DNA from: Escherichia phage UPWr_E1
Strand: one strand, 5' to 3'
Length of the DNA stretch: 64,000 nt
Sequence record: PP418985.1
Shown: positions 1 to 64,000 of the stretch, piece after piece
How the letters are laid out: every line of letters begins with the position of its first letter
Position numbering within the stretch: position 1 is the stretch's first letter
Made by a program: the position numbers and the translations under genes
The notes under the pieces: model-generated
What the model was told of the DNA's origin: nothing
Databases searched by the model: none
The model's input: the letters and a program-made list of their open reading frames with translations, nothing else

Positions 1-2301
1 CGTAGCGTCATCTTCTCCTGCGTCCGTAAGCTGAGTAGTTGCAACTTTCGCGACACCTTTTGTATCTTCGGTTGCATCAAGACCGCTGATCATGATACCC
101 TGCCACAAGTCACCAGTAAGGTTAAGCCCCTGAGTCGGATCTACTTTCAAACGCTGTGCATTCTCAAAGAAGGTTTTAATCTTCAATGGGGTAGAAATGC
201 GAGCATCGTCACGACCTGCGTCAAACTCCGGTTGAGTTGCAATTTCTGCTAAACCGTGTAAAGTTTCAGTTGCACGGCGAGTATGTAGCTTTTTAGGCGT
301 GATGATATGGTTATCACTTTGACCTAAGTTTGTTTCTTCCTGAGTTGCAATTTCAGCGATACCAGTACGGGATTCGGTAGCAGTACGCTTGGTTAACGTG
401 CGAGTAGTGATCAGCAATGCATCTTGCGGGGTTGATTCAGTAGCCCCTTGCACTTCCGCGTCAGTTGCCAGATACCCAACACCACGAGAAGTTTCAGTAG
501 CTTTAACTTCGTTGATGTTTTGCGGAGTAACGATTTTAGCGTGGTCGTTGATGTTATAGATCCCCGTACCAGCTTCACCCCTTCGAGCGGCAGCATTACC
601 GCCTACCTGAACAATTTCAGCGATACCAGCAAGATCCTCGGACGCGCGACGCTCTTCTAACTTCTTAGGAGTGATTGCGCGAGTATCGTCTAAACCTTCG
701 TTGGTTTCATGTTGAGTTGCAATTTCCATCACACCACGACGGTCTTCGGTAGCAACACAGTCATTTAACTTTTTAGGTGTAACGATAACATCATCCAGGA
801 AGCTGGAACCAGTATCTTGATGCGTTTCCGCTTGAGTTGCAATGCGAGCAATACCGCGTCGAGTTTCGTTGGCTGTTTTATTAGCCAGAACCTTTGGAGT
901 CACCGCAACTTCGTCGCTAGGATTATCTTCATGGTTTTTGTTTGTTTCATCCTGGGTAGCCAGTGCAATTACACCAACACGATCTTTACGAGTCGGATCT
1001 ACTCGTTCTACAATCGGGTGAGCATGTGCCACCAACCAGTGTTTCTTACCATCATCACCTTCTGAATAAGAGAACTCCAGATAAGGTACATAATCATTTG
1101 CAGCGTTGAAAGACAATTCAGACACTTCCGTCCATGTATCGGTCCCATTGAATGGGTACTCGCTACGCTTAGGAAACTGAACCATGTTTTTCTGCATAAG
1201 AATTTTTGTATCTTCTGCGGCGGTAATGATTCGGCAGGTCTGGTTTCCGTGCATATACTGCATAGAAACTTGGATACGATCGCCAGGCTCGACGTTAGAC
1301 GGTAAGGTCAGAGTAACATCATGATCACCAAATACAGCAACATAGCTATTAGGAGATAAGCGAGTATCATTAATGATTGGATTCAAGCGAACTGACTGAT
1401 CACCATCCCACACACGCCATAAGTTTTCCGGCTTGTCAAAGATGAATACTCCGTGACCGCTACGCTTACCAACAATTTCTTTTAACCCGAAAGTACCGAT
1501 TGATTGTTCTTGCGCACCTTCATGCACTTTTACCGTAACATGGTTGGTTGCAGTCAATCCGTCAAGGTCGGTAGTCTGAATCATATCACCGTTATTAGCA
1601 AACTTAGGAAGCATCAAAACGATGTTACCTAAAGAACTACGACGGAATACCTGATCACCGTTTTGCATCTGAATCGGATCAATAGACGGCTGTGCATATA
1701 CCCCGCGCGGCTCTGTTCCCGTCTGGTAAACGTGCCAGCGATTGCGAACAAAAATGAAGTAGTTCATTGCATAAGGGGTAGTACAGTACCATTTGCGGTT
1801 GTTTACCACACCGTTATGATAGAACTCATGACCAGCCGCAAGGAACGATAACTCATTAACACCGCACTTGCCACCGATATCTTTCACTGTTATAGTGTCG
1901 CCCTCTGCCGGATTAGTAGGCATTGAGAATGTTAAGTTTGCAAACTGACAGTCCGCTGCGATATAATCACCGGACTTTAAAGGAGTATCGCCGGAAGTTG
2001 CTGCAACATAATCCCAACGTGGGTCCGTGCGCAGTGCTTGCCATTTAGTCGGGTCAAAATCACCTGCTGGCTTTGTGATATCTTCTTTTGCATAATACGG
2101 ACGGTTTTGATAGATTGTAGTTCCGTATTGATCATAACCGCGAGTTGTGTCATACTGAGTAATACCATTATGGTAATTGAAAAATTCAACGTTGACCGCA
2201 TCGGTGTTGACATTCTTATCAGCCAATGCTACATTGACGACCTTTTCATTACCAGCGTCAAAGCCAAATGTGGCCTTGAAATGTTGAGAAAAATCTGCCA
2301 T
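1..2301 (-). CDS. 34: Long tail fiber proximal subunit gp34, N-terminal part; 3' end lies beyond window start
   Basis: Minus-strand start at 2301 with RBS AAGGAG; N-terminus MADFSQHFKA..DAGNEKVVNVALADKNVNTD resembles T4 gp34; frame spot-checked open to position 1; not in ORF track because no stop in window. Confidence 0.75.
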   Translation of the reverse strand, partial: MADFSQHFKATFGFDAGNEKVVNVALADKNVNTDAVNVEFFNYHNGITQYDTTRGYDQYGTTIYQNRPYYAKEDITKPAGDFDPTKWQALRTDPRWDYVAATSGDTPLKSGDYIAADCQFANLTFSMPTNPAEGDTITVKDIGGKCGVNELSFLAAGHEFYHNGVVNNRKWYCTTPYAMNYFIFVRNRWHVYQTGTEPRGVYAQPSIDPIQMQNGDQVFRRSSLGNIVLMLPKFANNGDMIQTTDLDGLTATNHVTVKVHEGAQEQSIGTFGLKEIVGKRSGHGVFIFDKPENLWRVWDGDQSVRLNPIINDTRLSPNSYVAVFGDHDVTLTLPSNVEPGDRIQVSMQYMHGNQTCRIITAAEDTKILMQKNMVQFPKRSEYPFNGTDTWTEVSELSFNAANDYVPYLEFSYSEGDDGKKHWLVAHAHPIVERVDPTRKDRVGVIALATQDETNKNHEDNPSDEVAVTPKVLANKTANETRRGIARIATQAETHQDTGSSFLDDVIVTPKKLNDCVATEDRRGVMEIATQHETNEGLDDTRAITPKKLEERRASEDLAGIAEIVQVGGNAAARRGEAGTGIYNINDHAKIVTPQNINEVKATETSRGVGYLATDAEVQGATESTPQDALLITTRTLTKRTATESRTGIAEIATQEETNLGQSDNHIITPKKLHTRRATETLHGLAEIATQPEFDAGRDDARISTPLKIKTFFENAQRLKVDPTQGLNLTGDLWQGIMISGLDATEDTKGVAKVATTQLTDAGEDDAT

Positions 2302-2329
2302 TATTGGGTCTCCTTTTATAGTATGTTCA

Positions 2330-2337
2330 TATTTATA
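2330..2337 (-). promoter_or_regulatory. T4-type late promoter TATAAATA upstream of gene 34
   Basis: Plus-strand tatttata about 30 nt upstream of the minus-strand start codon. Confidence 0.55.
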
Positions 2338-2375
2338 AAATGAGGCTTGATAGAAACAAAAGAGGATGATATATT

Positions 2376-2561
2376 ATGGTTAAAGTTGATTTGTCAGACG
2401 GTGCAAAATGGATAGTTGACAGAATCCCAGATAAGGATTACAATTATTTCCGTGCCGAATTAAACAATGCAATTCTGCGAGTTATGGAGAAATACGGGTA
2501 TGATCGTGAAGTATCTAACTCGTTTGGCGAATATGTTGTTGTGAGAGTGGAGAGAACTTAA
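2376..2561 (+). CDS. Hypothetical protein, 61 aa
   Basis: ORF with RBS agagga upstream of ATG; no recognisable motif. Confidence 0.45.
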   Translation: MVKVDLSDGAKWIVDRIPDKDYNYFRAELNNAILRVMEKYGYDREVSNSFGEYVVVRVERT

Positions 2562-2563
2562 TT

Positions 2564-3511
2564 ATGACGTATAACCCGTTTACAAAAACTACCGCTACAC
2601 TTAATGATTTCTTCGATGATCCAGAAGATAAACTGCCGGAAGGTGTGCATTTGATTGATATGTCGCAGCTTATGATTGCTACTATCTCGCATACCTTTAA
2701 ACCGGAAGACCCTATTAATGAAGGCATGATTCGTCATCTTATCCTTGACACCATGCGTTATAATATGACAAAATTCAAAGAGCAATACCCAATTACGGTA
2801 CTTGCCTTTGATTCAAGTAAAGGTTACTGGCGACGTGATATCGCACCTTACTATAAACGCAACCGTAAGGAAAAACGAGACGCAGATCCGCGTGATTGGG
2901 AGATGATCTTTGCTGCGATCAATAAGATCACCGAAGAGTTTAAAGAGAACATGCCTTATCACGTTATTAAGGTTGACAAAGTTGAAGCAGATGATATAAT
3001 CGCTGTATTAACTAAAAAGTTTTCTGTAGAAGGTCGCCAGGTGCTGATCAACTCCGGCGATGGTGACTACACACAGTTGCACAAATACAAAAACGTGAAA
3101 CAGTGGGCGCCAGTACAGAAAGCATGGAAGAAATGCAAATATGGTAGCCCTTACAAAGACCTTATGGTAAAATGTGTTAAGGGTGACGCAAAAGACGGTG
3201 TAGCTTCTGTCAAATGTCGTAGTGATTTCATTATCTCACGACTGGAAGGGGAACGAGCTAAACCAATTGCGACCAAATGGTTAGAGCAAATTTTCGATGC
3301 CGAAGATCCAAAGTCTTTGATGACAGAGGAAGAAGCACGACGCTTTGACGAAAACCGCGAACTTATTGATTTCGATTACATCCCAGATGATATTCAGAAT
3401 CAAATTCTGGAGTCATGGGAAAAATCTAAACCAGCACCACGCGGTAAAATTTATAACTATTTTGTAACAAATGCGTTAGTTAAAATGTTGCAGAAAATTG
3501 GTGAGTTCTAA
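2564..3511 (+). CDS. rnh: RNase H / 5'-3' flap exonuclease
   Basis: 315 aa; T4 Rnh-like size and motifs; position next to gene 34 as in T4. Confidence 0.8.
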   Translation: MTYNPFTKTTATLNDFFDDPEDKLPEGVHLIDMSQLMIATISHTFKPEDPINEGMIRHLILDTMRYNMTKFKEQYPITVLAFDSSKGYWRRDIAPYYKRNRKEKRDADPRDWEMIFAAINKITEEFKENMPYHVIKVDKVEADDIIAVLTKKFSVEGRQVLINSGDGDYTQLHKYKNVKQWAPVQKAWKKCKYGSPYKDLMVKCVKGDAKDGVASVKCRSDFIISRLEGERAKPIATKWLEQIFDAEDPKSLMTEEEARRFDENRELIDFDYIPDDIQNQILESWEKSKPAPRGKIYNYFVTNALVKMLQKIGEF

Positions 3512-3521
3512 GGGTTGACAT

Positions 3522-4121
3522 ATGAAAGAACTTGAATTAAAATACTATGCCCATTCGCAGGATGGTGTAGAAACAATCTGTGATTTGTGGGTGGCAATGT
3601 ATGACGGTTATAATATCGTAGATCGAGATAACATATTAAAACACGAATTTTATTATGATACCGAAGATCATGCGCTACGTCAAAAAGGAATTTATGCACG
3701 ACTTGACTGTAGAAAATCAGAGATCATGGTCAAAATGGGTGATAATGAATCTGGACTATTCAACCGAGAGGAAATTACATTTTCAAATTGGGATGAGTTC
3801 GTCCATTTTATTGATAGTCTAGGGGTAAACTCCGACTATATCACTACAATAATGCAAGTAATGACATATCGCAAGTCATTGACTCTAGATATGGATTGTG
3901 GTATAGTGGAAATGTGCAAAGACACTTTCTATTATGGCAAAGTAGGCGAAGGAATTGGCGACACTGCTCATTATGAACTTGAGTTCGAGTTAAAATCAGG
4001 TGATGAAAAAGCACTTGACATTATCCGAGAAATGATGCTAGAATATATCGGCGATGATTTACGTCCTAGCGAAATCTCAAAAGCTGAACGCGGTTTTCAA
4101 TTAATGACGAAAGAGGGTTAA
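3522..4121 (+). CDS. CYTH-like protein (triphosphate tunnel metalloenzyme / class IV adenylate cyclase-like)
   Basis: 199 aa; N-terminal ExExK (MKELELKYY) and C-terminal acidic strand YELEFELK typical of CYTH fold; assignment by motif only. Confidence 0.45.
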   Translation: MKELELKYYAHSQDGVETICDLWVAMYDGYNIVDRDNILKHEFYYDTEDHALRQKGIYARLDCRKSEIMVKMGDNESGLFNREEITFSNWDEFVHFIDSLGVNSDYITTIMQVMTYRKSLTLDMDCGIVEMCKDTFYYGKVGEGIGDTAHYELEFELKSGDEKALDIIREMMLEYIGDDLRPSEISKAERGFQLMTKEG

Positions 4122-4125
4122 TATT

Positions 4126-4401
4126 ATGACTGAACAGAAAAAAGAAAAAGTAGTATTCGATGAAAATGTACACGGAAATACCCTGGCACAACTGATTAAA
4201 GAAGCCAGCGATCAGAAAACCATTCAAGAAGCATATGGCGATAAGATCAAAGAGATCAAACAGCGTGCTAAAGAAGAATTAGGCGTAGATGGTAAAATGT
4301 GGGGCATTCTGTTTAAACTGTATCACCAGCAACAGCGCGAAACCTTCGAAGCAGAACGCGACGAAGCGGTAGAACTCTATGATCGGGTGTTCAATGCTTA
4401 A
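4126..4401 (+). CDS. dsbA: Small protein at the T4 dsbA position (dsDNA-binding late transcription factor-like)
   Basis: 91 aa, size and position between rnh and gene 33/59 as in T4; sequence identity not verified. Confidence 0.4.
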   Translation: MTEQKKEKVVFDENVHGNTLAQLIKEASDQKTIQEAYGDKIKEIKQRAKEELGVDGKMWGILFKLYHQQQRETFEAERDEAVELYDRVFNA

Positions 4402-4648
4402 TGAACATGCGGTAAAAGCCGCGAACAAAACAGCAAACGGTCTTGCAATCGAAAAAATGGTTGTTGAAGAGGGATTGACTTATCTTGAAGCAACAACGCA
4501 GTTTGTAGAGGAAAACTCTATAGAATATGGTCACTATCAGAAATATATTCCGGTGTCCATTATTGACAAGATCACACAAGAATGTATAGTAAATAGAACG
4601 CTCAGGAAGGGAGTGATCGACGAACCGACCAACACTCTCGATATTTAA
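4379..4648 (+). CDS. 33: Small protein at the T4 gene 33 position (late transcription accessory-like)
   Basis: 89 aa (or 84 aa from the ATG at 4394); synteny only. Confidence 0.35.
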   Translation: MIGCSMLNEHAVKAANKTANGLAIEKMVVEEGLTYLEATTQFVEENSIEYGHYQKYIPVSIIDKITQECIVNRTLRKGVIDEPTNTLDI

Positions 4649-4657
4649 GGGGTATGT

Positions 4658-5338
4658 ATGATCAGAAACCGTCTTCCTCCAGATCCAGATATGCGAATTA
4701 ATGCTAAATCTGTGTATATGTTATATTGCATGATGAAAGCTCATATGAACGGGCGTTATGATTGCGTAAAATATAATTGGAGGATGCGGTTATCTGATGC
4801 CGCATTCAATAAACGCAGAGATAAGTATTATTTCGCGAAATTAGCGGAAAAGTACAATCTAAGAGAATTATACTTCCTATTCCTAAGCAATCTGGTAGCT
4901 AATACCGATGCATGGGTAGGTGAAATCACTGATGTTGACGCATACGGATTTTACATGGAGTATATCGGTAAGATCACTGATGCGGCAACAAGATTTGACG
5001 ACGATATCAAAAGTCTGGTATACTTCTCAGAGAAACGCGGGGTTACTCTTAAAGAGCTAATTACATATAATCCCGCAACCGAAACTAGCGGTATCTTTAA
5101 ACTGCTGCAAAATCGGATTATATCGTTTGAGTCGTTTATGTTGTTAGATAGCTTTCTAAATATAATCGACGAACACGACAAGGTAGCCAAAGACTTGATT
5201 TGGCAAACTTATAGTGTTAAAATGAAGGCGTACAAGAAACTACTTGTTATTGACGCCGCAAAAGCAAGAGCATTATTTGTTAAAGTAGTTAAAGAGTGTA
5301 AAGAAATATCTCAATTAAAAGCCGAAACAAATAGTTGA
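4658..5338 (+). CDS. 59: gp59 helicase loader
   Basis: 226 aa; strong resemblance to T4 gp59 (KSVY.LY.M.K.HMNG.YD..KYNW.MR.SDAA..KRRDKY.F.KL.EKY); RBS aagggg. Confidence 0.85.
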   Translation: MIRNRLPPDPDMRINAKSVYMLYCMMKAHMNGRYDCVKYNWRMRLSDAAFNKRRDKYYFAKLAEKYNLRELYFLFLSNLVANTDAWVGEITDVDAYGFYMEYIGKITDAATRFDDDIKSLVYFSEKRGVTLKELITYNPATETSGIFKLLQNRIISFESFMLLDSFLNIIDEHDKVAKDLIWQTYSVKMKAYKKLLVIDAAKARALFVKVVKECKEISQLKAETNS

Positions 5339-5362
5339 CAAGTAAATTTAAATCTGTATAAT
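5335..5362 (+). promoter_or_regulatory. Sigma70-type early promoter upstream of gene 32
   Basis: TTGACA, 16-nt spacer, TATAAT; followed by AT-rich leader. Confidence 0.5.
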
Positions 5363-5398
5363 AGTCTAGTAAATTAATCAAAAGAAGGAATAGTGAAT

Positions 5399-6367
5399 AT
5401 GTTTAAACGCCAAGATTCTTCCAAACTGCAAGCTCAACTGGCCGCACTGAAAGGTGGCAACGGTTTCTCCAAAGAAGATCCGAAAGAGTGGAAGATTAAG
5501 ACTGATGCAGCAGGTAACGGTGAAGCCCTGATTCGCTTCCTGCCGTCTAAAACAGAAGACGGTCTGCCGATTGTGAAACTGGTAAACCATTCCTTCAAAG
5601 TTAATGGTAAATGGTATTGGGAAAACTGCTCAAGCACCCACGGTGATTTTGATTCTTGCCCTGTGTGCAAATATATTAACGAAAAAGATCTGTACAATAC
5701 CGATAAAACCGAATGGCAACTGATTAAGCGTAAGGCATCTTACTACGCAAATATTCTGGTACTGAAAGATCCTCAAGCACCGGAAAATGAAGGTAAAGTA
5801 TTCAAATTCCGCTTCGGTCAGAAAATTTATGATAAGATCGTTGCGATGGTGAACGTGAATACCGATATGGGCGAAGTTCCGGTCGATGTAACTTGTGTGT
5901 TCTCCGGTGCTAACTTCCTCCTGAAAGCTAAGAAGGTTGATAAACACCAGAACTATGATGATTCTCGTTTCATGCAGCAATCACAGCTTCCGAAAATTGA
6001 AGACGAAGCATATCAGAAATATCTGATGGAAAACATGGTTGATCTGGGCGAGATTGTAGCGCCTAGCCAGTTTAAACCGTTCGATGAACTGGAAACCAAA
6101 TTTAAGAAAACTATGGGCGTTTCTATGGTAGCTGGTGCTGCGGCTTCCAGTGCTGCGGCAGCGATTAACAGCCAGCTTGACGATTTTGACGCTGCTTTAA
6201 ATGCATTCGATTCTGGTATTACCGCAGCTAGCACTGTAGTTGGTATTAACGCAGCTAACACGGCGTCAGATTCTTCCGCTGATGATCTGATGGCATCTCT
6301 GGACCTGGGTGGCGGTACTTCCTCCGCTTCTGATCTGGATGACCTGGACTCTCTGTTAGCGATGTAA
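5399..6367 (+). CDS. 32: gp32 single-stranded DNA-binding protein
   Basis: Start MFKRQDSS at the ATG 6 nt inside track ORF 5393; LIRFLPSK, zinc-binding [11 protein letters not shown], acidic S/D-rich C-terminus; T4 gp32-like. Confidence 0.9.
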
Positions 6368-6378
6368 TGAATTTTACA

Positions 6379-6402
6379 GCCTCCCTTCGGGGAGGCTTTT
6401 TT
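6379..6402 (+). terminator. Rho-independent terminator (UUCG tetraloop hairpin plus T-run)
   Basis: gcctccc-ttcg-gggaggc followed by tttttt. Confidence 0.7.
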
Positions 6403-6429
6403 ATTGCCTAAAAATTTATGAAAAAGGTG

Positions 6430-6457
6430 TTGACATGTTGGCGAGGTAATGTATAAT
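6430..6457 (+). promoter_or_regulatory. Early promoter
   Basis: TTGACA-16-TATAAT then conserved leader catcgaaac and RBS. Confidence 0.55.
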
Positions 6458-6486
6458 GAACTCATCGAAACAACGGAGGATTAACA

Positions 6487-6816
6487 ATGTTTTTGAATGC
6501 TACCCTTTCCCAGAAAAGTGATAAAATCGAACTTCTGTATGTCATTGCTGATGTAGACGTACAACGAAGAAATATAGATTTAAAAATTCACAAATATTAT
6601 ACTATGAGCGAATATCACGAAATCGAGATCCCACATAGTGTGTATCCCGCATTATTGTTAGGAAAAGGAAATCTAAGTGAATATTCTTTGAAAGTCATCA
6701 AAGATTCTAAATCAATGCTTGCTCATATGGAAAAAGATTTTCTTGATGAAGTTTCCGCGCTAGTTATCAAACTGAAAGAAGAAACAGCACCGCTTTTCAT
6801 GGAACAAAAAGGTTGA
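6487..6816 (+). CDS. Hypothetical protein, 109 aa
   Basis: ORF with RBS ggagga; between gene 32 and frd. Confidence 0.55.
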   Translation: MFLNATLSQKSDKIELLYVIADVDVQRRNIDLKIHKYYTMSEYHEIEIPHSVYPALLLGKGNLSEYSLKVIKDSKSMLAHMEKDFLDEVSALVIKLKEETAPLFMEQKG

Positions 6817-6840
6817 CACCGAATACAGATGATGTATAAT
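6813..6840 (+). promoter_or_regulatory. Early promoter
   Basis: TTGACA-16-TATAAT overlapping the stop of the upstream ORF. Confidence 0.5.
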
Positions 6841-6871
6841 ACAAACATCGAAACAAAGAGAGGATTATATT

Positions 6872-7201
6872 ATGTGGACTGTAGAACAAATCGTAGATGG
6901 AACAGTAAGTATTATCTCGTGTGGCACTATTGAAGAATGCCTTAAAGCCGCTAACCGTGAATGTATTACGGTTTATGAAGCCCGTCGCGGTGATGGTACT
7001 GTGTTAACCAGCGACTATCGATATGAACCAAAAATGATTACCTTTCGTTTCTGGGAAAATGGTGTTAATGTTGGGGTATCTCACTTAAAACGTTTTCGTG
7101 ATTATTCTGACCGTTATTTCATCACACCGGATAACGGTCAAGAATTTAAGACAGCAATCACCGAAGAAAATGTAAACGAAAACTTCTTTAAACTGATTTG
7201 A
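6872..7201 (+). CDS. Hypothetical protein, 109 aa
   Basis: ORF with RBS agagagga. Confidence 0.55.
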   Translation: MWTVEQIVDGTVSIISCGTIEECLKAANRECITVYEARRGDGTVLTSDYRYEPKMITFRFWENGVNVGVSHLKRFRDYSDRYFITPDNGQEFKTAITEENVNENFFKLI

Positions 7202-7215
7202 CAGGAGATTATATT

Positions 7216-7797
7216 ATGATTCAATGTGTATTTGCGATTGGTAACACTAAAATGTCGGATGAAAATTGGGCGTTTGGTTTTAAAGGCGGTTTACCGTGGG
7301 GTCGTCCAATCAAAAAAGATATGGAAAACTTTAAAATCCGCACCATTGGTGAGGTTGATTTTGCTGCGGTAGTAATGGGACGTAATACCTTTGAAAGTCT
7401 GCCTAAAGCACTTTGGGGACGTTTGAATGTGGTTGTTAGTACCGATACCAGCAAGCCAGAACCGAAAACAAAAAACGGCGACCAACCCGATGTGTATACC
7501 GCAATTACTAATGATGATGAATTAAAGGATCTGTTAAAAGTCCTGGAGAAAACGCAAGGTTTGGTAAGTGTTATCGGTGGACCTTCCCTGATTGAAAAAG
7601 CGGTTGACTTTGCGGACCGTATTGTGTTAACGTATGTTCAACGTTCAGGAATCAACGATCCATTTGAATATGATGTTGGTATCTCTAAGGAAATGATTCA
7701 TGAATTATATTTTGACTTTGCAACAAAAGAAGAACATAATTACTTCCTTGATAATTACCTGATCAGCGAACAAATTTTAGAACGTAAGAAGGCGTAA
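7216..7797 (+). CDS. frd: Dihydrofolate reductase
   Basis: 193 aa from the ATG after RBS ggaga; DHFR motifs GLPWGRPIKKDMENFK and VMGRNTFESLP. Confidence 0.85.
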   Translation: MIQCVFAIGNTKMSDENWAFGFKGGLPWGRPIKKDMENFKIRTIGEVDFAAVVMGRNTFESLPKALWGRLNVVVSTDTSKPEPKTKNGDQPDVYTAITNDDELKDLLKVLEKTQGLVSVIGGPSLIEKAVDFADRIVLTYVQRSGINDPFEYDVGISKEMIHELYFDFATKEEHNYFLDNYLISEQILERKKA

Positions 7798-7798
7798 C

Positions 7799-7891
7799 AT
7801 GAAAATTCTGACAGATTATGAGTGCAAACATTGTGGTGAATCTTTGATGTTTGCTGGTAGTCGGTGTTTACATTGTGGACGGGAACAATAA
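7799..7891 (+). CDS. Tiny zinc-ribbon peptide, 30 aa (CxxC-x12-CxxC)
   Basis: MKILTDYECKHCGESLMFAGSRCLHCGREQ; start 1 nt after frd stop, stop overlaps next start (TAATG); below ORF-track size cutoff. Confidence 0.3.
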   Translation: MKILTDYECKHCGESLMFAGSRCLHCGREQ

Positions 7892-8160
7892 TGAAAATAA
7901 CCATTATTCAATTATGGTCAGCTACCAGTGAAAACTACGCAGTAGCCGTAGATTATTACGGTTTACAATATCTCTATGATGAAGCTAAAGCGTCATGGCT
8001 TCCAGTACAGGAAAATAGCGACATTTCAAGACCTGTCACTGTATTCGACCCGGGCGTTGTCTTTATCGATATTGACGAGACAGTAGCAAAACTGCGTAAG
8101 AAAGCAATCAACAAGAAAAAGGTGAAGTGGGATGAAAGAATATTTGAAACTGTTGCGTGA
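7891..8160 (+). CDS. Hypothetical protein, 89 aa
   Basis: In-frame ATG at TAATG junction; overlaps td start by 29 nt. Confidence 0.45.
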   Translation: MKITIIQLWSATSENYAVAVDYYGLQYLYDEAKASWLPVQENSDISRPVTVFDPGVVFIDIDETVAKLRKKAINKKKVKWDERIFETVA

Positions 8161-9364
8161 TGTTCTTGATAATGGCTGGCCTCGTGAAGACCGAACGGGT
8201 GTAGGTACGCTCTCTAAATTCGGCGCAGAGATGCGAATCGATTTAAGCAAGGGTTTCCCCTTACTGACCACTAAAAAGATGGCTACAGCCTCTGTAATTG
8301 GCGAGTTGCTATGGTTTATGGAAGGGTCACTTGACCGCCGTCGCTTACAGGAAATTACACGCGGTAAGTTTGACGAAGAAGCCTTTGATATTTGGCGCGG
8401 TAACTGTCTTGATATGAAAGAAAAGAATCCTTTGCGATTCAATGGTTATAATGTCGGCAATATGTATGGTATGGCATGGCGACGCAAACCGATTCATCCA
8501 CACGGGGAAGTCAAAATTAAGCGCGTTAAAAGCAAATACACGCATACATTTAAGCACCCGTGGGTAGAAGACTTTACGCCAACCAATGACACAGAAGACC
8601 GTTTATGTGCTATCTGGCGTGGTATGCGTTATGAAGAGTTTGATTCTGAATATAATCTATTCTTAGTAGCAGACCACTGGAAGACTCAATCTAATTTTGT
8701 TAATGATGCATATTGCTTGTGGGGATTCCAGGAATGGGTAGATGATGGTTATTTCGGTTATCTGCTTGATAGTGATTATCTGGGTGGGGATATGTTCGCA
8801 CCGGATACCACGATCTTTGTTAGTATGGACGTAGACACATCAAGCCATAAAGACGATGAAGAATATGTCTATCGCCCGAAGATTTGGGAAGACCAGTTAC
8901 AAAACGTGATTGAACAAATTAAAAACAATCCAACGGATCGCCGGATCATTATTGACTCATGGAACGTACAAGGAACACATAATGCTGTATTGGGTGTATG
9001 TCATCCGTTCGTACAATTCTACGTCAATGAAGGTAAACTGTCTTGTATGTGGTTTCAGCGAAGCGTAGACAGCTTTTTGGGCTTGCCCTTTAACGTCGCC
9101 AGCTATGCGCTGTTAACTCACATCATAGCGAAAATGTGTGATCTTGAGGTAGGAGAACTGATTTTCTCTGGTGGAGATACTCACATTTACAAAAACCATT
9201 TTGATCAAGTTACGGAACAGTTAAGCCGTGTTCCTTTTGATAAACCAACAATTGAGTTGCCGGAATTTAAATCTTTAGATGAGGTATTGACAAAGACTCC
9301 GAAAGACTTTAAAATTCACAACTATCAAAGCCATCCAGCAATCACCGCTCAAATGGCAGTATAA
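8132..9364 (+). CDS. td: Thymidylate synthase with large internal insertion
   Basis: 410 aa; motifs DRTGVGT, LWFMEG, catalytic Cys in LGVCHPFVQFYV, DRRIIIDSWNV, QRSVDSFLGLPFNVASYALL; about 120 extra residues between the YG.AWRR and DQLQ motifs; no intron. Confidence 0.85.
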   Translation: MKEYLKLLRDVLDNGWPREDRTGVGTLSKFGAEMRIDLSKGFPLLTTKKMATASVIGELLWFMEGSLDRRRLQEITRGKFDEEAFDIWRGNCLDMKEKNPLRFNGYNVGNMYGMAWRRKPIHPHGEVKIKRVKSKYTHTFKHPWVEDFTPTNDTEDRLCAIWRGMRYEEFDSEYNLFLVADHWKTQSNFVNDAYCLWGFQEWVDDGYFGYLLDSDYLGGDMFAPDTTIFVSMDVDTSSHKDDEEYVYRPKIWEDQLQNVIEQIKNNPTDRRIIIDSWNVQGTHNAVLGVCHPFVQFYVNEGKLSCMWFQRSVDSFLGLPFNVASYALLTHIIAKMCDLEVGELIFSGGDTHIYKNHFDQVTEQLSRVPFDKPTIELPEFKSLDEVLTKTPKDFKIHNYQSHPAITAQMAV

Positions 9365-9433
9365 ACAAAGGGGGTCGAAAGCCCCCAATATGGAGGATAA
9401 ACTTGTTCCTGCTAAAATATGAAGTGAGGTAAT

Positions 9434-11677
9434 ATGATTAAAAATGTTGTTAAGTCTTCCGGTCTGACTGTTCCGTTTGAAAAAGAAAAAGTAATGAAAA
9501 TTCTGGAAGCGGCAGCCGAAGGTCATAACGTTGATCCATATGAATTGTTTGATATGGTTGAACCACTTCTGACAGAAGGTATGTCTACCAATGATATCCA
9601 GAAAGTATTGATTAAGGTCGCCGCAGATAACATTACTGTAGAAACACCTGATTATCAATATGTAGCAAGTAACCTTGCAATGTTCGCGCTTCGTAAATCA
9701 GTATACGGTCAATTCCAACCTATTGATTTTTATAGCCATATTGAGCGTAATATTGCAACCGGAAAATATGATCGCGAAATTCTGCAAAAGTATTCCCGTG
9801 AAGAAGTGGAATATCTGGAGAAATTCATTGATCATAAACTTGATTTTAAAATGACCTATGCTGGTGCGATGCAGTTAAAAGAGAAATATCTTGTTCAGGA
9901 TCGCAGCACTAAGAAAATCATTGAAACACCGCAATTTGCGTATATGTTGATCGGTATGTGCTTACATCAAGAAGAGACAGAAAATCGACTTGAACATGTG
10001 ATTGATTTTTATAATGCTGTTGCGAATAAGCAAATCTCTCTGCCTACTCCGATTATGGCGGGTGTGCGTACTCCAACACGACAATTTAGTTCGTGTGTGG
10101 TGATCGAATCTGATGATTCATTGCAGGGTATTAATGAAACCGCAAATGCAATCATCAAGTATATTAGCAAGCGTGCTGGTATCGGTATCAACGCTGGCAT
10201 GATTCGCGCGGAAGGATCTAAGATCGGGCATGGTGAAGTTCGTCATACTGGCGTTATCCCATTCTGGAAACATTTTCAGACTGCCGTTAAGTCATGCTCA
10301 CAAGGCGGTATTCGTGGCGGGGCGGCGACTCTCTATTACCCAATGTGGCATTTAGAATTTGAAAGTCTTATTGTGTTGAAGAATAACAAAGGGGTAGAAG
10401 ACAACCGCATTCGCCATCTTGATTACGGCGTACAGATTAATAACCTGATGGTAGAGCGATTCCTTAAACGGGATTACATTACTCTGTTTAGTCCAGATGT
10501 TGCGGGTGGCTTGTTGTGGGATCTGTACTTCCGAGATGAGGAAGGTTTCCGCCAGCTTTACGAAAAACTGGAAAAAGATCCGAGTGTTCGTAAAACTCGT
10601 GTTAAAGCCGAAGACCTGTTTTTAGCGGTGGCAATTGAACGTTTTAACACTGGTCGAATCTATCCAGCGTTCACAGACAACATGAACAATCACGGGGCGT
10701 TTATTCGCAATGTAGCACCGATTAAACAATCTAACCTGTGTTGCGAAATTGCACTGCCTACTAAACCAATGGGGCGTGATGATTCAGAGATCAGCCTATG
10801 TACTTTGGCAGCATATGTTTTAGGTAATTTCGATATCGAAAACATGGAAGAAGTAGAACGCATTGCTATGGTTATGGTGCGTGCACTTGACAACTTGTTA
10901 GATTACCAGGATTATCCCGTAGAACAAGCTCTGACAGCAAAAAAACGTCGCTCTCTGGGTGTTGGTGTGACTAACTTTGCATCATATCTGGCGGATAATT
11001 TCTTCACATATGAAGACGCCAACGAGTTTACGCATAAAACGTTTGAACGCTTGCAATATGCTCTGATTAAGGCTAGTGTGCAACTGGCTAAAGAGAAGGG
11101 TGCTTGCGAACTGATGCACGAAACACGTTATGGTCGCGGTGAACTGCCTATCGACTGGTACAAAAAGACAGTAGATGAACTGGTTGACCCGGTGTATGAG
11201 ATGGATTGGGAAGAACTGCGCGAAGACCTGAAAAAATATGGCATTCGTAACAGTACGCTTTCGGCGCTGATGCCTTGTGAGTCGTCTTCTCAGGTGTCTA
11301 ACAGCACAAACGGTATTGAACCGCCTCGCGGGATTGTATCGGTTAAAGGATCGAAAGAAGGGCAATTTAATCAGGTTATTCCGAACGTAGAGAATAATGC
11401 TGATGTTATTGACTTGCTTTGGACACTGATCAAGAAAGGTAACAAGCCTTATCTGACACTGGCAGCGATTATGCAGAAGTTTGTCGACCAGGCGATTAGT
11501 TCCAATACATCCTATGATCCAAGCACTTATAAGACTGGTAAAGTCGATATTGCTGATGTATTAGATGATATGTTATTTGCTCAATATTACGGCCTCAAGA
11601 CACTGTATTACGCTAACGTGCGTGATGGTGCTGATGGTACGGAAGACGCTAGCGAATGTTCATCTTGCAAACTGTAA
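9434..11677 (+). CDS. nrdA: Ribonucleotide reductase large subunit
   Basis: 747 aa; class Ia NrdA-like with ATP-cone N-terminus and C-terminal CxxC tail; synteny td-nrdA-nrdB. Confidence 0.9.
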   Translation: MIKNVVKSSGLTVPFEKEKVMKILEAAAEGHNVDPYELFDMVEPLLTEGMSTNDIQKVLIKVAADNITVETPDYQYVASNLAMFALRKSVYGQFQPIDFYSHIERNIATGKYDREILQKYSREEVEYLEKFIDHKLDFKMTYAGAMQLKEKYLVQDRSTKKIIETPQFAYMLIGMCLHQEETENRLEHVIDFYNAVANKQISLPTPIMAGVRTPTRQFSSCVVIESDDSLQGINETANAIIKYISKRAGIGINAGMIRAEGSKIGHGEVRHTGVIPFWKHFQTAVKSCSQGGIRGGAATLYYPMWHLEFESLIVLKNNKGVEDNRIRHLDYGVQINNLMVERFLKRDYITLFSPDVAGGLLWDLYFRDEEGFRQLYEKLEKDPSVRKTRVKAEDLFLAVAIERFNTGRIYPAFTDNMNNHGAFIRNVAPIKQSNLCCEIALPTKPMGRDDSEISLCTLAAYVLGNFDIENMEEVERIAMVMVRALDNLLDYQDYPVEQALTAKKRRSLGVGVTNFASYLADNFFTYEDANEFTHKTFERLQYALIKASVQLAKEKGACELMHETRYGRGELPIDWYKKTVDELVDPVYEMDWEELREDLKKYGIRNSTLSALMPCESSSQVSNSTNGIEPPRGIVSVKGSKEGQFNQVIPNVENNADVIDLLWTLIKKGNKPYLTLAAIMQKFVDQAISSNTSYDPSTYKTGKVDIADVLDDMLFAQYYGLKTLYYANVRDGADGTEDASECSSCKL

Positions 11678-11686
11678 AAATAAGTG

Positions 11687-11715
11687 TTGACGCGGGGAGA
11701 AATCCCCGCTATAAT
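11687..11715 (+). promoter_or_regulatory. Early promoter with spacer hairpin (PeSL-like)
   Basis: TTGACG, spacer hairpin gcgggga-gaaa-tccccgc, TATAAT. Confidence 0.5.
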
Positions 11716-11746
11716 ACAACCATCAAAAACAAGTGAGGATTTTATT

Positions 11747-11914
11747 ATGACCAAATTAAAATGTGTTGCTGTAGATTTTGAACTAGCCGATAGCTTTGTT
11801 GTCGGTGATGTATATGATGCTCGACATGATGGGACTTGCTACTACGTTGAGGATGAATACGGCGTAGAATGGGCTATTCTTCCTGATGATAAATGCTTTG
11901 AGGTTGTCGAATAA
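11747..11914 (+). CDS. Hypothetical protein, 55 aa
   Basis: Start at internal ATG after promoter and RBS gagga. Confidence 0.45.
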   Translation: MTKLKCVAVDFELADSFVVGDVYDARHDGTCYYVEDEYGVEWAILPDDKCFEVVE

Positions 11915-12087
11915 TGGCTACTGTATGGTTATTGATTGCAATCAGCAATTCAATGTATAATTACGGAAATATGTCAAGCATTGAATTTGCAACAAAGCAG
12001 GATTGCGTTAAAGCTCGCGAGATTATCCGCGAAGACAATAAACGCTTTATGAATCTGTACTGTGTTGAAAAGCAGAAGGTGAACTAA
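11914..12087 (+). CDS. Small hydrophobic-N-terminus protein, 57 aa (paralog 1)
   Basis: TAATG overlap start; MATVWLLIAISNS...; paralog of next ORF. Confidence 0.4.
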   Translation: MATVWLLIAISNSMYNYGNMSSIEFATKQDCVKAREIIREDNKRFMNLYCVEKQKVN

Positions 12088-12254
12088 TGGCTACAATATG
12101 GTTATTGCTTTCCGTTAGCGTAGGCTCATATAATAAAGGAACTGTTACCAGCGTGGAGTTTTCATCACATCAAAGTTGTTTTGAAGCCGTGCAGGAATTG
12201 CAACAGGATAACGAAATAAACAGAAATACTAAGTTCTTTTGTGTTAAAAAGTGA
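12087..12254 (+). CDS. Small hydrophobic-N-terminus protein, 55 aa (paralog 2)
   Basis: TAATG overlap start; MATIWLLLSVSVG...; paralog of previous ORF. Confidence 0.4.
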   Translation: MATIWLLLSVSVGSYNKGTVTSVEFSSHQSCFEAVQELQQDNEINRNTKFFCVKK

Positions 12255-12269
12255 TAGTGAGGTGAATTA

Positions 12270-13430
12270 ATGAGCGTATTTAACCGCGAACATGTTGATA
12301 TTATGAACGAACCGATGTTTCTGGGTAGTGGGTTGGGTATCGCTCGCTATGATATTCAGCGTCATCAAGTATTTGAAGAACTGATCGAAAAGCAATTGTC
12401 ATTTTTCTGGCGTCCAGAAGAGATTTCACTTGCAACTGACCGCATACAATATCTTAATATGGGTGACGTTGAAAAGCGTTTCTTTACCGAAAACTTGAAG
12501 TATCAGACATTACTTGATTCTATTCAAGGTCGCGCACCGTCCGCAGCATTTGGTCCAATTGTATCTGATCCGACTCTTGATACATGGTTGCAAACATGGA
12601 CATTCAGCGAAACGATTCATAGCCGCAGTTATACTCACATTATGCGTAACTGTTTCATTGATCCGGCTAGTGAGTTCGACCAGATCATCGATAACCCTGC
12701 TATCATGAAGCGAGCAGAATCTATCGGGCAATATTATGATGATGTTCTCTATTGGATTCGTAAGTACGAGAACACAAAAGAAGATCTCCGCTATTGGGAA
12801 GAACGAGACGACCCGACAGCATTAGATGATGCAAGAAGATTTTTTGAAGATACAAAACGAGATCTGATGGCTTCGATTTATCTGTGTGCACACTGCGTCA
12901 ATGCACTGGAAGCAATCCGTTTTTATGTGTCCTTTGCATGTACTTTCAGCTTTGCCGAACGTGGTTTACTGGAAGGCAACGCGAAGATCATGAAATTTAT
13001 TGCGCGTGATGAACAACTTCACTTAAAAGGCACACAATACATTATTCGTCAATGGCAAACAGGGGCTGATGGTGATGAGTGGAAACAGATTGCGGAAGAA
13101 CTTGAAGACGAAGCAACGAAAATCTTTCTGGATGTTGTCGAGCAAGAAAAAGAATGGGTAGATCACTTATTCGCAATGGGGGCAATTCCTAATCTGTCAC
13201 CGGAAATTCTGAAAACCTATGTAGAATACCTGGCAGATTCCCGTATGCGTGCTGCCGGACTGAAAAACCCGTTTAGTGTTCGTCGTCATCCTTTACCGTG
13301 GATGCGTAAATGGTTAAACTCTGACGAAGTTCAAAACGCGGCGCAAGAAGTAGAGATCATGTATCTGGTATCTCAGGTTAATACCGATTTAACAGACGAC
13401 GACTACAACCGATTCGGGAAATATCTATGA
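12270..13430 (+). CDS. nrdB: Ribonucleotide reductase small subunit
   Basis: 386 aa; di-iron/tyrosyl radical R2 motifs (EEISLA, SETIHSRSYTHI, FACTFSFAERG); continuous, no intron. Confidence 0.9.
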   Translation: MSVFNREHVDIMNEPMFLGSGLGIARYDIQRHQVFEELIEKQLSFFWRPEEISLATDRIQYLNMGDVEKRFFTENLKYQTLLDSIQGRAPSAAFGPIVSDPTLDTWLQTWTFSETIHSRSYTHIMRNCFIDPASEFDQIIDNPAIMKRAESIGQYYDDVLYWIRKYENTKEDLRYWEERDDPTALDDARRFFEDTKRDLMASIYLCAHCVNALEAIRFYVSFACTFSFAERGLLEGNAKIMKFIARDEQLHLKGTQYIIRQWQTGADGDEWKQIAEELEDEATKIFLDVVEQEKEWVDHLFAMGAIPNLSPEILKTYVEYLADSRMRAAGLKNPFSVRRHPLPWMRKWLNSDEVQNAAQEVEIMYLVSQVNTDLTDDDYNRFGKYL

Positions 13431-13903
13431 TATATTTTGTCGATTTAGATTTTACGATCACAGATCCAACGCATCGACTAGCAAAGATGCCAACCGAAAA
13501 TCTTGATAAAGTCGAGTCATGGATCGAATATAACAAGGCATGTGGGGGAGATTCCCCCATTTACGATGTAATCCGTGTTATCAATGCTCTTTCCGACAAC
13601 GGGCATTTGATTTACATCCTCACCGGACGAAGTTCACATGCTTACATGGAAACTGTGGAATGGTTGATCGCTAATGATGTGTGTTTCGATAAAATCTTTA
13701 TGAGAGGTCGCAATGATTCCCGTAAAGACTATCACATCAAATTAGAGGTAATTAAATCCTTTGATAAAGATGAAGTTGTCGGAGTCTTTGAGGATAACCC
13801 AGAAGTGATTAAAGTTCTCAGAGAAAACGGTTATCGTGTCTTTGACGTAGGAAATCACAAAGACAAGACACGAGCGGATATTGCAAATCACGGTCATGAT
13901 TAA
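13427..13903 (+). CDS. HAD-superfamily phosphatase-like protein
   Basis: 158 aa; motif I DLDFTIT (DxDxT), ILTGRS, KDYHIK; ATGA overlap with nrdB stop. Confidence 0.5.
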   Translation: MIYFVDLDFTITDPTHRLAKMPTENLDKVESWIEYNKACGGDSPIYDVIRVINALSDNGHLIYILTGRSSHAYMETVEWLIANDVCFDKIFMRGRNDSRKDYHIKLEVIKSFDKDEVVGVFEDNPEVIKVLRENGYRVFDVGNHKDKTRADIANHGHD

Positions 13904-13915
13904 TGTTTGTTCAAA

Positions 13916-13939
13916 GTCGCCCATAGTGGCGACTTTTTT
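13916..13939 (+). terminator. Rho-independent terminator
   Basis: gtcgcc-hairpin-ggcgac followed by tttttt. Confidence 0.6.
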
Positions 13940-13950
13940 GTTATTGGGTG

Positions 13951-13979
13951 TTGACAATCGGATCTTGCCATAGCATAAT
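13951..13979 (+). promoter_or_regulatory. Early promoter
   Basis: TTGACA-17-CATAAT then conserved leader catcgaaacgg. Confidence 0.5.
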
Positions 13980-14003
13980 ACGCACATCGAAACGGAGGGA
14001 CAT

Positions 14004-14222
14004 ATGGAAACAGAAGAACAAGTTATTGCATATTTTCATCGTAAAAAGATGAAACTTAGAATTGAAAAGCAGTACATCAATCACTACATTGACCGAGTTC
14101 ACTTAACAAATACACCTTACCTATTCCGGTTGATAAACCCTCGAAAACGGTGGGATAAGTTGGACAGAAACACAAAAATAATTGATAAACTCACCCAATG
14201 GTGGAATGAATACAACAAGTAA
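14004..14222 (+). CDS. Hypothetical protein, 72 aa
   Basis: ORF with RBS ggaggga. Confidence 0.5.
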   Translation: METEEQVIAYFHRKKMKLRIEKQYINHYIDRVHLTNTPYLFRLINPRKRWDKLDRNTKIIDKLTQWWNEYNK

Positions 14223-14231
14223 AAAAAGTAG

Positions 14232-14261
14232 TTGACACTGAATAACGGGGGGTAGTAATAT
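14232..14261 (+). promoter_or_regulatory. Early promoter with -10 inside hairpin (PeSL-like)
   Basis: TTGACA; hairpin ggggg-tagtaatata-ccccc containing TAATAT. Confidence 0.5.
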
Positions 14262-14294
14262 ACCCCCATCGAAACGAAACAAAGGAGAATCAAA

Positions 14295-14513
14295 ATGAAA
14301 TTTACTTGCACCGACTCTATCAACAAACACTTTGTAGTAGGCGAAGTATACGAATCTACTACCATTCGCCAGCGTGACCTGATGGGTCGCCTTTACAATC
14401 AGCCAGTATTCATTATTGGCGAAGAATTGTTCTACATTGAAAACCGTCCGTGGGTTGCTTTCAATAAACGAGGACGCAAGGTAGCAAAATTCGAACTTGT
14501 CATTAAAAAGTAG
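14295..14513 (+). CDS. Hypothetical protein, 72 aa
   Basis: ORF with RBS aaggagaatcaaa. Confidence 0.5.
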   Translation: MKFTCTDSINKHFVVGEVYESTTIRQRDLMGRLYNQPVFIIGEELFYIENRPWVAFNKRGRKVAKFELVIKK

Positions 14514-14542
14514 TTGACAGCATGAAACGGGGGTAGTAATAT
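14514..14542 (+). promoter_or_regulatory. Early promoter with -10 inside hairpin (PeSL-like)
   Basis: TTGACA-17-TAATAT, near-identical to the cassette at 14232. Confidence 0.5.
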
Positions 14543-14583
14543 ACCCCCATCGAAACGAAACTAACTTACTAAGGAGTATCAAG

Positions 14584-14982
14584 ATGATTAAATTTCAAAC
14601 TCGCAAAGACGTTCTGGATTTCGTTAAAGTTTTCGGTTACGCTGCATTGCAACATGCAATGGACAAAATGACCATCTCCCCAGATCAGACTATGCTGATC
14701 CGTATGGTTAAAGCAACCGCCTACAAAAACGACATTACCCTCTCAGAAATCAACGACGGTAATACTGTCCGCGAGGTAATTGTTTCTTTCGAATCACCGA
14801 AAATTGGCGGTTTTCATACCACGATGTTAGGTGAAATCACTGTCACTGTATACGGGCAAGGTGGAGGAGTGTTTACCGTCAAAGAAGCAATGGAAAACGG
14901 AACACTGAACAAAGAAAAACTGGAATTTGTCCTGAAAATCATCAAGGAGCGTAACGAAGCTCGCGATATTCTGGAAAGTTAA
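14584..14982 (+). CDS. Hypothetical protein, 132 aa
   Basis: ORF with RBS aaggagtatcaag. Confidence 0.55.
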   Translation: MIKFQTRKDVLDFVKVFGYAALQHAMDKMTISPDQTMLIRMVKATAYKNDITLSEINDGNTVREVIVSFESPKIGGFHTTMLGEITVTVYGQGGGVFTVKEAMENGTLNKEKLEFVLKIIKERNEARDILES

Positions 14983-14989
14983 TAAGGTG

Positions 14990-15015
14990 GGCGGGAGAAA
15001 TCCCGCCTTTGTTGT
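14990..15015 (+). terminator. Rho-independent terminator
   Basis: ggcggga-gaaa-tcccgcc followed by tttgttgt. Confidence 0.6.
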
Positions 15016-15032
15016 GACGTGAGGAAAGGATA

Positions 15033-15494
15033 ATGATTAATGAGCTAATAGAAAACTATGGATTCGTTAAATATTCATGTTTAGAGTGTAAAGATGGTGA
15101 TGTGATTCTACCGCCTCAGAAGAACCGTTTAAATGTTCTTTACGCTATTGTGGTTGCTGATGAACTGGTATATATTGGTCAGACTGTTAATCTCAGAAAG
15201 CGGATCAATTATTACCGGACTAGCATTAACAGACAGACACCAACGGCGGATACTCGCAAGAGTAAGAATATTCATAAGGCGCTAGAGGAAGGGAAGACAG
15301 TAACATTCTATTACCGCCAGTGCTTTGAGTTGTACATAGAGAATCCAACGGGTAAAGATATTATAAGCACTGCCGATATCGAAGAACCTGTTTTGATCAC
15401 CAAATTTAAACCAGAATGGAACACAAATTATGTCAACAAAAGAAAACAACAAAAAAGTTTTAGCATTGTTCAAAAATCTGATGGCACTATGTGA
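15033..15494 (+). CDS. denA: Endonuclease II (GIY-YIG family)
   Basis: 153 aa; NVLYAIVVADELVYIGQTVNLRKRINYYRT resembles T4 EndoII GIY-YIG core; 3' end overlaps rnlA start. Confidence 0.65.
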   Translation: MINELIENYGFVKYSCLECKDGDVILPPQKNRLNVLYAIVVADELVYIGQTVNLRKRINYYRTSINRQTPTADTRKSKNIHKALEEGKTVTFYYRQCFELYIENPTGKDIISTADIEEPVLITKFKPEWNTNYVNKRKQQKSFSIVQKSDGTM

Positions 15495-16599
15495 CGGATC
15501 TGATACGTTCTATTACAAAGATGAAATTACGGCGATGCAAACCCGTATGCGCATTTTTAGCTATCTGTACTTGAGCAAACCGGAAATGTGGAATAAACCA
15601 GATGCGTTAGAGTGTCGCGGGATCATGTTTGAAATTGACGATAAAGGTCGTCCGGTCCGAATTGCATCTCGTCCTATGGAGAAGTTTTTTAATTTGGGTG
15701 AGAATGATCGCGCTCGCTTTAAGCCGGAAGATGTGGAAATGGTCATGGACAAAATGGACGGTAGTCTAGTAAGCACATACATTGATAACGGCTATGTTCA
15801 GTTGAAGTCTAAAGCGGCCTTGTACTCAAGCCAGGCAGAGAGAGCAAACGGTCTTCTGTATTCAGAGAAGTATGCGGATCTACGCGCTAAGATCGCCGAT
15901 ATTGGATCTGATTATACTTTCAACTTTGAATATACAGCACCCAGCAACCGAATTGTTGTAGAATATTCTGAACCGTCGCTAACACTTCTGAATGTACGAC
16001 ATAACGTCACAGGAGAGTATGTACCGCATCAAATGCTATTTGCTGATGCAATCCTACGTCCTCATCTGGTAAATGCGTTACAGGTTGATTCAGCGCGGTT
16101 TAGCAATATTCTTGATGAAGTTCGGGTGGCGGAAGGTATCGAAGGAATTGTTGCACGCACTAAAGACGGTCAAATGTTCAAGGTGAAGAGTGAATGGTAT
16201 ATTGGTGTGCATAACATTAAAAACACATCGATGTTTCCTAATAACCTGATCTACTATGTCGTAGAAAGTGAAACCGATGATTTGCGTGCTGCATATGAAG
16301 GCGAACCGGAAGCACTGGAACGAATTGAGCTATTCGAGGAAGCATTCAGGTCTATTCTTCGCAATGCTTTCACGACGGCAACAGAATTTTATAACGCACA
16401 CGCGGGAGAAGACAGAAAGACATATGCATCCAATGCGACTATCGAATCACGTAAACATGGTGATGCACAAGCATATATTTTCATGTGTCTGATGATTGCA
16501 TTTGATGGTCTTGATTATGACCGTATTCTGGCTTCAATGAAAACTTACTATCTACGGAATTATAAGAAACTGATTCCGGCTGATAAGATTGATTGGTAA
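15430..16599 (+). CDS. rnlA: RNA ligase 1
   Basis: 389 aa; PDALECRGIMFE, RIASRPMEKFFNLGEN, nucleotidyltransferase motif KMDGSL; T4 gp63-like. Confidence 0.85.
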   Translation: MSTKENNKKVLALFKNLMALCDGSDTFYYKDEITAMQTRMRIFSYLYLSKPEMWNKPDALECRGIMFEIDDKGRPVRIASRPMEKFFNLGENDRARFKPEDVEMVMDKMDGSLVSTYIDNGYVQLKSKAALYSSQAERANGLLYSEKYADLRAKIADIGSDYTFNFEYTAPSNRIVVEYSEPSLTLLNVRHNVTGEYVPHQMLFADAILRPHLVNALQVDSARFSNILDEVRVAEGIEGIVARTKDGQMFKVKSEWYIGVHNIKNTSMFPNNLIYYVVESETDDLRAAYEGEPEALERIELFEEAFRSILRNAFTTATEFYNAHAGEDRKTYASNATIESRKHGDAQAYIFMCLMIAFDGLDYDRILASMKTYYLRNYKKLIPADKIDW

Positions 16600-16605
16600 T
16601 AATAA

Positions 16606-16630
16606 GCGGGGCTAGTTCCCCGCCTTTTGT
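16606..16630 (+). terminator. Rho-independent terminator
   Basis: gcgggg-ctagtt-ccccgc followed by cttttgt. Confidence 0.6.
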
Positions 16631-16644
16631 CGTTGGGGGGTAAT

Positions 16645-16968
16645 ATGTCAAAGCTGATATACATTGTTATCATATCTGTGTTGCTGGGGGTAGGTGGCAA
16701 TATGTGGTGGGAAAATAAAAAGGAGGTAGAACGACTGAATCAGGAATTTACAGAGTATAAGAAAAAGACAGATGAGAAGATGAAGATTGTAGACTCGCTA
16801 CAAAAGGAGATGTACGGAATAAGAACTAAGTTTGCCGAAGAACAAAACAAAGCAATGAAAGACGCTACACGAGGCTATGTAGTAGCACAAAAACCCAAGT
16901 TGGTAGAGAAACAGCTTAATGATTCATTTAAGGAGTTTACCGAAGAATTAAAGGAGGCTACTAAATGA
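16645..16968 (+). CDS. Putative i-spanin (N-terminal TM helix plus coiled coil)
   Basis: Start at internal ATG of track ORF 16627; hydrophobic N-terminus LIYIVIISVLLGV then charged helical region; next to pseT as T4 pseT.3. Confidence 0.4.
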   Translation: MSKLIYIVIISVLLGVGGNMWWENKKEVERLNQEFTEYKKKTDEKMKIVDSLQKEMYGIRTKFAEEQNKAMKDATRGYVVAQKPKLVEKQLNDSFKEFTEELKEATK

Positions 16969-17417
16969 GCATAGAAATATTGCCTACACAAGAGCAGATA
17001 AGCAATTTTAATCTGGTTGATTATCTGGGGATAGGCGCAAGCATTATTATCCTGATGGTGTTTTCAATTTTCGTGATACACTGGATGTTTAAGAAAGCGC
17101 ATAAGAATTTTCAGACCGCCATAATCCATGTCTTCGCTGTACCTATTGTATTTGCTCTTTCTTCGTGTACAATGGACCATTATTCACAGGAACCGAAATT
17201 ACATCCTCCACTACCAGCACCAATAGAAAAAGTTGACATTGACCTGAAAGTGGATACAATAGACGGTAAACCTAGAGTTTCTATGTCGTGGGAGGACTCC
17301 CAAAAATTTAGAGTCTGGTTGGCTGATATTAAGAGATATACACTTGAAAGTAAGTTGATCATGTGTTATTATCGCAAAGAACTTAATGAGGAACGGTGCA
17401 AACCGAAGGAGAAATAA
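16965..17417 (+). CDS. Putative o-spanin lipoprotein with N-terminal hydrophobic extension
   Basis: Strong RBS aaggagg; internal lipoprotein signal MFKKAHK..AVPIVFALSSC (lipobox LSSC), proline-rich PKLHPPLPAP; an alternative start at the ATG near 17085 would give a 110-aa lipoprotein. Confidence 0.4.
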   Translation: MSIEILPTQEQISNFNLVDYLGIGASIIILMVFSIFVIHWMFKKAHKNFQTAIIHVFAVPIVFALSSCTMDHYSQEPKLHPPLPAPIEKVDIDLKVDTIDGKPRVSMSWEDSQKFRVWLADIKRYTLESKLIMCYYRKELNEERCKPKEK

Positions 17418-18295
17418 TGCCGAAATGTGAAGTGATTTTAACCGTTGGTTGTTCTGGGTCCGGTAAAACTACATGGGCTATGGAAACATGTAAACGGTTT
17501 AGTAATTATCGTAATGTGAATCGTGATGATCTTCGTCTTATGTTGTTTGGTGTTGACTCACTTTTGAAATACAAATATACTAAGGAAAAGGAAAAGTTGG
17601 TAGAGTCTATTCAGAGAATGATTGCTCGTGAGACTCTATCACGCGGATTAAGTATCATTATCTCTGATACTAACCTGAAAGAAAAACATCGTGTATTCTA
17701 CAAAGAACTTGCAAAAGAATTTAACGCAGTGTATACTGAACAAGTGTTCAATGAATCATTTGAGACACTAAAGAAACGTAATTTCTATCGCGGTGAGAAA
17801 GCAATTCCACTTTCCCATCTGCGCAACCAATTTTATCTGATGCAGGAATATATGGGTCAAGAAGTATACAAACCGAATACCATGCTACCGAAAGCGGTGA
17901 TCTTTGATATTGATGGAACATTAGCGGATAAGGGCGGTCGTCATCCGTTTGACTGGACAAAGGTCAAAGAAGATAAACCGCGTCCGCAAGTGATCGAAAT
18001 GCTTAAACTGTATCGTGATAATGGTTATCGTATAATTACATGTTCAGGGCGTGAGGATGTTTGCGAAGAAGATACTCTGCAATGGCTGCGTGAACAAGGT
18101 ATTGAACCTAGCGATCACTTCCAGCGTGAAACTAATGATCGACGTCCAGACCATGAAGTGAAGAAAGAGATCTTCTTCTCGGAAATTGCACCGCGTTATC
18201 ATGTTGTTTTGGCGGTAGATGACCGTGATCAAGTGGTTGACATGTACCGCTCAATTGGTGTAGAATGTTTTCAGGTTAACTACGGAGACTTTTAA
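17417..18295 (+). CDS. pseT: Polynucleotide 5'-kinase / 3'-phosphatase
   Basis: 292 aa from the ATG after RBS aaggaga; P-loop GCSGSGKTTWA, phosphatase DIDGTLA; T4 PseT-like. Confidence 0.85.
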   Translation: MPKCEVILTVGCSGSGKTTWAMETCKRFSNYRNVNRDDLRLMLFGVDSLLKYKYTKEKEKLVESIQRMIARETLSRGLSIIISDTNLKEKHRVFYKELAKEFNAVYTEQVFNESFETLKKRNFYRGEKAIPLSHLRNQFYLMQEYMGQEVYKPNTMLPKAVIFDIDGTLADKGGRHPFDWTKVKEDKPRPQVIEMLKLYRDNGYRIITCSGREDVCEEDTLQWLREQGIEPSDHFQRETNDRRPDHEVKKEIFFSEIAPRYHVVLAVDDRDQVVDMYRSIGVECFQVNYGDF

Positions 18296-18498
18296 TGTTT
18301 ACCGATAAACTCAAGCAATTAGGCGAAGCACTTGCTAAACGTGGTTTTAATGTTGAAATTGAACCAGCACCAGTTAACCCGTTTAGTGATGAGCGTCGCA
18401 GTGTATATGTCATTATGAGCAATAATCATGGTGTGAATACATTCAATGTAAAACAGTATAGCGACGGATCAGTAGAATACTTTCGCGTATACGGTTAA
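18295..18498 (+). CDS. Hypothetical protein, 67 aa
   Basis: ORF overlapping pseT stop. Confidence 0.45.
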   Translation: MFTDKLKQLGEALAKRGFNVEIEPAPVNPFSDERRSVYVIMSNNHGVNTFNVKQYSDGSVEYFRVYG

Positions 18499-18519
18499 TT
18501 AATATGTGAGGATTATATT

Positions 18520-19026
18520 ATGTTGTCACAGACTTACATGCAGATCGCCTATCTGATCGCAAAGAACTCTAAATGTGTTTCGTGGAAGGTAGGCGCACTA
18601 ATTGAAAAAGACGGGCGAATCATTTCTACTGGATTTAATGGCACTCCAGCAGGGCAAGTAAATTGTAGCTGTCATGCACATAAAAGCGGTTGGCTGGATG
18701 ATGAAGGTAAAATGATCCCAGAAAAACGACCAGAACATAGTGCATGGTCACAGAAAAACGAGATCCACGCTGAATTAAATGCTATTTTGTTTGCTGCCCG
18801 TAATGGTGTATCGATTGAAGGCGCTAGTATGTGGTGTACTGCTTCACCTTGTCCAGATTGCGCTAAAGCAATTGCAAACAGTGGTATTAAACATCTATAC
18901 TATTGCGATACATACGACCGAAATGGTGGGCGTGATTGGGCTGATATTTTGGATAAAGCCGACATTACGGTTACGCGTATTCCAAAAGCATTATTGACTG
19001 ATTTGAAGGGTATTGATAATGACTGA
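18520..19026 (+). CDS. cd: dCMP deaminase
   Basis: 168 aa; zinc motifs HAELNAI and CTASPCPDCAKAI; RBS gtgagga. Confidence 0.8.
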   Translation: MLSQTYMQIAYLIAKNSKCVSWKVGALIEKDGRIISTGFNGTPAGQVNCSCHAHKSGWLDDEGKMIPEKRPEHSAWSQKNEIHAELNAILFAARNGVSIEGASMWCTASPCPDCAKAIANSGIKHLYYCDTYDRNGGRDWADILDKADITVTRIPKALLTDLKGIDND

Positions 19027-19333
19027 ACAAATTGATAATATCGCACTTCGTGAAGCACTAAAGAAAATGTTTGCTGTAGGTACTCACTCTTTACAGTTTA
19101 CTAAGAAAGATGGTACTGTCCGTGACATGATCGCTACGCGAGATCCGGCGCTAATGCCTTTCGAAACATACGAAAAATGGTTAGTGCCGAATGCTGAAAA
19201 ACCGCGTAAAGAATCAGAAACATCGTTGCCAGTATATGAAATTGCAGTTGAAGGTTTTCGTAGCTTTGGTCTTGATAACCTGATTCATGTAGACGGATTG
19301 ACTCCAGCGCAGATCGTCGAAATTTATAAATAA
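19019..19333 (+). CDS. Hypothetical protein, 104 aa
   Basis: ATG inside track ORF 19013; overlaps cd stop (ATGACTGA). Confidence 0.45.
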   Translation: MTEQIDNIALREALKKMFAVGTHSLQFTKKDGTVRDMIATRDPALMPFETYEKWLVPNAEKPRKESETSLPVYEIAVEGFRSFGLDNLIHVDGLTPAQIVEIYK

Positions 19334-19373
19334 TCCATTATTTTATTGTATTGATTTGAAGAGGTAAGAAATT

Positions 19374-19697
19374 ATGACCGTTAAGACTCCTAAAGCACTT
19401 GGTGACTATGTGATCATTGAAGCTAAAGCAGAAAGCGCAGGGACCGAAGTAAAAAGCTCTATGGGGATCATTATTGAGCAAAAGCGCACTATGGGCGAGA
19501 TTCCTTTAGTCGGTAAGATTATTGATATCGGTGATAACGTTGATAAAGAATTGCTGGGCAAGACTGTATTGCTTCCTCATGGGAAACTTAATAAAGTTCC
19601 TCATCCAGACGTTATTAACGGCGTTAAGAAGGAAGAAGAGATCGACCTGAAATGGACTGTAACGCACAAACAGAATATTGTGGTAGTTTACGGTTAA
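19374..19697 (+). CDS. 31: gp31 head-assembly co-chaperonin (GroES-like)
   Basis: 107 aa; GroES-like; T4 gene 31 position next to cd. Confidence 0.7.
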   Translation: MTVKTPKALGDYVIIEAKAESAGTEVKSSMGIIIEQKRTMGEIPLVGKIIDIGDNVDKELLGKTVLLPHGKLNKVPHPDVINGVKKEEEIDLKWTVTHKQNIVVVYG

Positions 19698-19708
19698 TGA
19701 TTTTAAAC

Positions 19709-19735
19709 GGCGGGAAATAATCCCGCCTATATTTT
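19709..19735 (+). terminator. Rho-independent terminator
   Basis: ggcggga-aataa-tcccgcc followed by tatatttt. Confidence 0.6.
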
Positions 19736-19779
19736 GGCTATATGATTTTGTAAGTTATTGATTATTAAGGAATTTTATT

Positions 19780-19944
19780 ATGAAAACTATGAATGTAAAC
19801 ATCCACGAAATCCATACCGAAGTATTCACCGAAGAAGACCAGTTTGGTGTATGGGTAAATCCTCATTCGATTACTATCGATATTCCTAATGACGATTATG
19901 ATCCGTTCTCTCTGATTAGCGAGATTAGTTTCAATGACTTCTGA
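19780..19944 (+). CDS. Hypothetical small protein, 54 aa
   Basis: ATG to TGA, overlaps next ORF start; below track cutoff. Confidence 0.3.
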   Translation: MKTMNVNIHEIHTEVFTEEDQFGVWVNPHSITIDIPNDDYDPFSLISEISFNDF

Positions 19945-20413
19945 AATTGATATCTATGCGGGTGGACCTTATCCATCGGGTGAATTGAGTAATTTCAATA
20001 AAAGACCATTCCGTCTATTTGGTTGCGATATTAACAGCACAGAAGGATTTTTACAGGGGCTAAGATTTAAGAACCCTCAGAGACAAAGAGAAATCTTTTT
20101 GATGCACGGTGGCAAAGCAAAAAGAACCGGAAGAACTGAAAAGATTGAGAATCACATGTTATATTTTCAGGGTCGCCAGATTCATCGAATGAGTGAGCAT
20201 TATTACAGACTGGTACATCTGGCATTTGTTACGATGGCACGGAATAACCCAGAATTTTGTAAAGCATTACTCGCTACAGGAAATAAGAAATTACGTCATA
20301 GTATAGGTGGAACTGATCCGTTAAAGACCATATTGACCGAATCGGAATTTTGTAGTATCCTCAATGATATTCGTGAACGTTTAACAAAACGAGGTGAAAA
20401 TGTCAATTCTTAA
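19934..20413 (+). CDS. NADAR (YbiA-like) domain protein, putative ADP-ribose processing enzyme
   Basis: 159 aa; IYAGGPYPSGELSNFNKRPF..STEGFLQGLRF matches NADAR core pattern; motif-level call only. Confidence 0.45.
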   Translation: MTSEIDIYAGGPYPSGELSNFNKRPFRLFGCDINSTEGFLQGLRFKNPQRQREIFLMHGGKAKRTGRTEKIENHMLYFQGRQIHRMSEHYYRLVHLAFVTMARNNPEFCKALLATGNKKLRHSIGGTDPLKTILTESEFCSILNDIRERLTKRGENVNS

Positions 20414-21896
20414 TATCATTAATCAGCTTGCAGCAACAGACAAAACATCTCTGAAAGAAAAGATTCTGAAAGAATCTGCAAGCAATGAAACACTGAAAGA
20501 ATGCTTTTATCTGGCATATTGCAAACAGGTTACGTTTGGCGTAAAGAAATACGATAAACCATCGCGTTATTCGTCTGTATTGTCTTTATCTGGTGCATTA
20601 CAGGTCTTTAAAAATAAACTTGCCACGCGTCAAGTAACTGGTAATGCAGCATTACAGCTAGTTACCGATACTCTGACTTGCTTGTCAGAAGATGATGCTA
20701 AAGTTGCAATGATGGTCCTGAATCGCGATCTAGAATGCGGTTGTTCCGCTACCACTGCAAACAAGGTATGGAAGAAACTGATCCCCCAGCAACCATGCCA
20801 CCTTGCATCGTCATATTCTGATAAGGCTATTGCTAATATCAAATATCCGGCATATGCACAACTTAAAAGTGATGGCGCTCGTGGTATGGCTGATATTGAC
20901 GGGGAAACATTAGCAATCTATACCCGTTCAGGTAATACCTATCAGGGACTTGATGATTTGTTTGCTGTTTTAGAGCGTCTACGAGGCCGTGGAATTGTTC
21001 TAGATGGCGAATTGGTATATATGCCTACCCTTTCGCAAACACCAGCGCAGAACTTCGTTGAAAGCGTTTATGATGGTACTCTGTCATGGATATTTGAAGA
21101 AGAGGAAATGCCATTAACGCCAGTAGCGGAAGCAGTAAAAGAATCCGTTGTTGCAGATCGTCAGACCGGAAATGGTATCCTCAACAAATCACTGAAAGGA
21201 ACTATTCCAAAAGAAGAAGCCCAATGTATTGTTTACACTGTCTGGGATGTTATCGACCGTGATGTGTATTACGGAAACGAGAAAGCAACGAAGCAATATA
21301 AAGATCGATTCGAAGAACTAAAACAGATTGTTGAAGAACTTAACGATCCTCGTGTGCAGATAATCGAAAATACTGTAGTTAACAATATCGATGAAGCTCG
21401 CGAAGTATATCATCGCTATGTAAACATGGGCTTAGAAGGTATTATCCTTAAAAATTTACATGGTGTATTTGAAGATCGTCGCAGTAAAGATCAGGTTAAA
21501 TTTAAAGAAGTGATTGACTTCGACGCGGAAATTGTTGATGTATATCCGCATAGTAAAGATCCTAATAAGGTAGGCGGTTTTACTGTCCGTAGCGCGTGCG
21601 GACGAATGATGACTAACACCGGATCGGGATTGACAGACACCACAACCGAAAAAGGTGATGATGGTATCGAACGTGTGATTCCGTTAGATCGTCGAAATGA
21701 ACTTGACCGAGAAATGTTATGGGCTGACCGTCATAACCTGATTGGAAAAGTCATCGAGATGACATGCAACGGGTATATCCGCAGCAAATCACGTAAAGAA
21801 GATGAACCGGAGTTCTCTTTATTTCTCCCGATCATCAAACGTATTCGCTACGACAAGACCACTGCAAATACAGTAAAAGAGGTATTCGATGTGTGA
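20400..21896 (+). CDS. 30: ATP-dependent DNA ligase
   Basis: 498 aa; adenylation motif KSDGAR, LDGELVY, EGIILKN; strong similarity to T4 gp30. Confidence 0.9.
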   Translation: MSILNIINQLAATDKTSLKEKILKESASNETLKECFYLAYCKQVTFGVKKYDKPSRYSSVLSLSGALQVFKNKLATRQVTGNAALQLVTDTLTCLSEDDAKVAMMVLNRDLECGCSATTANKVWKKLIPQQPCHLASSYSDKAIANIKYPAYAQLKSDGARGMADIDGETLAIYTRSGNTYQGLDDLFAVLERLRGRGIVLDGELVYMPTLSQTPAQNFVESVYDGTLSWIFEEEEMPLTPVAEAVKESVVADRQTGNGILNKSLKGTIPKEEAQCIVYTVWDVIDRDVYYGNEKATKQYKDRFEELKQIVEELNDPRVQIIENTVVNNIDEAREVYHRYVNMGLEGIILKNLHGVFEDRRSKDQVKFKEVIDFDAEIVDVYPHSKDPNKVGGFTVRSACGRMMTNTGSGLTDTTTEKGDDGIERVIPLDRRNELDREMLWADRHNLIGKVIEMTCNGYIRSKSRKEDEPEFSLFLPIIKRIRYDKTTANTVKEVFDV

Positions 21897-22365
21897 TAAT
21901 GAAGGGGCGAAAGCCCCTAAACCTAAAAAATTGTCAAAGAAAGAGCAACGCCAGATCCTGAAAATGAAATACGGTGGACGTTGTGCCTATTGTGGCGAGG
22001 AACTAGGGGATCGCTGGCACGCAGACCACATCAAACCAGTATTACGACGCTCAAAAGTAGTCTATGATGAAAATGGACGAATTGCCCGTAATGATGATGG
22101 ATCGTGGAAGTATAAGGTTGTAGGAATGCATAAACCGGAGCATGATATACTTGATAACATGAATCCGGCGTGTGTGCAATGCAATCTTTATAAAAGCTGT
22201 ATGGGCTTAGAATACTGGCGTAAGTGTATACGCGAGAACTTCCAGAAGTACATTCAGCGCAATATGGGATTGCGAGCGGCTAAACGCTTTGGCTTACTGT
22301 CAATCCACGATCAGCCAGTAGAATTTTATTTCGAAAAGTACGAGCGCGAGCATCAAGAAAAATAA
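21889..22365 (+). CDS. HNH endonuclease
   Basis: 158 aa; CAYCG..HADHIKP..N..CVQCN HNH/zinc-finger motif; overlaps ligase stop. Confidence 0.6.
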   Translation: MCDNEGAKAPKPKKLSKKEQRQILKMKYGGRCAYCGEELGDRWHADHIKPVLRRSKVVYDENGRIARNDDGSWKYKVVGMHKPEHDILDNMNPACVQCNLYKSCMGLEYWRKCIRENFQKYIQRNMGLRAAKRFGLLSIHDQPVEFYFEKYEREHQEK

Positions 22366-22378
22366 TTCAAAAAAGTTG

Positions 22379-22407
22379 TTGACAGGGGATCACCGATCCC
22401 CTATACT
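22379..22407 (+). promoter_or_regulatory. PeSL-type early promoter (hairpin spacer)
   Basis: TTGACA, 17-nt palindromic spacer ggggatcaccgatcccc, TATACT. Confidence 0.55.
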
Positions 22408-22441
22408 ACACACATACCGAAACGAACTAGGAGAATCAATT

Positions 22442-22621
22442 ATGAACTTCAACGAAATCATCGCTAAAATCCGCTACAACGAAGAAACCATTGAACTGAT
22501 GCAAAACAATATCACCAATGGCTATATGATTGCAGCGTCACAAGAAATCATTGATTTGACAGTAGCAGAAAATGCTCAGTTGAAACATCAACTTTCTACG
22601 GCTGGCGTGATTGTGATGTAA
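22442..22621 (+). CDS. Hypothetical protein, 59 aa
   Basis: ATG after conserved RBS aggagaatcaatt. Confidence 0.45.
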   Translation: MNFNEIIAKIRYNEETIELMQNNITNGYMIAASQEIIDLTVAENAQLKHQLSTAGVIVM

Positions 22622-22640
22622 TTTAACGAGAGGTAACTAA

Positions 22641-22907
22641 ATGAAGACAGTAAAAGATATCGTAGACAATCGCAAAGATGCAGTGGGTAAAATTTTTCAA
22701 TTACCAGAATCACCGATTGGACTTATTATCTACGTAACAGAAGATGATGTGTATGCTATTTGGAACGGCAACGATACATTCCACCCAGGAAACGGTCATC
22801 TGATCAATACTATGGAAGGTGAAGAACCACAACCAGTACACTTACTGGCACACAGTGTCACTATCGACGAACTGGAAGATGCAGCTAAACATATTCGGAG
22901 CATGTAA
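22641..22907 (+). CDS. Small protein, divergent member of HxHW paralog family
   Basis: 88 aa; IIYVTEDDVYAIW strand and His-rich segment. Confidence 0.45.
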   Translation: MKTVKDIVDNRKDAVGKIFQLPESPIGLIIYVTEDDVYAIWNGNDTFHPGNGHLINTMEGEEPQPVHLLAHSVTIDELEDAAKHIRSM

Positions 22908-22908
22908 C

Positions 22909-23229
22909 ATGGCAAAAGTTCAGGTAGGTGAAGTATTCAAAATGGCGGACCATACCGTAGAAGAGATGAAAGGTGCGGTACTGAAAGCAACCAATTCTAT
23001 GATGCGTAGTGTCCTTTACATCAACTTTATCGATGGTGATGTGTGGTGGGCTAGCGATAGTTGCAAATGGGATGAAGATTGTAACTTGGTTATCAAGTTC
23101 GGCAAAGGTCATAATCACTGGCTAGGAACAGAGGATGTTGTAGAAGTGCTGGCGGTTGATATTATGCCTAGCGAGATCGATAATCTTACTGGAACTGCAA
23201 ACGAAGTATTGACACGACATTTTGTGTAA
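22909..23229 (+). CDS. HxHW-family small protein
   Basis: 106 aa; YINFIDGD..GHNHW..VLAVDI. Confidence 0.5.
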   Translation: MAKVQVGEVFKMADHTVEEMKGAVLKATNSMMRSVLYINFIDGDVWWASDSCKWDEDCNLVIKFGKGHNHWLGTEDVVEVLAVDIMPSEIDNLTGTANEVLTRHFV

Positions 23230-23286
23230 TGTAATATAACAATCATTGGGAGGGGCAATACTCTCCCACAAATTGAGGATAATATT

Positions 23287-23589
23287 ATGGAACGTACCAA
23301 TTTGTTTGTAACCGAACCTTTCGTTGAAGGCAACAAGAACCTTGCTAATACGGTTATTCTTTACGAAGATTGGATCTTTTACATCGATGAGAATTTAGAT
23401 GTATATTGTCGTCCAACTCCAAATGACTCATTCTATATCGAAGAAAACGATACCCATAATCATTGGTATGACGGAAACGACGAAACCGATCTTGCTATTG
23501 TTCTCGAATCCGGCGTAGAATCGGAACATGCCGATGAAGTAGCAGACAAATTTATGAAATACGCATATAAAGATAAAGATGAAGAATAA
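23287..23589 (+). CDS. HxHW-family small protein
   Basis: 100 aa; FYIDENLDVY..THNHW..LAIVLE. Confidence 0.5.
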   Translation: MERTNLFVTEPFVEGNKNLANTVILYEDWIFYIDENLDVYCRPTPNDSFYIEENDTHNHWYDGNDETDLAIVLESGVESEHADEVADKFMKYAYKDKDEE

Positions 23590-23596
23590 AAAGTTG

Positions 23597-23625
23597 TTGA
23601 CAGGGGATCGGTGATCCCCTATAAT
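23597..23625 (+). promoter_or_regulatory. PeSL-type early promoter
   Basis: TTGACA, palindromic spacer ggggatcggtgatcccc, TATAAT. Confidence 0.55.
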
Positions 23626-23659
23626 GCACACATACCAACGAGATATAGGAGAATCAAAA

Positions 23660-23827
23660 ATGTTCCAGACTAAAGCAGAATGCGAAGCATACATTGTAGC
23701 AAACCACGGTGAAGACTACCTGAAATTCGATATCGTAGTAGCACAGAAGATCACCGGAATGGTTGCAAAATATCTGGGTGTTAAAGAAGGTTACTATCCA
23801 AGCAACGCACCGGAAATTAACAAATAA
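23660..23827 (+). CDS. Hypothetical protein, 55 aa
   Basis: ATG after RBS aggagaatcaaaa. Confidence 0.45.
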   Translation: MFQTKAECEAYIVANHGEDYLKFDIVVAQKITGMVAKYLGVKEGYYPSNAPEINK

Positions 23828-23830
23828 TAG

Positions 23831-23859
23831 TTGACAATGATTAAAGGGAGTAGTAAGAT
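23831..23859 (+). promoter_or_regulatory. PeSL-type early promoter
   Basis: TTGACA; hairpin gggag-tagtaagata-ctccc containing -10. Confidence 0.5.
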
Positions 23860-23892
23860 ACTCCCATCAAGACAACAAACGGAGAATCAAAA

Positions 23893-24072
23893 ATGAAAGC
23901 TATCGAAGTTCAGAAGTACATGGAAATCATCGTTGAAGGTAAAGCACATACAGTATTGACTACTCACGTAGGATATGATAAAAATGTGCATATGCTGGTA
24001 GACAATATCGGTTGGATGAAGTTTAATCCTAACGAGAATGTACAAGCTCAAGAAATGACCATCCCTTTCTAA
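23893..24072 (+). CDS. Hypothetical protein, 59 aa
   Basis: ATG after RBS ggagaatcaaaa; below track cutoff. Confidence 0.4.
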   Translation: MKAIEVQKYMEIIVEGKAHTVLTTHVGYDKNVHMLVDNIGWMKFNPNENVQAQEMTIPF

Positions 24073-24084
24073 GAGGAATATATT

Positions 24085-24363
24085 ATGATGCGAATTACTG
24101 CAACACTGGATAAGACACACAAAGAAAGATTTTTCGGTATGATCTTAAAAACGCCGATTTTCGATAATTACCTTTATGTTGACTATGAAGGTCACATTAG
24201 CTATAAATGTAAAAATGATATTCGTGATTCCTTTGGTGATAAATCACAAGCTGATATTCATGACCACTGGTGGACCTTCGACGAACCTTTACGGATTATC
24301 GCAGTTGATGTAAAAACAATAAAAGAAGCTGATAAGGTAGTTAACAATTATGAGCAAATTTAA
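24085..24363 (+). CDS. HxHW-family small protein
   Basis: 92 aa; LYVDYEGHISY..IHDHWW..IIAVDV. Confidence 0.5.
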   Translation: MMRITATLDKTHKERFFGMILKTPIFDNYLYVDYEGHISYKCKNDIRDSFGDKSQADIHDHWWTFDEPLRIIAVDVKTIKEADKVVNNYEQI

Positions 24364-24559
24364 AGATTATAAAGCATATCAACAGATCCTGCGAGTATAC
24401 GAACCAGAGTTCGCCGAAAAGATGATGGAAGATGCATCAAAATGCCCGTCCTTTTCTGGAAACAAAAACCATTATTCGACTGGTATTGTGTCATGGAAAG
24501 AAACCGCATATACTCAACAATGGATAGATGTGTTTTCAAAAACTCTTGAGTGGTGTTAA
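24350..24559 (+). CDS. Small protein, 69 aa (MSKFKDY paralog 1)
   Basis: MSKFKDYKAY...MMEDA...W.VF; tandem paralog of next ORF. Confidence 0.5.
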   Translation: MSKFKDYKAYQQILRVYEPEFAEKMMEDASKCPSFSGNKNHYSTGIVSWKETAYTQQWIDVFSKTLEWC

Positions 24560-24561
24560 TT

Positions 24562-24777
24562 ATGAGCAAATTTAAAGATTATCGAGCATATAAAGCGATC
24601 TGCGATATATTCGATGAAAAGACCGCTCATGCAATGATGGAAGATGCAGAACAATATGAATCATTCGTCAATTCCAAAGATTGCACAGTAAACGGGATTG
24701 TGTGCTGGAAAGATACAAAGTATGAAGAAAAATGGATTACCGTGTATTACGGAGAACTAGAATATGAAATTAACTAA
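24562..24777 (+). CDS. Small protein, 71 aa (MSKFKDY paralog 2)
   Basis: MSKFKDYRAY...MMEDA; tandem paralog of previous ORF. Confidence 0.5.
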   Translation: MSKFKDYRAYKAICDIFDEKTAHAMMEDAEQYESFVNSKDCTVNGIVCWKDTKYEEKWITVYYGELEYEIN

Positions 24778-25066
24778 AAAGATTTTCCCAGAATTGCGTA
24801 ACTGTCTGTTATTGGTTACTGAATATAAGCCGTATACGATCTACTTGTATGTTGATGAAAATCTGAAAATCCGTTACTATGATTATACGTCTCCAGTGAT
24901 GAAATCATTTGCTCACTCGATAGCAAATAACTGTATGAATCATAATCATTGGGTATCAGAAACGGATGACGATGCGTCAGAAGTTGTAGTGGTTGCATGG
25001 AATCTATCACCAGCGGAAGCAGATCAAGCACGCATTAAGCATTATGCGAAAAAACAATTGGTTTGA
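24764..25066 (+). CDS. HxHW-family small protein
   Basis: 100 aa; LYVDENLKIRYY..NHNHW..VVVVAW. Confidence 0.5.
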   Translation: MKLTKKIFPELRNCLLLVTEYKPYTIYLYVDENLKIRYYDYTSPVMKSFAHSIANNCMNHNHWVSETDDDASEVVVVAWNLSPAEADQARIKHYAKKQLV

Positions 25067-25089
25067 CCTTATAAGTGAGGACTAATATT

Positions 25090-25368
25090 ATGTTCAAAGT
25101 AGGTGATAAGTTTATTCTTAGTCGTGATATTCTCCCTAATCTGAAAGGTTGTATCATCAATCCTAGTAAAAATTCATGGTTTTATCTGTTTATCGACGAT
25201 TCTCTAAATGTACGCGCCGAATATAAAGAAGGTCTTCGTACTGGCCTCGGTTTCTTTCACGATCACGATCATAGCCATTGGCTAAACGGTGGATTCGAAG
25301 CAACGGTGCTAGCGGTTGATGTGACCTACACAAACATCATAGAAAAATACCAAAAAATTATTTTATAA
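25090..25368 (+). CDS. HxHW-family small protein
   Basis: 93 aa; LFIDDSLNV..HDHDHSHW..VLAVDV. Confidence 0.5.
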   Translation: MFKVGDKFILSRDILPNLKGCIINPSKNSWFYLFIDDSLNVRAEYKEGLRTGLGFFHDHDHSHWLNGGFEATVLAVDVTYTNIIEKYQKIIL

Positions 25369-25374
25369 AAAGTG

Positions 25375-25403
25375 TTGACATAAGATCGGGTGTATAGCAT
25401 AAT
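25375..25403 (+). promoter_or_regulatory. PeSL-type early promoter
   Basis: TTGACA; hairpin gggtgtat-agcataa-tacaccc containing CATAAT. Confidence 0.55.
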
Positions 25404-25449
25404 ACACCCATCGAAACGAGATACACTTTCTAACTAGGAGAATCAAATT

Positions 25450-25737
25450 ATGGCATACATCACTATCACGCTGAAAGTTAACAAATTTGCTCACGCTGCA
25501 CACGAAACCGATAATGCAATCCGTAACAACAAGTTTGCACGTCTGGTACGCGATGCAGTAGCTAAAGAGTTCAACTTCAAATTTGCAGATGGTAAAGTTA
25601 TCACTAAATGGACTCATGGCGGCGAAACTAAAGTAGAACTTGCTGATAACTTCGCAAATCAGGAATATGCACACCGTCGCATTAATGAAATTATCAGCGA
25701 CGAACTCTACTACGGTGTACAGGAAGGACTGTTTTAA
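25450..25737 (+). CDS. Hypothetical protein, 95 aa
   Basis: ORF after conserved leader and RBS. Confidence 0.5.
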   Translation: MAYITITLKVNKFAHAAHETDNAIRNNKFARLVRDAVAKEFNFKFADGKVITKWTHGGETKVELADNFANQEYAHRRINEIISDELYYGVQEGLF

Positions 25738-25743
25738 TATATG

Positions 25744-25764
25744 GGGGCGTTAACGCCCCTTTTC
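25744..25764 (+). terminator. Rho-independent terminator
   Basis: ggggcg-ttaa-cgcccc followed by tttt. Confidence 0.6.
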
Positions 25765-25787
25765 ATCCAACTATTGAGGATAATACT

Positions 25788-26093
25788 ATGAAAGATAATA
25801 TCTTTGAATTTACCCGCGAAAATCTCCCAATGTTCCGAAAGTCTCTGCTTAAACTAGATAACAGTAATTATGATGTATATTTTTACATCACAGAAGACCT
25901 AGAGATCCTTTACGCTGATTACCCTGGTCCGATCCGTACTTTCGAAAAAGCATCAAAGTATAAAAATGTGCACGGTCACACGCACTGGCTACGAGAAAAT
26001 TCAGTCAAGAAAGCGCGCGTTAAAGTGATTGCAATTGACGTAACGCCGGAACATGCTGACCGGATTGCACAGAATGATTATTTGTCTAAATGA
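25788..26093 (+). CDS. HxHW-family small protein
   Basis: 101 aa; YFYITEDLEILY..HGHTHW..VIAIDV. Confidence 0.5.
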   Translation: MKDNIFEFTRENLPMFRKSLLKLDNSNYDVYFYITEDLEILYADYPGPIRTFEKASKYKNVHGHTHWLRENSVKKARVKVIAIDVTPEHADRIAQNDYLSK

Positions 26094-26101
26094 TTTTATT
26101 A

Positions 26102-26124
26102 GCCGACCTTAGTGTCGGCTTTTT
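26102..26124 (+). terminator. Rho-independent terminator (copy 1 of repeated cassette)
   Basis: gccgac-cttagt-gtcggc followed by ttttt; identical hairpin at 26607. Confidence 0.65.
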
Positions 26125-26151
26125 ATTGCCAAAAATTTTTTAAAAAAGGCA

Positions 26152-26180
26152 TTGACACCAGATCCTGTATATAGCATAAT
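26152..26180 (+). promoter_or_regulatory. Early promoter
   Basis: TTGACA-17-CATAAT then acacccatcgaaacga leader. Confidence 0.5.
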
Positions 26181-26207
26181 ACACCCATCGAAACGAGATT
26201 GAGGGAA

Positions 26208-26393
26208 ATGAAGATGAAGATTTTATACAAGCATGGATGGTATAAAGTAAAAGCTATCGCCGATGGAGTCAAATATGAAGTGATTGTATTTGACGGATTC
26301 AACACTTATTGCGAAGATGTTAAATTGCCTTCAATGGGATGTGCTTATGATTATTGCAAACAAAGAATTGATAATAAAGCCAACTGCTTCTGA
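26208..26393 (+). CDS. Hypothetical protein, 61 aa
   Basis: ATG after RBS gaggga; 4 Cys residues. Confidence 0.45.
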   Translation: MKMKILYKHGWYKVKAIADGVKYEVIVFDGFNTYCEDVKLPSMGCAYDYCKQRIDNKANCF

Positions 26394-26606
26394 CCCGCTA
26401 AATGACGTAGAACCGCCAACTTGCAAAGCGGACTGTCCTTATAGACAAGAATTTAGGGGGGTATGATTTGCAAAGAAATGCTCTAAGAACCGAAACGGTT
26501 AGCATGGTCAGCAAATATCGATGCGGTTGGAATATTAAGCCTGGTAGGATTGGCGGTCATCCTCTAGATTATGAGGCTTGCATATATAGCAAGAATTTTA
26601 AAATGT

Positions 26607-26630
26607 GCCGACCTTAGTGTCGGCTTTTTT
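26607..26630 (+). terminator. Rho-independent terminator (copy 2 of repeated cassette)
   Basis: gccgac-cttagt-gtcggc followed by tttttt. Confidence 0.65.
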
Positions 26631-26654
26631 ATTTCCAAAAAATTAAAAAAGTTG

Positions 26655-26683
26655 TTGACACCTGATCACGCCTATAGCATAAT
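26655..26683 (+). promoter_or_regulatory. Early promoter
   Basis: TTGACA-17-CATAAT. Confidence 0.5.
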
Positions 26684-26723
26684 ACACACATCGAAACGAG
26701 ATACCACTTAGGAGAATCAAACA

Positions 26724-26993
26724 ATGGCACTGACTAAAACCACTACCAGCTTTGCAAAACGTCACGGTTTCGACCTTGAAATCAATAGCTTTGAAGATTA
26801 CACCCTTCTGTGTGTATATGAAATCGAAAATGATTGCGAGTGGATGTTCAGCTATCGCGTAAACGAAGACGGATCTTTCACTTGGAACGGAAATATCTAT
26901 CTTGCACAGGAAGTAAAAGAAGAACTTCCGGCGACTATCAAAGATGAGAAACATTTACGTCAAGTTTTAAAATTTATTTCTGAAAATATCTAA
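26724..26993 (+). CDS. Hypothetical protein, 89 aa
   Basis: ORF after RBS taggagaatcaaaca. Confidence 0.5.
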   Translation: MALTKTTTSFAKRHGFDLEINSFEDYTLLCVYEIENDCEWMFSYRVNEDGSFTWNGNIYLAQEVKEELPATIKDEKHLRQVLKFISENI

Positions 26994-27002
26994 AAAAAGT
27001 TG

Positions 27003-27031
27003 TTGACACCAAAGTAAGAACATAGCATAAT
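27003..27031 (+). promoter_or_regulatory. Early promoter
   Basis: TTGACA-17-CATAAT. Confidence 0.5.
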
Positions 27032-27064
27032 ACACCCATACCGAAACGAACGGGAGAATCAAAA

Positions 27065-27346
27065 ATGAAATTCATCAAAGCAACCGAAATCCTGAAAAAC
27101 AAAGAAGCATACATCGGAAACATCGTTGGTATGAACATTCGCGGCGCGGGTAGCCAGTGGACCAAACTGGTTGATGTTAAAGCTAAAGGCGATAAAATCG
27201 AGTTCACTGTAAAAATGCTTACTCATAACGCACATATGGGTATCAAGACAAAAACTATGGCAGCAGATAAAAGCATCAACTATCAAGACCTGGGCGATTG
27301 GCTGAACTGGTGCAAAATGTACAACATCGAAACTAATCACGAATAA
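27065..27346 (+). CDS. Hypothetical protein, 93 aa
   Basis: ORF after RBS gggagaatcaaaa. Confidence 0.5.
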   Translation: MKFIKATEILKNKEAYIGNIVGMNIRGAGSQWTKLVDVKAKGDKIEFTVKMLTHNAHMGIKTKTMAADKSINYQDLGDWLNWCKMYNIETNHE

Positions 27347-27360
27347 TTTTAAAAAAGTTG

Positions 27361-27390
27361 TTGACGGGGGATCGGGAGATCCCCTATAAT
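27361..27390 (+). promoter_or_regulatory. PeSL-type early promoter
   Basis: TTGACG, palindromic spacer ggggatcgggagatcccc, TATAAT. Confidence 0.55.
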
Positions 27391-27430
27391 ACACACATCA
27401 AGACGAGATACTACTTAGGAGAATCAAACA

Positions 27431-27682
27431 ATGGCTAACATCGAAACCGCAAAGAAAATCGCTAAAGACCTGAACGTTAAAGGCTTCCGTAAACTGAAAT
27501 TACAGCGTGTACGCTACACCATCGGCAAACAGTGCTCTTTCATGAGCGAAGAAGTTGCTAACAGCCTCATCGATAATCTGATTGCGGCTGGCTGGGAAGT
27601 TGCGGATCTGAAAACTTGCCGCGAACTGGCTAACAAAGGTCTTTTAGATTCTGTTACTATCAAACCAATGGGGGCAGCGTGA
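27431..27682 (+). CDS. Hypothetical protein, 83 aa
   Basis: Starts MANIE, sharing its first 16 nt with ORF 29565. Confidence 0.5.
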   Translation: MANIETAKKIAKDLNVKGFRKLKLQRVRYTIGKQCSFMSEEVANSLIDNLIAAGWEVADLKTCRELANKGLLDSVTIKPMGAA

Positions 27683-28395
27683 AACAAAAATTAATATTCT
27701 GCAACTTTGACGGATCGGGGATAATGGGGCTAGAATGGGCTAAAGCAGGTCATAAGGTGATCTGCTTTAATGCTGACGATGGCGACCACGGTACATACAA
27801 AAAATATAATACCCGATTTGAACATCCAAACATTACCTATGTAAACACATGGATTGATTTGAACTGGCTGGAAAGAGCAATGGACCTTGAATGGGGGAAA
27901 CCGGATATTATATTTGCATTCCCACCGTGCACCAATTTAGCTGTTAGTGGCGCTGCACACTTTGAACGAAAGAAACGAGAGCAAGGACCATTAATTCAAG
28001 TTCATGATGTAAGGGCAGCTAAAATAACCGCTTATTTGGGCGAATGGTTAGGAGTTCCCTACATGATAGAGAATCCTGTAAGCGTTATCTCTAGCATGTG
28101 GCGTAAGCCTGATTATATGTTCCATCCGTGGGAATATGGCGGTTATTTGCCGGAAGATGATAAACATCCTACGTTTCCTGAGTATATTGCCGCCCGTGAT
28201 ATGTACCCGAAAAAGACTTGCTTATGGACCGGACAAGGCTTTATAATGCCAGAAAAGAAACCGTTGCAGATTAATAAAGGGTACAGTAAACAGCATTCTA
28301 AGCTAGGCGGGAAAGGAACCAGAACAAAGACTATCAGGTCACTTACACCGCGAGGATTCGCAAAGGCAGTATTTGAAGCCAATAAGGATCTATGA
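27679..28395 (+). CDS. DNA (cytosine-5)-methyltransferase-like protein
   Basis: 238 aa; motif I-like FDGSGIMGLEWAKAGHKVICFNADD, motif IV-like FPPCTNLAVSG, motif VI-like ENP; short for a complete C5-MTase. Confidence 0.4.
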   Translation: MKQKLIFCNFDGSGIMGLEWAKAGHKVICFNADDGDHGTYKKYNTRFEHPNITYVNTWIDLNWLERAMDLEWGKPDIIFAFPPCTNLAVSGAAHFERKKREQGPLIQVHDVRAAKITAYLGEWLGVPYMIENPVSVISSMWRKPDYMFHPWEYGGYLPEDDKHPTFPEYIAARDMYPKKTCLWTGQGFIMPEKKPLQINKGYSKQHSKLGGKGTRTKTIRSLTPRGFAKAVFEANKDL

Positions 28396-28724
28396 TGAGA
28401 TTGTTTAAGTATTCGCTAACGTCAAATTACGATAAACAAGGTCATTGCATCCGTTGCCCTGATTGCCATAGCCATAACATCGAAAGCAGGATCACCGATC
28501 ATATTGATGGACTTTGGTCGCCAGCAAGCGAGATAGAATACTATTGCGCTGATTGCGGAATTGTAGTAGCATATTGGGCATACGGATCATATGATCCCTA
28601 CTTCCAGATGGGAGAGCGTTCAATCCCTGCGCTTATCTGGAGAATTAAGAACAATATCCGCCATTCATGGGATGAGTTCTTAAAAGATATTGATTTACGT
28701 GATGATCCATTCAGGAGACTATAA
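28392..28724 (+). CDS. Zinc-ribbon protein, 110 aa
   Basis: CIRCPDCHSH ... CADCG cysteine pairs. Confidence 0.45.
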   Translation: MMRLFKYSLTSNYDKQGHCIRCPDCHSHNIESRITDHIDGLWSPASEIEYYCADCGIVVAYWAYGSYDPYFQMGERSIPALIWRIKNNIRHSWDEFLKDIDLRDDPFRRL

Positions 28725-28725
28725 C

Positions 28726-29244
28726 ATGAACCGTTTAACACCTAAACGCCGTTACTATACCAATACTAAAAACTTTGTCATCTCTGTTTATGAGGCGTGG
28801 TTAGAAGATGGCTATATCAACATGAACCCAGATTATCAGCGTCCTTTAGTATGGGACACCGAAAACAAACGTATGTTTATCGAAAACCTGATTAATGATT
28901 TTCCGGTTGGTGCTATCGCAATGGCTAAGATTGATGATGGCTCTCGCTATGAGATCGAAATCGTGGACGGTAAACAGCGTTTAAACGCAATATTCTCCTT
29001 TATGAAGGATGAGTTTAGCATTGCTGGTAATGATGATTCTATGCTGTATTACAGTGATTTTACGCCAGCAGAAAAGCGACGTTTCCGAAATCTCGGACTA
29101 CCCGCGATCATGATGGAAGAGAGCACAAGAGAAGACCGATTAGAGTATTTCTACAAAACAAACTTTTTCGGTGTTCCTCAATCGGAAGAACATCGCCAGC
29201 ATGTGATTGCCCTATTGCAAGATGAGCAATTAAAAAATAACTAA
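28726..29244 (+). CDS. DUF262 / ParB-like nuclease-domain protein
   Basis: 172 aa from ATG after RBS caggaga; NPDYQRPLVW and VDGKQRLNAI match the DUF262 signature (compare DGQQR). Confidence 0.45.
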   Translation: MNRLTPKRRYYTNTKNFVISVYEAWLEDGYINMNPDYQRPLVWDTENKRMFIENLINDFPVGAIAMAKIDDGSRYEIEIVDGKQRLNAIFSFMKDEFSIAGNDDSMLYYSDFTPAEKRRFRNLGLPAIMMEESTREDRLEYFYKTNFFGVPQSEEHRQHVIALLQDEQLKNN

Positions 29245-29252
29245 AAAAGTTG

Positions 29253-29281
29253 TTGACAGGGGATCATCGATCCCCTATAAT
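29253..29281 (+). promoter_or_regulatory. PeSL-type early promoter
   Basis: TTGACA, palindromic spacer ggggatcatcgatcccc, TATAAT. Confidence 0.55.
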
Positions 29282-29313
29282 ACACACATACCGAAACGAA
29301 AGGAGAATCAAAC

Positions 29314-29493
29314 ATGAAACACTTAACCATCGAATCGGCAATCATCGCAATCGCTAAAGTTCAAGCGGCTTATAATTGCACTGACATTGAAGCCATTTCA
29401 AAAATGCAAGCAGAAGCCGCAAAAGCAGGTGACGAGAAATCTTTAGATGTTCTCTGCGAAATCAAAGCAGAATTAATTTCAAAAATGTTCTAA
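29314..29493 (+). CDS. Hypothetical protein, 59 aa
   Basis: ATG after RBS aaggagaatcaaac; below track cutoff. Confidence 0.4.
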   Translation: MKHLTIESAIIAIAKVQAAYNCTDIEAISKMQAEAAKAGDEKSLDVLCEIKAELISKMF

Positions 29494-29499
29494 AAGTTG

Positions 29500-29528
29500 T
29501 TGACATAACAGAGGGTGTATATCATAAT
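29500..29528 (+). promoter_or_regulatory. PeSL-type early promoter
   Basis: TTGACA; hairpin gggtgtat-atcataa-tacaccc containing CATAAT. Confidence 0.55.
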
Positions 29529-29564
29529 ACACCCATACCGAAACGAACTACTAAGGAGTATCAA

Positions 29565-29777
29565 ATGGCTAACATCGAAATCATCGTTACCGACGTAACT
29601 TATGACCGCATCAATGAAATCGGTACTGCTTTGCTAGAAGATGGAACAACTCGCACCATCAACTACGCAGAATACGTTGAAATGCGCGGTTGGATTAAAC
29701 GAGTAGGAAAATATATCCTGATTGAAAAAGACTATTCAGGATACACCTTAGAGCAATTGCTTGATGGTGCATTATAA
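29565..29777 (+). CDS. Hypothetical protein, 70 aa
   Basis: Starts MANIE; RBS aaggagtatcaa. Confidence 0.5.
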   Translation: MANIEIIVTDVTYDRINEIGTALLEDGTTRTINYAEYVEMRGWIKRVGKYILIEKDYSGYTLEQLLDGAL

Positions 29778-29782
29778 TTTAA

Positions 29783-29802
29783 GGGGCGTAAAGCCCCTTT
29801 TT
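29783..29802 (+). terminator. Rho-independent terminator
   Basis: ggggc-gtaaa-gcccc followed by ttttt. Confidence 0.65.
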
Positions 29803-29843
29803 CATAAATATAGGTTTATAGGTTATCAACTAGAGGATATAAA

Positions 29844-31895
29844 ATGTTTAACTTAGAAATCGACGATCTAATGATTGAATCTTTCGAGAAATGGCTGTTG
29901 ACGGAAGAGGAAGAAAACTTTGGTAGTATTGCTCCGGTACAGTGCTTAAAGCCTAAGCAGAACCCTAAACAGCTTTTTGCAGTACAGACACGCGATAAAG
30001 ATGTGATTGTCCGTCTTTGTAACTTCACCAACAAAACACCTAAAATCATTCGTCTTGGTGACAAGACCGCACATGTTGTACTGTGCGAAATGAACAAAAG
30101 CGGTCGTATTGTACAGCTTAAAAATGGTCTAGGCGATAACCCGATTGCAGTTATGGCAAGTGCTTTTGATGTGGTTATGGAAACAGCCCGTAAAGCGCAA
30201 TTAGACGCTGTTATGTTCCGTTTTAACGTATCCCGCATGAAAGGTAAGACCGAACTGGTTAAGCGCGTTATAGAGCGTTTGGTGCGTCGTACACCTAAGT
30301 TTGAAGTATTCCAGCAGGAAGTAATGACCAGCAAAAAGATCGCTTTAGTTGTTGTCAAGCGTCGCGGGATGGCGATTGATAAGATTAAAGGGATTAAACT
30401 TGATGATTCCCTGTTCACTAAAGTAGAAAGTGATTTAGGTGATCGCTGGGTATCTAAAGCTACTGGCGAATCTCTGACTAAAGATGAAGCGTATGCGGCT
30501 AGCCTTGCATCAGAAGAAGAACGAAACGCAGAAGCGGAACAACGTGTAGCGGCTAAGTCTCGTTTGACTAAAGAAGAAATGCTGAAAACTCAAGCGACCT
30601 ATAACAGCGACTATGTGAATCATCCAGAAAAAATTAATCTTAAACCGGAAGAAGATATCACCGAAGCCGAACCTAAGAAACAGTTTAATACTCTGATTGA
30701 TCGTCAAGCCTTAGAACGTTCAACCGCTCGTTCTCTGAATGACTGGACAAGTGATATTATCACTCGCTACGGTTTCATGCGTACTATTTTTGAAAGCGAA
30801 GCCGATGCAAAATACGCAGTAAGCGAACTGGTAAAAGTTCAGGACCAATATGATCCGTTGTCTGCGGAAGTTATTGCAGCATCAATCAAACGCTTAAAAG
30901 AAATCATGAGCGAGGAAGTATTCGAAAACAAGATCACCGCCCTGGCAATGGATCGAGTAGACCAGTCTATGCCAGCAGATGTAAAAGCTGAAATGCTTCG
31001 TAGTCACATCACACAGATTAAAACCGATGCCCTACGTAATGTTGCTTCCGGTATGTTTGAAGCAATTGCTAGCAACATGGGTGAAATGATGGCAAATATT
31101 GATCTTGATCTGCCGGGCGCGGAAGGTTTTGTGTTGAGCGAATATGCCGATGCAGCATACATCAATATGAACAACTTCCTAACCGACCGTAAGCTGGAAG
31201 AGTTTGACGGCATCGCAGATCCAGAAGAATTGGTCAAGATGTGCGATGCACTGGATAATGCCTTCTCTAACTATGGCGTTAAACTTGATCCGGGTACTAT
31301 TCTGTATCGTGGTATGGACTTCCGGTCTCAAATGTGGGAAACTGCACGTAAGCAAAAAGCGTTTTACTTTAAAAACTATGTGAGCACTTCCCTTGCACCT
31401 AACATTTTTGGTGGCTGGAATGCAAACGTGGCTAGTGCCGTTGCTGGTGTAGATTCTATGGCTGGATCTCGCGGTGAAGGTGGCGCTAATGTTGCTTTCT
31501 CCATTGCTGGCGCGGAAAACATCCCTGTATTGCCAGTAGGTAACAAGGCATTTGCTTACAAAGAATGCGAGATTTTACTTCCTCGCGGTGTTGTGTTATC
31601 CTTTGATACGGTAACTCGTGCTACGGCATCGACGGATTCACAAGAAACTTATTACATTGAGGCACATATTATGAACAAAAATGAACTGGCAGCATTACAA
31701 GAATCTGGCGAGATGATCGCGGACGGTGATGCATTCATCCGTGAAGGTGTTGTTAAACCTGCTTCTGACCTGTCTTTCTCCAGCTTTATTACCGAAGCTA
31801 AAACCGAACGTAAGAAAGCAGATAAGGCAACTCTACGTCAGCTTATCGCTGATCTGGTATCTGTAGACGCAATGCCAGATAAATTTAAAATGTAA
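29844..31895 (+). CDS. alt: Alt-like ADP-ribosyltransferase (packaged, modifies host RNA polymerase in T4)
   Basis: 683 aa (T4 Alt is 682 aa); C-terminal R-S-E type ART motifs LYRG, YVSTSL, ECEILLP. Confidence 0.7.
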   Translation: MFNLEIDDLMIESFEKWLLTEEEENFGSIAPVQCLKPKQNPKQLFAVQTRDKDVIVRLCNFTNKTPKIIRLGDKTAHVVLCEMNKSGRIVQLKNGLGDNPIAVMASAFDVVMETARKAQLDAVMFRFNVSRMKGKTELVKRVIERLVRRTPKFEVFQQEVMTSKKIALVVVKRRGMAIDKIKGIKLDDSLFTKVESDLGDRWVSKATGESLTKDEAYAASLASEEERNAEAEQRVAAKSRLTKEEMLKTQATYNSDYVNHPEKINLKPEEDITEAEPKKQFNTLIDRQALERSTARSLNDWTSDIITRYGFMRTIFESEADAKYAVSELVKVQDQYDPLSAEVIAASIKRLKEIMSEEVFENKITALAMDRVDQSMPADVKAEMLRSHITQIKTDALRNVASGMFEAIASNMGEMMANIDLDLPGAEGFVLSEYADAAYINMNNFLTDRKLEEFDGIADPEELVKMCDALDNAFSNYGVKLDPGTILYRGMDFRSQMWETARKQKAFYFKNYVSTSLAPNIFGGWNANVASAVAGVDSMAGSRGEGGANVAFSIAGAENIPVLPVGNKAFAYKECEILLPRGVVLSFDTVTRATASTDSQETYYIEAHIMNKNELAALQESGEMIADGDAFIREGVVKPASDLSFSSFITEAKTERKKADKATLRQLIADLVSVDAMPDKFKM

Positions 31896-31912
31896 TTTTT
31901 AAGAAATAATGG

Positions 31913-31941
31913 TTGACTCAAACGGGGACTAGTTTTATACT
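31913..31941 (+). promoter_or_regulatory. Early promoter embedded in terminator-like hairpin
   Basis: TTGACT-17-TATACT; hairpin cggggactag...ctagccccg followed by tttt may also terminate alt transcripts. Confidence 0.45.
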
Positions 31942-31973
31942 AGCCCCGTTTTCTGTTATATGGGAGGTTTAAA

Positions 31974-32798
31974 ATGTTCAAACAATTACAGGATTTTCGT
32001 CTTTCAGAAGAATCACGCGAATCAATGATGGAACGTATGGATAATTACATCGAAACATATGGCATTGAGGGGATTAATGGTTACATGATCACTGAGATGA
32101 TCAGCGATCAGATTAACTTTGATGATTATGTGAAGATTATCCGCTTCCTTGAGCGCGAGACACAAGATTATGGATTTGTCAAGAAAATCATTAATGTGAT
32201 GTATGAAGTACACTCCGAAGATTTTGGAGATAATGTATTCAAATATTACAAACATAACAACATAACCCCCGCAGAATATAATGCAATCTGTGATTATGTG
32301 TCTGAACAATACGAATGGGTAAATGGTGCTCTCTTAGGCGAGGAAGACATGACCGACGAGATATCAGAGATTGTCGATTTGATGGATTGTGTCATGGATA
32401 AAACCGAAAAGTTAAACGGTACTCTTTATCGTGGTCAACATCTTGACATTCAAACAATAGAGCGTATTATTGAAGATAAGGAATTTACCTTTAAAAACTT
32501 TGTGTCGACCAGCATGACACCGATCATTTTTGGAGGATGGCTTTCAAACAGCACTAGCCTTTATTGTGAGAATCGATATGAATCGATGACCGGAAAGATG
32601 CAACATTCTTGTAATGTATCATGGGTAATTGACGTAAAAGATCATAAAGGTTTTGTTGTTGGGTCGATTGCATGGAATCCTTGCGAATGTGAAGTAATTT
32701 TACCGCGCGGGACTTGCATAAAGGTAAACGACGTAGTAGAATCCTTCGGCGATGAGAATCGTAGACAATTTACAATTTTCGGTGAGGTGACTAAATGA
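31974..32798 (+). CDS. ADP-ribosyltransferase, Alt C-terminal domain paralog
   Basis: 274 aa; GTLYRG, FKNFVSTSMTPIIFGGW, CECEVILPRG aligns to Alt catalytic domain. Confidence 0.6.
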   Translation: MFKQLQDFRLSEESRESMMERMDNYIETYGIEGINGYMITEMISDQINFDDYVKIIRFLERETQDYGFVKKIINVMYEVHSEDFGDNVFKYYKHNNITPAEYNAICDYVSEQYEWVNGALLGEEDMTDEISEIVDLMDCVMDKTEKLNGTLYRGQHLDIQTIERIIEDKEFTFKNFVSTSMTPIIFGGWLSNSTSLYCENRYESMTGKMQHSCNVSWVIDVKDHKGFVVGSIAWNPCECEVILPRGTCIKVNDVVESFGDENRRQFTIFGEVTK

Positions 32799-33280
32799 AA
32801 ATGATTAAACTGATTGGTCTTGCGGCTGCATTCATGCTTACTGGTTGTGCTAACATGGAAGCTATGATGAATGCTAAATCAGATCCGGTTTTCTTGCTTC
32901 GTGAATGTAAAGCAGCATATGCAAGCGATGATCAGATCGAATCGTGCTTTATTTCTAAAATGGAACGTCGAGACGTGGATCGCGTTAAAGTTGGTTTAGC
33001 ACCACAGACGCAGATGTTCAAGGATGCAATCAAAGAAGCGCGGGAAAAGAAAGCACGAGAAGAAAAGAAGCGTCAAGAAGAATTGCGCAAGCAGAAAGAA
33101 GAGTCTATACAACTTGAGAAGATGAAAGCACGCGATCGTTGTATTATCATGTCTGACATGCAGATAGAGCAAGAAGCAAGAAAGGCAGCATTAAACGGTG
33201 ATTATGACCGTTATGAAGAACTTAACAGCGCAGAATTTCAAGCTAAGGCACTAAAATATTGCAATGATTTAGCAAAATAA
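32795..33280 (+). CDS. Putative lipoprotein
   Basis: 161 aa; signal peptide with lipobox LTGC; lysine/glutamate-rich helical C-terminal half. Confidence 0.5.
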   Translation: MKMIKLIGLAAAFMLTGCANMEAMMNAKSDPVFLLRECKAAYASDDQIESCFISKMERRDVDRVKVGLAPQTQMFKDAIKEAREKKAREEKKRQEELRKQKEESIQLEKMKARDRCIIMSDMQIEQEARKAALNGDYDRYEELNSAEFQAKALKYCNDLAK

Positions 33281-33282
33281 AA

Positions 33283-33301
33283 AGGCGGGGATAATCCCCG
33301 C
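33283..33301. terminator. Bidirectional terminator between convergent genes
   Basis: ggcgggga-taa-tccccgcc flanked by A-run upstream and T-run downstream. Confidence 0.6.
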
Positions 33302-33311
33302 CTTTCGCTTA

Positions 33312-34244
33312 TCAGAACCAGTTAGTGACAGTATTCACCACACGCCCACCAACGCCATTTAGACGCGATAAAGCATTACCAGCAGCAGATAACCCACTAT
33401 CAAGTAAATTGTTCCCGAAAGTGTTTGTTATTGCGTTTATGGCCTTATCCTCAATCCATTCCCGCGCGGCTTGCTCGCCTACTGCACCAGTTTGCATAGA
33501 ACGATATGCAAAAGTAACATCGAATGTTGTGATTTCGTTGTTATTTTCATAGGTTAATTCCGGTGCACTCACACCAACAGGAACACAACCACTAAACATC
33601 ATGATCGTGTGAGGAACACCCATCCTATTATGCAAATTGACCTGAATATCTGCTTCAACGTCAACAGGAAGCGCACGAAGCCCTGTAACGGGGTCTTCTA
33701 CTGAGTTAACCCAATCCTGCATTGCTCTATAGTTTGATGCGCTAGAGTCCATTCTAAAGCTCAATACAAGAGGATCAAAATCACGTCCGGTAATTCGAAT
33801 GTTTGGCGCATTGTGGTTACGGTCCATTTCATAACTCAATCTGTTTTCTGGAACCTTAACTGCATACACCAGAAGACCGCTTGTCTTATATGCCATATTG
33901 AACCAATCAAGAGCATATGTACCAACATCAAATTGCCCCAGAAGAGATTGAACTACGCGGGATGACATTGCACCCAAAAGATATTTTTTGACACCGGATG
34001 AATCAACCGCACGCCTAACGCCCTGTACAGCAAGATTAGTCAATGCGTCAGTATAATCACCACGAGTAATCCCGAAATAGTCATTTAATGCATTTGGTAT
34101 AATATCATATACCGCACCACCCATACTTTCTAGGATCGCTTGTGTCTTATTACTTGGTGTGGTGGCAAATGCCACGCTGAATAAGTTAGATCGCTGAAAG
34201 TCAAGGTTAGCGGCTTGTTCGTTAAAATCATTTAAATCAAACAT
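33312..34244 (-). CDS. 54: Baseplate tail-tube initiator gp54
   Basis: 310 aa; size and order 51-27-28-29-48-54 as in T4. Confidence 0.6.
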   Translation of the reverse strand: MFDLNDFNEQAANLDFQRSNLFSVAFATTPSNKTQAILESMGGAVYDIIPNALNDYFGITRGDYTDALTNLAVQGVRRAVDSSGVKKYLLGAMSSRVVQSLLGQFDVGTYALDWFNMAYKTSGLLVYAVKVPENRLSYEMDRNHNAPNIRITGRDFDPLVLSFRMDSSASNYRAMQDWVNSVEDPVTGLRALPVDVEADIQVNLHNRMGVPHTIMMFSGCVPVGVSAPELTYENNNEITTFDVTFAYRSMQTGAVGEQAAREWIEDKAINAITNTFGNNLLDSGLSAAGNALSRLNGVGGRVVNTVTNWF

Positions 34245-35302
34245 TATGCCGCACTCCCAAATATAGTACCACGGGAAAGTGTCAAGATCTCCCTAAATGA
34301 TACTTCCAGAACAAAGGTACTAGGCAAGTTAGGAGAAATAGCAAGGCCATTAAACTTACCATCAGGCGACTTGTCCAGACGTACACTTGAGATCTGAGCG
34401 GGACCAAATGCATCGCTACGCCCTTCAAATGATGTACGCTTACCGAAGTTAGAGATCATCCATATTGTCGGGTTAGATACAGTAATCACGTTGGATAGGA
34501 AATCAGTGATCCCCTCAAAAAGAGTATCATTTTTCTTTGCTTCGGCTGGCGTCGATTTGCTCAACAGCGTATTTTTATACCATGCATCAACTTCCGCTTT
34601 TAATTCTTTTGCGGTGCTGGAAATACCGCTAGAACCATAAGACAATTCTAAAAACGTTTCGTATATGATCAGAATATTGCGAAGGTCTTCAATACTACGT
34701 GGGGTTAGATGCCATACATAGTTTTTAGTTCGTGCGTCAGCACCAGCATACATGCTTCGAGCAGTATTATAAATCTGTTCACCGTGATCGGCAAGGTATC
34801 CACCAGTAATACTTTCTATACCACCAAAAACGGCAGTAGATGCCATATTTGATAGAGCGCCACCTAAAGTACCGCCACCACGAGAAATAACAGATTCGCC
34901 AACATCATTAAACTTATGGCTTGCGGCGTCAACGTCAGATTGACTACGAGGAAGAAGAATATTAGCAATTGCCTCGCGGTCAAATGCAGTATTTCTTCCG
35001 CCCAGATTTAAATCAAAACCAGCAATATTAACGCTACCACCAAAACCACTAGCAACATTTTTCTTTTTTCTGAAATCACGCAATGATCCAGTTGTGCGAG
35101 ATGTATAATCATATGCAGTGAATAACAGACCATTATTATATAAGTCGTTGATATAATAACCGCTAGCATCATTACCGCTAGCACGTTCAGCGGGGAATTG
35201 AGCGGTTAATGTTTTCCCTTTATTTTTTGAGGTAAAACCAGCGGAGGTTTTAACCCCCGCTTTAAAGCTATCAACGGCATCATTGATAACACTAATTTTC
35301 AT
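34244..35302 (-). CDS. 48: Baseplate tail-tube cap gp48
   Basis: 352 aa; synteny and size. Confidence 0.6.
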   Translation of the reverse strand: MKISVINDAVDSFKAGVKTSAGFTSKNKGKTLTAQFPAERASGNDASGYYINDLYNNGLLFTAYDYTSRTTGSLRDFRKKKNVASGFGGSVNIAGFDLNLGGRNTAFDREAIANILLPRSQSDVDAASHKFNDVGESVISRGGGTLGGALSNMASTAVFGGIESITGGYLADHGEQIYNTARSMYAGADARTKNYVWHLTPRSIEDLRNILIIYETFLELSYGSSGISSTAKELKAEVDAWYKNTLLSKSTPAEAKKNDTLFEGITDFLSNVITVSNPTIWMISNFGKRTSFEGRSDAFGPAQISSVRLDKSPDGKFNGLAISPNLPSTFVLEVSFREILTLSRGTIFGSAA

Positions 35303-37035
35303 TAAAAGATCCCCATATTAATTGTACCGGGTGCATCAATTCGAGTTGTAGGCGCGCCCTGTTTAATAGTTCTATTGTTTGTTACAATTTGTGTATTATT
35401 TACATTTGCCGTCTGGTTTGTCGTTTGTTGCTGGATTGCAGCTTGTTTCTGCATTTGTTCAGTACGGTCCGCTTGTCTTGCTGTTTCCGTTTCAGTTGCA
35501 GGAACAGGTTTAGTTTGAATCACACCCTTAGTTTTATCAGCATACATCTCATCAAATTTTTCAATAAGACGCTCTAACTGAGAACGATCACTTTCAACTA
35601 ATGTAGGATCTTGAACTTGCTCACGGTAAACATCAATATCCTTTTTCAACTCTCCCATTTTTTCTTTGTCATAATCACCGCTCAAGTTCTCCATAACTTC
35701 ATTAATATTATTGATCGCACCCTCGCTTTTAATTCTAAGTTTACGACTAGCAGATCGTTGTTCAGCAGAAACAGACTCATATTCCCCGCGCTTTAATTCT
35801 TCTTGTCGCTTCTCTGCGTCAACATCCTTTTGATCTCGCCAACCCAGACTAACAAGTCCTTCATTAACTTTATCTTTAATGGAGTCACCGATAGCCTCAC
35901 CAATATCACGGGCTTTTCCGGTCCAACCAGTACGCTCTCCGTATTTGTCCTCTTCATGCTCGGATTCAACTTTATCCATCAATTCAAGTTCTCTTTCGGT
36001 TGGCGTATATCCCTGTGAAACAGCAGACTTCAAAGCACCATATTCTAACTGATCAGCATAATCACCCATACCAGGGATCATGCGAAGAATTTTAGCAATA
36101 CCGGTAGTGATAATTCGATCAAGTTGGATAAAGGTTTTATAGAATGCATCACCAATACCCATAACAAGAGATTTAATTAATTCTCCATATTCACCCTTAG
36201 ACCAATAATCTCGAACTTGACGAATAGTTGTTAAAATATCGCTAATAGGACCAGCCCATTCTCCGGCCTTATCCATAAATTCATCGAATTTTGTTTCGAA
36301 TAAATCACTCCAATATCTGAAATGAATCATCAGGGTATCAATGGCAAAAACAACACCCATCAAAATAGCACCCCATTTTGCGGCTTCTGCCATAGCGGTC
36401 AAGGTGATCTTAAATAACATCCCTAAGACCTTATTAGAGATACCTATGGTTTCTTTAAATCCTCCACGAACAACTTTAAGAAGATTTTCCATAGAATCCG
36501 CATTGCGCTTATCTGCGGCGTTCTTTTTCTTCCGTTCCTCAACATCTGGTTTTTTCTTTGGAAGACCTTGATAGTTGTCATTATTAGGCTGTTCCGGTAC
36601 AGTAGGCAAAACTGGCTGAGGTGATGGCATTGTTTGCGGTTGTTCCGGTTTTTTCAGTGCTTCTTCAATCGCACCAATACCGCTAGCCATTTTACTGACA
36701 ACACCAAATCTACGTTCCATCATAACACCAAAACCACGTAATTTCTCATTCATCTGAGAAGAGAAATTATTGAGTTTTTGCAATTCTTCATAAGTTTTTT
36801 GGGTATTGCCAGCGGTAGATTGTGTATTTTCTGCCGTCAATTCATTGGCTGCGGTGTTATCCTCTACCGCACCAACAACTTCATTAGATTTTTGTTCTAC
36901 TGTCTCCGCCACCAATTCGGTAGCGGCTTGCAAATTATCAATAGAATCAAGTTTATCTAATTTGTTAAGTTTATCAATCGGATTTTCTTCCGCTTCCTTG
37001 CGCATCCCGCGAAATGATGTTAATGCGTCATTCAT
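35302..37035 (-). CDS. 29: Baseplate hub / tail length determinator gp29
   Basis: 577 aa; extended helical protein; synteny and size (T4 gp29 590 aa). Confidence 0.6.
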   Translation of the reverse strand: MNDALTSFRGMRKEAEENPIDKLNKLDKLDSIDNLQAATELVAETVEQKSNEVVGAVEDNTAANELTAENTQSTAGNTQKTYEELQKLNNFSSQMNEKLRGFGVMMERRFGVVSKMASGIGAIEEALKKPEQPQTMPSPQPVLPTVPEQPNNDNYQGLPKKKPDVEERKKKNAADKRNADSMENLLKVVRGGFKETIGISNKVLGMLFKITLTAMAEAAKWGAILMGVVFAIDTLMIHFRYWSDLFETKFDEFMDKAGEWAGPISDILTTIRQVRDYWSKGEYGELIKSLVMGIGDAFYKTFIQLDRIITTGIAKILRMIPGMGDYADQLEYGALKSAVSQGYTPTERELELMDKVESEHEEDKYGERTGWTGKARDIGEAIGDSIKDKVNEGLVSLGWRDQKDVDAEKRQEELKRGEYESVSAEQRSASRKLRIKSEGAINNINEVMENLSGDYDKEKMGELKKDIDVYREQVQDPTLVESDRSQLERLIEKFDEMYADKTKGVIQTKPVPATETETARQADRTEQMQKQAAIQQQTTNQTANVNNTQIVTNNRTIKQGAPTTRIDAPGTINMGIF

Positions 37036-37550
37036 GATAGGCGATCCAATATGTTAATTCCACCATAGATAGTGCCTTCCGGCGTATCCAGCGCAATAGT
37101 TTTTCTTAATCCGGTAGCCCAATCCATAATAAAAGCTGGAAAATCATGGAAGTCTACGCTAGGATCGTGATAATGATGACTCAAGAAATCAGCGTCATCG
37201 ATAATGGGGTCAGAAGTGTACATTGGATTTTTAAATTTAAAGACTTTACCATTTAAAGTAAATTCCGTCTCTGTACAAATATACACATCACACAACTTAA
37301 GACCATCCTTTTCTTCCAGACATTTACCATTAAACGCACAAAGGTTAAGCATAACCAATTCAGACTCGGCAGCGTTTAACCCAGGACAGATTGAATCAAG
37401 AAGAATCTTTAATGTTTCATCACAGCTACGAACATCTTTTAATAATCGATGTTGCTTAATCCCCATTTTTGGGATCTTGATATGTTTCCCGTTTATCTCT
37501 AATTTTTTTACAGGAACAACAAATTTTAACATAGGTTTAGTTTCTGTCAT
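37032..37550 (-). CDS. 28: Baseplate hub distal subunit gp28
   Basis: 172 aa; synteny and size. Confidence 0.55.
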   Translation of the reverse strand: MTETKPMLKFVVPVKKLEINGKHIKIPKMGIKQHRLLKDVRSCDETLKILLDSICPGLNAAESELVMLNLCAFNGKCLEEKDGLKLCDVYICTETEFTLNGKVFKFKNPMYTSDPIIDDADFLSHHYHDPSVDFHDFPAFIMDWATGLRKTIALDTPEGTIYGGINILDRLS

Positions 37551-38659
37551 TATATCTTACCTTCAAATTTGACTTCCTGCAATTCTTCGCTGTTACCGAT
37601 CATATACAGGTGAGTTAATGATTGCTCTCGGCTAATTTCATGCACAACTTCGTCAACAATAAAATCATTGCGTGCTTGTTGCTTCTCATCAAAGAATCGA
37701 ATAACCATACCGGGGCGCAACGAAAAATTACCGTGACACACGGCGGTAGCATACGAATCATATTGTTCTATTGTGGCAAGTTTAGAACCTTCCAAAAACG
37801 CATTCTTATAAGTTAAATCGCCGTAAGCGCCACCATGAGCAAAGTGTGCAATATTATCCCCATTACCAACAACAATTTTATTATACTGCTTAGTAACAAA
37901 ATCAATAGCTGTGTATGTCACATTGCTAAATGAATTTTTAACTTTAGCATTGCTCTTAGTCTGCCACTCGAAATTAAAAACCATCAGATTAGGCGACATA
38001 TCAATAAATTGCCCCATGAGTCTAGGCTCACAGATTATAGCTGGTATTGGCTCATTTTTTAATATTGTATCGTGTCCAGCGATCGTTATACCATCAAAAT
38101 CTTCCCAGCAATACACGAAAGACTCGGTTTCTACGCTTTGCCCGTATGCCCTCACAAAATCCATATAGTCATTTATGGTACTAACCCACGGACAACGAGG
38201 AATAACAACGTTATCACCCTTTATACTAGGTTTCCATAAAGGAACTTCCTTATAGATGGCATCAATCATGCTAGTTACGTTATTAACAGCGTTATTTGTT
38301 AATGAGCGAGAAAATTTAAGGTTTAGTGTTTCGTGATAGCTCTTTAACTGGAATGTTAAAATGTTGTCGGATTTTTGGTCAATTGTTACATTACTATGAG
38401 AGATCCCATAGATTCGGTTAAACACTTCATCTGTATTAGCAGTGGATAGCGAAATCTGAATGATCTCTCTCCCGTTTAATTTTGTATGCATCGCCTTATT
38501 ATCATAGAATTGCAACAATCCTTCGTTCACCCCACGAATCGAATCACGCAGAGTCATTGTAACAAAGGTAGCACCCAATTCTATAAAGCGATGATTTAGA
38601 AATGCCTCATAATCCTGATAAAGTTTTATTGAGACATTAGGAAACCCCGTTCTTTGCAT
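37550..38659 (-). CDS. 27: Baseplate hub subunit gp27
   Basis: 369 aa; N-terminus MQRTGFPNVSIKLYQDYEAF resembles T4 gp27. Confidence 0.7.
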   Translation of the reverse strand: MQRTGFPNVSIKLYQDYEAFLNHRFIELGATFVTMTLRDSIRGVNEGLLQFYDNKAMHTKLNGREIIQISLSTANTDEVFNRIYGISHSNVTIDQKSDNILTFQLKSYHETLNLKFSRSLTNNAVNNVTSMIDAIYKEVPLWKPSIKGDNVVIPRCPWVSTINDYMDFVRAYGQSVETESFVYCWEDFDGITIAGHDTILKNEPIPAIICEPRLMGQFIDMSPNLMVFNFEWQTKSNAKVKNSFSNVTYTAIDFVTKQYNKIVVGNGDNIAHFAHGGAYGDLTYKNAFLEGSKLATIEQYDSYATAVCHGNFSLRPGMVIRFFDEKQQARNDFIVDEVVHEISREQSLTHLYMIGNSEELQEVKFEGKI

Positions 38660-39407
38660 TGTTTGCCTCTTTTACGTCTTTCTCGACCAGTGTCAGTGCA
38701 ATGTTTCTCTCGACGGGTAACATATCCATAAGATCACTGATAGAATAATTTGATTTTGCCAATAGATGGTTTATTCGATAAAAGATGAATAACTCATCTG
38801 GATTCAACAACAATTTGAATAATGGAAGAAGACCTATGTATTTCAGGTCATGACTTTCACAACAAGATATCTTTTGTTCGATCTTGATCGTGTGCATCTG
38901 CTTAACAACTTCTTCAAATTCAGCAAATGAGATTGAATCGATAACCTGTTCTCTAACTTCTTCCGGTAATTCAGTCCATAGATAATCATTAATACCATCA
39001 GATACACGCTCTATCGCATCCAGAAACGTTTTTGCATAGTCGGTTGATGGTTTAACATACCGGAAAGTTATTTTAAGCCCTGCGGCCTCCAGAACGATTG
39101 GTTTTAGTGCTTCGACCTGTAAGTTGAGCAACATTTTTCTTTCTTTGTTGCAAGTCGGGCAAGTAAAGCAAAGCGGTATCTTAGTTTTACCAATTGAGCT
39201 AGTAAAAACGTTCAGGAAAATGTATTCACGAAATGCAGGGTCTACATCTGGATATATTTCTTCTAGTAGCTCATCCAGAATCGTTTGTTCTTCTTCTGGA
39301 TTCATCTTAATTTCAGTTGACACCAGAAGGAAATCTCTATAATCTTTTACCGTGAATGGTTTAAATCTCTGCACACCTTCCGGCAGTTTTATTCGGATAA
39401 TATTCAT
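38637..39407 (-). CDS. 51: Baseplate hub assembly catalyst gp51
   Basis: 256 aa; synteny; CFTCPTCNKERK motif shared with gp26. Confidence 0.6.
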   Translation of the reverse strand: MNIIRIKLPEGVQRFKPFTVKDYRDFLLVSTEIKMNPEEEQTILDELLEEIYPDVDPAFREYIFLNVFTSSIGKTKIPLCFTCPTCNKERKMLLNLQVEALKPIVLEAAGLKITFRYVKPSTDYAKTFLDAIERVSDGINDYLWTELPEEVREQVIDSISFAEFEEVVKQMHTIKIEQKISCCESHDLKYIGLLPLFKLLLNPDELFIFYRINHLLAKSNYSISDLMDMLPVERNIALTLVEKDVKEANNAKNGVS

Positions 39408-39427
39408 GGTATAATCCCCCTTTCGGG

Positions 39428-39435
39428 TATTTATA
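39428..39435 (-). promoter_or_regulatory. Late promoter TATAAATA for gene 51
   Basis: Plus-strand tatttata about 20 nt upstream of the gene 51 start. Confidence 0.5.
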
Positions 39436-39477
39436 AAATACTAAATAATTCTATGTGTTTATAAAGGGTGTTTTATT

Positions 39478-40107
39478 ATGCAATACTTTTTCAAGATCCA
39501 ATTAGGCGAAAAGTTAATACACGCCCGTGCTTTCACCTTCGGCGAATTTCAAAAACTGGTAGCAGCAAAAGAGACTGGCAAGCTGTCAGATGTTGTTATC
39601 GAGATCATATACGAATGTACGGGGATCAATGCATTAGAGCTAGAGAAATGCGAAGCAGAATATATTTTTCTTCTCTTATGGTGTCACAGCCTCAATAAGA
39701 TGAAAATTGATGCTACTTGGGTATGTGGAGTATGCAATAAAGAGAAAGTATATTCTCTTGATGTTTCACGCACACAGATACCAGAAGTAGAACCGTATAT
39801 TCTGGACTTAGGCCAAATAAAAATCAAATTTCGTCAACCTAAGTTTACAGAAGATGTTGATATTATGCAGATGGTAATTGCATGTATCGAATATATCGTG
39901 ATCGGCGATCAACAATTCAATATAGACGACCTGAACGTACAGGACTTTGACCGCGTGCTGGATATGCTTACCACGGATAAAGTGGAAGAAGTGATCGACG
40001 AGCTAACAAGAAATCAAATCACGCTGGCAGTACCGATCAAGTGCGAATGCGGGGAATCTGGTGTATATTCATTATCAGGTCTATCCAGTTTCCTTAAAAT
40101 TCTTTGA
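39478..40107 (+). CDS. 26: Baseplate hub subunit gp26
   Basis: 209 aa; synteny; VCGVCNKEK motif. Confidence 0.6.
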   Translation: MQYFFKIQLGEKLIHARAFTFGEFQKLVAAKETGKLSDVVIEIIYECTGINALELEKCEAEYIFLLLWCHSLNKMKIDATWVCGVCNKEKVYSLDVSRTQIPEVEPYILDLGQIKIKFRQPKFTEDVDIMQMVIACIEYIVIGDQQFNIDDLNVQDFDRVLDMLTTDKVEEVIDELTRNQITLAVPIKCECGESGVYSLSGLSSFLKIL

Positions 40108-40115
40108 GGTATAAC

Positions 40116-40502
40116 ATGGCAACTATTAATCAGATGTATACTGATTTGGATCTCAATATATCCAGATCGTGGAATAACGACGTTAAAAAGAACATAGGGA
40201 TTAAAGCGGTTAAGGATTCTATTCTACTGATCGTTACTACTCGCAAGGGATCTCGTCCATTTGATCCACTGTTTGGATGTGATCTCAATAAATCACTGTT
40301 TGAGAACATGAACCCACTGACAGTGGATACCTTATCAAAAAACATCAATGAGGCGATCCGAAACTATGAACCACGGGTCCGAAACCTGACAGTAGAAGTA
40401 ACCCCGCAGTACGACGATAATTCAATCATAGTATCAATCTACTTTTCGGTAATAGATAACCCAGATGATCTTGAACAACTACGCATAAGACTTGCAAAGT
40501 GA
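40116..40502 (+). CDS. 25: Baseplate wedge subunit gp25
   Basis: 128 aa from MATINQMY; TTRKGSRPFDP.FGCDL and SVIDNPDD closely match T4 gp25. Confidence 0.85.
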   Translation: MATINQMYTDLDLNISRSWNNDVKKNIGIKAVKDSILLIVTTRKGSRPFDPLFGCDLNKSLFENMNPLTVDTLSKNINEAIRNYEPRVRNLTVEVTPQYDDNSIIVSIYFSVIDNPDDLEQLRIRLAK

Positions 40503-40549
40503 TTTTGTGTGTGATATGATATAGGTCTTAGTGTGAATAAGGGGATATT

Positions 40550-40957
40550 ATGGACCTAAACGATTTGAAAGAACAATTAGAAGCTGACATGAAGATCGAT
40601 GCGACTAAATTGCAATGGGAGGCGCTGAATAATCCGGTAGTATACTCAAAGTGGTTAAGGATTTACAGCGAGGCGAAGCGAGAGACGATTGCTCTTGAGG
40701 CTAAAAAGAAAAAGGCTATGAAAAATCGTCTTGACTTTTACACTAACCGTAGTGATGACTGGTGTCGCGCTGAATATGAGAAATCAGAATTGAAAGTTGT
40801 TATGGCAGCAGACGACGAGATATTACCACTTGATACGAAAATTGCATATTACCAGATGGTAATGGATTTCGCTGGTCGCGCACTTGATATCGTTAAATCT
40901 CGTGGATTTGCGATCAAGAATGCTATAGAATTGCGTATGCTGGAATCTGGTCGCTAA
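40550..40957 (+). CDS. uvsY: Recombination mediator UvsY
   Basis: 135 aa; YSKWL and KSRGFAIK motifs as in T4 UvsY. Confidence 0.85.
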   Translation: MDLNDLKEQLEADMKIDATKLQWEALNNPVVYSKWLRIYSEAKRETIALEAKKKKAMKNRLDFYTNRSDDWCRAEYEKSELKVVMAADDEILPLDTKIAYYQMVMDFAGRALDIVKSRGFAIKNAIELRMLESGR

Positions 40958-40977
40958 ATACATGCAGGAGGAATTTT

Positions 40978-41154
40978 ATGAAAATCTGTATTTGTTGTAA
41001 ACAACCTGTCGAGGATGCGTTAGCCGTCCAGACAGAAAACGGCGTTGTTCACACTGGCTACTGCTTACAGCTAGTAACAGAACGTTCGATTAGTGAAAAT
41101 GCGAACGGCGAAGAACAAGAACAACTCGTAGAGCAAACAATGCTGTTAATGTAA
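40978..41154 (+). CDS. Hypothetical Cys-rich small protein, 58 aa
   Basis: RBS caggagga; MKICICCKQP...; below track cutoff. Confidence 0.4.
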   Translation: MKICICCKQPVEDALAVQTENGVVHTGYCLQLVTERSISENANGEEQEQLVEQTMLLM

Positions 41155-41187
41155 TTTGTTGATAACCGATTTTAATTGGTTTATTTT

Positions 41188-41212
41188 GCCCCATCATTGA
41201 TGGGGCTTTTTT
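41188..41212 (+). terminator. Rho-independent terminator
   Basis: gccccatca-ttga-tggggc followed by ttttt. Confidence 0.6.
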
Positions 41213-41217
41213 ATATC

Positions 41218-41454
41218 TTAAAAATCCTCTTCTGGCTCTTCTTCTGGCTCGTTGTCCGCTTCCAATTGCTTACGGCGTCCAGCGATGGCGTCACGGATCG
41301 AAATATCATCAGCAGGTTTCAATTCTGTTTCTTTCTTGCGCTTCTCATAATATGCCTCAAGTTCATTTAATCCCTCGATAGTATTACAAGAATAAATCTT
41401 ACTCATGAAACCATCAATAGCGGCCTCAACCAAAAAACGTTTAAAGCTAATCAT
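41218..41454 (-). CDS. uvsW.1: UvsW.1-like small protein
   Basis: 78 aa immediately downstream of uvsW on the same strand; acidic C-terminus. Confidence 0.5.
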   Translation of the reverse strand: MISFKRFLVEAAIDGFMSKIYSCNTIEGLNELEAYYEKRKKETELKPADDISIRDAIAGRRKQLEADNEPEEEPEEDF

Positions 41455-41468
41455 TTTTTAATCTCCGT

Positions 41469-41492
41469 AGAATAAAGGGGCATTAAAGCCCC
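41469..41492 (-). terminator. Hairpin with T-run downstream of uvsW (minus strand)
   Basis: ggggc-tttaat-gcccc followed by tttatt on the minus strand. Confidence 0.45.
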
Positions 41493-41498
41493 TATTTA

Positions 41499-43001
41499 TT
41501 AAATCTCGATTGTTTTCGTGGCATATTCGAATCGATCGGTGTTGTAAATTTTTATTCTTTCAAGCGCGTGTTTAAGAGCATAATTAAGGTGGCTAAACTG
41601 TTTCTTAGCATTCTTGCTCTTTGTCTTAACCGCCAAATGATCGATAAGATCCCAAACGGTAGCAATATCCTTAGAACCATGTTTACGCAATGCACGACCG
41701 ATACTCTGACGAACGATAGTTGATTCCTTCACTGGATGACCGAAAATAACATGATGCAAGTTCTTGATGGAAACACCAGTAGAGAACACACCATAAGACG
41801 CAACACAAATGATCCCTGTTTCCCCTTCCGCTAATTTCTTAAATTCATCACGTTCTTCTGTCTTAACTCCACCGTCAATATAATAAACCTTGTCGTGTAC
41901 CTTCTGCAACGCATCATACATAAGTTTTCCGTGCTTAGTATTGCGGAACATCAGGAATACGTTTTCGCCCTTCTTAGCGAGTTTTAGCGCCAAATTGCAA
42001 GCAAACTTATTTCGTCGTGGGTTAGACGTAATATACTTGATCTCTTCCGCATATTCTCTCCCCTTAACCGCGCTACATTCCTCATCGGTATAACGAAGGA
42101 AAAGACAGTTAATTTTCAGTTTTGTCACTTGGCCTTCTTCCATCAGGCGGTCAATACTCACGATCTTAGAAATATCACCGAAAAGCCCGACATACTGCAT
42201 CATGTTAGCTTTCCCGTCACGAGGGGAACCAGTCATGCCGATCTTAAATTGGCAATGATCCATATCAGTAACGATGTTTAGCAGGTTTTTAGCAGTGGCC
42301 TTGTGACATTCATCAACAATCACCATCCCGAATTGTTTAAACCATTCACGAGGTTGTTTACATGCTGATTGCCACGTACTAACAACGATCAGGCGATCTC
42401 CTACATTCTTAGTAGTACCACTCATGATAGTATGAATTGCCTCATAAGGAAACTGGCGATAATCAACAAAATCATCACGCATTTGCAGCACTAGCGACGT
42501 GGTAGGAACGATGATCAGCACTTTCCCTTCGTAGTTCTCTAAGTACCAGCGAGACAACATACAAGCAATCGCAGATTTACCAGCGGACGTAGGCAAAACT
42601 AACATACGGCGTTTATGATGAATACCTTCAAAGACAGCCTTTGATTGATACCAATGCGGGGTGATCCTGTTAGCACCGGAATATAATTCTAAGTCGTTAC
42701 ACCATTTTGTAATTTCTTCTTCTGTAACCTGTTCTTTCTCGAATAAGCGAGGGTCTACCCATACGCTATAGCCCATATTTTTAGCGAATATTCCCACGGT
42801 TTTAGTTAGGCCGATTGGCAACTTTCCATTGTAATCTAAAAGACGAATACGCCCATCCCATCCGCCGTATTTTACTCGTTTTTGAAACCGTGCACCTTCA
42901 ACTTCAAAGCTAAAATAATCCCTCATTTCTAATAAAATTGAATCGCTACATTCAATTTGAACATGGGAGTAGTTCAGAAAGTGAATTTTAATATCTTGCA
43001 T
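41499..43001 (-). CDS. uvsW: UvsW DNA helicase (SF2, DExH)
   Basis: About 500 aa from MQDIKIHF (track ORF begins at an upstream GTG); Walker A LPTSAGKS, DECH box, RKHGSK; T4 UvsW-like. Confidence 0.85.
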   Translation of the reverse strand: MQDIKIHFLNYSHVQIECSDSILLEMRDYFSFEVEGARFQKRVKYGGWDGRIRLLDYNGKLPIGLTKTVGIFAKNMGYSVWVDPRLFEKEQVTEEEITKWCNDLELYSGANRITPHWYQSKAVFEGIHHKRRMLVLPTSAGKSAIACMLSRWYLENYEGKVLIIVPTTSLVLQMRDDFVDYRQFPYEAIHTIMSGTTKNVGDRLIVVSTWQSACKQPREWFKQFGMVIVDECHKATAKNLLNIVTDMDHCQFKIGMTGSPRDGKANMMQYVGLFGDISKIVSIDRLMEEGQVTKLKINCLFLRYTDEECSAVKGREYAEEIKYITSNPRRNKFACNLALKLAKKGENVFLMFRNTKHGKLMYDALQKVHDKVYYIDGGVKTEERDEFKKLAEGETGIICVASYGVFSTGVSIKNLHHVIFGHPVKESTIVRQSIGRALRKHGSKDIATVWDLIDHLAVKTKSKNAKKQFSHLNYALKHALERIKIYNTDRFEYATKTIEI

Positions 43002-43036
43002 AGCGAATAGCCTCACTCAATAAATACAGTATACAA

Positions 43037-43044
43037 ATATTTAT
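43037..43044 (-). promoter_or_regulatory. Late promoter TATAAATA upstream of uvsW
   Basis: Plus-strand tatttata about 35 nt upstream of the uvsW start; coordinates +/-1. Confidence 0.45.
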
Positions 43045-43071
43045 ACAAACACCCCCAATCAGGAGAATAAC

Positions 43072-43797
43072 ATGTTTGATAAAGAATATTTCGAAGAACT
43101 CCGCGCTATTGCGGCGTCCGACGACAAAGAAGCACAGAAAACAGCTAAAACAGAATTAGCTGACTACGCAAAACAATTTGATATCAAGGTCAAAAAGACG
43201 TTATCACTAGAGAACATGATCGAGTTCGTAGAAACCGAATTAACTAAACTGGCTTCCGAAATGGAAGAAGAAACTCCGGCAGAAGGAACCAGTATTAACG
43301 ATCTTATTCTGGCAGCAGATACCGCAGATGATAAAGTGGTATTCGACGAAGTTGATCCGTCTCTGGTTGAAGCAATGAAAGAACCCGAGATCGTCATTGA
43401 AGAAACAAAAGAAGAATCTCCAGCAGTTGAACCAGTGGTCGAAGAAGTTAAGTCAGTTGTTGAAGAAGCGCCGGAAGTTAAAGTGGAATCTCCGGTAGCC
43501 AACATTTTCTCCGACGAAGCAGAGCATCGTTCCCCAGCACATGACACTGATTCATTTTGTGATCTTACTGGTTTCCGTCCGACCATTTGCTTGATCGGTG
43601 GCGGTCGTGGTTACTACTCCTGCCCGTGGTGGATTTTCGACTGGATTGTTAATACTCCAGATTGGAAGAAGTACCCAGAGCGTTTCCCGCACGCGTATGT
43701 ACACGACACCCTCAAGTCACTGATCTATTATATCAAACGCGATGGGTCTGTCAAGGTGCGAGAGACTAAACACAGCCAATTCCACACTCTTAAATAA
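43072..43797 (+). CDS. Hypothetical protein at the T4 inh position (acidic N-terminal half, Cys/Trp-rich C-terminal domain)
   Basis: 241 aa; located upstream of hoc-like gene as T4 inh; identity not verified. Confidence 0.5.
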   Translation: MFDKEYFEELRAIAASDDKEAQKTAKTELADYAKQFDIKVKKTLSLENMIEFVETELTKLASEMEEETPAEGTSINDLILAADTADDKVVFDEVDPSLVEAMKEPEIVIEETKEESPAVEPVVEEVKSVVEEAPEVKVESPVANIFSDEAEHRSPAHDTDSFCDLTGFRPTICLIGGGRGYYSCPWWIFDWIVNTPDWKKYPERFPHAYVHDTLKSLIYYIKRDGSVKVRETKHSQFHTLK

Positions 43798-43875
43798 TAA
43801 GAGTGTAAAAGTTGTGAAATATTTGTTATGTTTTTAATTGTAGTTCCGTTATGCAATTAAAAAAGAGGATATTAC

Positions 43876-46419
43876 ATGTCTAACAAAATCAATGTATTAC
43901 ATCAAACAGAAGGTCCGGTTTATGGTTCCGTTGGTCGTCCACTTCTGTTAAAGATTGTTGTCAGTACAGCAGATTTTAAAGATTTTATAGCAGAATGGAA
44001 GCTGAACGGTGTAAATGTGCCAGCAGAACAAATTTCCGACGCGGATCAGTCTCTGTATATTGAGGAAATGCGAGAAAATCAATTTGGTACATATACATGT
44101 CACATTAAACTGAAAGACGAACCACAGGTCGGTGTAGATATTAAGCCTATTCTTGTACAGCGTAGATTTTTTATTGCACCGCAAGATCAGTCTCCGACGT
44201 ATATTAAAAAACGAATCGGCGAAGAATTAACCCTATTCGCAACACCAGCAATTGAACTAGGTCAACACCCAGAGTTTCAATGGTATCGAAATCATATTCC
44301 GGTAGAACCAGAAAAAATCGAGGACAACCGAACCGTTCATATTGCCCGTGTTGGTCTTATTGATTTTGGCAATTATACGTGTCGTGTTACTGTCCGTGGT
44401 GAACCAGCATCACAATATTGGATTAATCCAATTATTGTAGAAAAGAATGATACCCCTCCTGTAGTGCATCTTAGCGAAGAATATCCTAGCTCTATTACAG
44501 TAGCAGAGGATTCAGCGGTACATCTCAATGTACTTGTTACATCAGATGATAAAGTATCGCCTATTGAGTATACGTGGATTCATAACGGTAGGATTGTTAT
44601 CGAAGAAAACGGAAACTCTTTGGCAATTCCGCATATTCGAAAAGATCAGGAAGGTATCTGGCGTCTTGAGGTAAAACAAGGTGACACTACGGTGTATTCT
44701 AAAGATTGTCATATTGAGGTTGATAGTCAACCATTCTTTAGGATCACACGTCAACCGCAAACTCTTAACGTGTCTGGCGGTGCTTTGGGTTTATTCAGCG
44801 TTGATTATAGAACAAACTATTCACCTGTAAAGATCCAGTGGTATCGTAAAAAGAATACAGAACAGGAGTTTACACCAATTGTAGGTGAGACTAATAAAGA
44901 TCTTCATATTACACCAGCTACTACTGAATTAAACCGAGCACGCTACAAAGCTCGTATCACGTATGGCACAGACCAATACAGAGATTCAGAAGAAGCTGAA
45001 TTGCTAGTAGGTGAAGCATTAACTATTAGAATCACCAAACAACCACAAGCTCTACAAAACGTCCGAGTTTCTTCCTCACAGACGATCACTTGTGAAGCTG
45101 AAACAAACTATGAACATTATCGCTTAGATTATCAGTGGTATAAAGATAACGAATTAATGCCAGGCAAAACATCTAATGTATTGCACTTCTCATCAATCAA
45201 AAAGACAGATGAGGGGCAATATAAGTGTATTGCATCAATGGGTATTTCTGGTCATCGAATTACCGCAGAATCATCACCAGCACAGGTGACAGTAGACAAT
45301 TCAAAGGCATCACTGACTATCACTAAACAGCCAACTGGTGCAACAATTCGCACTGGTGGGTCGTGGTCTATTTCGGTCGAAGCAACATCAAACGATGCAC
45401 TACCGATTCGCTATCGCTGGTTTAAAGACGGCGAAGATCTATTCCCACAAGGCGTTGAACAAAAAAACGTTTACGGTGAAGACCATGCTCAACCTGATTC
45501 GACTGGTGTATATACTTGTCGCGTTTCGGTTGGTTTTGGTGATCACCGAGCGTCTCAAATGTCACATCCAGCAAGGGTGCTAATTAGCGATAATGTGGAA
45601 ATTGTGCCGAATGACTTACAGGTCACCGCACATCCTCATGATAATGACGTTAAGTATAATCAGCGTGTTATCTTAACAGCAAGATCTCAAAATAGCATCG
45701 GGTTAAAACCACATATTCAATGGAAAAAGGATGGTGTTGCTATTCCGGGTGCAAATTCAGAGACTTTAGTCATTGAGCACGCGAAACCATTGGATGCAGG
45801 GGTTTACACCGCAGATATTACCGCAGCAGAAAAAACGGTAACAACCAATCCGGCTACAGTTACTGTAGCAGAGCACAGCAATATTAATATCTTAAAACAT
45901 CCAGTGGATGTGGTTGCAAAAGAAGGACAAACCACCGACATTGTATTGGAAGCTCATGCGGAACATTCTGACGGTGAAACCGAAGTTAGTTATCAGTGGC
46001 ATAAAATTAAAGATGGCGTAGACACTGAAATAAGAGATGCAACAAATAAAACTTTAGTTATCCCTCATGCACAGATCAGCAAGCAAGCTCATCAAGCGAC
46101 CTATTACGCCGAGATAAAAGAAGAGAATGGACACGTTAAACATAGCGAAAAAGTTCGAGTGGTGTTTACTACCGCGAAATTAAAACGCTATGTTCACCCG
46201 ATCCCGTGGCGACGTACATCCTTCCAGTATCAAGGCTATTGGGTTATGGATGAGATTGATCGCTGTAATCGTGAAGGGCTTAACTGGCTTGAGGACTTTA
46301 CGCACACCAAATATCCAGAAGAGATCGAAACTATTGCTGCATCATTGCATCATTATTCAAATACTCATGTATTAGAATCTCGTAATGGTTATCTGGTTGA
46401 TGGTACTCAACTATTTTAA
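43876..46419 (+). CDS. hoc: Hoc-like capsid decoration protein with multiple Ig-like domains (long form)
   Basis: 847 aa; repeated I-set Ig-like units (W[YF]K[DN]G...Y.C); C-terminal capsid-binding-like YVHPIPWRRTSF domain shared with next gene. Confidence 0.65.
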   Translation: MSNKINVLHQTEGPVYGSVGRPLLLKIVVSTADFKDFIAEWKLNGVNVPAEQISDADQSLYIEEMRENQFGTYTCHIKLKDEPQVGVDIKPILVQRRFFIAPQDQSPTYIKKRIGEELTLFATPAIELGQHPEFQWYRNHIPVEPEKIEDNRTVHIARVGLIDFGNYTCRVTVRGEPASQYWINPIIVEKNDTPPVVHLSEEYPSSITVAEDSAVHLNVLVTSDDKVSPIEYTWIHNGRIVIEENGNSLAIPHIRKDQEGIWRLEVKQGDTTVYSKDCHIEVDSQPFFRITRQPQTLNVSGGALGLFSVDYRTNYSPVKIQWYRKKNTEQEFTPIVGETNKDLHITPATTELNRARYKARITYGTDQYRDSEEAELLVGEALTIRITKQPQALQNVRVSSSQTITCEAETNYEHYRLDYQWYKDNELMPGKTSNVLHFSSIKKTDEGQYKCIASMGISGHRITAESSPAQVTVDNSKASLTITKQPTGATIRTGGSWSISVEATSNDALPIRYRWFKDGEDLFPQGVEQKNVYGEDHAQPDSTGVYTCRVSVGFGDHRASQMSHPARVLISDNVEIVPNDLQVTAHPHDNDVKYNQRVILTARSQNSIGLKPHIQWKKDGVAIPGANSETLVIEHAKPLDAGVYTADITAAEKTVTTNPATVTVAEHSNINILKHPVDVVAKEGQTTDIVLEAHAEHSDGETEVSYQWHKIKDGVDTEIRDATNKTLVIPHAQISKQAHQATYYAEIKEENGHVKHSEKVRVVFTTAKLKRYVHPIPWRRTSFQYQGYWVMDEIDRCNREGLNWLEDFTHTKYPEEIETIAASLHHYSNTHVLESRNGYLVDGTQLF

Positions 46420-46426
46420 TATTATT

Positions 46427-46446
46427 GGTCGCCCTTCGGGGCGACC
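46427..46446 (+). other. UUCG-tetraloop RNA hairpin between the two hoc-like genes
   Basis: ggtcgccc-ttcg-gggcgacc; no clear T-run. Confidence 0.35.
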
Positions 46447-46463
46447 TTAACGGAGTTATTTTT

Positions 46464-47696
46464 ATGGCATTTACAGTAGCACTAAAATCAAATAAAAAAT
46501 GTTTCCTTGCTGGCGATACATTTAAATTAACGGCTACATTAGCTGGGGTGGAAGATGGTCCGGTCCCATCAAATGTTACCTATGCATGGACTAAAAATGA
46601 TCAGCCAATTGAAAATGAATCAAATGTATTAACGGTCTCTAACGCAACAGCCGAGAGCGCCGGAAAATATAAAGTATCCGTTACTGACACAGACACACAA
46701 GAAGTGGTAGAATCTGCGGTTGTGTCAATGGCAGAAGCAGAATTAGTAGTTAAAATTAATCATCCATCTAGCTACGTCGCATTCGATGAGGCGGTAGAAT
46801 TAACAACTACGGTTTCATATTCAACCGGATTTGCACCGTCTAGCAATTACCAGTTGCATTATAAATGGGAACAAGATCAAACAAATTTAAACCATAGCGA
46901 AAGCACATTATCGATCAGCAACTTCGTCGATGACAACAATGGCGTTTATAAGGTTACTGTATGGGGCGAGTCAGAAACATCAGCGGACAGCGCCAGTGTT
47001 AAACTTGCAGCAATCTCTATATCTGTAGTTGAAGATGTACCACTGGCAAAAACCGTCGCAATGGGTAAACCGATCACACTACCTTATCGCACGATGGGTG
47101 TTTCTATCGGTGACACGTCAGGTCTTCCGGCATTATCAACTAAACAGTCATGGTATTTGCAGCGAGAAGGACAACCGCGCCCGACACTGATCGGGAGTGA
47201 GGTTGGGGAGGCATTGGAAGGGTTTTCTATCATGCCTAACGGCTATTTGCACAAAGAAGCTGCAACAATGGACGACACCGCTAACTTTTGGTGTATCGTA
47301 GAGTTGCTTCAAGAAATTGACGGGCAGCCAGTACCAATCGAAGAAAAAGGTAGCTCTCATTGCGCACTGGAAGTTGTAGAATCACTTCATAAGATGTTCC
47401 GGTATGTGCACCCGATCCCGTGGCGCAAAACTTCGTTTATCTATATTGGATGGTGGGTATTCGACGAGATCGTTAAATTCAATGAGGCAGGGTTAGAATG
47501 GAGAAACCGTGAAGTTTACGAGGATAGCAAATATGCAAGCGACATCGAGACGATCGCGGCAGCGGAAGAAAAATATAGTGATTGCACTTGCATGGAATCT
47601 CGCAATGGTTTCATGTATCAGTCCAAAGAGTTCCATAAACTGGACCGAGAGACATTAGAGCGTGTCCTGCGCATTCGTGAAACGCCTCCTGCTTAA
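46464..47696 (+). CDS. Second Hoc-like protein (short form)
   Basis: 410 aa from MAFTVAL; Ig-like repeats plus the same C-terminal YVHPIPWRKTSF domain. Confidence 0.6.
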   Translation: MAFTVALKSNKKCFLAGDTFKLTATLAGVEDGPVPSNVTYAWTKNDQPIENESNVLTVSNATAESAGKYKVSVTDTDTQEVVESAVVSMAEAELVVKINHPSSYVAFDEAVELTTTVSYSTGFAPSSNYQLHYKWEQDQTNLNHSESTLSISNFVDDNNGVYKVTVWGESETSADSASVKLAAISISVVEDVPLAKTVAMGKPITLPYRTMGVSIGDTSGLPALSTKQSWYLQREGQPRPTLIGSEVGEALEGFSIMPNGYLHKEAATMDDTANFWCIVELLQEIDGQPVPIEEKGSSHCALEVVESLHKMFRYVHPIPWRKTSFIYIGWWVFDEIVKFNEAGLEWRNREVYEDSKYASDIETIAAAEEKYSDCTCMESRNGFMYQSKEFHKLDRETLERVLRIRETPPA

Positions 47697-47707
47697 TGAA
47701 ATCTATC

Positions 47708-47732
47708 AGCCATCCTTCGGGGTGGCTTTTTT
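47708..47732 (+). terminator. Rho-independent terminator
   Basis: agccatcc-ttcg-gggtggc followed by tttttt. Confidence 0.6.
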
Positions 47733-47743
47733 GTTTTTAGTGC

Positions 47744-47771
47744 TTGACAGTGTGATTTAGTGGCTTATAAT
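47744..47771 (+). promoter_or_regulatory. Early promoter
   Basis: TTGACA-16-TATAAT. Confidence 0.5.
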
Positions 47772-47811
47772 GACACACATCAACAGGGCGTTACCCTATG
47801 AGGAAAATATT

Positions 47812-47883
47812 ATGAATATGGGGTTGAAAATGGCTTTAATAACTGTTACTGTCCTATTCGTTGTTGTGTTTATGAATGTATGA
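47812..47883 (+). CDS. Tiny hydrophobic peptide, 23 aa
   Basis: RBS gaggaaaa; MNMGLKMALITVTVLFVVVFMNV. Confidence 0.25.
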   Translation: MNMGLKMALITVTVLFVVVFMNV

Positions 47884-47891
47884 GGTGAAGT

Positions 47892-48089
47892 ATGAATGAG
47901 ATTGTACGATTGATCAAAGAAACACCAATCGAGATGTATTTTCTGGCTTTGGTTGCAACAATGGTCTATCAGCTAGTCGCATGTCATGTATGGAAATCAG
48001 AAAATGCGTTTATCCGGTTTTTTGGTACTGTCATGATCCAGTTTCCGGTACTGATCACTATCCTGTTAATCGTCAATGAGGCGAAGTAA
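47892..48089 (+). CDS. Small membrane protein, 65 aa
   Basis: RBS gaggtgaag; two hydrophobic segments. Confidence 0.5.
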   Translation: MNEIVRLIKETPIEMYFLALVATMVYQLVACHVWKSENAFIRFFGTVMIQFPVLITILLIVNEAK

Positions 48090-48364
48090 TGGACAAGAAA
48101 ACAGCGTTAATGGTTTACATGCTACGCGAAGACCACGGTCTTAATTTTGTTGATATTGCTAAAAAGATTGGCGGGTTCAGCGGACAAGATGCGGCTAAGG
48201 CATGGTTGATGGTAAAAGATGCACGAGAGGCTTACGCCAACCGTGAAAAGGTTGTTTATCGTAAACACCACATCAACAAAAAATTTAAAAATAAAGTTCA
48301 AAAACGTGTTGACAAGCCAAATAACACTGTTATAATGGACGCATTCAAACGGGCAATGTCCTGA
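48089..48364 (+). CDS. Small basic protein, possible helix-turn-helix DNA-binding protein
   Basis: 91 aa; LNFVDIAKKIGGFSGQDAAKAW segment; lysine-rich C-terminus. Confidence 0.4.
   Translation: MDKKTALMVYMLREDHGLNFVDIAKKIGGFSGQDAAKAWLMVKDAREAYANREKVVYRKHHINKKFKNKVQKRVDKPNNTVIMDAFKRAMS
48309..48336 (+). promoter_or_regulatory. Early promoter inside 3' end of upstream ORF
   Basis: TTGACA-16-TATAAT. Confidence 0.45.
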
Positions 48365-48410
48365 TTTGTAATTAATATTCTGAATAACTAATCAATAGAG
48401 GTGACTAATT

Positions 48411-48848
48411 ATGAAATTCCGCAAAAACCACGTAGCAATGAAAAAAGCAATGTTTGAAGCATTCAAAGCAGTTGATCAGGGCGGTGTTACTCTGATTGAG
48501 CAAATTAATGTTGATGTTTGGCAGTCTCCGGCGATCACTTGCTCACGTCTGGCGACGGCTGGTCTTCTGAATGTTCACAGCTCTACAGCATACGACGAAG
48601 CATTGCAAGTTATTAAGGCTTTCGCTGGCGACGTTACCAGCAAGTGGGTCTATGAGAATAAAGGTGAAATTGCGGTTGCTCACGTAGGCAACAATATCCA
48701 GATGGAAATCAAGATTAAGGAAGGGTCTAAACGCAATCAGATGCTTGTTCGCTTCCAGCCATACAAAACTAACGTAGTGCCGGATGATCTGGTCATCTCT
48801 AAGAGTAATGTTACCATTCGCCGAAATCAGATCGTTATCAACAAATAA
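48411..48848 (+). CDS. Hypothetical protein, 145 aa
   Basis: ORF with RBS agaggtga. Confidence 0.55.
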   Translation: MKFRKNHVAMKKAMFEAFKAVDQGGVTLIEQINVDVWQSPAITCSRLATAGLLNVHSSTAYDEALQVIKAFAGDVTSKWVYENKGEIAVAHVGNNIQMEIKIKEGSKRNQMLVRFQPYKTNVVPDDLVISKSNVTIRRNQIVINK

Positions 48849-48857
48849 TTAACATTA

Positions 48858-48881
48858 GCCGTCCTTCGGGGCGGCTTTTTT
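48858..48881 (+). terminator. Rho-independent terminator
   Basis: gccgtcc-ttcg-gggcggc followed by tttttt. Confidence 0.6.
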
Positions 48882-48934
48882 GTATATATCATTAACATAA
48901 TTTTAGTTTACATATGCACATTATTAATACAGTT

Positions 48935-48960
48935 TGATTAAATTATGATCAAAACGAAGA
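48935..48960. repeat. 26-bp direct repeat, copy 1, in AT-rich intergenic region
   Basis: tgattaaattatgatcaaaacgaaga; same 26-mer at 49084. Confidence 0.7.
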
Positions 48961-49083
48961 AAGATCTTTAGAACATAGAAAATGTATCTTTGATTAATTA
49001 TTAATCACCACATATTGTAACGCAAATGTTATACTCCGTAGGAGTTCGCGAAGCGATATCCTTTTGTGTAGTTTTTACATATA

Positions 49084-49109
49084 TGATTAAATTATGATCA
49101 AAACGAAGA
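49084..49109. repeat. 26-bp direct repeat, copy 2
   Basis: Identical 26-mer; flanks also similar (tttacatat). Confidence 0.7.
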
Positions 49110-49262
49110 CTTATCTTATAGAATAATAAAAATTTGTTTCGAACATTTATTAATCAATTACTAGAAGTGTTTTATTGCTCGCTGTGCTCGCTTCCGCTAC
49201 GCGGATACTTGTATTTGTTATTAACTTGTAGTATGATATTGCTTTCTATGGAGGAAAATATT

Positions 49263-49850
49263 ATGTTTGACCAGTTACAAGATCTATTTGGAGTAAAACC
49301 ACTTCGTAGATGTGCTTTAATCGGCTCTAGAAAAGCGCCTAGCGACATTTTGATAATGGCTAGTACCATTGGGAGGGTATTGTCAGAAAATCGCGTTGTA
49401 GCGCATTCTGGAGGGGCTTACGGTATGGACAATGCTTTCATGAAGTATTACGATCCAGATTATAGAAAAATTTTCATTCCAAATTGGAAGTTTTATGACC
49501 ACAAGCATAACGGTCATGATGTGATTGCATGGCAAACCTTAGAACAAAAGAATCTGGCGATGGATGAATTAGAACACGTTTATGATAATCCTCGTTCTAT
49601 ACCGTTATACATGCAAAATTTATTTTCTAGAAATGTTGCTCAAGTCTTAGGTGAGACACTTGATGATCCTGTAGATTGTGTGTTATTCTGGGCGAAAGAA
49701 GTTAATGGAATCGTTTCGGGAGGAACTCGAATTGCTGTTTATGTTGCCCGTAGACATGGGATACCATGTTTTAACTTATATCATCAAGAAAATAGATCCG
49801 CCGTCGAAAAAATCTTGGGCGGATCTGATTTGTCTTGGTTAGATATTTAG
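49263..49850 (+). CDS. DprA/Smf-like Rossmann-fold protein
   Basis: 195 aa from ATG after RBS ggagga; ALIGSRKAP..VAHSGGAYGMD and NLFSRNV..SGGTRIAV match DprA core motifs. Confidence 0.45.
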   Translation: MFDQLQDLFGVKPLRRCALIGSRKAPSDILIMASTIGRVLSENRVVAHSGGAYGMDNAFMKYYDPDYRKIFIPNWKFYDHKHNGHDVIAWQTLEQKNLAMDELEHVYDNPRSIPLYMQNLFSRNVAQVLGETLDDPVDCVLFWAKEVNGIVSGGTRIAVYVARRHGIPCFNLYHQENRSAVEKILGGSDLSWLDI

Positions 49851-51092
49851 TTAAGCGTTGTCAATCTCAAGTGGTGGCAGTTCGATTCCTAAAATGTAGG
49901 ACATTTCAGAGCGTCCAGCCATTTTACCCCAATCGTCACCCTTGATGATCTGGTGTTCTTCCTGATCAACTTTTGATGTATATGGGTTGACAGAGAGTGA
50001 ATAACGATTCATAATAGCTACATGATGCTGGAAGCTATTAGGATCAATTACGCTCTTATACGCGCCAGCGCCATCGGCTTCTGTGTATGGGGAGTAGAAC
50101 AGCGAACCTACGCTCTCCATATCACCGATCATGTGCTTACAGCCAACTAGCATATAATCGAACGGCGTTACCGTGTCTGCGTACACTTCCAGACCGCAAC
50201 GTAGACGTCCTTCGCTTAGAGCGTTGTCGGTTTCTTCCATCCATCCGGTAGACTGCAACAGACCAACTACGCGAGAAGATGCTAAAACGTATGTGCCAGC
50301 AAAGGAGGAAGTACGCAACATTTGATTGCTCATTTCGCAAGCATAGCGGTAAAGTTCACGAGCTTGTTTTGGTGCATCCTGAACGCCAACGAGAGAAAGT
50401 ACACCATCAGTGGTGATTCCTTTAATTTTATAGCGAGTTGATACAGTGATCAACTTCTGCATAATATCTTTGTTGATCTCTTCGGAAGCGACAGTAGCCA
50501 GAAGGTCGATCACAGAATTTTCAGAATTGATTTGGCTTGCCTCAAGATCCTGCATTAATTCAGTGGTGAACGAGGTTTTCAGTTTACGAGAACCTACATT
50601 AACTTGCCACTTGTCAAACTGCATAGAGGTAGACGCAATTTCGGTGTTTTTATCTTCAAAGTATTCTACCGATGCACAATCGCTATAGAAACGAATTTTG
50701 TTTGTCATTACGCCTTTAAAGATCGCAGCTTCTGGAGTTGCGGAATCTTCGCTAACTCGACCAGCAACAACAGCTTGATAAACTACGTCGCCAGATTTAA
50801 ACAGATCACCGATCTTGTATTCTTTTTCCTGTGAAAATTCTTCGATCTCTGTACGATCACCAGCCGCGCCACCGTAGGTTGCAGCAGTTCGGAAAGTCAT
50901 CTGACCATCACGATTAAGATAACGTAGGCCGTACAATGCAGATACTGGTTGATCCGTTGGCTGGATTGCTACCAGATCAGAGAAAATCAGGTTGTTTACC
51001 GCGCGAGTTAATGATAATAGTTGCGGTCGCGCTGTCTGGTTAGCTACTGAGGAAGTAGATTCCCGCAACAGTTCAGTAAAAATATGAGTCAT
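49851..51092 (-). CDS. 24: Head vertex protein gp24
   Basis: 413 aa from MTHIFTELL; gp23-like capsid fold; position downstream of gene 23. Confidence 0.75.
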   Translation of the reverse strand: MTHIFTELLRESTSSVANQTARPQLLSLTRAVNNLIFSDLVAIQPTDQPVSALYGLRYLNRDGQMTFRTAATYGGAAGDRTEIEEFSQEKEYKIGDLFKSGDVVYQAVVAGRVSEDSATPEAAIFKGVMTNKIRFYSDCASVEYFEDKNTEIASTSMQFDKWQVNVGSRKLKTSFTTELMQDLEASQINSENSVIDLLATVASEEINKDIMQKLITVSTRYKIKGITTDGVLSLVGVQDAPKQARELYRYACEMSNQMLRTSSFAGTYVLASSRVVGLLQSTGWMEETDNALSEGRLRCGLEVYADTVTPFDYMLVGCKHMIGDMESVGSLFYSPYTEADGAGAYKSVIDPNSFQHHVAIMNRYSLSVNPYTSKVDQEEHQIIKGDDWGKMAGRSEMSYILGIELPPLEIDNA

Positions 51093-51129
51093 GTTTATGA
51101 ATCCTGTATTTGCCTTAATGGATATATCA

Positions 51130-51137
51130 TATTTATA
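51130..51137 (-). promoter_or_regulatory. Late promoter TATAAATA for gene 24
   Basis: Plus-strand tatttata about 40 nt upstream of the gene 24 start. Confidence 0.55.
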
Positions 51138-51140
51138 CAA

Positions 51141-51168
51141 AAAGAAAAGGGAATCCCGAAGGATTCCC
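51141..51168 (-). terminator. Rho-independent terminator (minus strand)
   Basis: gggaatcc-ttcg-ggattccc followed by tttt on the minus strand. Confidence 0.6.
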
Positions 51169-51176
51169 AAATAAAA

Positions 51177-51329
51177 TTACTTCTTCCTAGAAACATTATC
51201 AACGCTACGGTTAACTTTGTTTACAAGATTAATTGCATGATCAGAACGAATAATTGCATAAGCTAATGCTAACATCAATTCGTCGTATTCCTTACGAGTC
51301 ATAACATAGCTGTTTTCTTTCTTACTCAT
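51177..51329 (-). CDS. Hypothetical small protein, 50 aa
   Basis: Strong RBS AAGGAGG; MSKKENSYVMTRKEYDEL...; below track cutoff. Confidence 0.4.
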   Translation of the reverse strand: MSKKENSYVMTRKEYDELMLALAYAIIRSDHAINLVNKVNRSVDNVSRKK

Positions 51330-51339
51330 GCATTCCTCC

Positions 51340-52272
51340 TTATGGAGAATTTGGGGTTAATTCAGGGAACAGCGTGCCAAAACCAAAATTACCGCTAGCG
51401 TCACGCTGGAATGTCATAACAAGGTCGACATAAACCGGATCTGTAAATCTATCAAATCTATCCGACCCAATATCAACCATGAACGCTAATTTAATCTCAT
51501 TAGAATTTGAGATCGCAGCGTCAGCACATGCACCAAAAATTACCTGAGTATCTTTTGCCGTATATGCATTGACCTGTATGTTGGTTGGTTTCATTACATC
51601 GTTAGACAAACCAGATAGTTCTACTCGTCCATTAAATGACGCCAGACTTTGACCACCGCCTAGATAATGAATATGACCACCTTGTGAAGATTGTGTCCAG
51701 TCCATTAGCATAACCTTAAATCTAGCCTCAAAACGCCCTTCCACGTAATATCGACCAGTTTCAAAGTTTTGTCTAATTGGTGTCCATGTGATGTGTGGTT
51801 TTCCGCTTACAGGATCGACAAGAGTCACACCTACGGCTGGCTTAATACTGACACTATCAAATGAACGTGATAGCCAATTCCATGTTTGATTGTCTAGGTT
51901 TGGCAATTGTGGAATATTCAATCCATCTAATCGGCTGTGTGCTCGTGCTGCTTCCGATTCTGCGGTAGTCGCTTTAGTCAGTGCATCAGTTGCTTTGCTC
52001 ATGGATTGCCCTGCCGTTCGATCGGCAACATCAGCAGTTGATTTTGCAATCTCTGCCGTTCGATGTGCTGAACTTGCTGTTTCTGTTATTACGTCATCGC
52101 ACGCAATAACAAAATCAATTACAGGATCGATCAATTGAGTGTTGATTGAGTTGGAAATTCGTTCAACATCACTTTCCATTAGAGCATTAGATTCATTTCC
52201 TGTGAAATGAGTAATTTCACCTTGAACAAAATCATTTTGCAACTTGCTGATCTTTGCTTTAATATCGGTCAT
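51340..52272 (-). CDS. Fiber-like protein (helical N-terminus, beta-rich C-terminal domain)
   Basis: 310 aa; Ala/Thr-rich helical N-terminal third then globular domain; RBS GGGTGA. Confidence 0.55.
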   Translation of the reverse strand: MTDIKAKISKLQNDFVQGEITHFTGNESNALMESDVERISNSINTQLIDPVIDFVIACDDVITETASSAHRTAEIAKSTADVADRTAGQSMSKATDALTKATTAESEAARAHSRLDGLNIPQLPNLDNQTWNWLSRSFDSVSIKPAVGVTLVDPVSGKPHITWTPIRQNFETGRYYVEGRFEARFKVMLMDWTQSSQGGHIHYLGGGQSLASFNGRVELSGLSNDVMKPTNIQVNAYTAKDTQVIFGACADAAISNSNEIKLAFMVDIGSDRFDRFTDPVYVDLVMTFQRDASGNFGFGTLFPELTPNSP

Positions 52273-52287
52273 GAATCACCCCGCTAA

Positions 52288-54006
52288 TTATTGTGCTTGC
52301 TCTGGAAGTGCTTGTATATTTTCTATAGTAGCACCCCATTTAACGGCATTTAAACGAGCTTTGTGCATATCGTCTTCTCCGACTATTGCCGCAAAACCCT
52401 TTTTAGCGTGGAAATTCGCCCATGTGTTATATGCTAGTGCACCTACGCGTTTTGCTGTGTCGTGTTCAACTTCATCAACCATCAGCATTGTGCGGAAAGG
52501 TGCAAATGCTACATCTGGGTTATCGTCTTGTGTCCATGAACCACCATTAAACGACACCTGCCACCTGAACATCTCACCAGACGGAATTTGATTAATTCTC
52601 AACTTTAGAGATCTTGTTTTCTGGTTTTTCTGAGTTACGTCTAGTGGAACCTGATATCTAGCCGCTTGTCGTTCTCTACCATCATTCATCCTATGCCATG
52701 CGGTAACAACAAGCATAACCGGAATTGTGTTTGATGTTTTAATAAAACTAACATCAACTAAAAGTTCCATATCATAGCTACCAGATTTAGGCGCAACCCA
52801 CCAATGGTCGGCATCAGCTTGTCGATCTGGCTCTTTAATCTGTGGTGTGCATCCATAGTTATCATGAATGACATACTTCCACGGAATGTAAAAAGCACCA
52901 CCGCCAGTTCCTGGATTTGTAACTTCGAGTAGATTTTGTGCAGTGGTAAACACGCTTGACACGCGAGGGAAAGCATAAATGGTAGCACCACCAGTGTGAT
53001 CGCTGATCTGTAACCATTCGGTCCATCGATCAGTTCTCTTTGTATAGGAACGGTGATACATTACGCCATCAATGCTTGTTGCGATCTGCAATACATGATC
53101 TTTACATGCATGAACATCTACAGAACCATGTGTTTGTGTTCCATTTGGACGGTTTGCCGACCCCTCAAAGTAACAGAAACGGCCTTGTTTAGTCAAGGTG
53201 TTTAGGTCTAGCGTTTCTGGCGAAATTTCCGGTAGACGTTTACCCAGACTGGTTAACATCGCCTCCTGATCACCATTTAAACCACCGCCACCACTTCCTT
53301 CCCCGCTTTGAGAGTTCCACTCACGCCATGCACCATTGTGTCGGATGCGAGAGTAAACACCACCATCAATAGAACGGACCACTTGAAGAATGCTACCATC
53401 GACGACATATACATCTGCGGACCCCTTATTCGCCATCATTGGAGGTTTGCCATAGGTTGCATCACCTACCGGATAGCGTCCGGGTGATGTGGTTACATCC
53501 AGATTGTTAATTGGATTCGTCGTAGTCCATTTTACCTCAATTGCAGATAGACGCTGCGCAACGTTCGCTAATACTTCTGGTACTGGAAATACAAGAGATT
53601 CCTGTGTTCCGTCTGAGTACGTGACTTCTAGAGTCCAGTTGCGATCGTCCTCGGACAAATTCGCTTCGATTCTAGCAATGCCACGACCATTTTCGCCCTT
53701 CTCACCAGGAATACCCTGTTCACCCTGAATAACCCAGGTCATATCGACCCATTTTGATTTATCGTAGGGAGATTGTGCTGTTTTACCAGTCCATAATTGG
53801 AGTTTTTCGCCACAAACAATAATTGTTTTTAGTCTTTCCAATTCTGGAAAATGTTCGGTAAAATATTCATCCCTAGCTTCTTCATTTTCGAAACGGTGAG
53901 TATTTTTAATTCCGCTAGGTACGTTAGTTCCGATCTGAATACCACCACCAGAACAACCACCACTCACGGAACCAGCATTAATGATAGCTTGTGGATTTAG
54001 CTTCAT
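52288..54006 (-). CDS. Fiber/receptor-binding-like protein with short collagen-like G-X-Y stretch
   Basis: 573 aa from ATG (track ORF begins at an upstream TTG); GEQGIPGEKGENGRG triplets, glycine-rich linkers SGGCSGGG and GEGSGGGG. Confidence 0.55.
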   Translation of the reverse strand: MKLNPQAIINAGSVSGGCSGGGIQIGTNVPSGIKNTHRFENEEARDEYFTEHFPELERLKTIIVCGEKLQLWTGKTAQSPYDKSKWVDMTWVIQGEQGIPGEKGENGRGIARIEANLSEDDRNWTLEVTYSDGTQESLVFPVPEVLANVAQRLSAIEVKWTTTNPINNLDVTTSPGRYPVGDATYGKPPMMANKGSADVYVVDGSILQVVRSIDGGVYSRIRHNGAWREWNSQSGEGSGGGGLNGDQEAMLTSLGKRLPEISPETLDLNTLTKQGRFCYFEGSANRPNGTQTHGSVDVHACKDHVLQIATSIDGVMYHRSYTKRTDRWTEWLQISDHTGGATIYAFPRVSSVFTTAQNLLEVTNPGTGGGAFYIPWKYVIHDNYGCTPQIKEPDRQADADHWWVAPKSGSYDMELLVDVSFIKTSNTIPVMLVVTAWHRMNDGRERQAARYQVPLDVTQKNQKTRSLKLRINQIPSGEMFRWQVSFNGGSWTQDDNPDVAFAPFRTMLMVDEVEHDTAKRVGALAYNTWANFHAKKGFAAIVGEDDMHKARLNAVKWGATIENIQALPEQAQ

Positions 54007-54013
54007 ATAATAA

Positions 54014-54322
54014 TTACCCCCGTTTAGCAAGATACACGGTTACAGTAGAATCATTGGAAACAGATTTTACTTTTGCCCTAATAAATGACCATAATGTTTC
54101 AAACGCTCCACCATCAGTTGCATATTCATTACCATCAGCTTTCAATTCTGAAATAGTGAACCAACCTTTGCCATCTAAGGAACCTTCTAACGAGGCTTCC
54201 GCAATGACTTTTTGCCCTTCCCGTGCACCCTCTACGGTCATCTGTACTGTCATGTGCGTACTATGAACGCAGTTTACCGACGCGGAAACGGCTGGAGTTT
54301 TGGTCTTTATAAGTGTGTGCAT
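54014..54322 (-). CDS. Hypothetical protein, 102 aa
   Basis: RBS AAGGGGAG; preceded by a late promoter. Confidence 0.55.
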   Translation of the reverse strand: MHTLIKTKTPAVSASVNCVHSTHMTVQMTVEGAREGQKVIAEASLEGSLDGKGWFTISELKADGNEYATDGGAFETLWSFIRAKVKSVSNDSTVTVYLAKRG

Positions 54323-54360
54323 CTAATTTTCGCTCCCCTTAGAATATAGGCTTGCAACCT

Positions 54361-54368
54361 TATTTATA
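54361..54368 (-). promoter_or_regulatory. Late promoter TATAAATA for the three-gene insertion
   Basis: Plus-strand tatttata about 40 nt upstream of the start at 54322. Confidence 0.55.
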
Positions 54369-54382
54369 ACGGGATATAATAC

Positions 54383-54413
54383 GCAAAAAGGGAAGACCCT
54401 TTCGAGTCTTCCC
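54383..54413 (-). terminator. Rho-independent terminator downstream of gene 23
   Basis: gggaagac-tcgaaagg-gtcttccc followed by ttttt on the minus strand. Confidence 0.6.
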
Positions 54414-54483
54414 TTTGGAATTAACACTTTACACTGTCATAAGGTTTATGATAAGTCGGGCATTGCACCCGACCGGAGTTTAA

Positions 54484-56082
54484 TTAGCAACCTTTAACCC
54501 ATACACGGCGGAAGTATGCGTTTTTACCTACGCTGTCTTTGCTCAACATACCGGAGGTGATGCGAGCGGACGGTGCCTGGGTTTTGCTGTCTGCAAACGG
54601 GTTAATACCGATGCCGTAGCGAGTCTTGAAGCCCAGAACCGGGTGGAAAGACTGCGGATCGGTTGCACGCAGCGGAGTCAGAGCAACATACGGCGCATAG
54701 TAGATACCAGCATCCATTTCGTTGTCGCCTTTGTAGCCTACGGTGAAGTAGTCCTGACGAGCATACTGGTCGATGAATACTTTGTACTTACCAGCCAGAA
54801 CACCAGCGAAAACAGCTTTAGTGGTGTCGGTATTCAGACCTTTTGCAGCACCCTGCATAGCAACACTGATACCCTGATCAGCAGAAGCCAGAATGTTTAC
54901 AACGTTACGGGAAGCGATAACAAAGTTACCAGCACCGCGACCAGTCTGACGAGCGATTTCAGCAGCTTCTTTGTCGATCTGGTAGATCAGAGATTTGAAG
55001 GATTCACCAGCCCAACGAGCACCGCGAGTATCGATCGGGTCTTGCAGGTCAAATACACCAGCTTTAGAACCAACGGTCTGAGTCATACCAGTCTTACCAA
55101 CCTGTGCGGTAAAGTTGATAACGTCAACGATTTCACGGTTGATTTCCAGCAGAACTTCGTTAGCCAGGATAGCATTCAGTTCAGCGTCAGCATCCATACC
55201 GTGTACAGCACGCAGATCCTGCGCAACTTCGATAGAATAACGAGCTTTCAGTTGGCGAGATTTCGCTTCAACAACCTGTTTGTCAATACGCATCGACATT
55301 TCAGCCCACGGGTTATTGCTGGAACCGTTAAAGCCTTCCTGAATTTCGGCAATGGAAGTAGCCATACCGAAAGCGATTTCAGCCAGTTTACCTTCTTCCA
55401 TCAGCTTCATGACCACTTCATCTTCGGATTCATCACCTGATTTCTGCGGAGTTACTGCGCTAGAAGTTACGTTTTGCAGATATGCAATACCAGTGTCTGC
55501 AAACGTGTGATGTACAATGTCTCCCGGTTGGATCTGGGTAGATAATGCCAGTTTAGCGAATGCAGTACCAGTAGGAGAACCAGTCGTTGCATTTTTTGCT
55601 GCCAGAGAGCTATGGAACACATCTGGCGCATACATCGGGTGGAATGCTTCACGAACATTTTTAGGATTACCACCAGCCAGCGGGTCTGGACCGTATACAG
55701 AACGGATTGCAAAGATCTGGCTAGTCGGGGTGCTCATAGGCTGAACGCCACAAATATCAAATGCAATCAGGTTAGGAATAGCACGGCGAACCATACCGAT
55801 AACAGCCGGACCTACGTTAGTGATTGCACCGCTAGTCTGACCTGCCGCAATCTGGGATGCGTCGTAACCGTGGTCGCCAGCAACTTCGGCTTCGGCGATA
55901 AAACCACCGAATGCTTCAACAACTTTTTCATCCTTATAGATCGGATCTACAGCAAAATCCGCTTCCTGAGATTCCAGAATTTTAGCAACCAGTTTCTGCT
56001 TAGACGCAGTTGCGATTTCCGGCAGTTTTTCGTTCTCCAGCAGCGGGGACCATTTTTCCATCAGTTCTTTGGTAGTTTTCAT
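54484..56082 (-). CDS. 23: Major capsid protein gp23
   Basis: 532 aa; long stretches match T4 gp23 (MVRRAIPNLIAFDICGVQPM, NPWAEM, AKSRQLKA.YSIE.AQDLRAVHGMDADAEL, YFTVGYKG.NEMDAGIYYAPYVALTPLR). Confidence 0.95.
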   Translation of the reverse strand: MKTTKELMEKWSPLLENEKLPEIATASKQKLVAKILESQEADFAVDPIYKDEKVVEAFGGFIAEAEVAGDHGYDASQIAAGQTSGAITNVGPAVIGMVRRAIPNLIAFDICGVQPMSTPTSQIFAIRSVYGPDPLAGGNPKNVREAFHPMYAPDVFHSSLAAKNATTGSPTGTAFAKLALSTQIQPGDIVHHTFADTGIAYLQNVTSSAVTPQKSGDESEDEVVMKLMEEGKLAEIAFGMATSIAEIQEGFNGSSNNPWAEMSMRIDKQVVEAKSRQLKARYSIEVAQDLRAVHGMDADAELNAILANEVLLEINREIVDVINFTAQVGKTGMTQTVGSKAGVFDLQDPIDTRGARWAGESFKSLIYQIDKEAAEIARQTGRGAGNFVIASRNVVNILASADQGISVAMQGAAKGLNTDTTKAVFAGVLAGKYKVFIDQYARQDYFTVGYKGDNEMDAGIYYAPYVALTPLRATDPQSFHPVLGFKTRYGIGINPFADSKTQAPSARITSGMLSKDSVGKNAYFRRVWVKGC

Positions 56083-56115
56083 GTTCTTTAAACCTTGTTT
56101 GTTGTTAACCTAAAG

Positions 56116-56123
56116 TATTTATA
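56116..56123 (-). promoter_or_regulatory. Late promoter TATAAATA for gene 23
   Basis: Plus-strand tatttata about 35 nt upstream of the gene 23 start. Confidence 0.6.
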
Positions 56124-56141
56124 AAGTAGATTTGAATTACA

Positions 56142-56936
56142 TTAGATGAAATTCAGGTAGCGGGATACGCCGGAATCTACAGTTGCCTTTTTCTCTGATT
56201 CTTCGACAGCTTCTGCAATAACATTCAGCTTGTCGGCATCAGTATTTAGTGATTCTTCAATCTTCGCTGGTTTGTCTTCTTTCTTAGCAACCATTTCGAC
56301 AATTGCAGTTAATTTCTTATCGAAAGTTTCGCTATATTCCAGACCTTCAATCAGCGCGGTTACTTTTTCTTTCTGAGTATCGGAAAGATCACGAGTGCTT
56401 TCATTGATCGCTTGTTCGCGCTTCATACCACGAATTTCGCTTTCAAGTTGCAGTTTGGCATCAAAGAGTTCAGAGGTTTTTTCTTTTTCTTCTTTGAGTG
56501 CTTCGTCAAGTTCAGCAACAACGTCTACAGATTCTTCCGGTACTACAACATTGTGAGTAACGAAAACATCTTTCAGAGAACCAATCAGGGATTCGCACAG
56601 ATCCGCTTTAATATTACGGGTAACGGCTTCTTTATTTTCTGCCAGCCATTTAGCGCCTAAGTGATTCAGGAATTTATCCGCATCTTCGTACAGTTTGGTT
56701 TCAATCTCGGTGCGTGCTTCTTCGACCTTTGATTCTACCAGTTCATCGGCTTTAGCGGCGATTTTTTCAATGTGGCTTTCTGCCAGAGCAACAGCATTAG
56801 CTTTCACCGCTTGAGCGTAGATAGTACCAAAATTTTCTTTTACTTCCGGCGACAGTTCGACGGATTCAAACAGGTCATCGAGAGCAACGTCTACGGTGAT
56901 CTGTTTTGCTTCTTCGAGCAGCATTTCTTTAAGCAT
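56142..56936 (-). CDS. 22: Prohead core scaffold protein gp22
   Basis: 264 aa; acidic helical protein; synteny 21-22-23. Confidence 0.7.
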   Translation of the reverse strand: MLKEMLLEEAKQITVDVALDDLFESVELSPEVKENFGTIYAQAVKANAVALAESHIEKIAAKADELVESKVEEARTEIETKLYEDADKFLNHLGAKWLAENKEAVTRNIKADLCESLIGSLKDVFVTHNVVVPEESVDVVAELDEALKEEKEKTSELFDAKLQLESEIRGMKREQAINESTRDLSDTQKEKVTALIEGLEYSETFDKKLTAIVEMVAKKEDKPAKIEESLNTDADKLNVIAEAVEESEKKATVDSGVSRYLNFI

Positions 56937-56967
56937 GGTTATAACCTTCTTGTTGATAACGACGTTA

Positions 56968-57663
56968 TTATTTATAGCGTTTAGATAACGCTTCTGCGAG
57001 CGCCATAAACGCGCTATTATTCGATTCTACGATGTTTTGTTGTGAGGCTGTAGGGTTAGTCACTTTTTCGGTTTTATCGCTTTCTGGTGCGTCTGACGCG
57101 CTAGAATCGCTATCCGTTGACTCAACCACCGGAGTTACCCACGCATCTGGTGCGCTCGGACCCCATACAACATCAACACCAACCGTCAACACAAAACCTT
57201 CCTGTACAATATTGTATCCGCGACCTGAGTCTTTTAAACGACCCAACCCACGGGATGAAACGCCAGGAATCCAGCCAGCGCGAATCAGTGCAGCAAGTTT
57301 ATCACCTGCGCCTTTATCCCCTTCAATAACACGGGCTTTACCCATCACGTTATTACCTTCCCACCACAATTTTTCAATTATGATGCAAGCGTTAGATGGA
57401 TCTGGCATTGCTCTTGCTGGGTGATTAAGTTCGCCTAGAGCTTGATGTGTCTCAACTTGTTCATGTATGTATTTAGTAACCGCATTTTCTAGAACGCTGC
57501 GAGGATACCAGCGTTTATTACGGTTTACTGTTTCGGCTTGCAGGAAAATCCCTTGAATATAGAGATTTCCTGTAGCCTTATCATCAAATGATTCAAGCAA
57601 TGACGAACTACCGCGAGCACAAGGAACGCCCCATTGTTCGATCAGTAATTCGTTCTTTTCCAT
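56968..57663 (-). CDS. 21: Prohead protease gp21
   Basis: 231 aa; LGELNHP and WWEGNN.MGKAR motifs as in T4 gp21. Confidence 0.85.
   Translation of the reverse strand: MEKNELLIEQWGVPCARGSSSLLESFDDKATGNLYIQGIFLQAETVNRNKRWYPRSVLENAVTKYIHEQVETHQALGELNHPARAMPDPSNACIIIEKLWWEGNNVMGKARVIEGDKGAGDKLAALIRAGWIPGVSSRGLGRLKDSGRGYNIVQEGFVLTVGVDVVWGPSAPDAWVTPVVESTDSDSSASDAPESDKTEKVTNPTASQQNIVESNNSAFMALAEALSKRYK
56969..56976 (-). promoter_or_regulatory. Late promoter TATAAATA for gene 22 (inside 3' end of gene 21)
   Basis: Plus-strand tatttata about 35 nt upstream of the gene 22 start. Confidence 0.45.
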
Positions 57664-57674
57664 GTTGTTTCCTG

Positions 57675-58082
57675 TTATAATCCTAACGCCTTACGTTTAC
57701 GCATTGCTTTTTTGCGCTTACGTTCCGCATGACGTTCGATAGATGGATTTGCACGTTTGGTTTTTGCAGCACGACGGGCAATTTGACGGCGTTTAGCTTT
57801 GCTTAGGCCAGTAGTCATGTAAGCATTACGCTCACGGGTTTTGCGATCTTTCTTACGTGCAACTTCCCCGCGTGCGTTTACATGTTTAACCATTGCTTCG
57901 TTTACAGTAATTCCGTCGATAATAGACAGCATTGCTACCGCCAATTCCGGCTCATCCTCGGAGATACCTTCAACGATTTTCAATAGTTCTTCTGACTCAA
58001 ACATAGCCAACATGTCCAATTTTTCCTGTGCTTCCGGCAGAAAAGTTTCCAAGTCAGCTTTAGGAGTAAAATCTTTAATCAT
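57675..58082 (-). CDS. 68: Prohead core protein gp68
   Basis: 135 aa; basic C-terminus; synteny. Confidence 0.6.
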   Translation of the reverse strand: MIKDFTPKADLETFLPEAQEKLDMLAMFESEELLKIVEGISEDEPELAVAMLSIIDGITVNEAMVKHVNARGEVARKKDRKTRERNAYMTTGLSKAKRRQIARRAAKTKRANPSIERHAERKRKKAMRKRKALGL

Positions 58083-58094
58083 GTTGGCTTCCTA

Positions 58095-58319
58095 TTATTC
58101 GTCGTCTTCTTTGTCTTTTTTATCGTCTTTGCGATCTTCGTCTTCGTCGTCCTCATCATCGCGGTCTTTTTCTTCTTCACCTTCGATCATGACACTGGAT
58201 GCGATTTCGACACGCTGGGATTCGATGATCTGGGCTTTTTTAGCCTCCATGATCTTATCAAATTCTTTTTCGATCAGCGTTAGATCGCGAGTTTTAATTG
58301 CTTCGATAAATTGTTTCAT
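58095..58319 (-). CDS. 67: Prohead core protein gp67
   Basis: 74 aa with highly acidic C-terminus; synteny. Confidence 0.6.
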   Translation of the reverse strand: MKQFIEAIKTRDLTLIEKEFDKIMEAKKAQIIESQRVEIASSVMIEGEEEKDRDDEDDEDEDRKDDKKDKEDDE

Positions 58320-59885
58320 TTAAAAATCCTCTATTTCATCGGGAGTTTGTTTAAAGCGCGGATCGTTCGCTTCTTCTTCGATCTGTTTCTTCTCGGTGTC
58401 CATCTGGTCATCGGTATATTTCAGAATGTCACGCATCACTGTCTGGTTAGAGAAATACTTACCAATGTAAGGGGCGATACGTTCGATTAGACCGATTCGA
58501 CGTTCTAAAATTTCCGCGTCTTTAACTTCTGTATAATAAGAGTCCCGATGGAAAACCACCTTGATATTATTTATTTCACGATCCCAATCGTCTTCCGTAA
58601 TTACATTTTTGAGAATCAGATTATATTTAAGCGGATCGCGCAATACTTCCGAAAACTGTGATTGCAGAGTTCTAATGAATTTCGAAAATTCCAACTCATC
58701 GCGAGTAATTTCTGAACCGTCACCGCCAATAACCATATTAGCATCGGAGAGATTGCTACGTGACAATGGCACACGCAACGCTTCATACAATTTACGGTTA
58801 AAGTAGCGAATATCATCGATATCACTCATACCAGATGCACCAGGTAAAGTAGTAACATCGGTGATTGCTTTACCATCTCGACGCTGTAACCAGTAGTCCT
58901 CTGTCATTGATAGGTTTGCTTGCTGGTTTTTAAGTTTACCAGTCGATGCATCATAAACAACGCGGTTTTTAAAAGACTGTGCCACTGAGTTCATGTGCTG
59001 TGCAGCCTTGCGGTTGTTCATGTTTCCGGTATCAATAAAGAATACTCGACGTTCCGGTGCACGCGTGATACGATAAACGACCATTGCGTCTTCAAGCAAT
59101 TTAAGCTGGTTTGCTGGCTTAACCGCCCGATGCAAATAACCAATGATATATTTATCATCGCAATCCATCAAGCCGCTGTGAGCGTATGTAATAGCACTAC
59201 GCGGGATTTTAACGCGACTATTGGGAGAGAATACTTGACCACCCGCGCAATAAGAACTATTGCCTACGGTGTAAATGAAATATTCTTTCGTTGCTTTATA
59301 AATTTTACCTTCCGGTGTGTCTTCTGTAATGATCTCGCGAACATATTCAAGATTTCGTGGATCAAGCTGGCGTAATTCTACGATACCATCTTTTGGATTT
59401 TTACCGATGATTTTATGGAAGAAAATACGCGAATCGACATACCAGCGACGGAACATATCCTGACCGCGCTTATCAAACTGGATAGTGTTTAAAAGATCTT
59501 TAAATTCTTCATGAATGCGCTCTTTCACAGATTCACTAAAACCAGTCGCCTCAAGATTTAATGAAACAACGTCATGACCTTCTTCAAATACAATCGCATC
59601 GTTAACGATATTCTGTACAGCGTTTTCGACTTCATGGTTATTCATCAAACCGCGATATGTGTTAACCAATTGCTTAGTTGTACTGATTTTCTGGTCGGTG
59701 CTGTAAAATTGCTGGGTAAGAGAGTTCCACGCGCTAGCCGGAGAGTTATCATTAATTTCTACTTCCGTAGCACCATCATTGTTTTTAGGTGCGGCGATAG
59801 ACTCTGCTTTATCTTTAATTTGTTCTTCGTATTTGTCGTTGTCAAAATCAGCCCAACGCGCAAGCATTTTTAATCTACTAAACAT
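58320..59885 (-). CDS. 20: Portal vertex protein gp20
   Basis: 521 aa; size and position between 19 and 67. Confidence 0.8.
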   Translation of the reverse strand: MFSRLKMLARWADFDNDKYEEQIKDKAESIAAPKNNDGATEVEINDNSPASAWNSLTQQFYSTDQKISTTKQLVNTYRGLMNNHEVENAVQNIVNDAIVFEEGHDVVSLNLEATGFSESVKERIHEEFKDLLNTIQFDKRGQDMFRRWYVDSRIFFHKIIGKNPKDGIVELRQLDPRNLEYVREIITEDTPEGKIYKATKEYFIYTVGNSSYCAGGQVFSPNSRVKIPRSAITYAHSGLMDCDDKYIIGYLHRAVKPANQLKLLEDAMVVYRITRAPERRVFFIDTGNMNNRKAAQHMNSVAQSFKNRVVYDASTGKLKNQQANLSMTEDYWLQRRDGKAITDVTTLPGASGMSDIDDIRYFNRKLYEALRVPLSRSNLSDANMVIGGDGSEITRDELEFSKFIRTLQSQFSEVLRDPLKYNLILKNVITEDDWDREINNIKVVFHRDSYYTEVKDAEILERRIGLIERIAPYIGKYFSNQTVMRDILKYTDDQMDTEKKQIEEEANDPRFKQTPDEIEDF

Positions 59886-59943
59886 TATTCACCTCGAATT
59901 GGGAGAAATTAAGCGGGGAACTTCTCCCCGCATGATAATATAT

Positions 59944-60438
59944 TTATTCTACCCAATCGATAGCAAAAGTAACTTCAAACGTTTCAACTTCGTTGTTTTG
60001 TTCCCAATCGAGGGTTACTTCACCAACGTTGGTCGGGAAAATACCGTACAATGTTTTTTCGCTAGTTGATTCGGTGTTACGGTTAAGTTGACGAACAATA
60101 GCTTGTTTCTTATATTGTGCAGGAGTTGCACCAGTGATCGCCGATCCAGTACCATGTGTTTGATCGCTCCACGCAACGATAGCATCACGGATCTTGTGTG
60201 CGTCATCGTTGAATACAGTGATGGTCCAGTCGTCATATACACGGTCGCCAGCGATGTTAATTTTACGGTTTTGATAACCTACAGAGATTTTTTCTACGGT
60301 TGCAGCCGGGACAGTTGCCGCTTTACACATCAGCTTAAAGTTTTGCCCCAGATAAGGGATCTCAACTTCAAACAGGTTAGGACGAGCAAAATCGCCAGAC
60401 TCGAAACCGCGTGTAATATCATTCAAATCGAGTGCCAT
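59944..60438 (-). CDS. 19: Tail tube protein gp19
   Basis: 164 aa; size and synteny. Confidence 0.8.
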   Translation of the reverse strand: MALDLNDITRGFESGDFARPNLFEVEIPYLGQNFKLMCKAATVPAATVEKISVGYQNRKINIAGDRVYDDWTITVFNDDAHKIRDAIVAWSDQTHGTGSAITGATPAQYKKQAIVRQLNRNTESTSEKTLYGIFPTNVGEVTLDWEQNNEVETFEVTFAIDWVE

Positions 60439-60680
60439 AATTGATATTCCTTAATAGAGCGGGGATTTTATCCCCGCTTGATTTAACTTTTAATCTATGC
60501 TAATTTACTGATTATGCCTGGTTAGCTGGACCGATAATTTCGTCAAAATCAGCACCAGTTGCAACAGCAGTGAAATTGAGCATGATATAGTTGATCGATT
60601 TTGCTGGTTTGATGAACATACTAGCAACAAATTCGTTACGATCAATTACATCCGGCGTGTTGTTCGTGGTGTCGCATTGT
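60408..60680. repeat. Tandem duplication unit 1 (273 bp): gene 19 5' end, intergenic hairpin, copy of gene 18 3' end
   Basis: Identical to 60681-60953 by eye. Confidence 0.8.
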
Positions 60681-60953
60681 CGCGTGTAATATCATTCAAA
60701 TCGAGTGCCATAATTGATATTCCTTAATAGAGCGGGGATTTTATCCCCGCTTGATTTAACTTTTAATCTATGCTAATTTACTGATTATGCCTGGTTAGCT
60801 GGACCGATAATTTCGTCAAAATCAGCACCAGTTGCAACAGCAGTGAAATTGAGCATGATATAGTTGATCGATTTTGCTGGTTTGATGAACATACTAGCAA
60901 CAAATTCGTTACGATCAATTACATCCGGCGTGTTGTTCGTGGTGTCGCATTGT
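60681..60953. repeat. Tandem duplication unit 2 (273 bp): copy of gene 19 5' end, hairpin, authentic gene 18 3' end
   Basis: Identical to 60408-60680 by eye. Confidence 0.8.
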
Positions 60954-62791
60954 ACTCGGAAGTCATAAATGCCACCCAGAGAGCGAATCGTGCTGAGATA
61001 TTGCGAAACCTCCATACGGAAGGAAGCGCGAGTAAAGTTATCGTTGTTTTCAAACAGTTTGTATTTGCTTGAATCGCCGATATTCTTTTTCAGCATGTTA
61101 AACAGACGACGAACGTTAATGCGGTCAAACGGGCTAGGAACAGTAGTAGCGGTTTTATCACCCATCAGGATAAACCCTTCACCACCAGCACCAATTACCG
61201 GGTTAATTGCAGCCTGATACAGACGATCACGGTGTGCCTTGCGAGGCTCAATAGCCAGTTTAACTACGTTCATGATCTGACCACGGTTATAACCTGCCGG
61301 ACTCATCCACGGTTGAGATACCGCATCAGTGCGAGCACACAAACCAGCAATATCAGCAGCCAACGGAACCCAGCGGTTTACATCGTTGTATTTGTCATAC
61401 TGATATTTGTAGTTACCATCAATAACCGCGTAAGTGGTATTAATGTTCATGTTGTTGTCTGAATAATTGCTCTTTCCTTCTCGCCATGCGATCAGGTTAT
61501 CAATTGCGGTAGTGACCGGAATATTAACAACAGTGCTACGCGGCGGAGAAACCATCACTAAGCAATCCTGACGCTCATCACCGATGGAAACAGCATGTTT
61601 CTGTACGGTGGAGAATGCATCACCTTCACCCGCACACGCACCAGCAATCAGCAGGTTTACATGAATAGACTCACGTTCAGCAAACAGATCCCAGCCTTTC
61701 ATCATTGCGCCAATAAACGGATCAGCACCAACACCAACACCCGCAGTTGCGGATTCGTTAGCAGAAACACCACCAACCAAAGAGATGATACCACTGAAAC
61801 CATCTACCCAGCCCTGAGCGGTTGCATAGATGTACTGACTAGCACCACGAGCAAAGAAGTCGTCCATATAGATAGAATTGCCGTAAACGTCTTTATCCCC
61901 TTTCAGAGTAGACAGTACATAGGATTCTACCACAACACCATCTCGACGAACAATAAACGCATATTGATTATCATTCTGCGGTGCATATGGAATCAGGTTG
62001 CGTGCTGCGGCACGAGTTCCACCGAACGGATACAGTGTCAATTCAGGTGCTGCCGCTCCGCTAAACGCGCTACGTGCCAGAATCTCAACTTCCAGAGAGT
62101 TACCAATCTCACCAGCATAGATTGCACTTACCGCTGGCATATCATACTTTTTGAGCTTAGTCAAAAATTCTTGATTGGTGATATTGGCGCGGGAAGTCTC
62201 CAGATCCGTTAAGAGAAGACCGGAATCGGTAACAATTTTAGAAATGGTGATCGCCGCATTTGAGTTACCAGTGCCGGAAGTGATTTCTACGGTAAACCCA
62301 TCCAGATTAGGATACACGCCAACGGATTTAGCCAGAGCAATGATTTTCCCGGTTGGGATGAAAATACCTTTAATTTTACCTTCTGTATCTACTTTGGTTA
62401 CTTTACCAGCGGTTTCAACTTCCTGACGATTGTATTTTACTTTAATTGAATCGCCTACTTTGTAGTTAGAACCTTCGTTGGTAATATTAAATTCTACGTT
62501 ACCCGCGAGAGTGGTGGAGTTTTTCGCTTTTTCTGTATTCAGTACACGAACAACACGCAGGTCGTTACCATACTGGAGGAAGTTAGCCCCGCTCATGAAA
62601 TAGTCTGCGGTGTTATTATCCGGCTGACCAAATTTATTAACTAATTCAACTTCATTAGTTACTTGAATAATCTGGAAAGCTGGACCCCATTGAAATTTAC
62701 CTACCAGCGCCGCGCGACCAGTCGCAGATTGTACAATGGTAGTGGAGAGAGTAGTTTCTTTCGTTTCGAAACCCGGTGATAATAGAGTCAT
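60785..62791 (-). CDS. 18: Tail sheath protein gp18
   Basis: 668 aa; size and synteny with 17 and 19. Confidence 0.85.
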   Translation of the reverse strand: MTLLSPGFETKETTLSTTIVQSATGRAALVGKFQWGPAFQIIQVTNEVELVNKFGQPDNNTADYFMSGANFLQYGNDLRVVRVLNTEKAKNSTTLAGNVEFNITNEGSNYKVGDSIKVKYNRQEVETAGKVTKVDTEGKIKGIFIPTGKIIALAKSVGVYPNLDGFTVEITSGTGNSNAAITISKIVTDSGLLLTDLETSRANITNQEFLTKLKKYDMPAVSAIYAGEIGNSLEVEILARSAFSGAAAPELTLYPFGGTRAAARNLIPYAPQNDNQYAFIVRRDGVVVESYVLSTLKGDKDVYGNSIYMDDFFARGASQYIYATAQGWVDGFSGIISLVGGVSANESATAGVGVGADPFIGAMMKGWDLFAERESIHVNLLIAGACAGEGDAFSTVQKHAVSIGDERQDCLVMVSPPRSTVVNIPVTTAIDNLIAWREGKSNYSDNNMNINTTYAVIDGNYKYQYDKYNDVNRWVPLAADIAGLCARTDAVSQPWMSPAGYNRGQIMNVVKLAIEPRKAHRDRLYQAAINPVIGAGGEGFILMGDKTATTVPSPFDRINVRRLFNMLKKNIGDSSKYKLFENNDNFTRASFRMEVSQYLSTIRSLGGIYDFRVQCDTTNNTPDVIDRNEFVASMFIKPAKSINYIMLNFTAVATGADFDEIIGPANQA

Positions 62792-62822
62792 TAGAATTTC
62801 CTCATCTTTTTATGCATTATCG

Positions 62823-64000
<1,178 letters not shown>

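Follow-up and report, generated by a model that had tools for sequence, protein, structure and literature searches.

The closest described systems are the triphosphate tunnel metalloenzymes (TTMs) of the CYTH superfamily. Escherichia coli YgiF, a CYTH-CHAD inorganic triphosphatase (PDB 5a60/5a61), is a 433-aa protein in which a CHAD domain accompanies the tunnel domain. The importance of the catalytic residues in enzymes of the YgiF and AtTTM3 type has been established by structures and mutagenesis, and the PPPase activity of AtTTM3 does not depend on its second beta-3 Arg. The single-domain bacterial and archaeal TTMs NeuTTM, CthTTM, SaTTM, and BH2851 carry a small-x-R-x-R motif on beta-3, and the mammalian 25-kDa thiamine triphosphatase (ThTPase) carries W-x-R-x-R, with a Trp that stacks on the thiazole. 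True class IV adenylate cyclases (AC-IV) are recognized by an HFxxxxExExK motif, by replacement of the first beta-3 Arg with Val, Cys or Leu, and by ExA on beta-8 (Vogt 2021). Among viruses, CYTH triphosphatases are scattered in phages, and the CYTH and MazG enzymes of jumbo phages have been suggested to degrade NTPs (Iyer 2021).

The gene described here lies in a 64,000-nucleotide stretch of Escherichia phage UPWr_E1 DNA (PP418985.1), the whole of which is called the window. Its 199-aa product shares about 22% identity with YgiF and is without a CHAD domain. Relative to YgiF, the second Arg of the RxR motif is replaced by Asp, the Gly at the preceding tunnel position is replaced by Tyr, and residues K40, E42, Y9, F136, and H150 are specific to the phage clade. 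NeuTTM, CthTTM, SaTTM, and BH2851, none of which is phage-encoded, have the small-x-R-x-R motif where the phage clade has Y-x-R-x-D. ThTPase, an animal protein about 15% identical to the phage protein, keeps both Arg residues. The phage protein does not belong with CyaB and YpAC-IV, since it is without the HF motif and retains both the first Arg and the second Glu of ExE. Aeh1ORF004c, the jumbo-phage CYTH triphosphatases, and the Cet1-type RNA triphosphatases of large DNA viruses are likewise virus-encoded TTM-fold proteins, but none was found by tblastn at E<=1e-5, and their genomic positions differ from that of the phage CYTH gene. The description that suits the gene product best is a TTM phosphohydrolase variant confined to phages, with a Y-x-R-x-D substrate motif and with the YgiF tunnel domain as its closest counterpart.

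Gene and Genomic Setting

The CYTH gene occupies positions 3522..4121 on the + strand (199 aa plus stop, ATG start) and is the orthologue of RB49p245 and phi1 ORF245. As the preliminary description had placed it, the gene sits between rnh and a dsbA-like gene. Both neighbors were named by orthologue annotation: upstream is rnh (RNase H/5'-3' exonuclease; 2564..3511, +), homologues of which match Pfam 5_3_exonuc_N/RNaseH_C, and downstream is dsbA (dsDNA-binding late-transcription protein; 4126..4401, +), homologues of which match Pfam Phage_DsbA. The CYTH gene starts 10 bp after the rnh stop and ends 4 bp before the dsbA homologue, which is followed in order by gp33, gp59, and gp32. A Shine-Dalgarno-like AAGGG at 3510..3514 (+), with a putative role read from the sequence, lies 7 nt 5' of the ATG and overlaps the rnh stop TAA (3509-3511).

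The product was confirmed to be 199 aa long and to start with MKELELKYY (E3-x-E5-x-K7, the ExExK motif noticed earlier). Because an in-frame TGA at 3516-3518 stands two codons 5' of the ATG, the N-terminus is not extendable. The reading frame is not a chance ORF: it has a Pfam match, is conserved in 58 Krischvirus records, and shows dN/dS of 0.13-0.32.

Fold and Superfamily Membership

The gene product is a member of the CYTH/TTM superfamily. It matched Pfam CYTH (PF01928) with E=5.3e-8 and 33.3 bits against a gathering cut-off of 23.2; the match covered profile positions 1-178 of 179, essentially the whole domain. Using hhalign, a profile of the phage family aligned to 21 canonical CYTH proteins with a probability of 99.8% (E=5e-29). 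The AlphaFold2 model, built from a 19-sequence alignment (pLDDT 92.4, pTM 0.86), contained eight long beta-strands and a C-terminal helix, and thus the predicted eight-stranded antiparallel beta-barrel tunnel with a C-terminal plug helix typical of TTMs. Foldseek searches of this model against the PDB returned TTMs as all of the top matches, with E. coli YgiF first (E=6.4e-13, TM 0.76). The CYTH fold proposed from the sequence alone was therefore borne out by both profile searches and structure prediction.

YgiF and the phage protein were 22-23% identical, with a PDB profile E-value of 0.003, and the nearest solved structure by every method was the YgiF tunnel domain bound to tripolyphosphate. 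AC-IV structures ranked far under YgiF, BH2851, and ThTPase in the structure searches, and giant-virus capping enzymes were weak structural matches to the phage model.

The protein stops at residue 199 straight after the plug helix, and Pfam found CYTH alone, with no CHAD domain. Pfam mRNA_triPase (PF02940) did not match the protein, which thus is without the signature of Cet1-like RNA triphosphatases. NCBIfam gave a sub-threshold chance match only, and Rfam gave nothing close to threshold within 2400-5500. The TriTu immunity protein 7zhm, a weak PDB match (E=0.043), was gone when the family profile was used and was taken as chance.

Catalytic and Tunnel Residues

The ExExK hallmark, encoded at 3528..3542 (+; E3-L-E5-L-K7), was invariant in 44 of 44 clade members and in 140 other CYTH proteins. 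By analogy to YgiF Glu-4 and Glu-6, its Glu residues would be metal-2 ligands and its Lys would bind phosphate. The beta-8 acidic strand Y151-E-L-E-F-E-L-K158 is encoded at 3972..3995 (+). The YELEFELK strand had been described earlier as C-terminal; the strand is present at residues 151-158, 41 residues short of the C-terminus, so that its placement did not stand. E152, E154, and E156 align with YgiF E158, E160, and E162, and both E154 and E156 were invariant across all aligned CYTH proteins. The SKxERG motif S186-K-A-E-R-G191 (4077..4094, +) marks the start of the C-terminal plug helix, which spans residues 187-196 in the model; S186, K187, R190, and G191 were common to 87-99% of other CYTH proteins.

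In the YgiF alignment, metal-1 ligand E160 corresponds to E154; metal-2 ligands E4, E6, and E162 correspond to E3, E5, and E156; catalytic Arg-56 corresponds to R60; and Lys-69 corresponds to K71. All residues with at least 87% conservation in the 140 other CYTH proteins were kept in every phage allele class: E3, E5, K7, Y44, D46, R60, K71, R82, E84, R117, E130, D134, E152, E154, E156, K187, and R190.

The beta-3 motif is Y58-A-R60-L-D62 (3693..3707, +); set against the thiamine triphosphatase motif W/Y-x-R-x-R, it has an aromatic residue and the first Arg, and the second Arg is absent. R60, the counterpart of YgiF Arg-56 and AtTTM3 Arg-52, was present in all 44 clade members. This register is supported by MAFFT, by hhalign, and by the spacing from the beta-2 Asp: R60 stands 14 residues after D46, at the position where 132 of 135 other CYTH proteins have Arg. 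A HMMER pairwise alignment to YgiF had placed Tyr58 at the catalytic Arg. This candidate substitution was rejected, as the register was off by two residues and was ruled out by the Asp+14 spacing in about 179 CYTH proteins, by MAFFT, and by hhalign. Over residues 41-71, phmmer and hmmsearch put a 2-residue indel before beta-3, not in the beta-3/beta-4 hairpin, and so mis-assigned the catalytic Arg. The mis-registration was exposed only via the multi-sequence spacing analysis.

The second Arg of the RxR motif was absent throughout the clade: position 62 was Asp in 43 of 44 members and Asn in the other, compared with Arg in 131 of 135 other CYTH proteins. Two residues before the catalytic Arg, Tyr was found in 41 of 44 phage members, compared with Ala, Ser, Gly or Thr in 122 of 135 other CYTH proteins. 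This is the position of the thiazole-stacking Trp in ThTPase; P0044 and P0045, which diverge most, have Val or Ile there, so stacking of the ThTPase kind may not be a conserved feature of the phage clade. Further clade-specific residues occurred at tunnel-facing strand positions, namely Y9, K40, E42, F136, and H150. The F136 position was Gly in 76% of other CYTH proteins and the H150 position was Ile in 58%.

K40 co-occurred with D62 in every clade member. Lying on a neighboring strand with the same inward parity, K40 may relocate the positive charge lost at the second Arg; tunnel closure, the proximity of K40 to D62, and the nature of the aromatic pocket were assigned from strand parity only. 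As AtTTM3 does not need its second Arg, the loss of this residue is not disqualifying for catalysis. It suggests a different substrate or a different entrance geometry, and an acidic residue at this near-universal Arg position could lower triphosphate affinity or signal a different reaction. The Y-x-R-x-D motif and the other remodeled tunnel residues of the phage clade appear to be new details.

Predicted Activity and Substrate

Fold and residue conservation were computed here and the chemistry is drawn from homologues. The favored reading, to which a probability of about 0.7 was assigned, is that the protein is a single-domain, catalytically competent TTM acting as a phosphohydrolase and not as a cyclase. 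By analogy, its activity is most likely two-metal hydrolysis of a terminal phosphate. A triphosphate-bearing substrate would be held in the eight-stranded barrel by K7, R60, K71, R82, R117, K187, and R190, as in YgiF, AtTTM3, and ThTPase. One Mg2+ or Mn2+ ion would link the triphosphate to E154, and a second ion on E3, E5, and E156 would activate a water for attack on the terminal phosphate, with R60 polarizing the beta-gamma bridge. The tunnel is remodeled in this clade by Asp62 in place of the second Arg, by K40 and E42 on the neighboring strand, and by Y9, Y58, F136, and H150 in place of small or aliphatic residues. Because of this remodeling, the preferred substrate may differ from the plain inorganic triphosphate of YgiF. 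An organic triphosphate (an NTP or dNTP, thiamine triphosphate, pppGpp, 5'-ppp RNA or a signaling nucleotide) is the foremost candidate, at somewhat below even odds. Inorganic tri- or short polyphosphate comes a little behind it, and the remaining probability goes to substrates of neither kind.

A sub-case of the favored reading makes the enzyme a plain inorganic tri/polyphosphatase. It would duplicate the function of host YgiF during infection and convert PPPi or short polyphosphate back to phosphate and pyrophosphate. The tripolyphosphate-bound YgiF domain as nearest solved structure, the complete two-metal site and catalytic Arg, and the label used in two GenBank records all point this way. 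The host already has YgiF, however, and the phage protein is without CHAD, carries Asp at the second phosphate-binding Arg, and has Tyr, Phe, and His where PPPases have Ala, Ser, Gly or Ile, including an aromatic residue at the position where ThTPase stacks its organic substrate. On balance, this sub-case was judged less likely than not.

Predicted Expression and Possible Dispensability

Between positions 1800 and 6600, 32 sigma-70-like matches were counted, compared with 14.5+-3.8 in shuffled sequences, and nearly all were on the + strand; the promoter calls are consensus matches only. A TTGACA-16-TATAAT match with TG at 2973..3000 (+; 12/12 in the consensus scan), inside rnh and about 520 nt upstream, is a candidate early promoter for the CYTH gene. 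A second candidate, TG-extended (4015..4044, +; 11/12), precedes dsbA and falls within the conserved 3' part of the CYTH coding sequence. Perfect matches were also found at 5335-5362 (+), ahead of gene 32, where the RB49 record annotates an early promoter, and at 6430-6457 (+; TTGACA-16-TATAAT). A strong terminator-like hairpin (6378-6397) follows gene 32. The early promoters of RB49 are sigma-70-like with a G at -33 (Nolan 2006).

As a control for late promoters, the + strand near the CYTH gene was searched for the TATAAATA motif, and none was found. Given the sigma-70-like promoters on the + strand and the lack of this late motif there, early, pre-replicative expression of the CYTH gene is likely. 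One T4-type late motif, TATAAATA, was located at 2330-2337 on the - strand, upstream of the divergent tail-fiber gene 34 homologue, and is consistent with the early/late strand organization of T4-like phages.

The CYTH gene of phage G2494 (L017, MK327935; 601-1196) is short of 1 bp at the Ala59/Arg60 codons, and the frameshift leaves two annotated ORFs. Either this phage is a natural knockout or the deletion is a sequencing error; if it is real, the frameshift implies that the gene is dispensable for propagation. The role of the enzyme, which is encoded amid genes for replication and late transcription, would probably be an accessory, dispensable metabolic or host-takeover function. The 130-aa P0041 and BFVD A0A482GBZ4 resemble the downstream fragment of the G2494 split gene.

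Distribution and Previous Annotation

Using megablast, the window was placed in Krischvirus (RB49/Phi1-like Straboviridae), with 95-97% identity over the gene region to 58 public genomes. The CYTH gene was present once in each of the 58 Krischvirus records, and tblastn at E<=1e-5 found the protein in no phage outside Krischvirus. The rnh gene was followed directly by dsbA in T2 (T4's genus), Aeromonas phage 25, Salmonella phage S16, and Klebsiella phage KpnM6E1. The earlier statement that T4 has no gene at this place accordingly holds, and the direct adjacency of rnh and dsbA in these four phages identifies the CYTH gene as an insertion that belongs to the RB49-like lineage alone.

Among 5.8 billion clustered proteins, 43 relatives were recovered, all of 185-206 aa except one 130-aa fragment. 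When 1.84 billion representatives were searched exhaustively with an HMM, no more than three clusters reached about E<=1e-30 and six reached E<=1e-10; the matches beyond these were weak and came from generic CYTH and CYTH-CHAD proteins. The divergent members P0042, P0043, P0044, and P0045 showed 58%, 48%, 36%, and about 30% identity, respectively. All four were encoded directly upstream of dsbA-gp33, with rnh upstream where the contig reaches. The next match after the clade, P0046, had the canonical RxR motif and a cellular, archaeal-looking context. The Y-x-R-x-D clade is phage-only and fixed in position. In BFVD there was no close viral structural relative outside Krischvirus; the next viral match had E=1e-8 and 16% identity.

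P0046, the nearest cellular relative (L011/L012, 4797-6606), directly follows a gene of the phosphoribulokinase/uridine-kinase family (PF00485). PF00485 and CYTH are the domain pair fused in plant TTM1/2.

The CYTH domain assignment is not new. A Pfam table published for RB49 lists 'RB49ORF244c, CYTH domain, E=0.0026' (Nolan 2006), and the RB49 RefSeq note on RB49p245 reads 'similar to ... ygiF'. RB49ORF244c is almost certainly the same gene, because RB49 has a single match and the numbering is one off the RefSeq locus tag. The PHROGs family, phrog_14893, is listed as function unknown. In the Krischvirus records the gene was mostly labeled 'hypothetical protein', with 'adenylate cyclase' used three times and 'inorganic triphosphatase' twice. 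The comparison of phi1 with RB49 (Arbiol 2010) does not mention this ORF, and the literature searched contained no functional study of the phage CYTH family.

Variable Cassette and Recombination

Most of the gene consists of a variable cassette (3545..3980, +; codons ~9-153) of anciently diverged alleles with breakpoints inside the gene, as seen by sliding identity against Skers and L007. In 45-nt windows, identity to these two fell from 1.00 (~3516) to 0.36-0.6 (3558-3962) and returned to 1.00 (~3992). The divergent middle spans some 430 bp, and the ends of the gene and its neighbors are 96-100% identical. The sliding windows placed the breakpoints at about 3530-3558 and 3965-3992, in the DNA for the ExExK and ELEFELK motifs. 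Relative to Skers, codons 11-148 were 53% identical in nucleotides and 42% in amino acids, with dS saturated, versus 94-97% nucleotide identity for codons 1-10 and 149-199 and 96-99.6% for the flanking genes. RB49 and JK32 showed the same mosaic pattern in milder form, and JK32 was mosaic even within the cassette. On distant contigs, the flanking proteins were 77-81% identical versus 36-48% for the CYTH protein. Base composition did not mark the cassette as foreign: its GC content of 0.34-0.40, against 0.36-0.45 in the flanks, was not distinctive.

At least five or six CYTH allele classes were recognized, and the tunnel-facing residues stay fixed among them. Across eight allele classes of the cassette, 37% of tunnel-facing strand positions were invariant versus 0% of outward-facing positions (Mann-Whitney p=1.4e-6). 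Whole-gene pairwise dN/dS was 0.13-0.32 for the CYTH gene versus 0-0.17 for its neighbors, which indicates purifying but relaxed selection and gives no average signal of positive selection. The T4-type recombination system is efficient and requires less than 50 bp of homology (Arbiol 2010). The simplest reading is that the cassette belongs to a weakly constrained accessory enzyme, with its active site maintained and its ancient alleles shuffled by T4-type recombination. The intragenic recombining cassette appears to be a new detail.

An arms-race reading of the cassette is possible but unsupported. It belongs to a broader alternative, improbable on present evidence, in which the protein is a counter-defense or host-takeover enzyme that takes a 5'-triphosphorylated immune signal, an alarmone or an RNA 5' end and cleaves off its terminal phosphate, and the cassette records an arms race with host factors that recognize the protein. 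Several observations would suit it. The clade is phage-only and always in one genomic slot, the substrate-lining residues are remodeled relative to 135-140 cellular CYTH proteins, the gene is in the early-transcribed orientation, and its middle far exceeds every other segment of an otherwise near-identical region in divergence, with alleles swapped by recombination. Dispensability in at least one isolate, if the G2494 frameshift is real, would also be typical of accessory genes. However, dN/dS is well below 1, with no average positive-selection signal, and a diverged surface around a fixed active site would also arise if an accessory enzyme under weak constraint drifted neutrally and its alleles underwent T4-type recombination. 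No PADLOC defense-related model matched the CYTH protein at E<=10, and no candidate target was found. Literature on CYTH/TTM proteins yielded no link to anti-defense, and searches on phage CYTH/TTM function, Krischvirus, and triphosphatase counter-defense returned nothing relevant. The triphosphatase of the NARP3 paper is unrelated to the phage CYTH gene. Interference with host immune signaling, raised in the preliminary description, stays a low-probability speculation, as nothing was found that links the protein to it.

A more specific version, rated just as unlikely, is that the TTM of the Krischvirus lineage is a specialized early enzyme that takes the terminal phosphate off one particular triphosphorylated nucleotide. 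This might be a signal of the immune or alarmone type, a non-canonical dNTP or a host RNA 5' end. The tunnel (Y-x-R-x-D, K40/E42, Y9/F136/H150) would then define a new TTM substrate class, and the recombining exterior would provide escape from host recognition.

Less probable still is a non-catalytic triphosphate or nucleotide binder, a sponge or regulator in which the fold survives without the chemistry. Loss of the second Arg and the bulky tunnel residues could impair turnover, and phage sponges for nucleotide signals are common. Known sponges have unrelated folds, though, and without catalysis it is hard to see why alleles with as little as 36% identity should keep all metal ligands and the catalytic Arg unchanged.

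Least credible of all is that the protein works as an adenylate or other nucleotide cyclase of class IV (CyaB-type) and makes cAMP or another cyclic nucleotide during infection, as some GenBank records annotate the gene, because all three discriminators of Vogt 2021 fail: M-K alone precede E3 in the M-K-E-L-E-L-K start and the frame is closed upstream by the TGA, so that HF four residues before ExExK is impossible; R60 is kept in 44 of 44 members where cyclases have Val, Cys or Leu; and E154-F-E156 is invariant, with Glu and not Ala at the second position of ExE. The structural ranking of the AC-IV enzymes well under YgiF, BH2851, and ThTPase agrees, and the cyclase labels on many bacterial CYTH proteins are mis-annotations with a historical origin (Kohn 2012). 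From these sequence features, the 'adenylate cyclase' label is probably wrong.

The present result is an ordinary annotation refinement and not a discovery. If the chemistry is as predicted, the protein would be one of few TTMs fixed in a well-studied phage lineage, amid replication genes, and its altered substrate pocket would be without a counterpart among characterized TTMs. The identity of the substrate could reveal which host or phage triphosphate metabolite matters in T4-like infection. It would also set right the labels 'adenylate cyclase' and 'inorganic triphosphatase', which contradict each other and are spreading in phage records. The cassette is a clean natural case in which recombination swaps most of an enzyme and the active site is kept. 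The altered tunnel signature and the recombining intragenic cassette are the parts worth follow-up.

Other Variation in the Region

Skers (L002) carries an HNH homing endonuclease gene (4802-5398) between gp59 and gp32 that is absent from the window, RB49, Phi1, and JK32. A second, smaller variable patch was found in the 3' part of rnh (3351-3426), where about 75 bp showed 0.60-0.8 identity to Skers, JK32, and L007, and 0.96-1.00 identity to RB49 and Phi1.

What the first reader, a model, noticed from the sequence alone, without database searches (positions are those of the whole stretch)
8460..8840. Thymidylate synthase carries a roughly 120-residue in-frame insertion
The td product is 410 aa against about 265-290 aa for bacterial and T4 enzymes. 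All core motifs including the catalytic cysteine are present, and the extra residues sit between the YG.AWRR motif and the DQLQ..IK.NP.DRRII motif, the variable small-domain region. The insert is aromatic- and acidic-rich and shows no intein boundary residues and no frame break.
Basis: seen in the sequence. Interest (0 to 1): 0.45.

Follow-up and report, generated by a model that had tools for sequence, protein, structure and literature searches.

The report
Dead homing-endonuclease domain inside thymidylate synthase
The extra ~125 residues in this phage's thymidylate synthase are the decayed core of a selfish DNA-cutting gene (an IPA-HNH homing endonuclease) inserted in-frame into a surface loop of the enzyme; intact versions sit at the same loop in many other phages, apparently without an intron or intein to remove them.

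Summary
All the extra length is one block of 136 aa between YGMAWR (aa 112-117) and DQLQ (aa 254), where E. coli has 10 aa and T4 has 5.

The window is an RB49-like Krischvirus, and all 58 close relatives carry the insert.

The insert is not a generic small-domain elaboration. It is homologous to the central HNH-like domain of free-standing phage IPA-HNH homing endonucleases (the ICP1 gp59 family; module profile E=3e-20).

Full-length versions (~245-285 aa: SH3-like module, HNH-like core, AP2 or NUMOD tail) sit at the same loop in thymidylate synthases of at least five lineages. One (P0024) has a core 92% identical to an insert-less enzyme, which suggests site-specific mobility. A T4-like phage with the same frd-td-nrdA order carries the full-length sister form.

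The window's copy has lost both DNA-binding modules and nearly every conserved polar residue (DKD is now DSD; Y, S, C, N are replaced), but keeps the hydrophobic scaffold. AlphaFold2 models it confidently as a separate domain on a two-stranded stalk, and it evolves at dN/dS ~0.24 against ~0.03 for the N-terminal core.

I found no intein, no intron and no frame break. Most likely it is a nuclease-dead, fixed relic. Nuclease activity, homing and absence of splicing are untested.

The parts
8132..9364 (+). td gene: 410-aa thymidylate synthase with the in-frame insertion (47.9 kDa predicted; the core alone would be 33.3 kDa)
8132..8482 (+). TS N-terminal core (aa 1-117). It ends in the RFNGYNVGNMYGMAWR flank that is typical of insert-bearing TS.
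   Evidence: The RFNG flank occurs in 33 of 45 insert-bearing TS and 0 of 94 insert-less TS. dN/dS ~0.03.
8483..8521 (+). Outgoing strand of a long two-stranded beta ribbon (aa 118-130, RKPIHPHGEVKIK). This is the extended native TS hairpin that carries the insert.
   Evidence: AF2 model, strand E118-130
8522..8587 (+). Coil linker (aa 131-152) at the position where full-length relatives have the SH3/Tudor-like module and the GVGYLG motif. This is the site of deletion 1.
8588..8758 (+). Helical part of the HNH-like core (aa 153-209): the W..M helix, W..NF helices and the LWGFQEWVD motif. The hydrophobic scaffold residues W, M, V, W, F are retained.
8645..8656 (+). A 4-aa indel polymorphism (SEYN) inside the insert. 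It is absent from GEC-3S, JSE, Phi1, G2494, E26 and L006.
8759..8824 (+). Remnant of the beta-beta-alpha hairpin (aa 210-231, YLLDSDYLGGDMFAPDTTIFV). The family's DKD is DSD here, YSP is FAP and C is T.
8825..8863 (+). Acidic coil (aa 232-244). It replaces the helix that bears the conserved Asn and the whole AP2-like tail. This is the site of deletion 2.
8864..8893 (+). Return strand of the beta ribbon (aa 245-254, YVYRPKIWED), leading into DQLQ
8891..9361 (+). TS C-terminal core (aa 254-410), with the catalytic Cys290 at nt 8999-9001
8906..9200 (+). Mosaic patch. GEC-3S, JSE and Skers are only 52-82% identical to the window here, against 93-100% in the ~240 nt just upstream (most of the upstream td is 88-100%, with one 72% bin over the SEYN indel in GEC-3S and JSE). 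The patch begins 15-35 nt downstream of the insert junction.

Best explanation
The insert is the nuclease-dead, trimmed remnant of an IPA-HNH-type homing endonuclease gene. That gene once inserted in-frame into the surface hairpin loop after the YG.QWR motif of thymidylate synthase.

Shown:
- The insert is homologous to the central HNH-like domain of the gp59-type family.
- Full-length copies (SH3-like module, HNH-like core, AP2/NUMOD tail) occupy the same loop in TS of many phages, including a T4-like phage with the same gene order.
- The window's copy lacks both DNA-binding modules and the family's conserved polar residues, but keeps the hydrophobic scaffold.
- It is modelled confidently as a separate domain on a beta-ribbon stalk.
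- It is under moderate purifying selection.

Inferred:
- The ancestral full-length element spread by cutting insert-less td alleles during co-infection and being copied in by repair. It needs no intron or intein because the loop tolerates a folded domain.
- After fixation in the RB49 lineage the nuclease decayed.
- What remains persists because imprecise deletion would damage an essential enzyme, the domain must still fold, and the filled site is probably immune to re-invasion.
- The mature Td is therefore a 48-kDa unspliced chimera.
For: Homology of the insert:
- Insert alone against phages: TS of jumbo phages at E=1e-12, D148 at 2e-6, and weak hits in HNH endonuclease genes. PHROG HNH families hit weakly.
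- The UE-S1 insert hits phrog_2081, 953 and 374 at 4e-32, 7e-25 and 8e-21.
- The window td hits the module profile A4, which contains no window sequence, at E=3e-20. P0001 scores 1.3e-19.
- ICP1 gp59 hits the module profile at 1.9e-49. gp59 is a founding IPA-HNH member (PMC10448857).

Nature of the family:
- AP2 or I-HmuI NUMOD tails in relatives.
- The family has 64,744 cluster representatives, almost all free-standing.

Mobility and ancestry:
- Filled/empty pairs: P0024 core is 92% identical to insert-less P0060.
- The T4-like sister P0008 has frd-td-nrdA synteny, and two deletions account for the window's form.

Decay with retained fold:
- Polar residues lost, scaffold kept.
- AF2 pLDDT 93 for the whole protein.
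- dN/dS 0.24 for the insert against 0.03 for the N-core.

Exclusions: no Rfam hit, no Hint/intein Pfam hit, composition like its surroundings.
Against: - No member of the IPA-HNH family has demonstrated nuclease or homing activity (the authors say so themselves).
- dN/dS of 0.24, a confident fold and retention across a clade down to ~50% identity (P0003-P0006) fit an exapted function as well as a mere relic.
- No empty-site allele was found for the window's own TS class; the best insert-less relative is ~54% identical. So mobility of this class is inferred from other classes.
- Absence of protein splicing is inferred from sequence only.
Confidence: 0.72

Rival explanations
1. Exapted domain. 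The trimmed HNH-like fold has been recruited for a new, non-nuclease role in RB49-like phages. Possibilities include a protein-protein contact in the dNTP-synthesis complex, regulation of TS, or nucleic-acid binding. It would be kept by selection for that role.
For: Purifying selection at dN/dS ~0.24. A confident independent fold. Retention of a ~115-145 aa form across TS as divergent as 47-54% identity (P0003-P0006, P0009, P0013). The motif LWGFQE(W/F)VD is conserved in td-embedded copies but absent from free-standing ones.
Against: The insert evolves about 7-fold faster than the N-core at the protein level and is only 27-47% identical where the cores are 60-72%. Indels are tolerated (SEYN). 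No conserved polar patch was identified. Both DNA-binding modules are gone. Constraint may simply reflect the need to fold without harming an essential enzyme.
Confidence: 0.2
2. The window's insert is still an active homing endonuclease domain, expressed as part of Td.
For: It keeps the fold scaffold and both Asp of the DKD triad (as DSD). A recombination boundary lies 15-35 nt from its 3' junction, as reported for nuclease genes in PMC10448857.
Against: K163, which is 100% conserved, is Ser. Y171, S172, C176, N184 and R113 are replaced, the helix carrying the conserved Asn is missing, and the SH3-like and AP2-like DNA-binding modules are deleted. All 58 close relatives are filled, so no target remains.
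Confidence: 0.04
3. The insert is removed after transcription or translation, as a group I intron like the one in T4 td or as an intein. The mature enzyme would then be of normal size.
For: T4 td carries a group I intron, and phage TS-family genes can carry inteins (established knowledge; for ThyX).
Against: No Rfam family matches at E<=1 in 7800-9700. The ORF is continuous and codon-level selection acts on the insert. No Hint domain is found. The junction residues (G|E at the N side, P|K at the C side) lack the Cys/Ser/Thr nucleophiles and the His-Asn of inteins, and they vary among relatives. AF2 integrates the insert through a paired beta ribbon.
Confidence: 0.02
4. A lineage-specific elaboration of the TS variable loop or small domain, unrelated to mobile elements. 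The resemblance to endonucleases would be chance.
For: The loop varies naturally in length, from 5 to 34 aa in insert-less TS. Pfam finds nothing in the insert alone.
Against: Profile E-values of 3e-20 (A4) and 8e-33 (A5). Intermediates are colinear from short td inserts, through full-length td inserts, to free-standing genes. PHROG hits of the long forms reach 4e-32.
Confidence: 0.02

Closest known systems
IPA-HNH homing endonuclease genes (ICP1 gp59, gp115-116, gp209; Barth, Dunham & Seed 2023, PMC10448857)
   Same: The insert's core is homologous to their divergent HNH-like domain. Full-length td inserts share the whole architecture, including an AP2 or NUMOD tail. Like them, it is associated with nucleotide-metabolism genes and with a recombination boundary.
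   Different: Those are free-standing genes. Here the element is translated in-frame inside the host enzyme. The window's copy also lacks the AP2 tail, the N-terminal module and the conserved polar residues.
Inteins carrying homing endonucleases (for example the ICP1 NrdA intein)
   Same: An in-frame selfish element inside an essential nucleotide-metabolism gene, placed at a conserved site, with degenerate 'mini' forms after fixation.
   Different: No Hint splicing domain and no splice-junction residues. The insert apparently stays in the mature protein as an extra domain.
In-frame LAGLIDADG-rps3 fusions in fungal mitochondria (Gibb & Hausner 2005, as cited in PMC7902536)
   Same: A homing-endonuclease coding sequence joined in-frame to a host protein gene without its own intron or intein.
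   Different: A different nuclease family and host. Per the cited sentence, those are fusions of the coding sequences, whereas here the element is nested in an internal surface loop of an enzyme.
MobE-split nrdA of Aeromonas phage Aeh1 ('genes in pieces', Friedrich et al. 2007, cited in PMC10448857)
   Same: A free-standing-type HNH HEG has invaded the coding region of a T4-like nucleotide-metabolism gene, and the enzyme still works.
   Different: There the host gene is split into two polypeptides. Here the reading frame is continuous.
T4 td group I intron with I-TevI
   Same: The same host gene, td, in a T4-like phage, colonised by a homing element.
   Different: That element is removed at the RNA level, carries a GIY-YIG enzyme and sits at a different site in td. 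No intron is present here.

Membership tests
Thymidylate synthase ThyA (PF00303) | Pfam match above the gathering score, colinear over the whole core | tested here: met
   284.8 bits against a cut-off of 24.3, in two stretches. PDB alignments cover ThyA 1-82 and 110-264.
Thymidylate synthase ThyA (PF00303) | Catalytic Cys and the dUMP/folate-binding residues (E. coli R21, C146, R166, S167, D169, N177, H207, Y209) | tested here: met
   R21, C290, R310, S311, D313, N321, H351 and Y353 are invariant in A3.
Thymidylate synthase ThyA (PF00303) | Enzymatic dTMP synthesis | not testable with these tools
   Needs an assay. The strong purifying selection on the core (dN/dS 0.03) is consistent with activity.
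IPA-HNH homing endonucleases | Divergent HNH-like domain homologous to ICP1 gp59/gp115/gp209 | tested here: met
   Window td against module profile A4: E=3e-20. gp59 against the related module profile A5: E=1.9e-49.
IPA-HNH homing endonucleases | C-terminal AP2 (or equivalent) DNA-binding domain | tested here: not met
   Deleted in the window. Present in relatives.
IPA-HNH homing endonucleases | Family-conserved polar residues (D-K-D, Y-S, C, N, R) | tested here: not met
   K to S, Y to F/L, S to A, C to T, N to D, R to E.
IPA-HNH homing endonucleases | Free-standing gene beside essential genes | tested here: not met
   It lies in-frame inside td.
IPA-HNH homing endonucleases | Site-specific DNA cleavage and homing | not testable with these tools
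   Not verified experimentally even for the founding members.
Canonical HNH nucleases (Pfam HNH, HNH_3) | Profile match and the His-Asn-His/Asn beta-beta-alpha metal site | tested here: inconclusive
Inteins | Hint domain blocks; N-terminal Cys/Ser; C-terminal His-Asn followed by Cys/Ser/Thr | tested here: not met
   No Hint Pfam hit at E<=1. The junctions are G|E...P|K and vary among relatives.
Group I introns (as in T4 td) | Ribozyme structure interrupting the reading frame | tested here: not met
   No Rfam hit at E<=1. The ORF is continuous.

The most novel reading that the evidence does not exclude
Full-length IPA-HNH elements nested in the TS hairpin loop may be active homing endonucleases that colonise an essential gene without any splicing device. 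That would be a third strategy beside introns and inteins: the nuclease is simply displayed as an extra domain on a permissive loop. Because TS is an obligate homodimer, two HNH-like nickase domains would be presented together and could make the double-strand break. The RB49-type insert would be the end-stage 'mini' form of that cycle, possibly exapted.
Probability: 0.35. Interest if true: 0.8.

Novelty: new variant of a known kind. Interest (0 to 1): 0.6.

Why it matters
Homing endonuclease genes are thought to survive inside essential genes only by hiding in introns or inteins, by sitting between genes, or, rarely, by splitting the host gene. This case suggests another route: in-frame residence in a permissive surface loop, with the nuclease carried as an unspliced domain of the host enzyme.

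The element recurs in at least five thymidylate synthase lineages, shows filled/empty polymorphism, and has all decay stages on record. That makes the homing cycle (invasion, fixation, decay) readable within one protein loop and directly testable with well-behaved proteins and T4-like phage genetics.

It also corrects annotation. These genes are labelled variously 'thymidylate synthase', 'HNH endonuclease' or 'hypothetical protein'. Finally, it identifies a loop of TS that tolerates insertions of 120-285 residues, which is useful for protein engineering.

Tried and rejected
- Pfam on the insert alone: no hit even at E<=10.
- Word-index homologue search with the insert alone: nothing, because it needs shared 5-mers.
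- Profile searches of PDB sequences with A2 and A5: only noise, or nothing.
- Foldseek of the full-length insert model against PDB: nothing significant.
Rebuilt as A5.
- Split-gene idea for P0157 (an Alkalihalobacillus 'TS' that starts inside the insert): rejected. A TTG start 465 nt upstream gives an intact 549-aa protein.
- Intron hypothesis: rejected by Rfam.
- Free-standing paralogue in the window as a possible source: none. Only td hits the module profile.
- Other in-frame host proteins: 20 long top hits were scanned. Four are TS, and none of the other 16 has another enzyme domain.
- Literature: the 2006 RB49 comparison, the T4 mobile-element review and the IPA-HNH paper do not mention the td insert. 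The 2002 RB49 paper is not held. The actinophage intein preprint concerns ThyX inteins, not this element.

Full report
**What is there**

The window is an RB49-like T-even phage (Krischvirus), 95-96% identical at the DNA level to RB49, JK32, ECD7 and others over frd-td-nrdA. The ORF 8132-9364 (+) encodes 410 aa. It lies between frd (7198-7797) and nrdA (9434-11677).

Pfam Thymidylat_synt matches at E=6.9e-85, but in two stretches. phmmer against PDB aligns residues 1-82 with E. coli ThyA 1-82 and residues 254-410 with ThyA 110-264. Alignment with E. coli ThyA and T4 Td, and anchoring on the YG..WR and DQ motifs, shows one block of 136 aa where E. coli has 10 and T4 has 5.

The catalytic Cys (C290) and the other active-site residues are invariant in a 35-sequence alignment. 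The insert is 18.9% aromatic and 20.5% acidic, about 1.6-1.8 times the core's fractions (10.4% and 12.5%). All 58 phage records with at least 90% identity to the protein carry the insert, so it is not an assembly error.

**What the insert is**

Alone, the insert has no Pfam match and only weak PHROG matches to 'HNH endonuclease' families (E=0.085 and 0.26). tblastn with the insert alone, however, finds two kinds of hit:
- thymidylate synthases of unrelated phages: jumbo Asteriusvirus UE-S1 at E=1e-12, KP13-7 at 3e-12, and Vibrio phage D148 at 2e-6;
- weak hits inside free-standing 'HNH endonuclease' genes.

The td genes of UE-S1 (517 aa) and D148 (477 aa) carry longer insertions at exactly the same site. 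Those insertions align end-to-end with whole free-standing proteins such as Vibrio phage K373 gp91 and phage SD2 gp70.

The UE-S1 insertion matches PHROGs 2081, 953 and 374 (all 'HNH endonuclease') at E=4e-32, 7e-25 and 8e-21. A profile built from full-length td inserts plus free-standing proteins, with no window sequence in it, hits the window's td at E=3e-20 and nothing else in the window.

Vibrio phage ICP1 gp59 matches the module profile at E=1.9e-49. gp59 is one of the three founding members of the 'IPA-HNH' homing endonuclease genes defined by Barth, Dunham & Seed 2023. That family has a divergent N-terminal HNH domain, detectable only by HMM-HMM comparison, plus a C-terminal AP2 DNA-binding domain (PMC10448857).

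Consistent with this, free-standing relatives carry AP2 (P0141, P0153) or I-HmuI NUMOD-like tails. P0155 has the latter, as does the TS-embedded P0140 at 30.7 bits, above the gathering score.

An exhaustive profile search finds 64,744 cluster representatives at E<=1e-3, overwhelmingly proteins of 180-400 aa. In annotated phages there are 1,487 copies in 1,047 genomes, often beside polymerase or terminase genes. With so many free-standing copies and only dozens of TS-embedded ones, the direction of descent is from the homing endonuclease gene into td.

**Structure**

AlphaFold2 models the window's Td at pLDDT 93 and pTM 0.91. Residues 118-130 and 245-254 form a long two-stranded ribbon extending the native TS hairpin. 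Between them sits a compact unit: helix 153-171, short helices at 181-204 and a hairpin at 210-213/228-231.

The full-length insert of phiKp_21 Td (P0012), modelled alone, is equally confident (pLDDT 94.9). It has an N-terminal all-beta module, the same helical unit, a beta-beta-alpha element (strand ending in D162-K163-D164, strand 177-179, helix 181-187 with N184), then a small beta-beta-alpha tail.

**The window's copy is a reduced, probably dead version**

I compared it with the full-length and free-standing sequences, column by column.

It keeps the hydrophobic scaffold: W107, M110, V129, W133, F139, L161, T175 and F178 (P0012-insert numbering).

It has lost the conserved polar positions:

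| Position | Conservation in full-length forms | RB49 type / window |
|---|---|---|
| K163 | 100% | Ser |
| Y171 | 97% | Leu in the RB49 type, Phe in the window |
| S172 | 92% | Ala |
| C176 | 85% | Thr |
| N184 | 92% | Asp |
| R113 | 97% | Glu |

The GVGYLG motif is absent. The helix that carries N184 is replaced by an acidic coil.

Its closest full-length relative, P0008 (524 aa), lies in a T4-like contig with the same frd-td-nrdA-nrdB order. The pairwise alignment shows that the window's form equals the P0008 form minus two blocks, the SH3-like module and the AP2-like tail. Similar reductions arose independently in an Asteriusvirus-like TS background (P0009, P0013 and partly P0020).

**Is it drifting?**

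Nei-Gojobori estimates over 11 Krischvirus td genes give dN/dS ~0.24 for the insert (0.15-0.36 in the 13 pairs printed), against 0.03 for the N-terminal core.

In deeper relatives the insert is 27-47% identical where the cores are 60-72%. A 4-aa indel segregates inside it. So the insert is constrained, but much less than the enzyme. That fits a domain that must fold harmlessly, or a modest acquired role. GC content matches the surroundings, consistent with an old insertion.

**Evidence that the full-length element is, or was, mobile**

- **Many backgrounds.** Insert-bearing TS occur in T4-like (window, P0008), Asteriusvirus, E. coli-like (P0134, 70% identical to E. coli ThyA; P0133; P0145), eukaryote/giant-virus-like (P0135, P0143) and Bacillus-prophage TS-like (P0136, P0140, P0157) backgrounds. 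The site is always the same loop.
- **Filled and empty alleles.** The core of P0024 is 92% identical to insert-less P0060. Within that lineage the loop is 5 aa, 28 aa or a 281-aa insertion, with near-identical flanks.
- **Shared flank.** The window's class shares a distinctive upstream flank (RFNG.N.GNMYG..WR) in 33 insert-bearing TS and none of 94 insert-less TS. This includes proteins whose more distal N-terminal sequence is bacterial-like. That would fit either co-conversion or a fixed clade.
- **Recombination boundary.** In Krischvirus a ~300-nt divergent patch (52-82% identity) begins 15-35 nt downstream of the insert. This echoes the reported tendency of nuclease genes to mark recombination boundaries (PMC10448857).

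Among the proteins I could scan, TS is the only in-frame host.

**What it is not**

There is no Rfam match, and hence no group I intron, in 7800-9700. There is no Hint/intein domain. The junction residues lack intein nucleophiles and vary among relatives. The reading frame is continuous and under codon-level selection.

**Mechanism, with status**

Shown: homology, architecture, site identity, reduction, predicted fold and selection.

Inferred:
- The ancestral element cut empty td alleles in co-infections and was copied in by repair.
- It needs no splicing because this loop tolerates a folded domain. Insert-less TS already vary from 5 to 34 aa there.
- After fixation the nuclease decayed. The remnant persists because only a precise deletion would be harmless, and because a filled site is no longer a target.
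- The idea that the obligate TS dimer presents two HNH-like domains to make a double-strand break is speculation.

**Comparison with the literature**

The free-standing family is known (IPA-HNH), though its activity is unverified. In-frame joining of a homing endonuclease to a host gene without an intron or intein has a precedent in LAGLIDADG-rps3 fusions.

I found no description of the td insertion in the RB49 comparative paper, the T4 mobile-DNA review or the IPA-HNH paper, and no paper combining the relevant terms. Only open-access literature was searchable. I therefore rate it a new variant of a known kind.

The window's own feature is a relic. The interest lies in the class it reveals.

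Noticed in passing
window 8906-9200: A ~300-nt mosaic patch in the C-terminal half of td. GEC-3S, JSE and Skers are 52-82% identical to the window here, while the bins on either side are 93-100%. Over the whole C-core, dS is ~0.9 against 0.1-0.2 for the N-core and insert.
   Followed up: partly
window 8645-8656: A 4-codon indel (SEYN) segregates among Krischvirus td genes inside the insert, giving lengths of 406-411 aa.
   Followed up: yes
window 7864-8160: A 98-aa ORF (the homologue of RB49ORF236c) overlaps the td start by 29 nt. Function unknown. It is conserved in all relatives examined.
   Followed up: no
L001 2986-4419 (Vibrio phage D148): A 477-aa TS-endonuclease chimera is annotated only as 'HNH endonuclease'. 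phiKp_21's copy is annotated 'hypothetical protein'. Annotation of these genes is inconsistent.
   Followed up: partly
L032 5536-7185 (Alkalihalobacillus sp. genome, prophage-like region): A 'thymidylate synthase' called as 394 aa starts inside the insert. A TTG start at 5536 restores a 549-aa TS-like protein with a full-length insert, followed by DHFR.
   Followed up: yes
L028 1503-1593 (phage E26) and hit H12 (phage 011D4): Some Krischvirus genomes have extra genes between td and nrdA: a small hypothetical gene in E26 and DNA methylase genes in 011D4. This suggests the td-nrdA junction is a hotspot for insertions.
   Followed up: no
P0170, P0177, P0178, P0242 (661-724 aa, metagenomic): Proteins with the IPA-HNH-like module at the N-terminus, followed by ~450 aa with no Pfam match. 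These extensions are uncharacterised.
   Followed up: no
L035 4377-5945 (metagenome contig): P0134 is an insert-bearing TS whose core is 70% identical to E. coli ThyA. It sits next to DnaJ and DHFR genes, so the element may also occur in cellular or cell-derived thyA genes.
   Followed up: partly

Follow-up and report, generated by a model that had tools for sequence, protein, structure and literature searches.

The Krischvirus counterpart of T4 gene 30.3 as a probable AdfN-type NADAR against DarTG1, with a rare arginine at the phosphate-binding position

What is the role of the 159-aa ORF that directly precedes the DNA ligase gene in a T4-like phage genome with two ADP-ribosyltransferase (ART) genes further downstream? 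A sequence-only reading of the window (the whole stretch of DNA analysed here, 64 kb) had claimed that this ORF carries the core pattern of a NADAR (YbiA-like) enzyme, that it adjoins DNA ligase and lies about 9 kb from alt and an ART paralogue, that some phage NADARs are reported to reverse the DNA ADP-ribosylation by DarT, and that the phage hence appears to encode both a writer and a candidate eraser of ADP-ribose. We find all three parts confirmed, the assignment to NADAR, the idea of a role against DarT and the neighbourhood of alt and the ART paralogue; the biology is already published, and none of it is new. The source genome is a Krischvirus (RB49-like, Straboviridae). The 3.4 kb surrounding the ORF are 95-99% identical to 59 phage records, and the closely related Shigella phage JK32 has this ORF with an identical start, annotated as 'hypothetical protein; Bacteriophage protein GP30.3'. 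The features of the locus are given in Table 1.

Table 1. Features of the locus and of the two ART genes, in positions of the 64-kb window
Feature	Position	Strand	Basis or remark
Terminator-like GC hairpin with T-run after gene 31	19709..19727	+	Consensus scan only
Predicted 54-aa ORF (ORF54), upstream	19780..19944	+	Stop overlaps gp30.3 start by 11 nt
Predicted gp30.3/AdfN orthologue, 159-aa core-only phage NADAR	19934..20413	+	ATG start; PF08010, T4 alignment, AF2, Foldseek, dN/dS
E37, predicted catalytic glutamate (T4 E36; E. coli C7 NADAR E88), codon GAA	20042..20044	+	T4 BLASTP alignment
R44, at the phosphate-binding lysine position (T4 K43; E. coli C7 NADAR K95), codon AGA	20063..20065	+	T4 and YbiA 'QKF' alignments
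H122, last-strand histidine marking phage (gp30.3-type) NADARs, codon CAT	20297..20299	+	Family alignment column
C-terminal alpha-helix, residues 136-157	20339..20404	+	DSSP on AF2 model
ATP-dependent DNA ligase (gene 30), ATG at 20400	20400..21896	+	PF01068, E=4e-22; JK32 annotation
HNH endonuclease ORF (PF01844)	21889..22365	+	Overlaps ligase stop codon
Alt-type ADP-ribosyltransferase, 683 aa	29844..31895	+	PF03496, E=2.4e-9; JK32 'Alt RNA polymerase ADP-ribosylase'
Second ADP-ribosyltransferase (ART paralogue), 274 aa	31974..32798	+	PF03496, E=4.6e-16; JK32 'ADP-ribosyltransferase'

The ORF is intact, and its translation contains the motif IYAGGPYPSGELSNFNKRPFRLFGCDINSTEGFLQGLRFK verbatim, as it had been quoted. 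The protein matches the Pfam family Phage_30_3 (PF08010) with E=6.5e-38 and 130.1 bits, against a cut-off of 36, over profile positions 2-138 of 138. It also matches PHROG 652 with E=2.5e-45; as sequence scores, both matches are far beyond chance. The BLASTP alignment with T4 gp30.3 (38% identity, E=1e-28, residues 3-150 versus 2-152) extends to the last residue of the T4 protein. No NCBIfam model matches the 159-aa protein, the Alt homologue or the ART paralogue. The protein belongs to PF08010 by its score, its full-length homology, the conserved Glu and His, and the C-terminal helix, and on this sequence evidence T4 gene 30.3 (adfN) has its Krischvirus orthologue in this gene.

Homologues of gp30.3 occur in 1,509 phage records, most of which belong to T4-like phages of Escherichia, Klebsiella, Shigella, Aeromonas, Acinetobacter and Vibrio. 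The extent of the family is seen by exhaustive HMM search, with 1,694 cluster representatives; the word-indexed protein search gave only 12 homologues. Some family members have other architectures. Four proteins of about 290 aa (P0021, P0031, P0055 and P0094) are tandem gp30.3-type proteins, with a partial N-terminal domain that keeps the Glu and the Lys and a full C-terminal domain in which the Glu is lost (N, Q or A). This tandem architecture probably accounts for the length of the PHROG 652 profile, which has 296 positions. Among 121 family proteins the gp30.3-type domain is fused to DUF6939 (n=9), ASCH (n=3), an NT5C 5'-nucleotidase (n=2) or a histidine phosphatase (n=1).

The gene was compared with that of a 69%-identical relative, taken from a syntenic contig with the order rnlA-pseT-cd-31-ORF54-30.3-ligase. 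The dN/dS ratio is 0.11 (pN 0.18, pS 0.69), comparable to those of its neighbours in the same comparison (dCMP deaminase 0.08, ligase 0.13). Hence, the 159-aa gene is under purifying selection and is, by this measure, an intact and selected gene.

The hairpin after gene 31 forms the upstream boundary of a block made of ORF54, 30.3, ligase and the HNH gene. ORF54 is annotated as a hypothetical protein in JK32 and has no Pfam family match; in a divergent relative (L003, 4847..5011) it is kept at 48% amino acid identity with a dN/dS of 0.15. It is probably a real small protein, and the short overlap of its stop with the start of gp30.3 suggests that the two are translationally coupled. The ligase gene follows directly, its start overlapping the gp30.3 stop by 14 nt, and the product shares 41% identity with T4 ligase (tblastn); the claim that the gene adjoins DNA ligase is thus borne out. 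The promoter scan near the gp30.3 gene gave 8 sites, where 9.8 are expected from shuffled sequence, and nothing above expectation. Just 3' of the HNH gene, where the next run of small ORFs begins, there is a sigma-70-like promoter (22379..22407, + strand; TTGACA, 17-nt spacer, TATACT) with 11 of 12 consensus matches. In related Krischvirus genomes the match to 19000..22400 is broken into 2-3 pieces and interrupted by an additional 350-1000 bases, and thus this interval gains and loses mobile genes.

As in T4, gp30.3 is located between genes 31 and 30. Of the eleven T4 genes that run from rIII to the ligase, 30.3 and the ligase alone have counterparts here: compared with the T4 locus (L002, 230..4058), no homologue of rIII, 30.9-30.4, 30.2 or 30.1 was found anywhere in the 64-kb window. 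The absence of 30.2 and 30.1 brings the NADAR gene directly against the ligase; the gp30.3 gene has thus been kept while all its surroundings were replaced.

PF08010 is a separate Pfam model for the gp30.3 branch of the NADARs, and the link of this branch to the rest of the superfamily was followed at three levels. The Pfam NADAR profile (PF08719) gives the 159-aa protein 16.7 bits (E=0.0089), under the gathering cut-off of 35.1, but it is matched independently by 33 of the 121 gp30.3-family members (E<=0.01; best E=1.1e-6). With the gp30.3-family profile, E. coli YbiA is the sole relevant sequence in the PDB, matched weakly (E=0.054 and E=0.01). The AlphaFold2 model of the protein (pLDDT 93.6, pTM 0.88) finds, with Foldseek, exactly the three NADARs that are solved in the PDB: YbiA (2b3w, E=1.4e-6, TM 0.66), the ADP-ribose complex of the P. 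nicotianae NADAR (8bau, E=7.6e-4, TM 0.63) and the DarG1-type NADAR of G. lovleyi (8bat, E=1.1e-2, TM 0.60). Every match beyond these is noise, with TM<=0.21. The link is thus weak from the 159-aa sequence alone and firm at the level of the family and of the modelled fold: the protein belongs to the NADAR superfamily by its predicted fold, not by the Pfam NADAR threshold. The NADAR (YbiA-like) assignment made from the motif therefore holds, since the only structures matching the predicted fold are NADARs and other family members reach the Pfam profile on their own; a NADAR profile match, named as a check in the sequence-only reading, stays under the cut-off for the single protein and is obtained for 33 of the 121 family members. 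Single-sequence matches to the PDB, such as that to a D-alanine carrier-protein ligase (E=3.7e-4, over a helical stretch), were rejected as spurious, because the fold and profile searches point elsewhere.

The predicted active site is that of a phage NADAR, with one exception. E37 occupies a column with Glu in 161 of 166 family rows and aligns with the Glu of YbiA 'TSEHY'. H122 lies within 'KKLRHSIGG', in a column that is His in 157 of 161 rows; a His at this place of the last strand sets the phage NADARs apart from DarG1, which has Asp there, and from YbiA, which has Glu (PMC11125620; PMC11543638). The C-terminal helix is intact in the model. In RB69, which is DarTG1-sensitive, the allele is inactivated by a frameshift that removes this helix (PMC11825919).

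The exception is R44. Lys occupies its column in 158 rows and Arg in 6. In the 158 complete domains of the family the catalytic triad reads E-K-H in 146 and E-R-H in 4. Three of these four make up a single clade, namely the window protein, its 98% cluster and the 69% relative, and the fourth is from an unrelated lineage. Two more Arg cases are degenerate second domains, in which the catalytic Glu is lost too. The Krischvirus clade is fixed for this substitution, which is hardly seen elsewhere among some 150 representatives of the family, and the AGA codon is kept in the 69%-identical relative, where synonymous sites are near saturation. Experiments on two relatives bear on this position. In T4 AdfN both E36A and K43A are impaired, the latter being partly active (PMC11825919), and in the E. 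coli C7 NADAR the K95R mutant keeps guanine-ADPr hydrolysis in vitro and loses the DarT1 rescue in vivo (Schuller et al., PMC11543638). R44 keeps a basic side chain and is expected still to bind the phosphate, but it may lower or retune the activity. With Arg in place of Lys, and given the in vivo loss in C7 K95R, the in vivo potency of the Krischvirus allele cannot be read from homology.

The function of the T4 orthologue was established in 2024-2025. Johannesman et al. (Nat Commun 2025, PMC11825919) gave T4 gp30.3 the name AdfN (anti-DarT factor NADAR) and showed that it frees DarT1-modified DNA of its ADP-ribose. T4 needs it to grow on DarTG1 hosts, and it also rescues RB69, the phage with the frameshifted allele (PMC11825919). 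The T4 NADAR hydrolyses guanosine-ADPr, not thymidine-ADPr (Schuller et al., PMC11125620; PMC12945103), and it is not listed among the enzymes reversing cytidine-ADPr (PMC12945103). DarTG1 resistance was shown for the T4 and T2 alleles (PMC11825919), and also for the NADARs of Bas32 and Bas60. Hence, the proposal that phage NADARs reverse the DNA ADP-ribosylation by DarT had already been demonstrated by experiment for gp30.3/AdfN of T4 (PMC11825919; PMC11125620). The phages assayed on DarTG1 are Bas35-47, T2, T4, T6 and RB69, with no Krischvirus among them, and a literature search pairing Krischvirus with DarTG found no paper.

We suggest that the Krischvirus 159-aa gene is probably an AdfN orthologue which repairs DarT1-modified phage DNA on DarTG1 hosts. 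The homology, the fold, the conservation of E37 and H122, the intact C-terminal helix, the purifying selection and the synteny come from the present analysis, while for substrate, chemistry and the role against DarTG1 the proposal draws on the T4 orthologue and other NADARs. In the proposed mechanism the core-only NADAR would be made early in infection from the ORF54-30.3-ligase block. The enzyme would then bind ADP-ribose linked to guanine N2 in the phage DNA, with R44 contacting the diphosphate and with E37 and H122 placed at the distal ribose. Hydrolysis of the N-glycosidic bond would release the ADP-ribose, thus undoing the modification made by the host DarT1 and allowing the phage replication to continue on DarTG1 hosts. 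The protein would be, in effect, an orphan antitoxin carried by the phage. Besides the arginine and the C7 K95R and T4 K43A mutants, two points count against this proposal. The identity to T4 AdfN is just 38% along the aligned sequence, and T4 AdfN appears to need a T-even-specific context: it does not neutralise DarT1 in uninfected cells and fully works only in T-even infections (PMC11825919), and its T4 neighbours 30.2, 30.1 and others are absent from the window.

The rare arginine leads to the main rival explanation, in which the protein is a genuine gp30.3-type NADAR, retuned or weakened by the K-to-R change, whose real substrate is not DarT1-modified DNA. RNA guanosine-ADPr, the product of another DarT or of a pierisin-like toxin, or a soluble ADP-ribose derivative could then be the substrate. 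We consider this unlikely. The E-R-H site is rare (4 of 158) yet clade-fixed at pS 0.69, which suggests that it was selected rather than accidental, and the C7 K95R mutant fails in vivo, as described above. RNA guanosine-ADPr is also removed by NADARs, including the T4 enzyme (PMC11833690), and, as Iyer et al. argued, the targets of phage NADARs are for the most part soluble derivatives of ADPr (PMC9503650). However, the remaining catalytic and structural features all agree with T4 AdfN, the same K95R mutant keeps its guanine-ADPr activity in vitro (PMC11543638), and DarTG1 is countered by all phage NADARs tested, including the distant ones of Bas32 and Bas60. The narrower proposal is that Arg at the phosphate site retunes AdfN adaptively, as a natural specificity variant, instead of being neutral or mildly deleterious; this seems to us still harder to credit. 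If it were so, the retuning may have been directed to another DarT1 variant, to RNA guanosine-ADPr or to another ADP-ribose conjugate that is met by these cytosine-DNA T4-like phages.

Another explanation couples the protein to the phage's own ARTs, namely that it reverses or limits the ADP-ribosylation made by Alt and the ART paralogue, the phage thus having a self-contained pair of writer and eraser. The two genes are where they had been placed: both match PF03496, and from the end of the ORF to alt there are 9.4 kb. Alt-type ARTs modify proteins. The NADAR and ART genes belong to the same early region, and Iyer et al. 2022 noted earlier that T4-like phages express their NADAR genes early, together with the ARTs (PMC9503650). 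However, many unrelated ORFs lie in the interval; the activity characterised for NADARs concerns ADP-ribose linked to a base (guanine or, in some of them, cytidine) and not phosphate-linked ends (PMC11543638; PMC12945103; PMC11833690); and DarTG1 alone explains the phenotype of the T4 adfN deletion (PMC11825919). A functional coupling of the NADAR with Alt/ART was rejected on these three grounds, namely the distance, the specificity for base-linked ADP-ribose and the T4 genetics, and we regard this explanation as very improbable. Of the suggestion that a writer and a candidate eraser are both encoded, the genes themselves stand, since the ART genes and the NADAR are real. Their proximity is a conserved early-region layout of the T4 type, noted before by Iyer et al. 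2022 (PMC9503650). It is no evidence that the enzyme reverses the action of the phage's own ARTs, because in nucleic acid the substrate of the phage NADAR is ADP-ribose linked to guanine. The least credible role, and one with hardly any chance of being right, is that of a YbiA/RibX-like housekeeping N-glycosidase on riboflavin-pathway intermediates: YbiA is the top structural match and the sole PDB match by sequence profile, but the last strand carries the phage-type His, not the YbiA-type Glu, the gene is part of the early region of a phage, and for its T4 orthologue a role against host defence has been demonstrated (PMC11825919).

Two further ORFs lie between the NADAR gene and alt. Just upstream of alt (28690..29244, + strand) a 184-aa protein has a GmrSD_N/DUF262 domain only (PF03235, E=5e-20), being half of a type IV restriction enzyme without the nuclease half. 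At 27679..28395 (+ strand) there is a 238-aa ORF that contains 'FAFPPCTNLAVSG' and has no Pfam or NCBIfam match; this stretch may resemble the catalytic motif of a DNA methyltransferase. AdfA (T4 gene 61.2) is presumably outside the window, since the T4 gene order would place gene 61 there.

Most annotated Krischvirus records sampled label the product just 'hypothetical protein' or GP30.3, and it is now annotatable as an AdfN-type anti-DarTG1 factor. The AdfN-type reading predicts that RB49-like therapeutic phages would resist E. coli carrying DarTG1. Beyond the annotation and the E-R-H site no new principle arises, and the rare K-to-R substitution is the only point of interest: the natural E-R-H site offers a ready-made test of the in vivo weight of the lysine, which K95R and K43A left ambiguous.

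Finally, the protein may be compared with the known NADAR systems. With YbiA (2b3w) and the P. nicotianae NADAR (8bau) it shares the fold, at TM 0.66 and 0.63, and the common motif 'SNF ... S-E-x3-Q-x2-K/R-F'. However, the identity is about 17-18%, and the last-strand residue of both proteins is Glu, where the Krischvirus protein has His. The context is different as well, YbiA belonging to a LexA-controlled operon and to riboflavin metabolism and the P. nicotianae protein to a eukaryote.

DarG1 is the DarT1-associated (BC4488-type) NADAR antitoxin, known for example from E. coli C7 and Geobacter lovleyi (8bat; Schuller et al., Mol Cell 2023). The Krischvirus protein resembles it in the NADAR fold (TM 0.60), the catalytic Glu, the basic residue at the phosphate site and the same predicted hydrolysis of guanine-N2-ADP-ribose. 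Unlike DarG1, it is encoded by an orphan gene with no adjoining DarT toxin gene: its neighbours are the 54-aa ORF, gp31, the DNA ligase and the HNH endonuclease, and the sole ARTs found are Alt-type (PF03496). It also has His122 in place of Asp and is without the N-terminal nucleic-acid-binding extension (cf. PMC12945103), and its T4 counterpart is unable to act as an antitoxin in uninfected cells. With no adjacent DarT, His instead of Asp and the extension missing, the protein is not a DarG1.

T4 AdfN and the Krischvirus protein correspond in sequence and in genomic location. The two differ in the Arg found at the place of T4 K43 and in the surroundings of the gene, which in Krischvirus abuts the ligase, with 30.2 and 30.1 absent, in a genome outside Tevenvirinae. 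They agree in the full-length homology, the core-only NADAR architecture of 152-159 aa, the same Glu and last-strand His, the intact C-terminal helix and the position between genes 31 and 30 of a T4-like early region.
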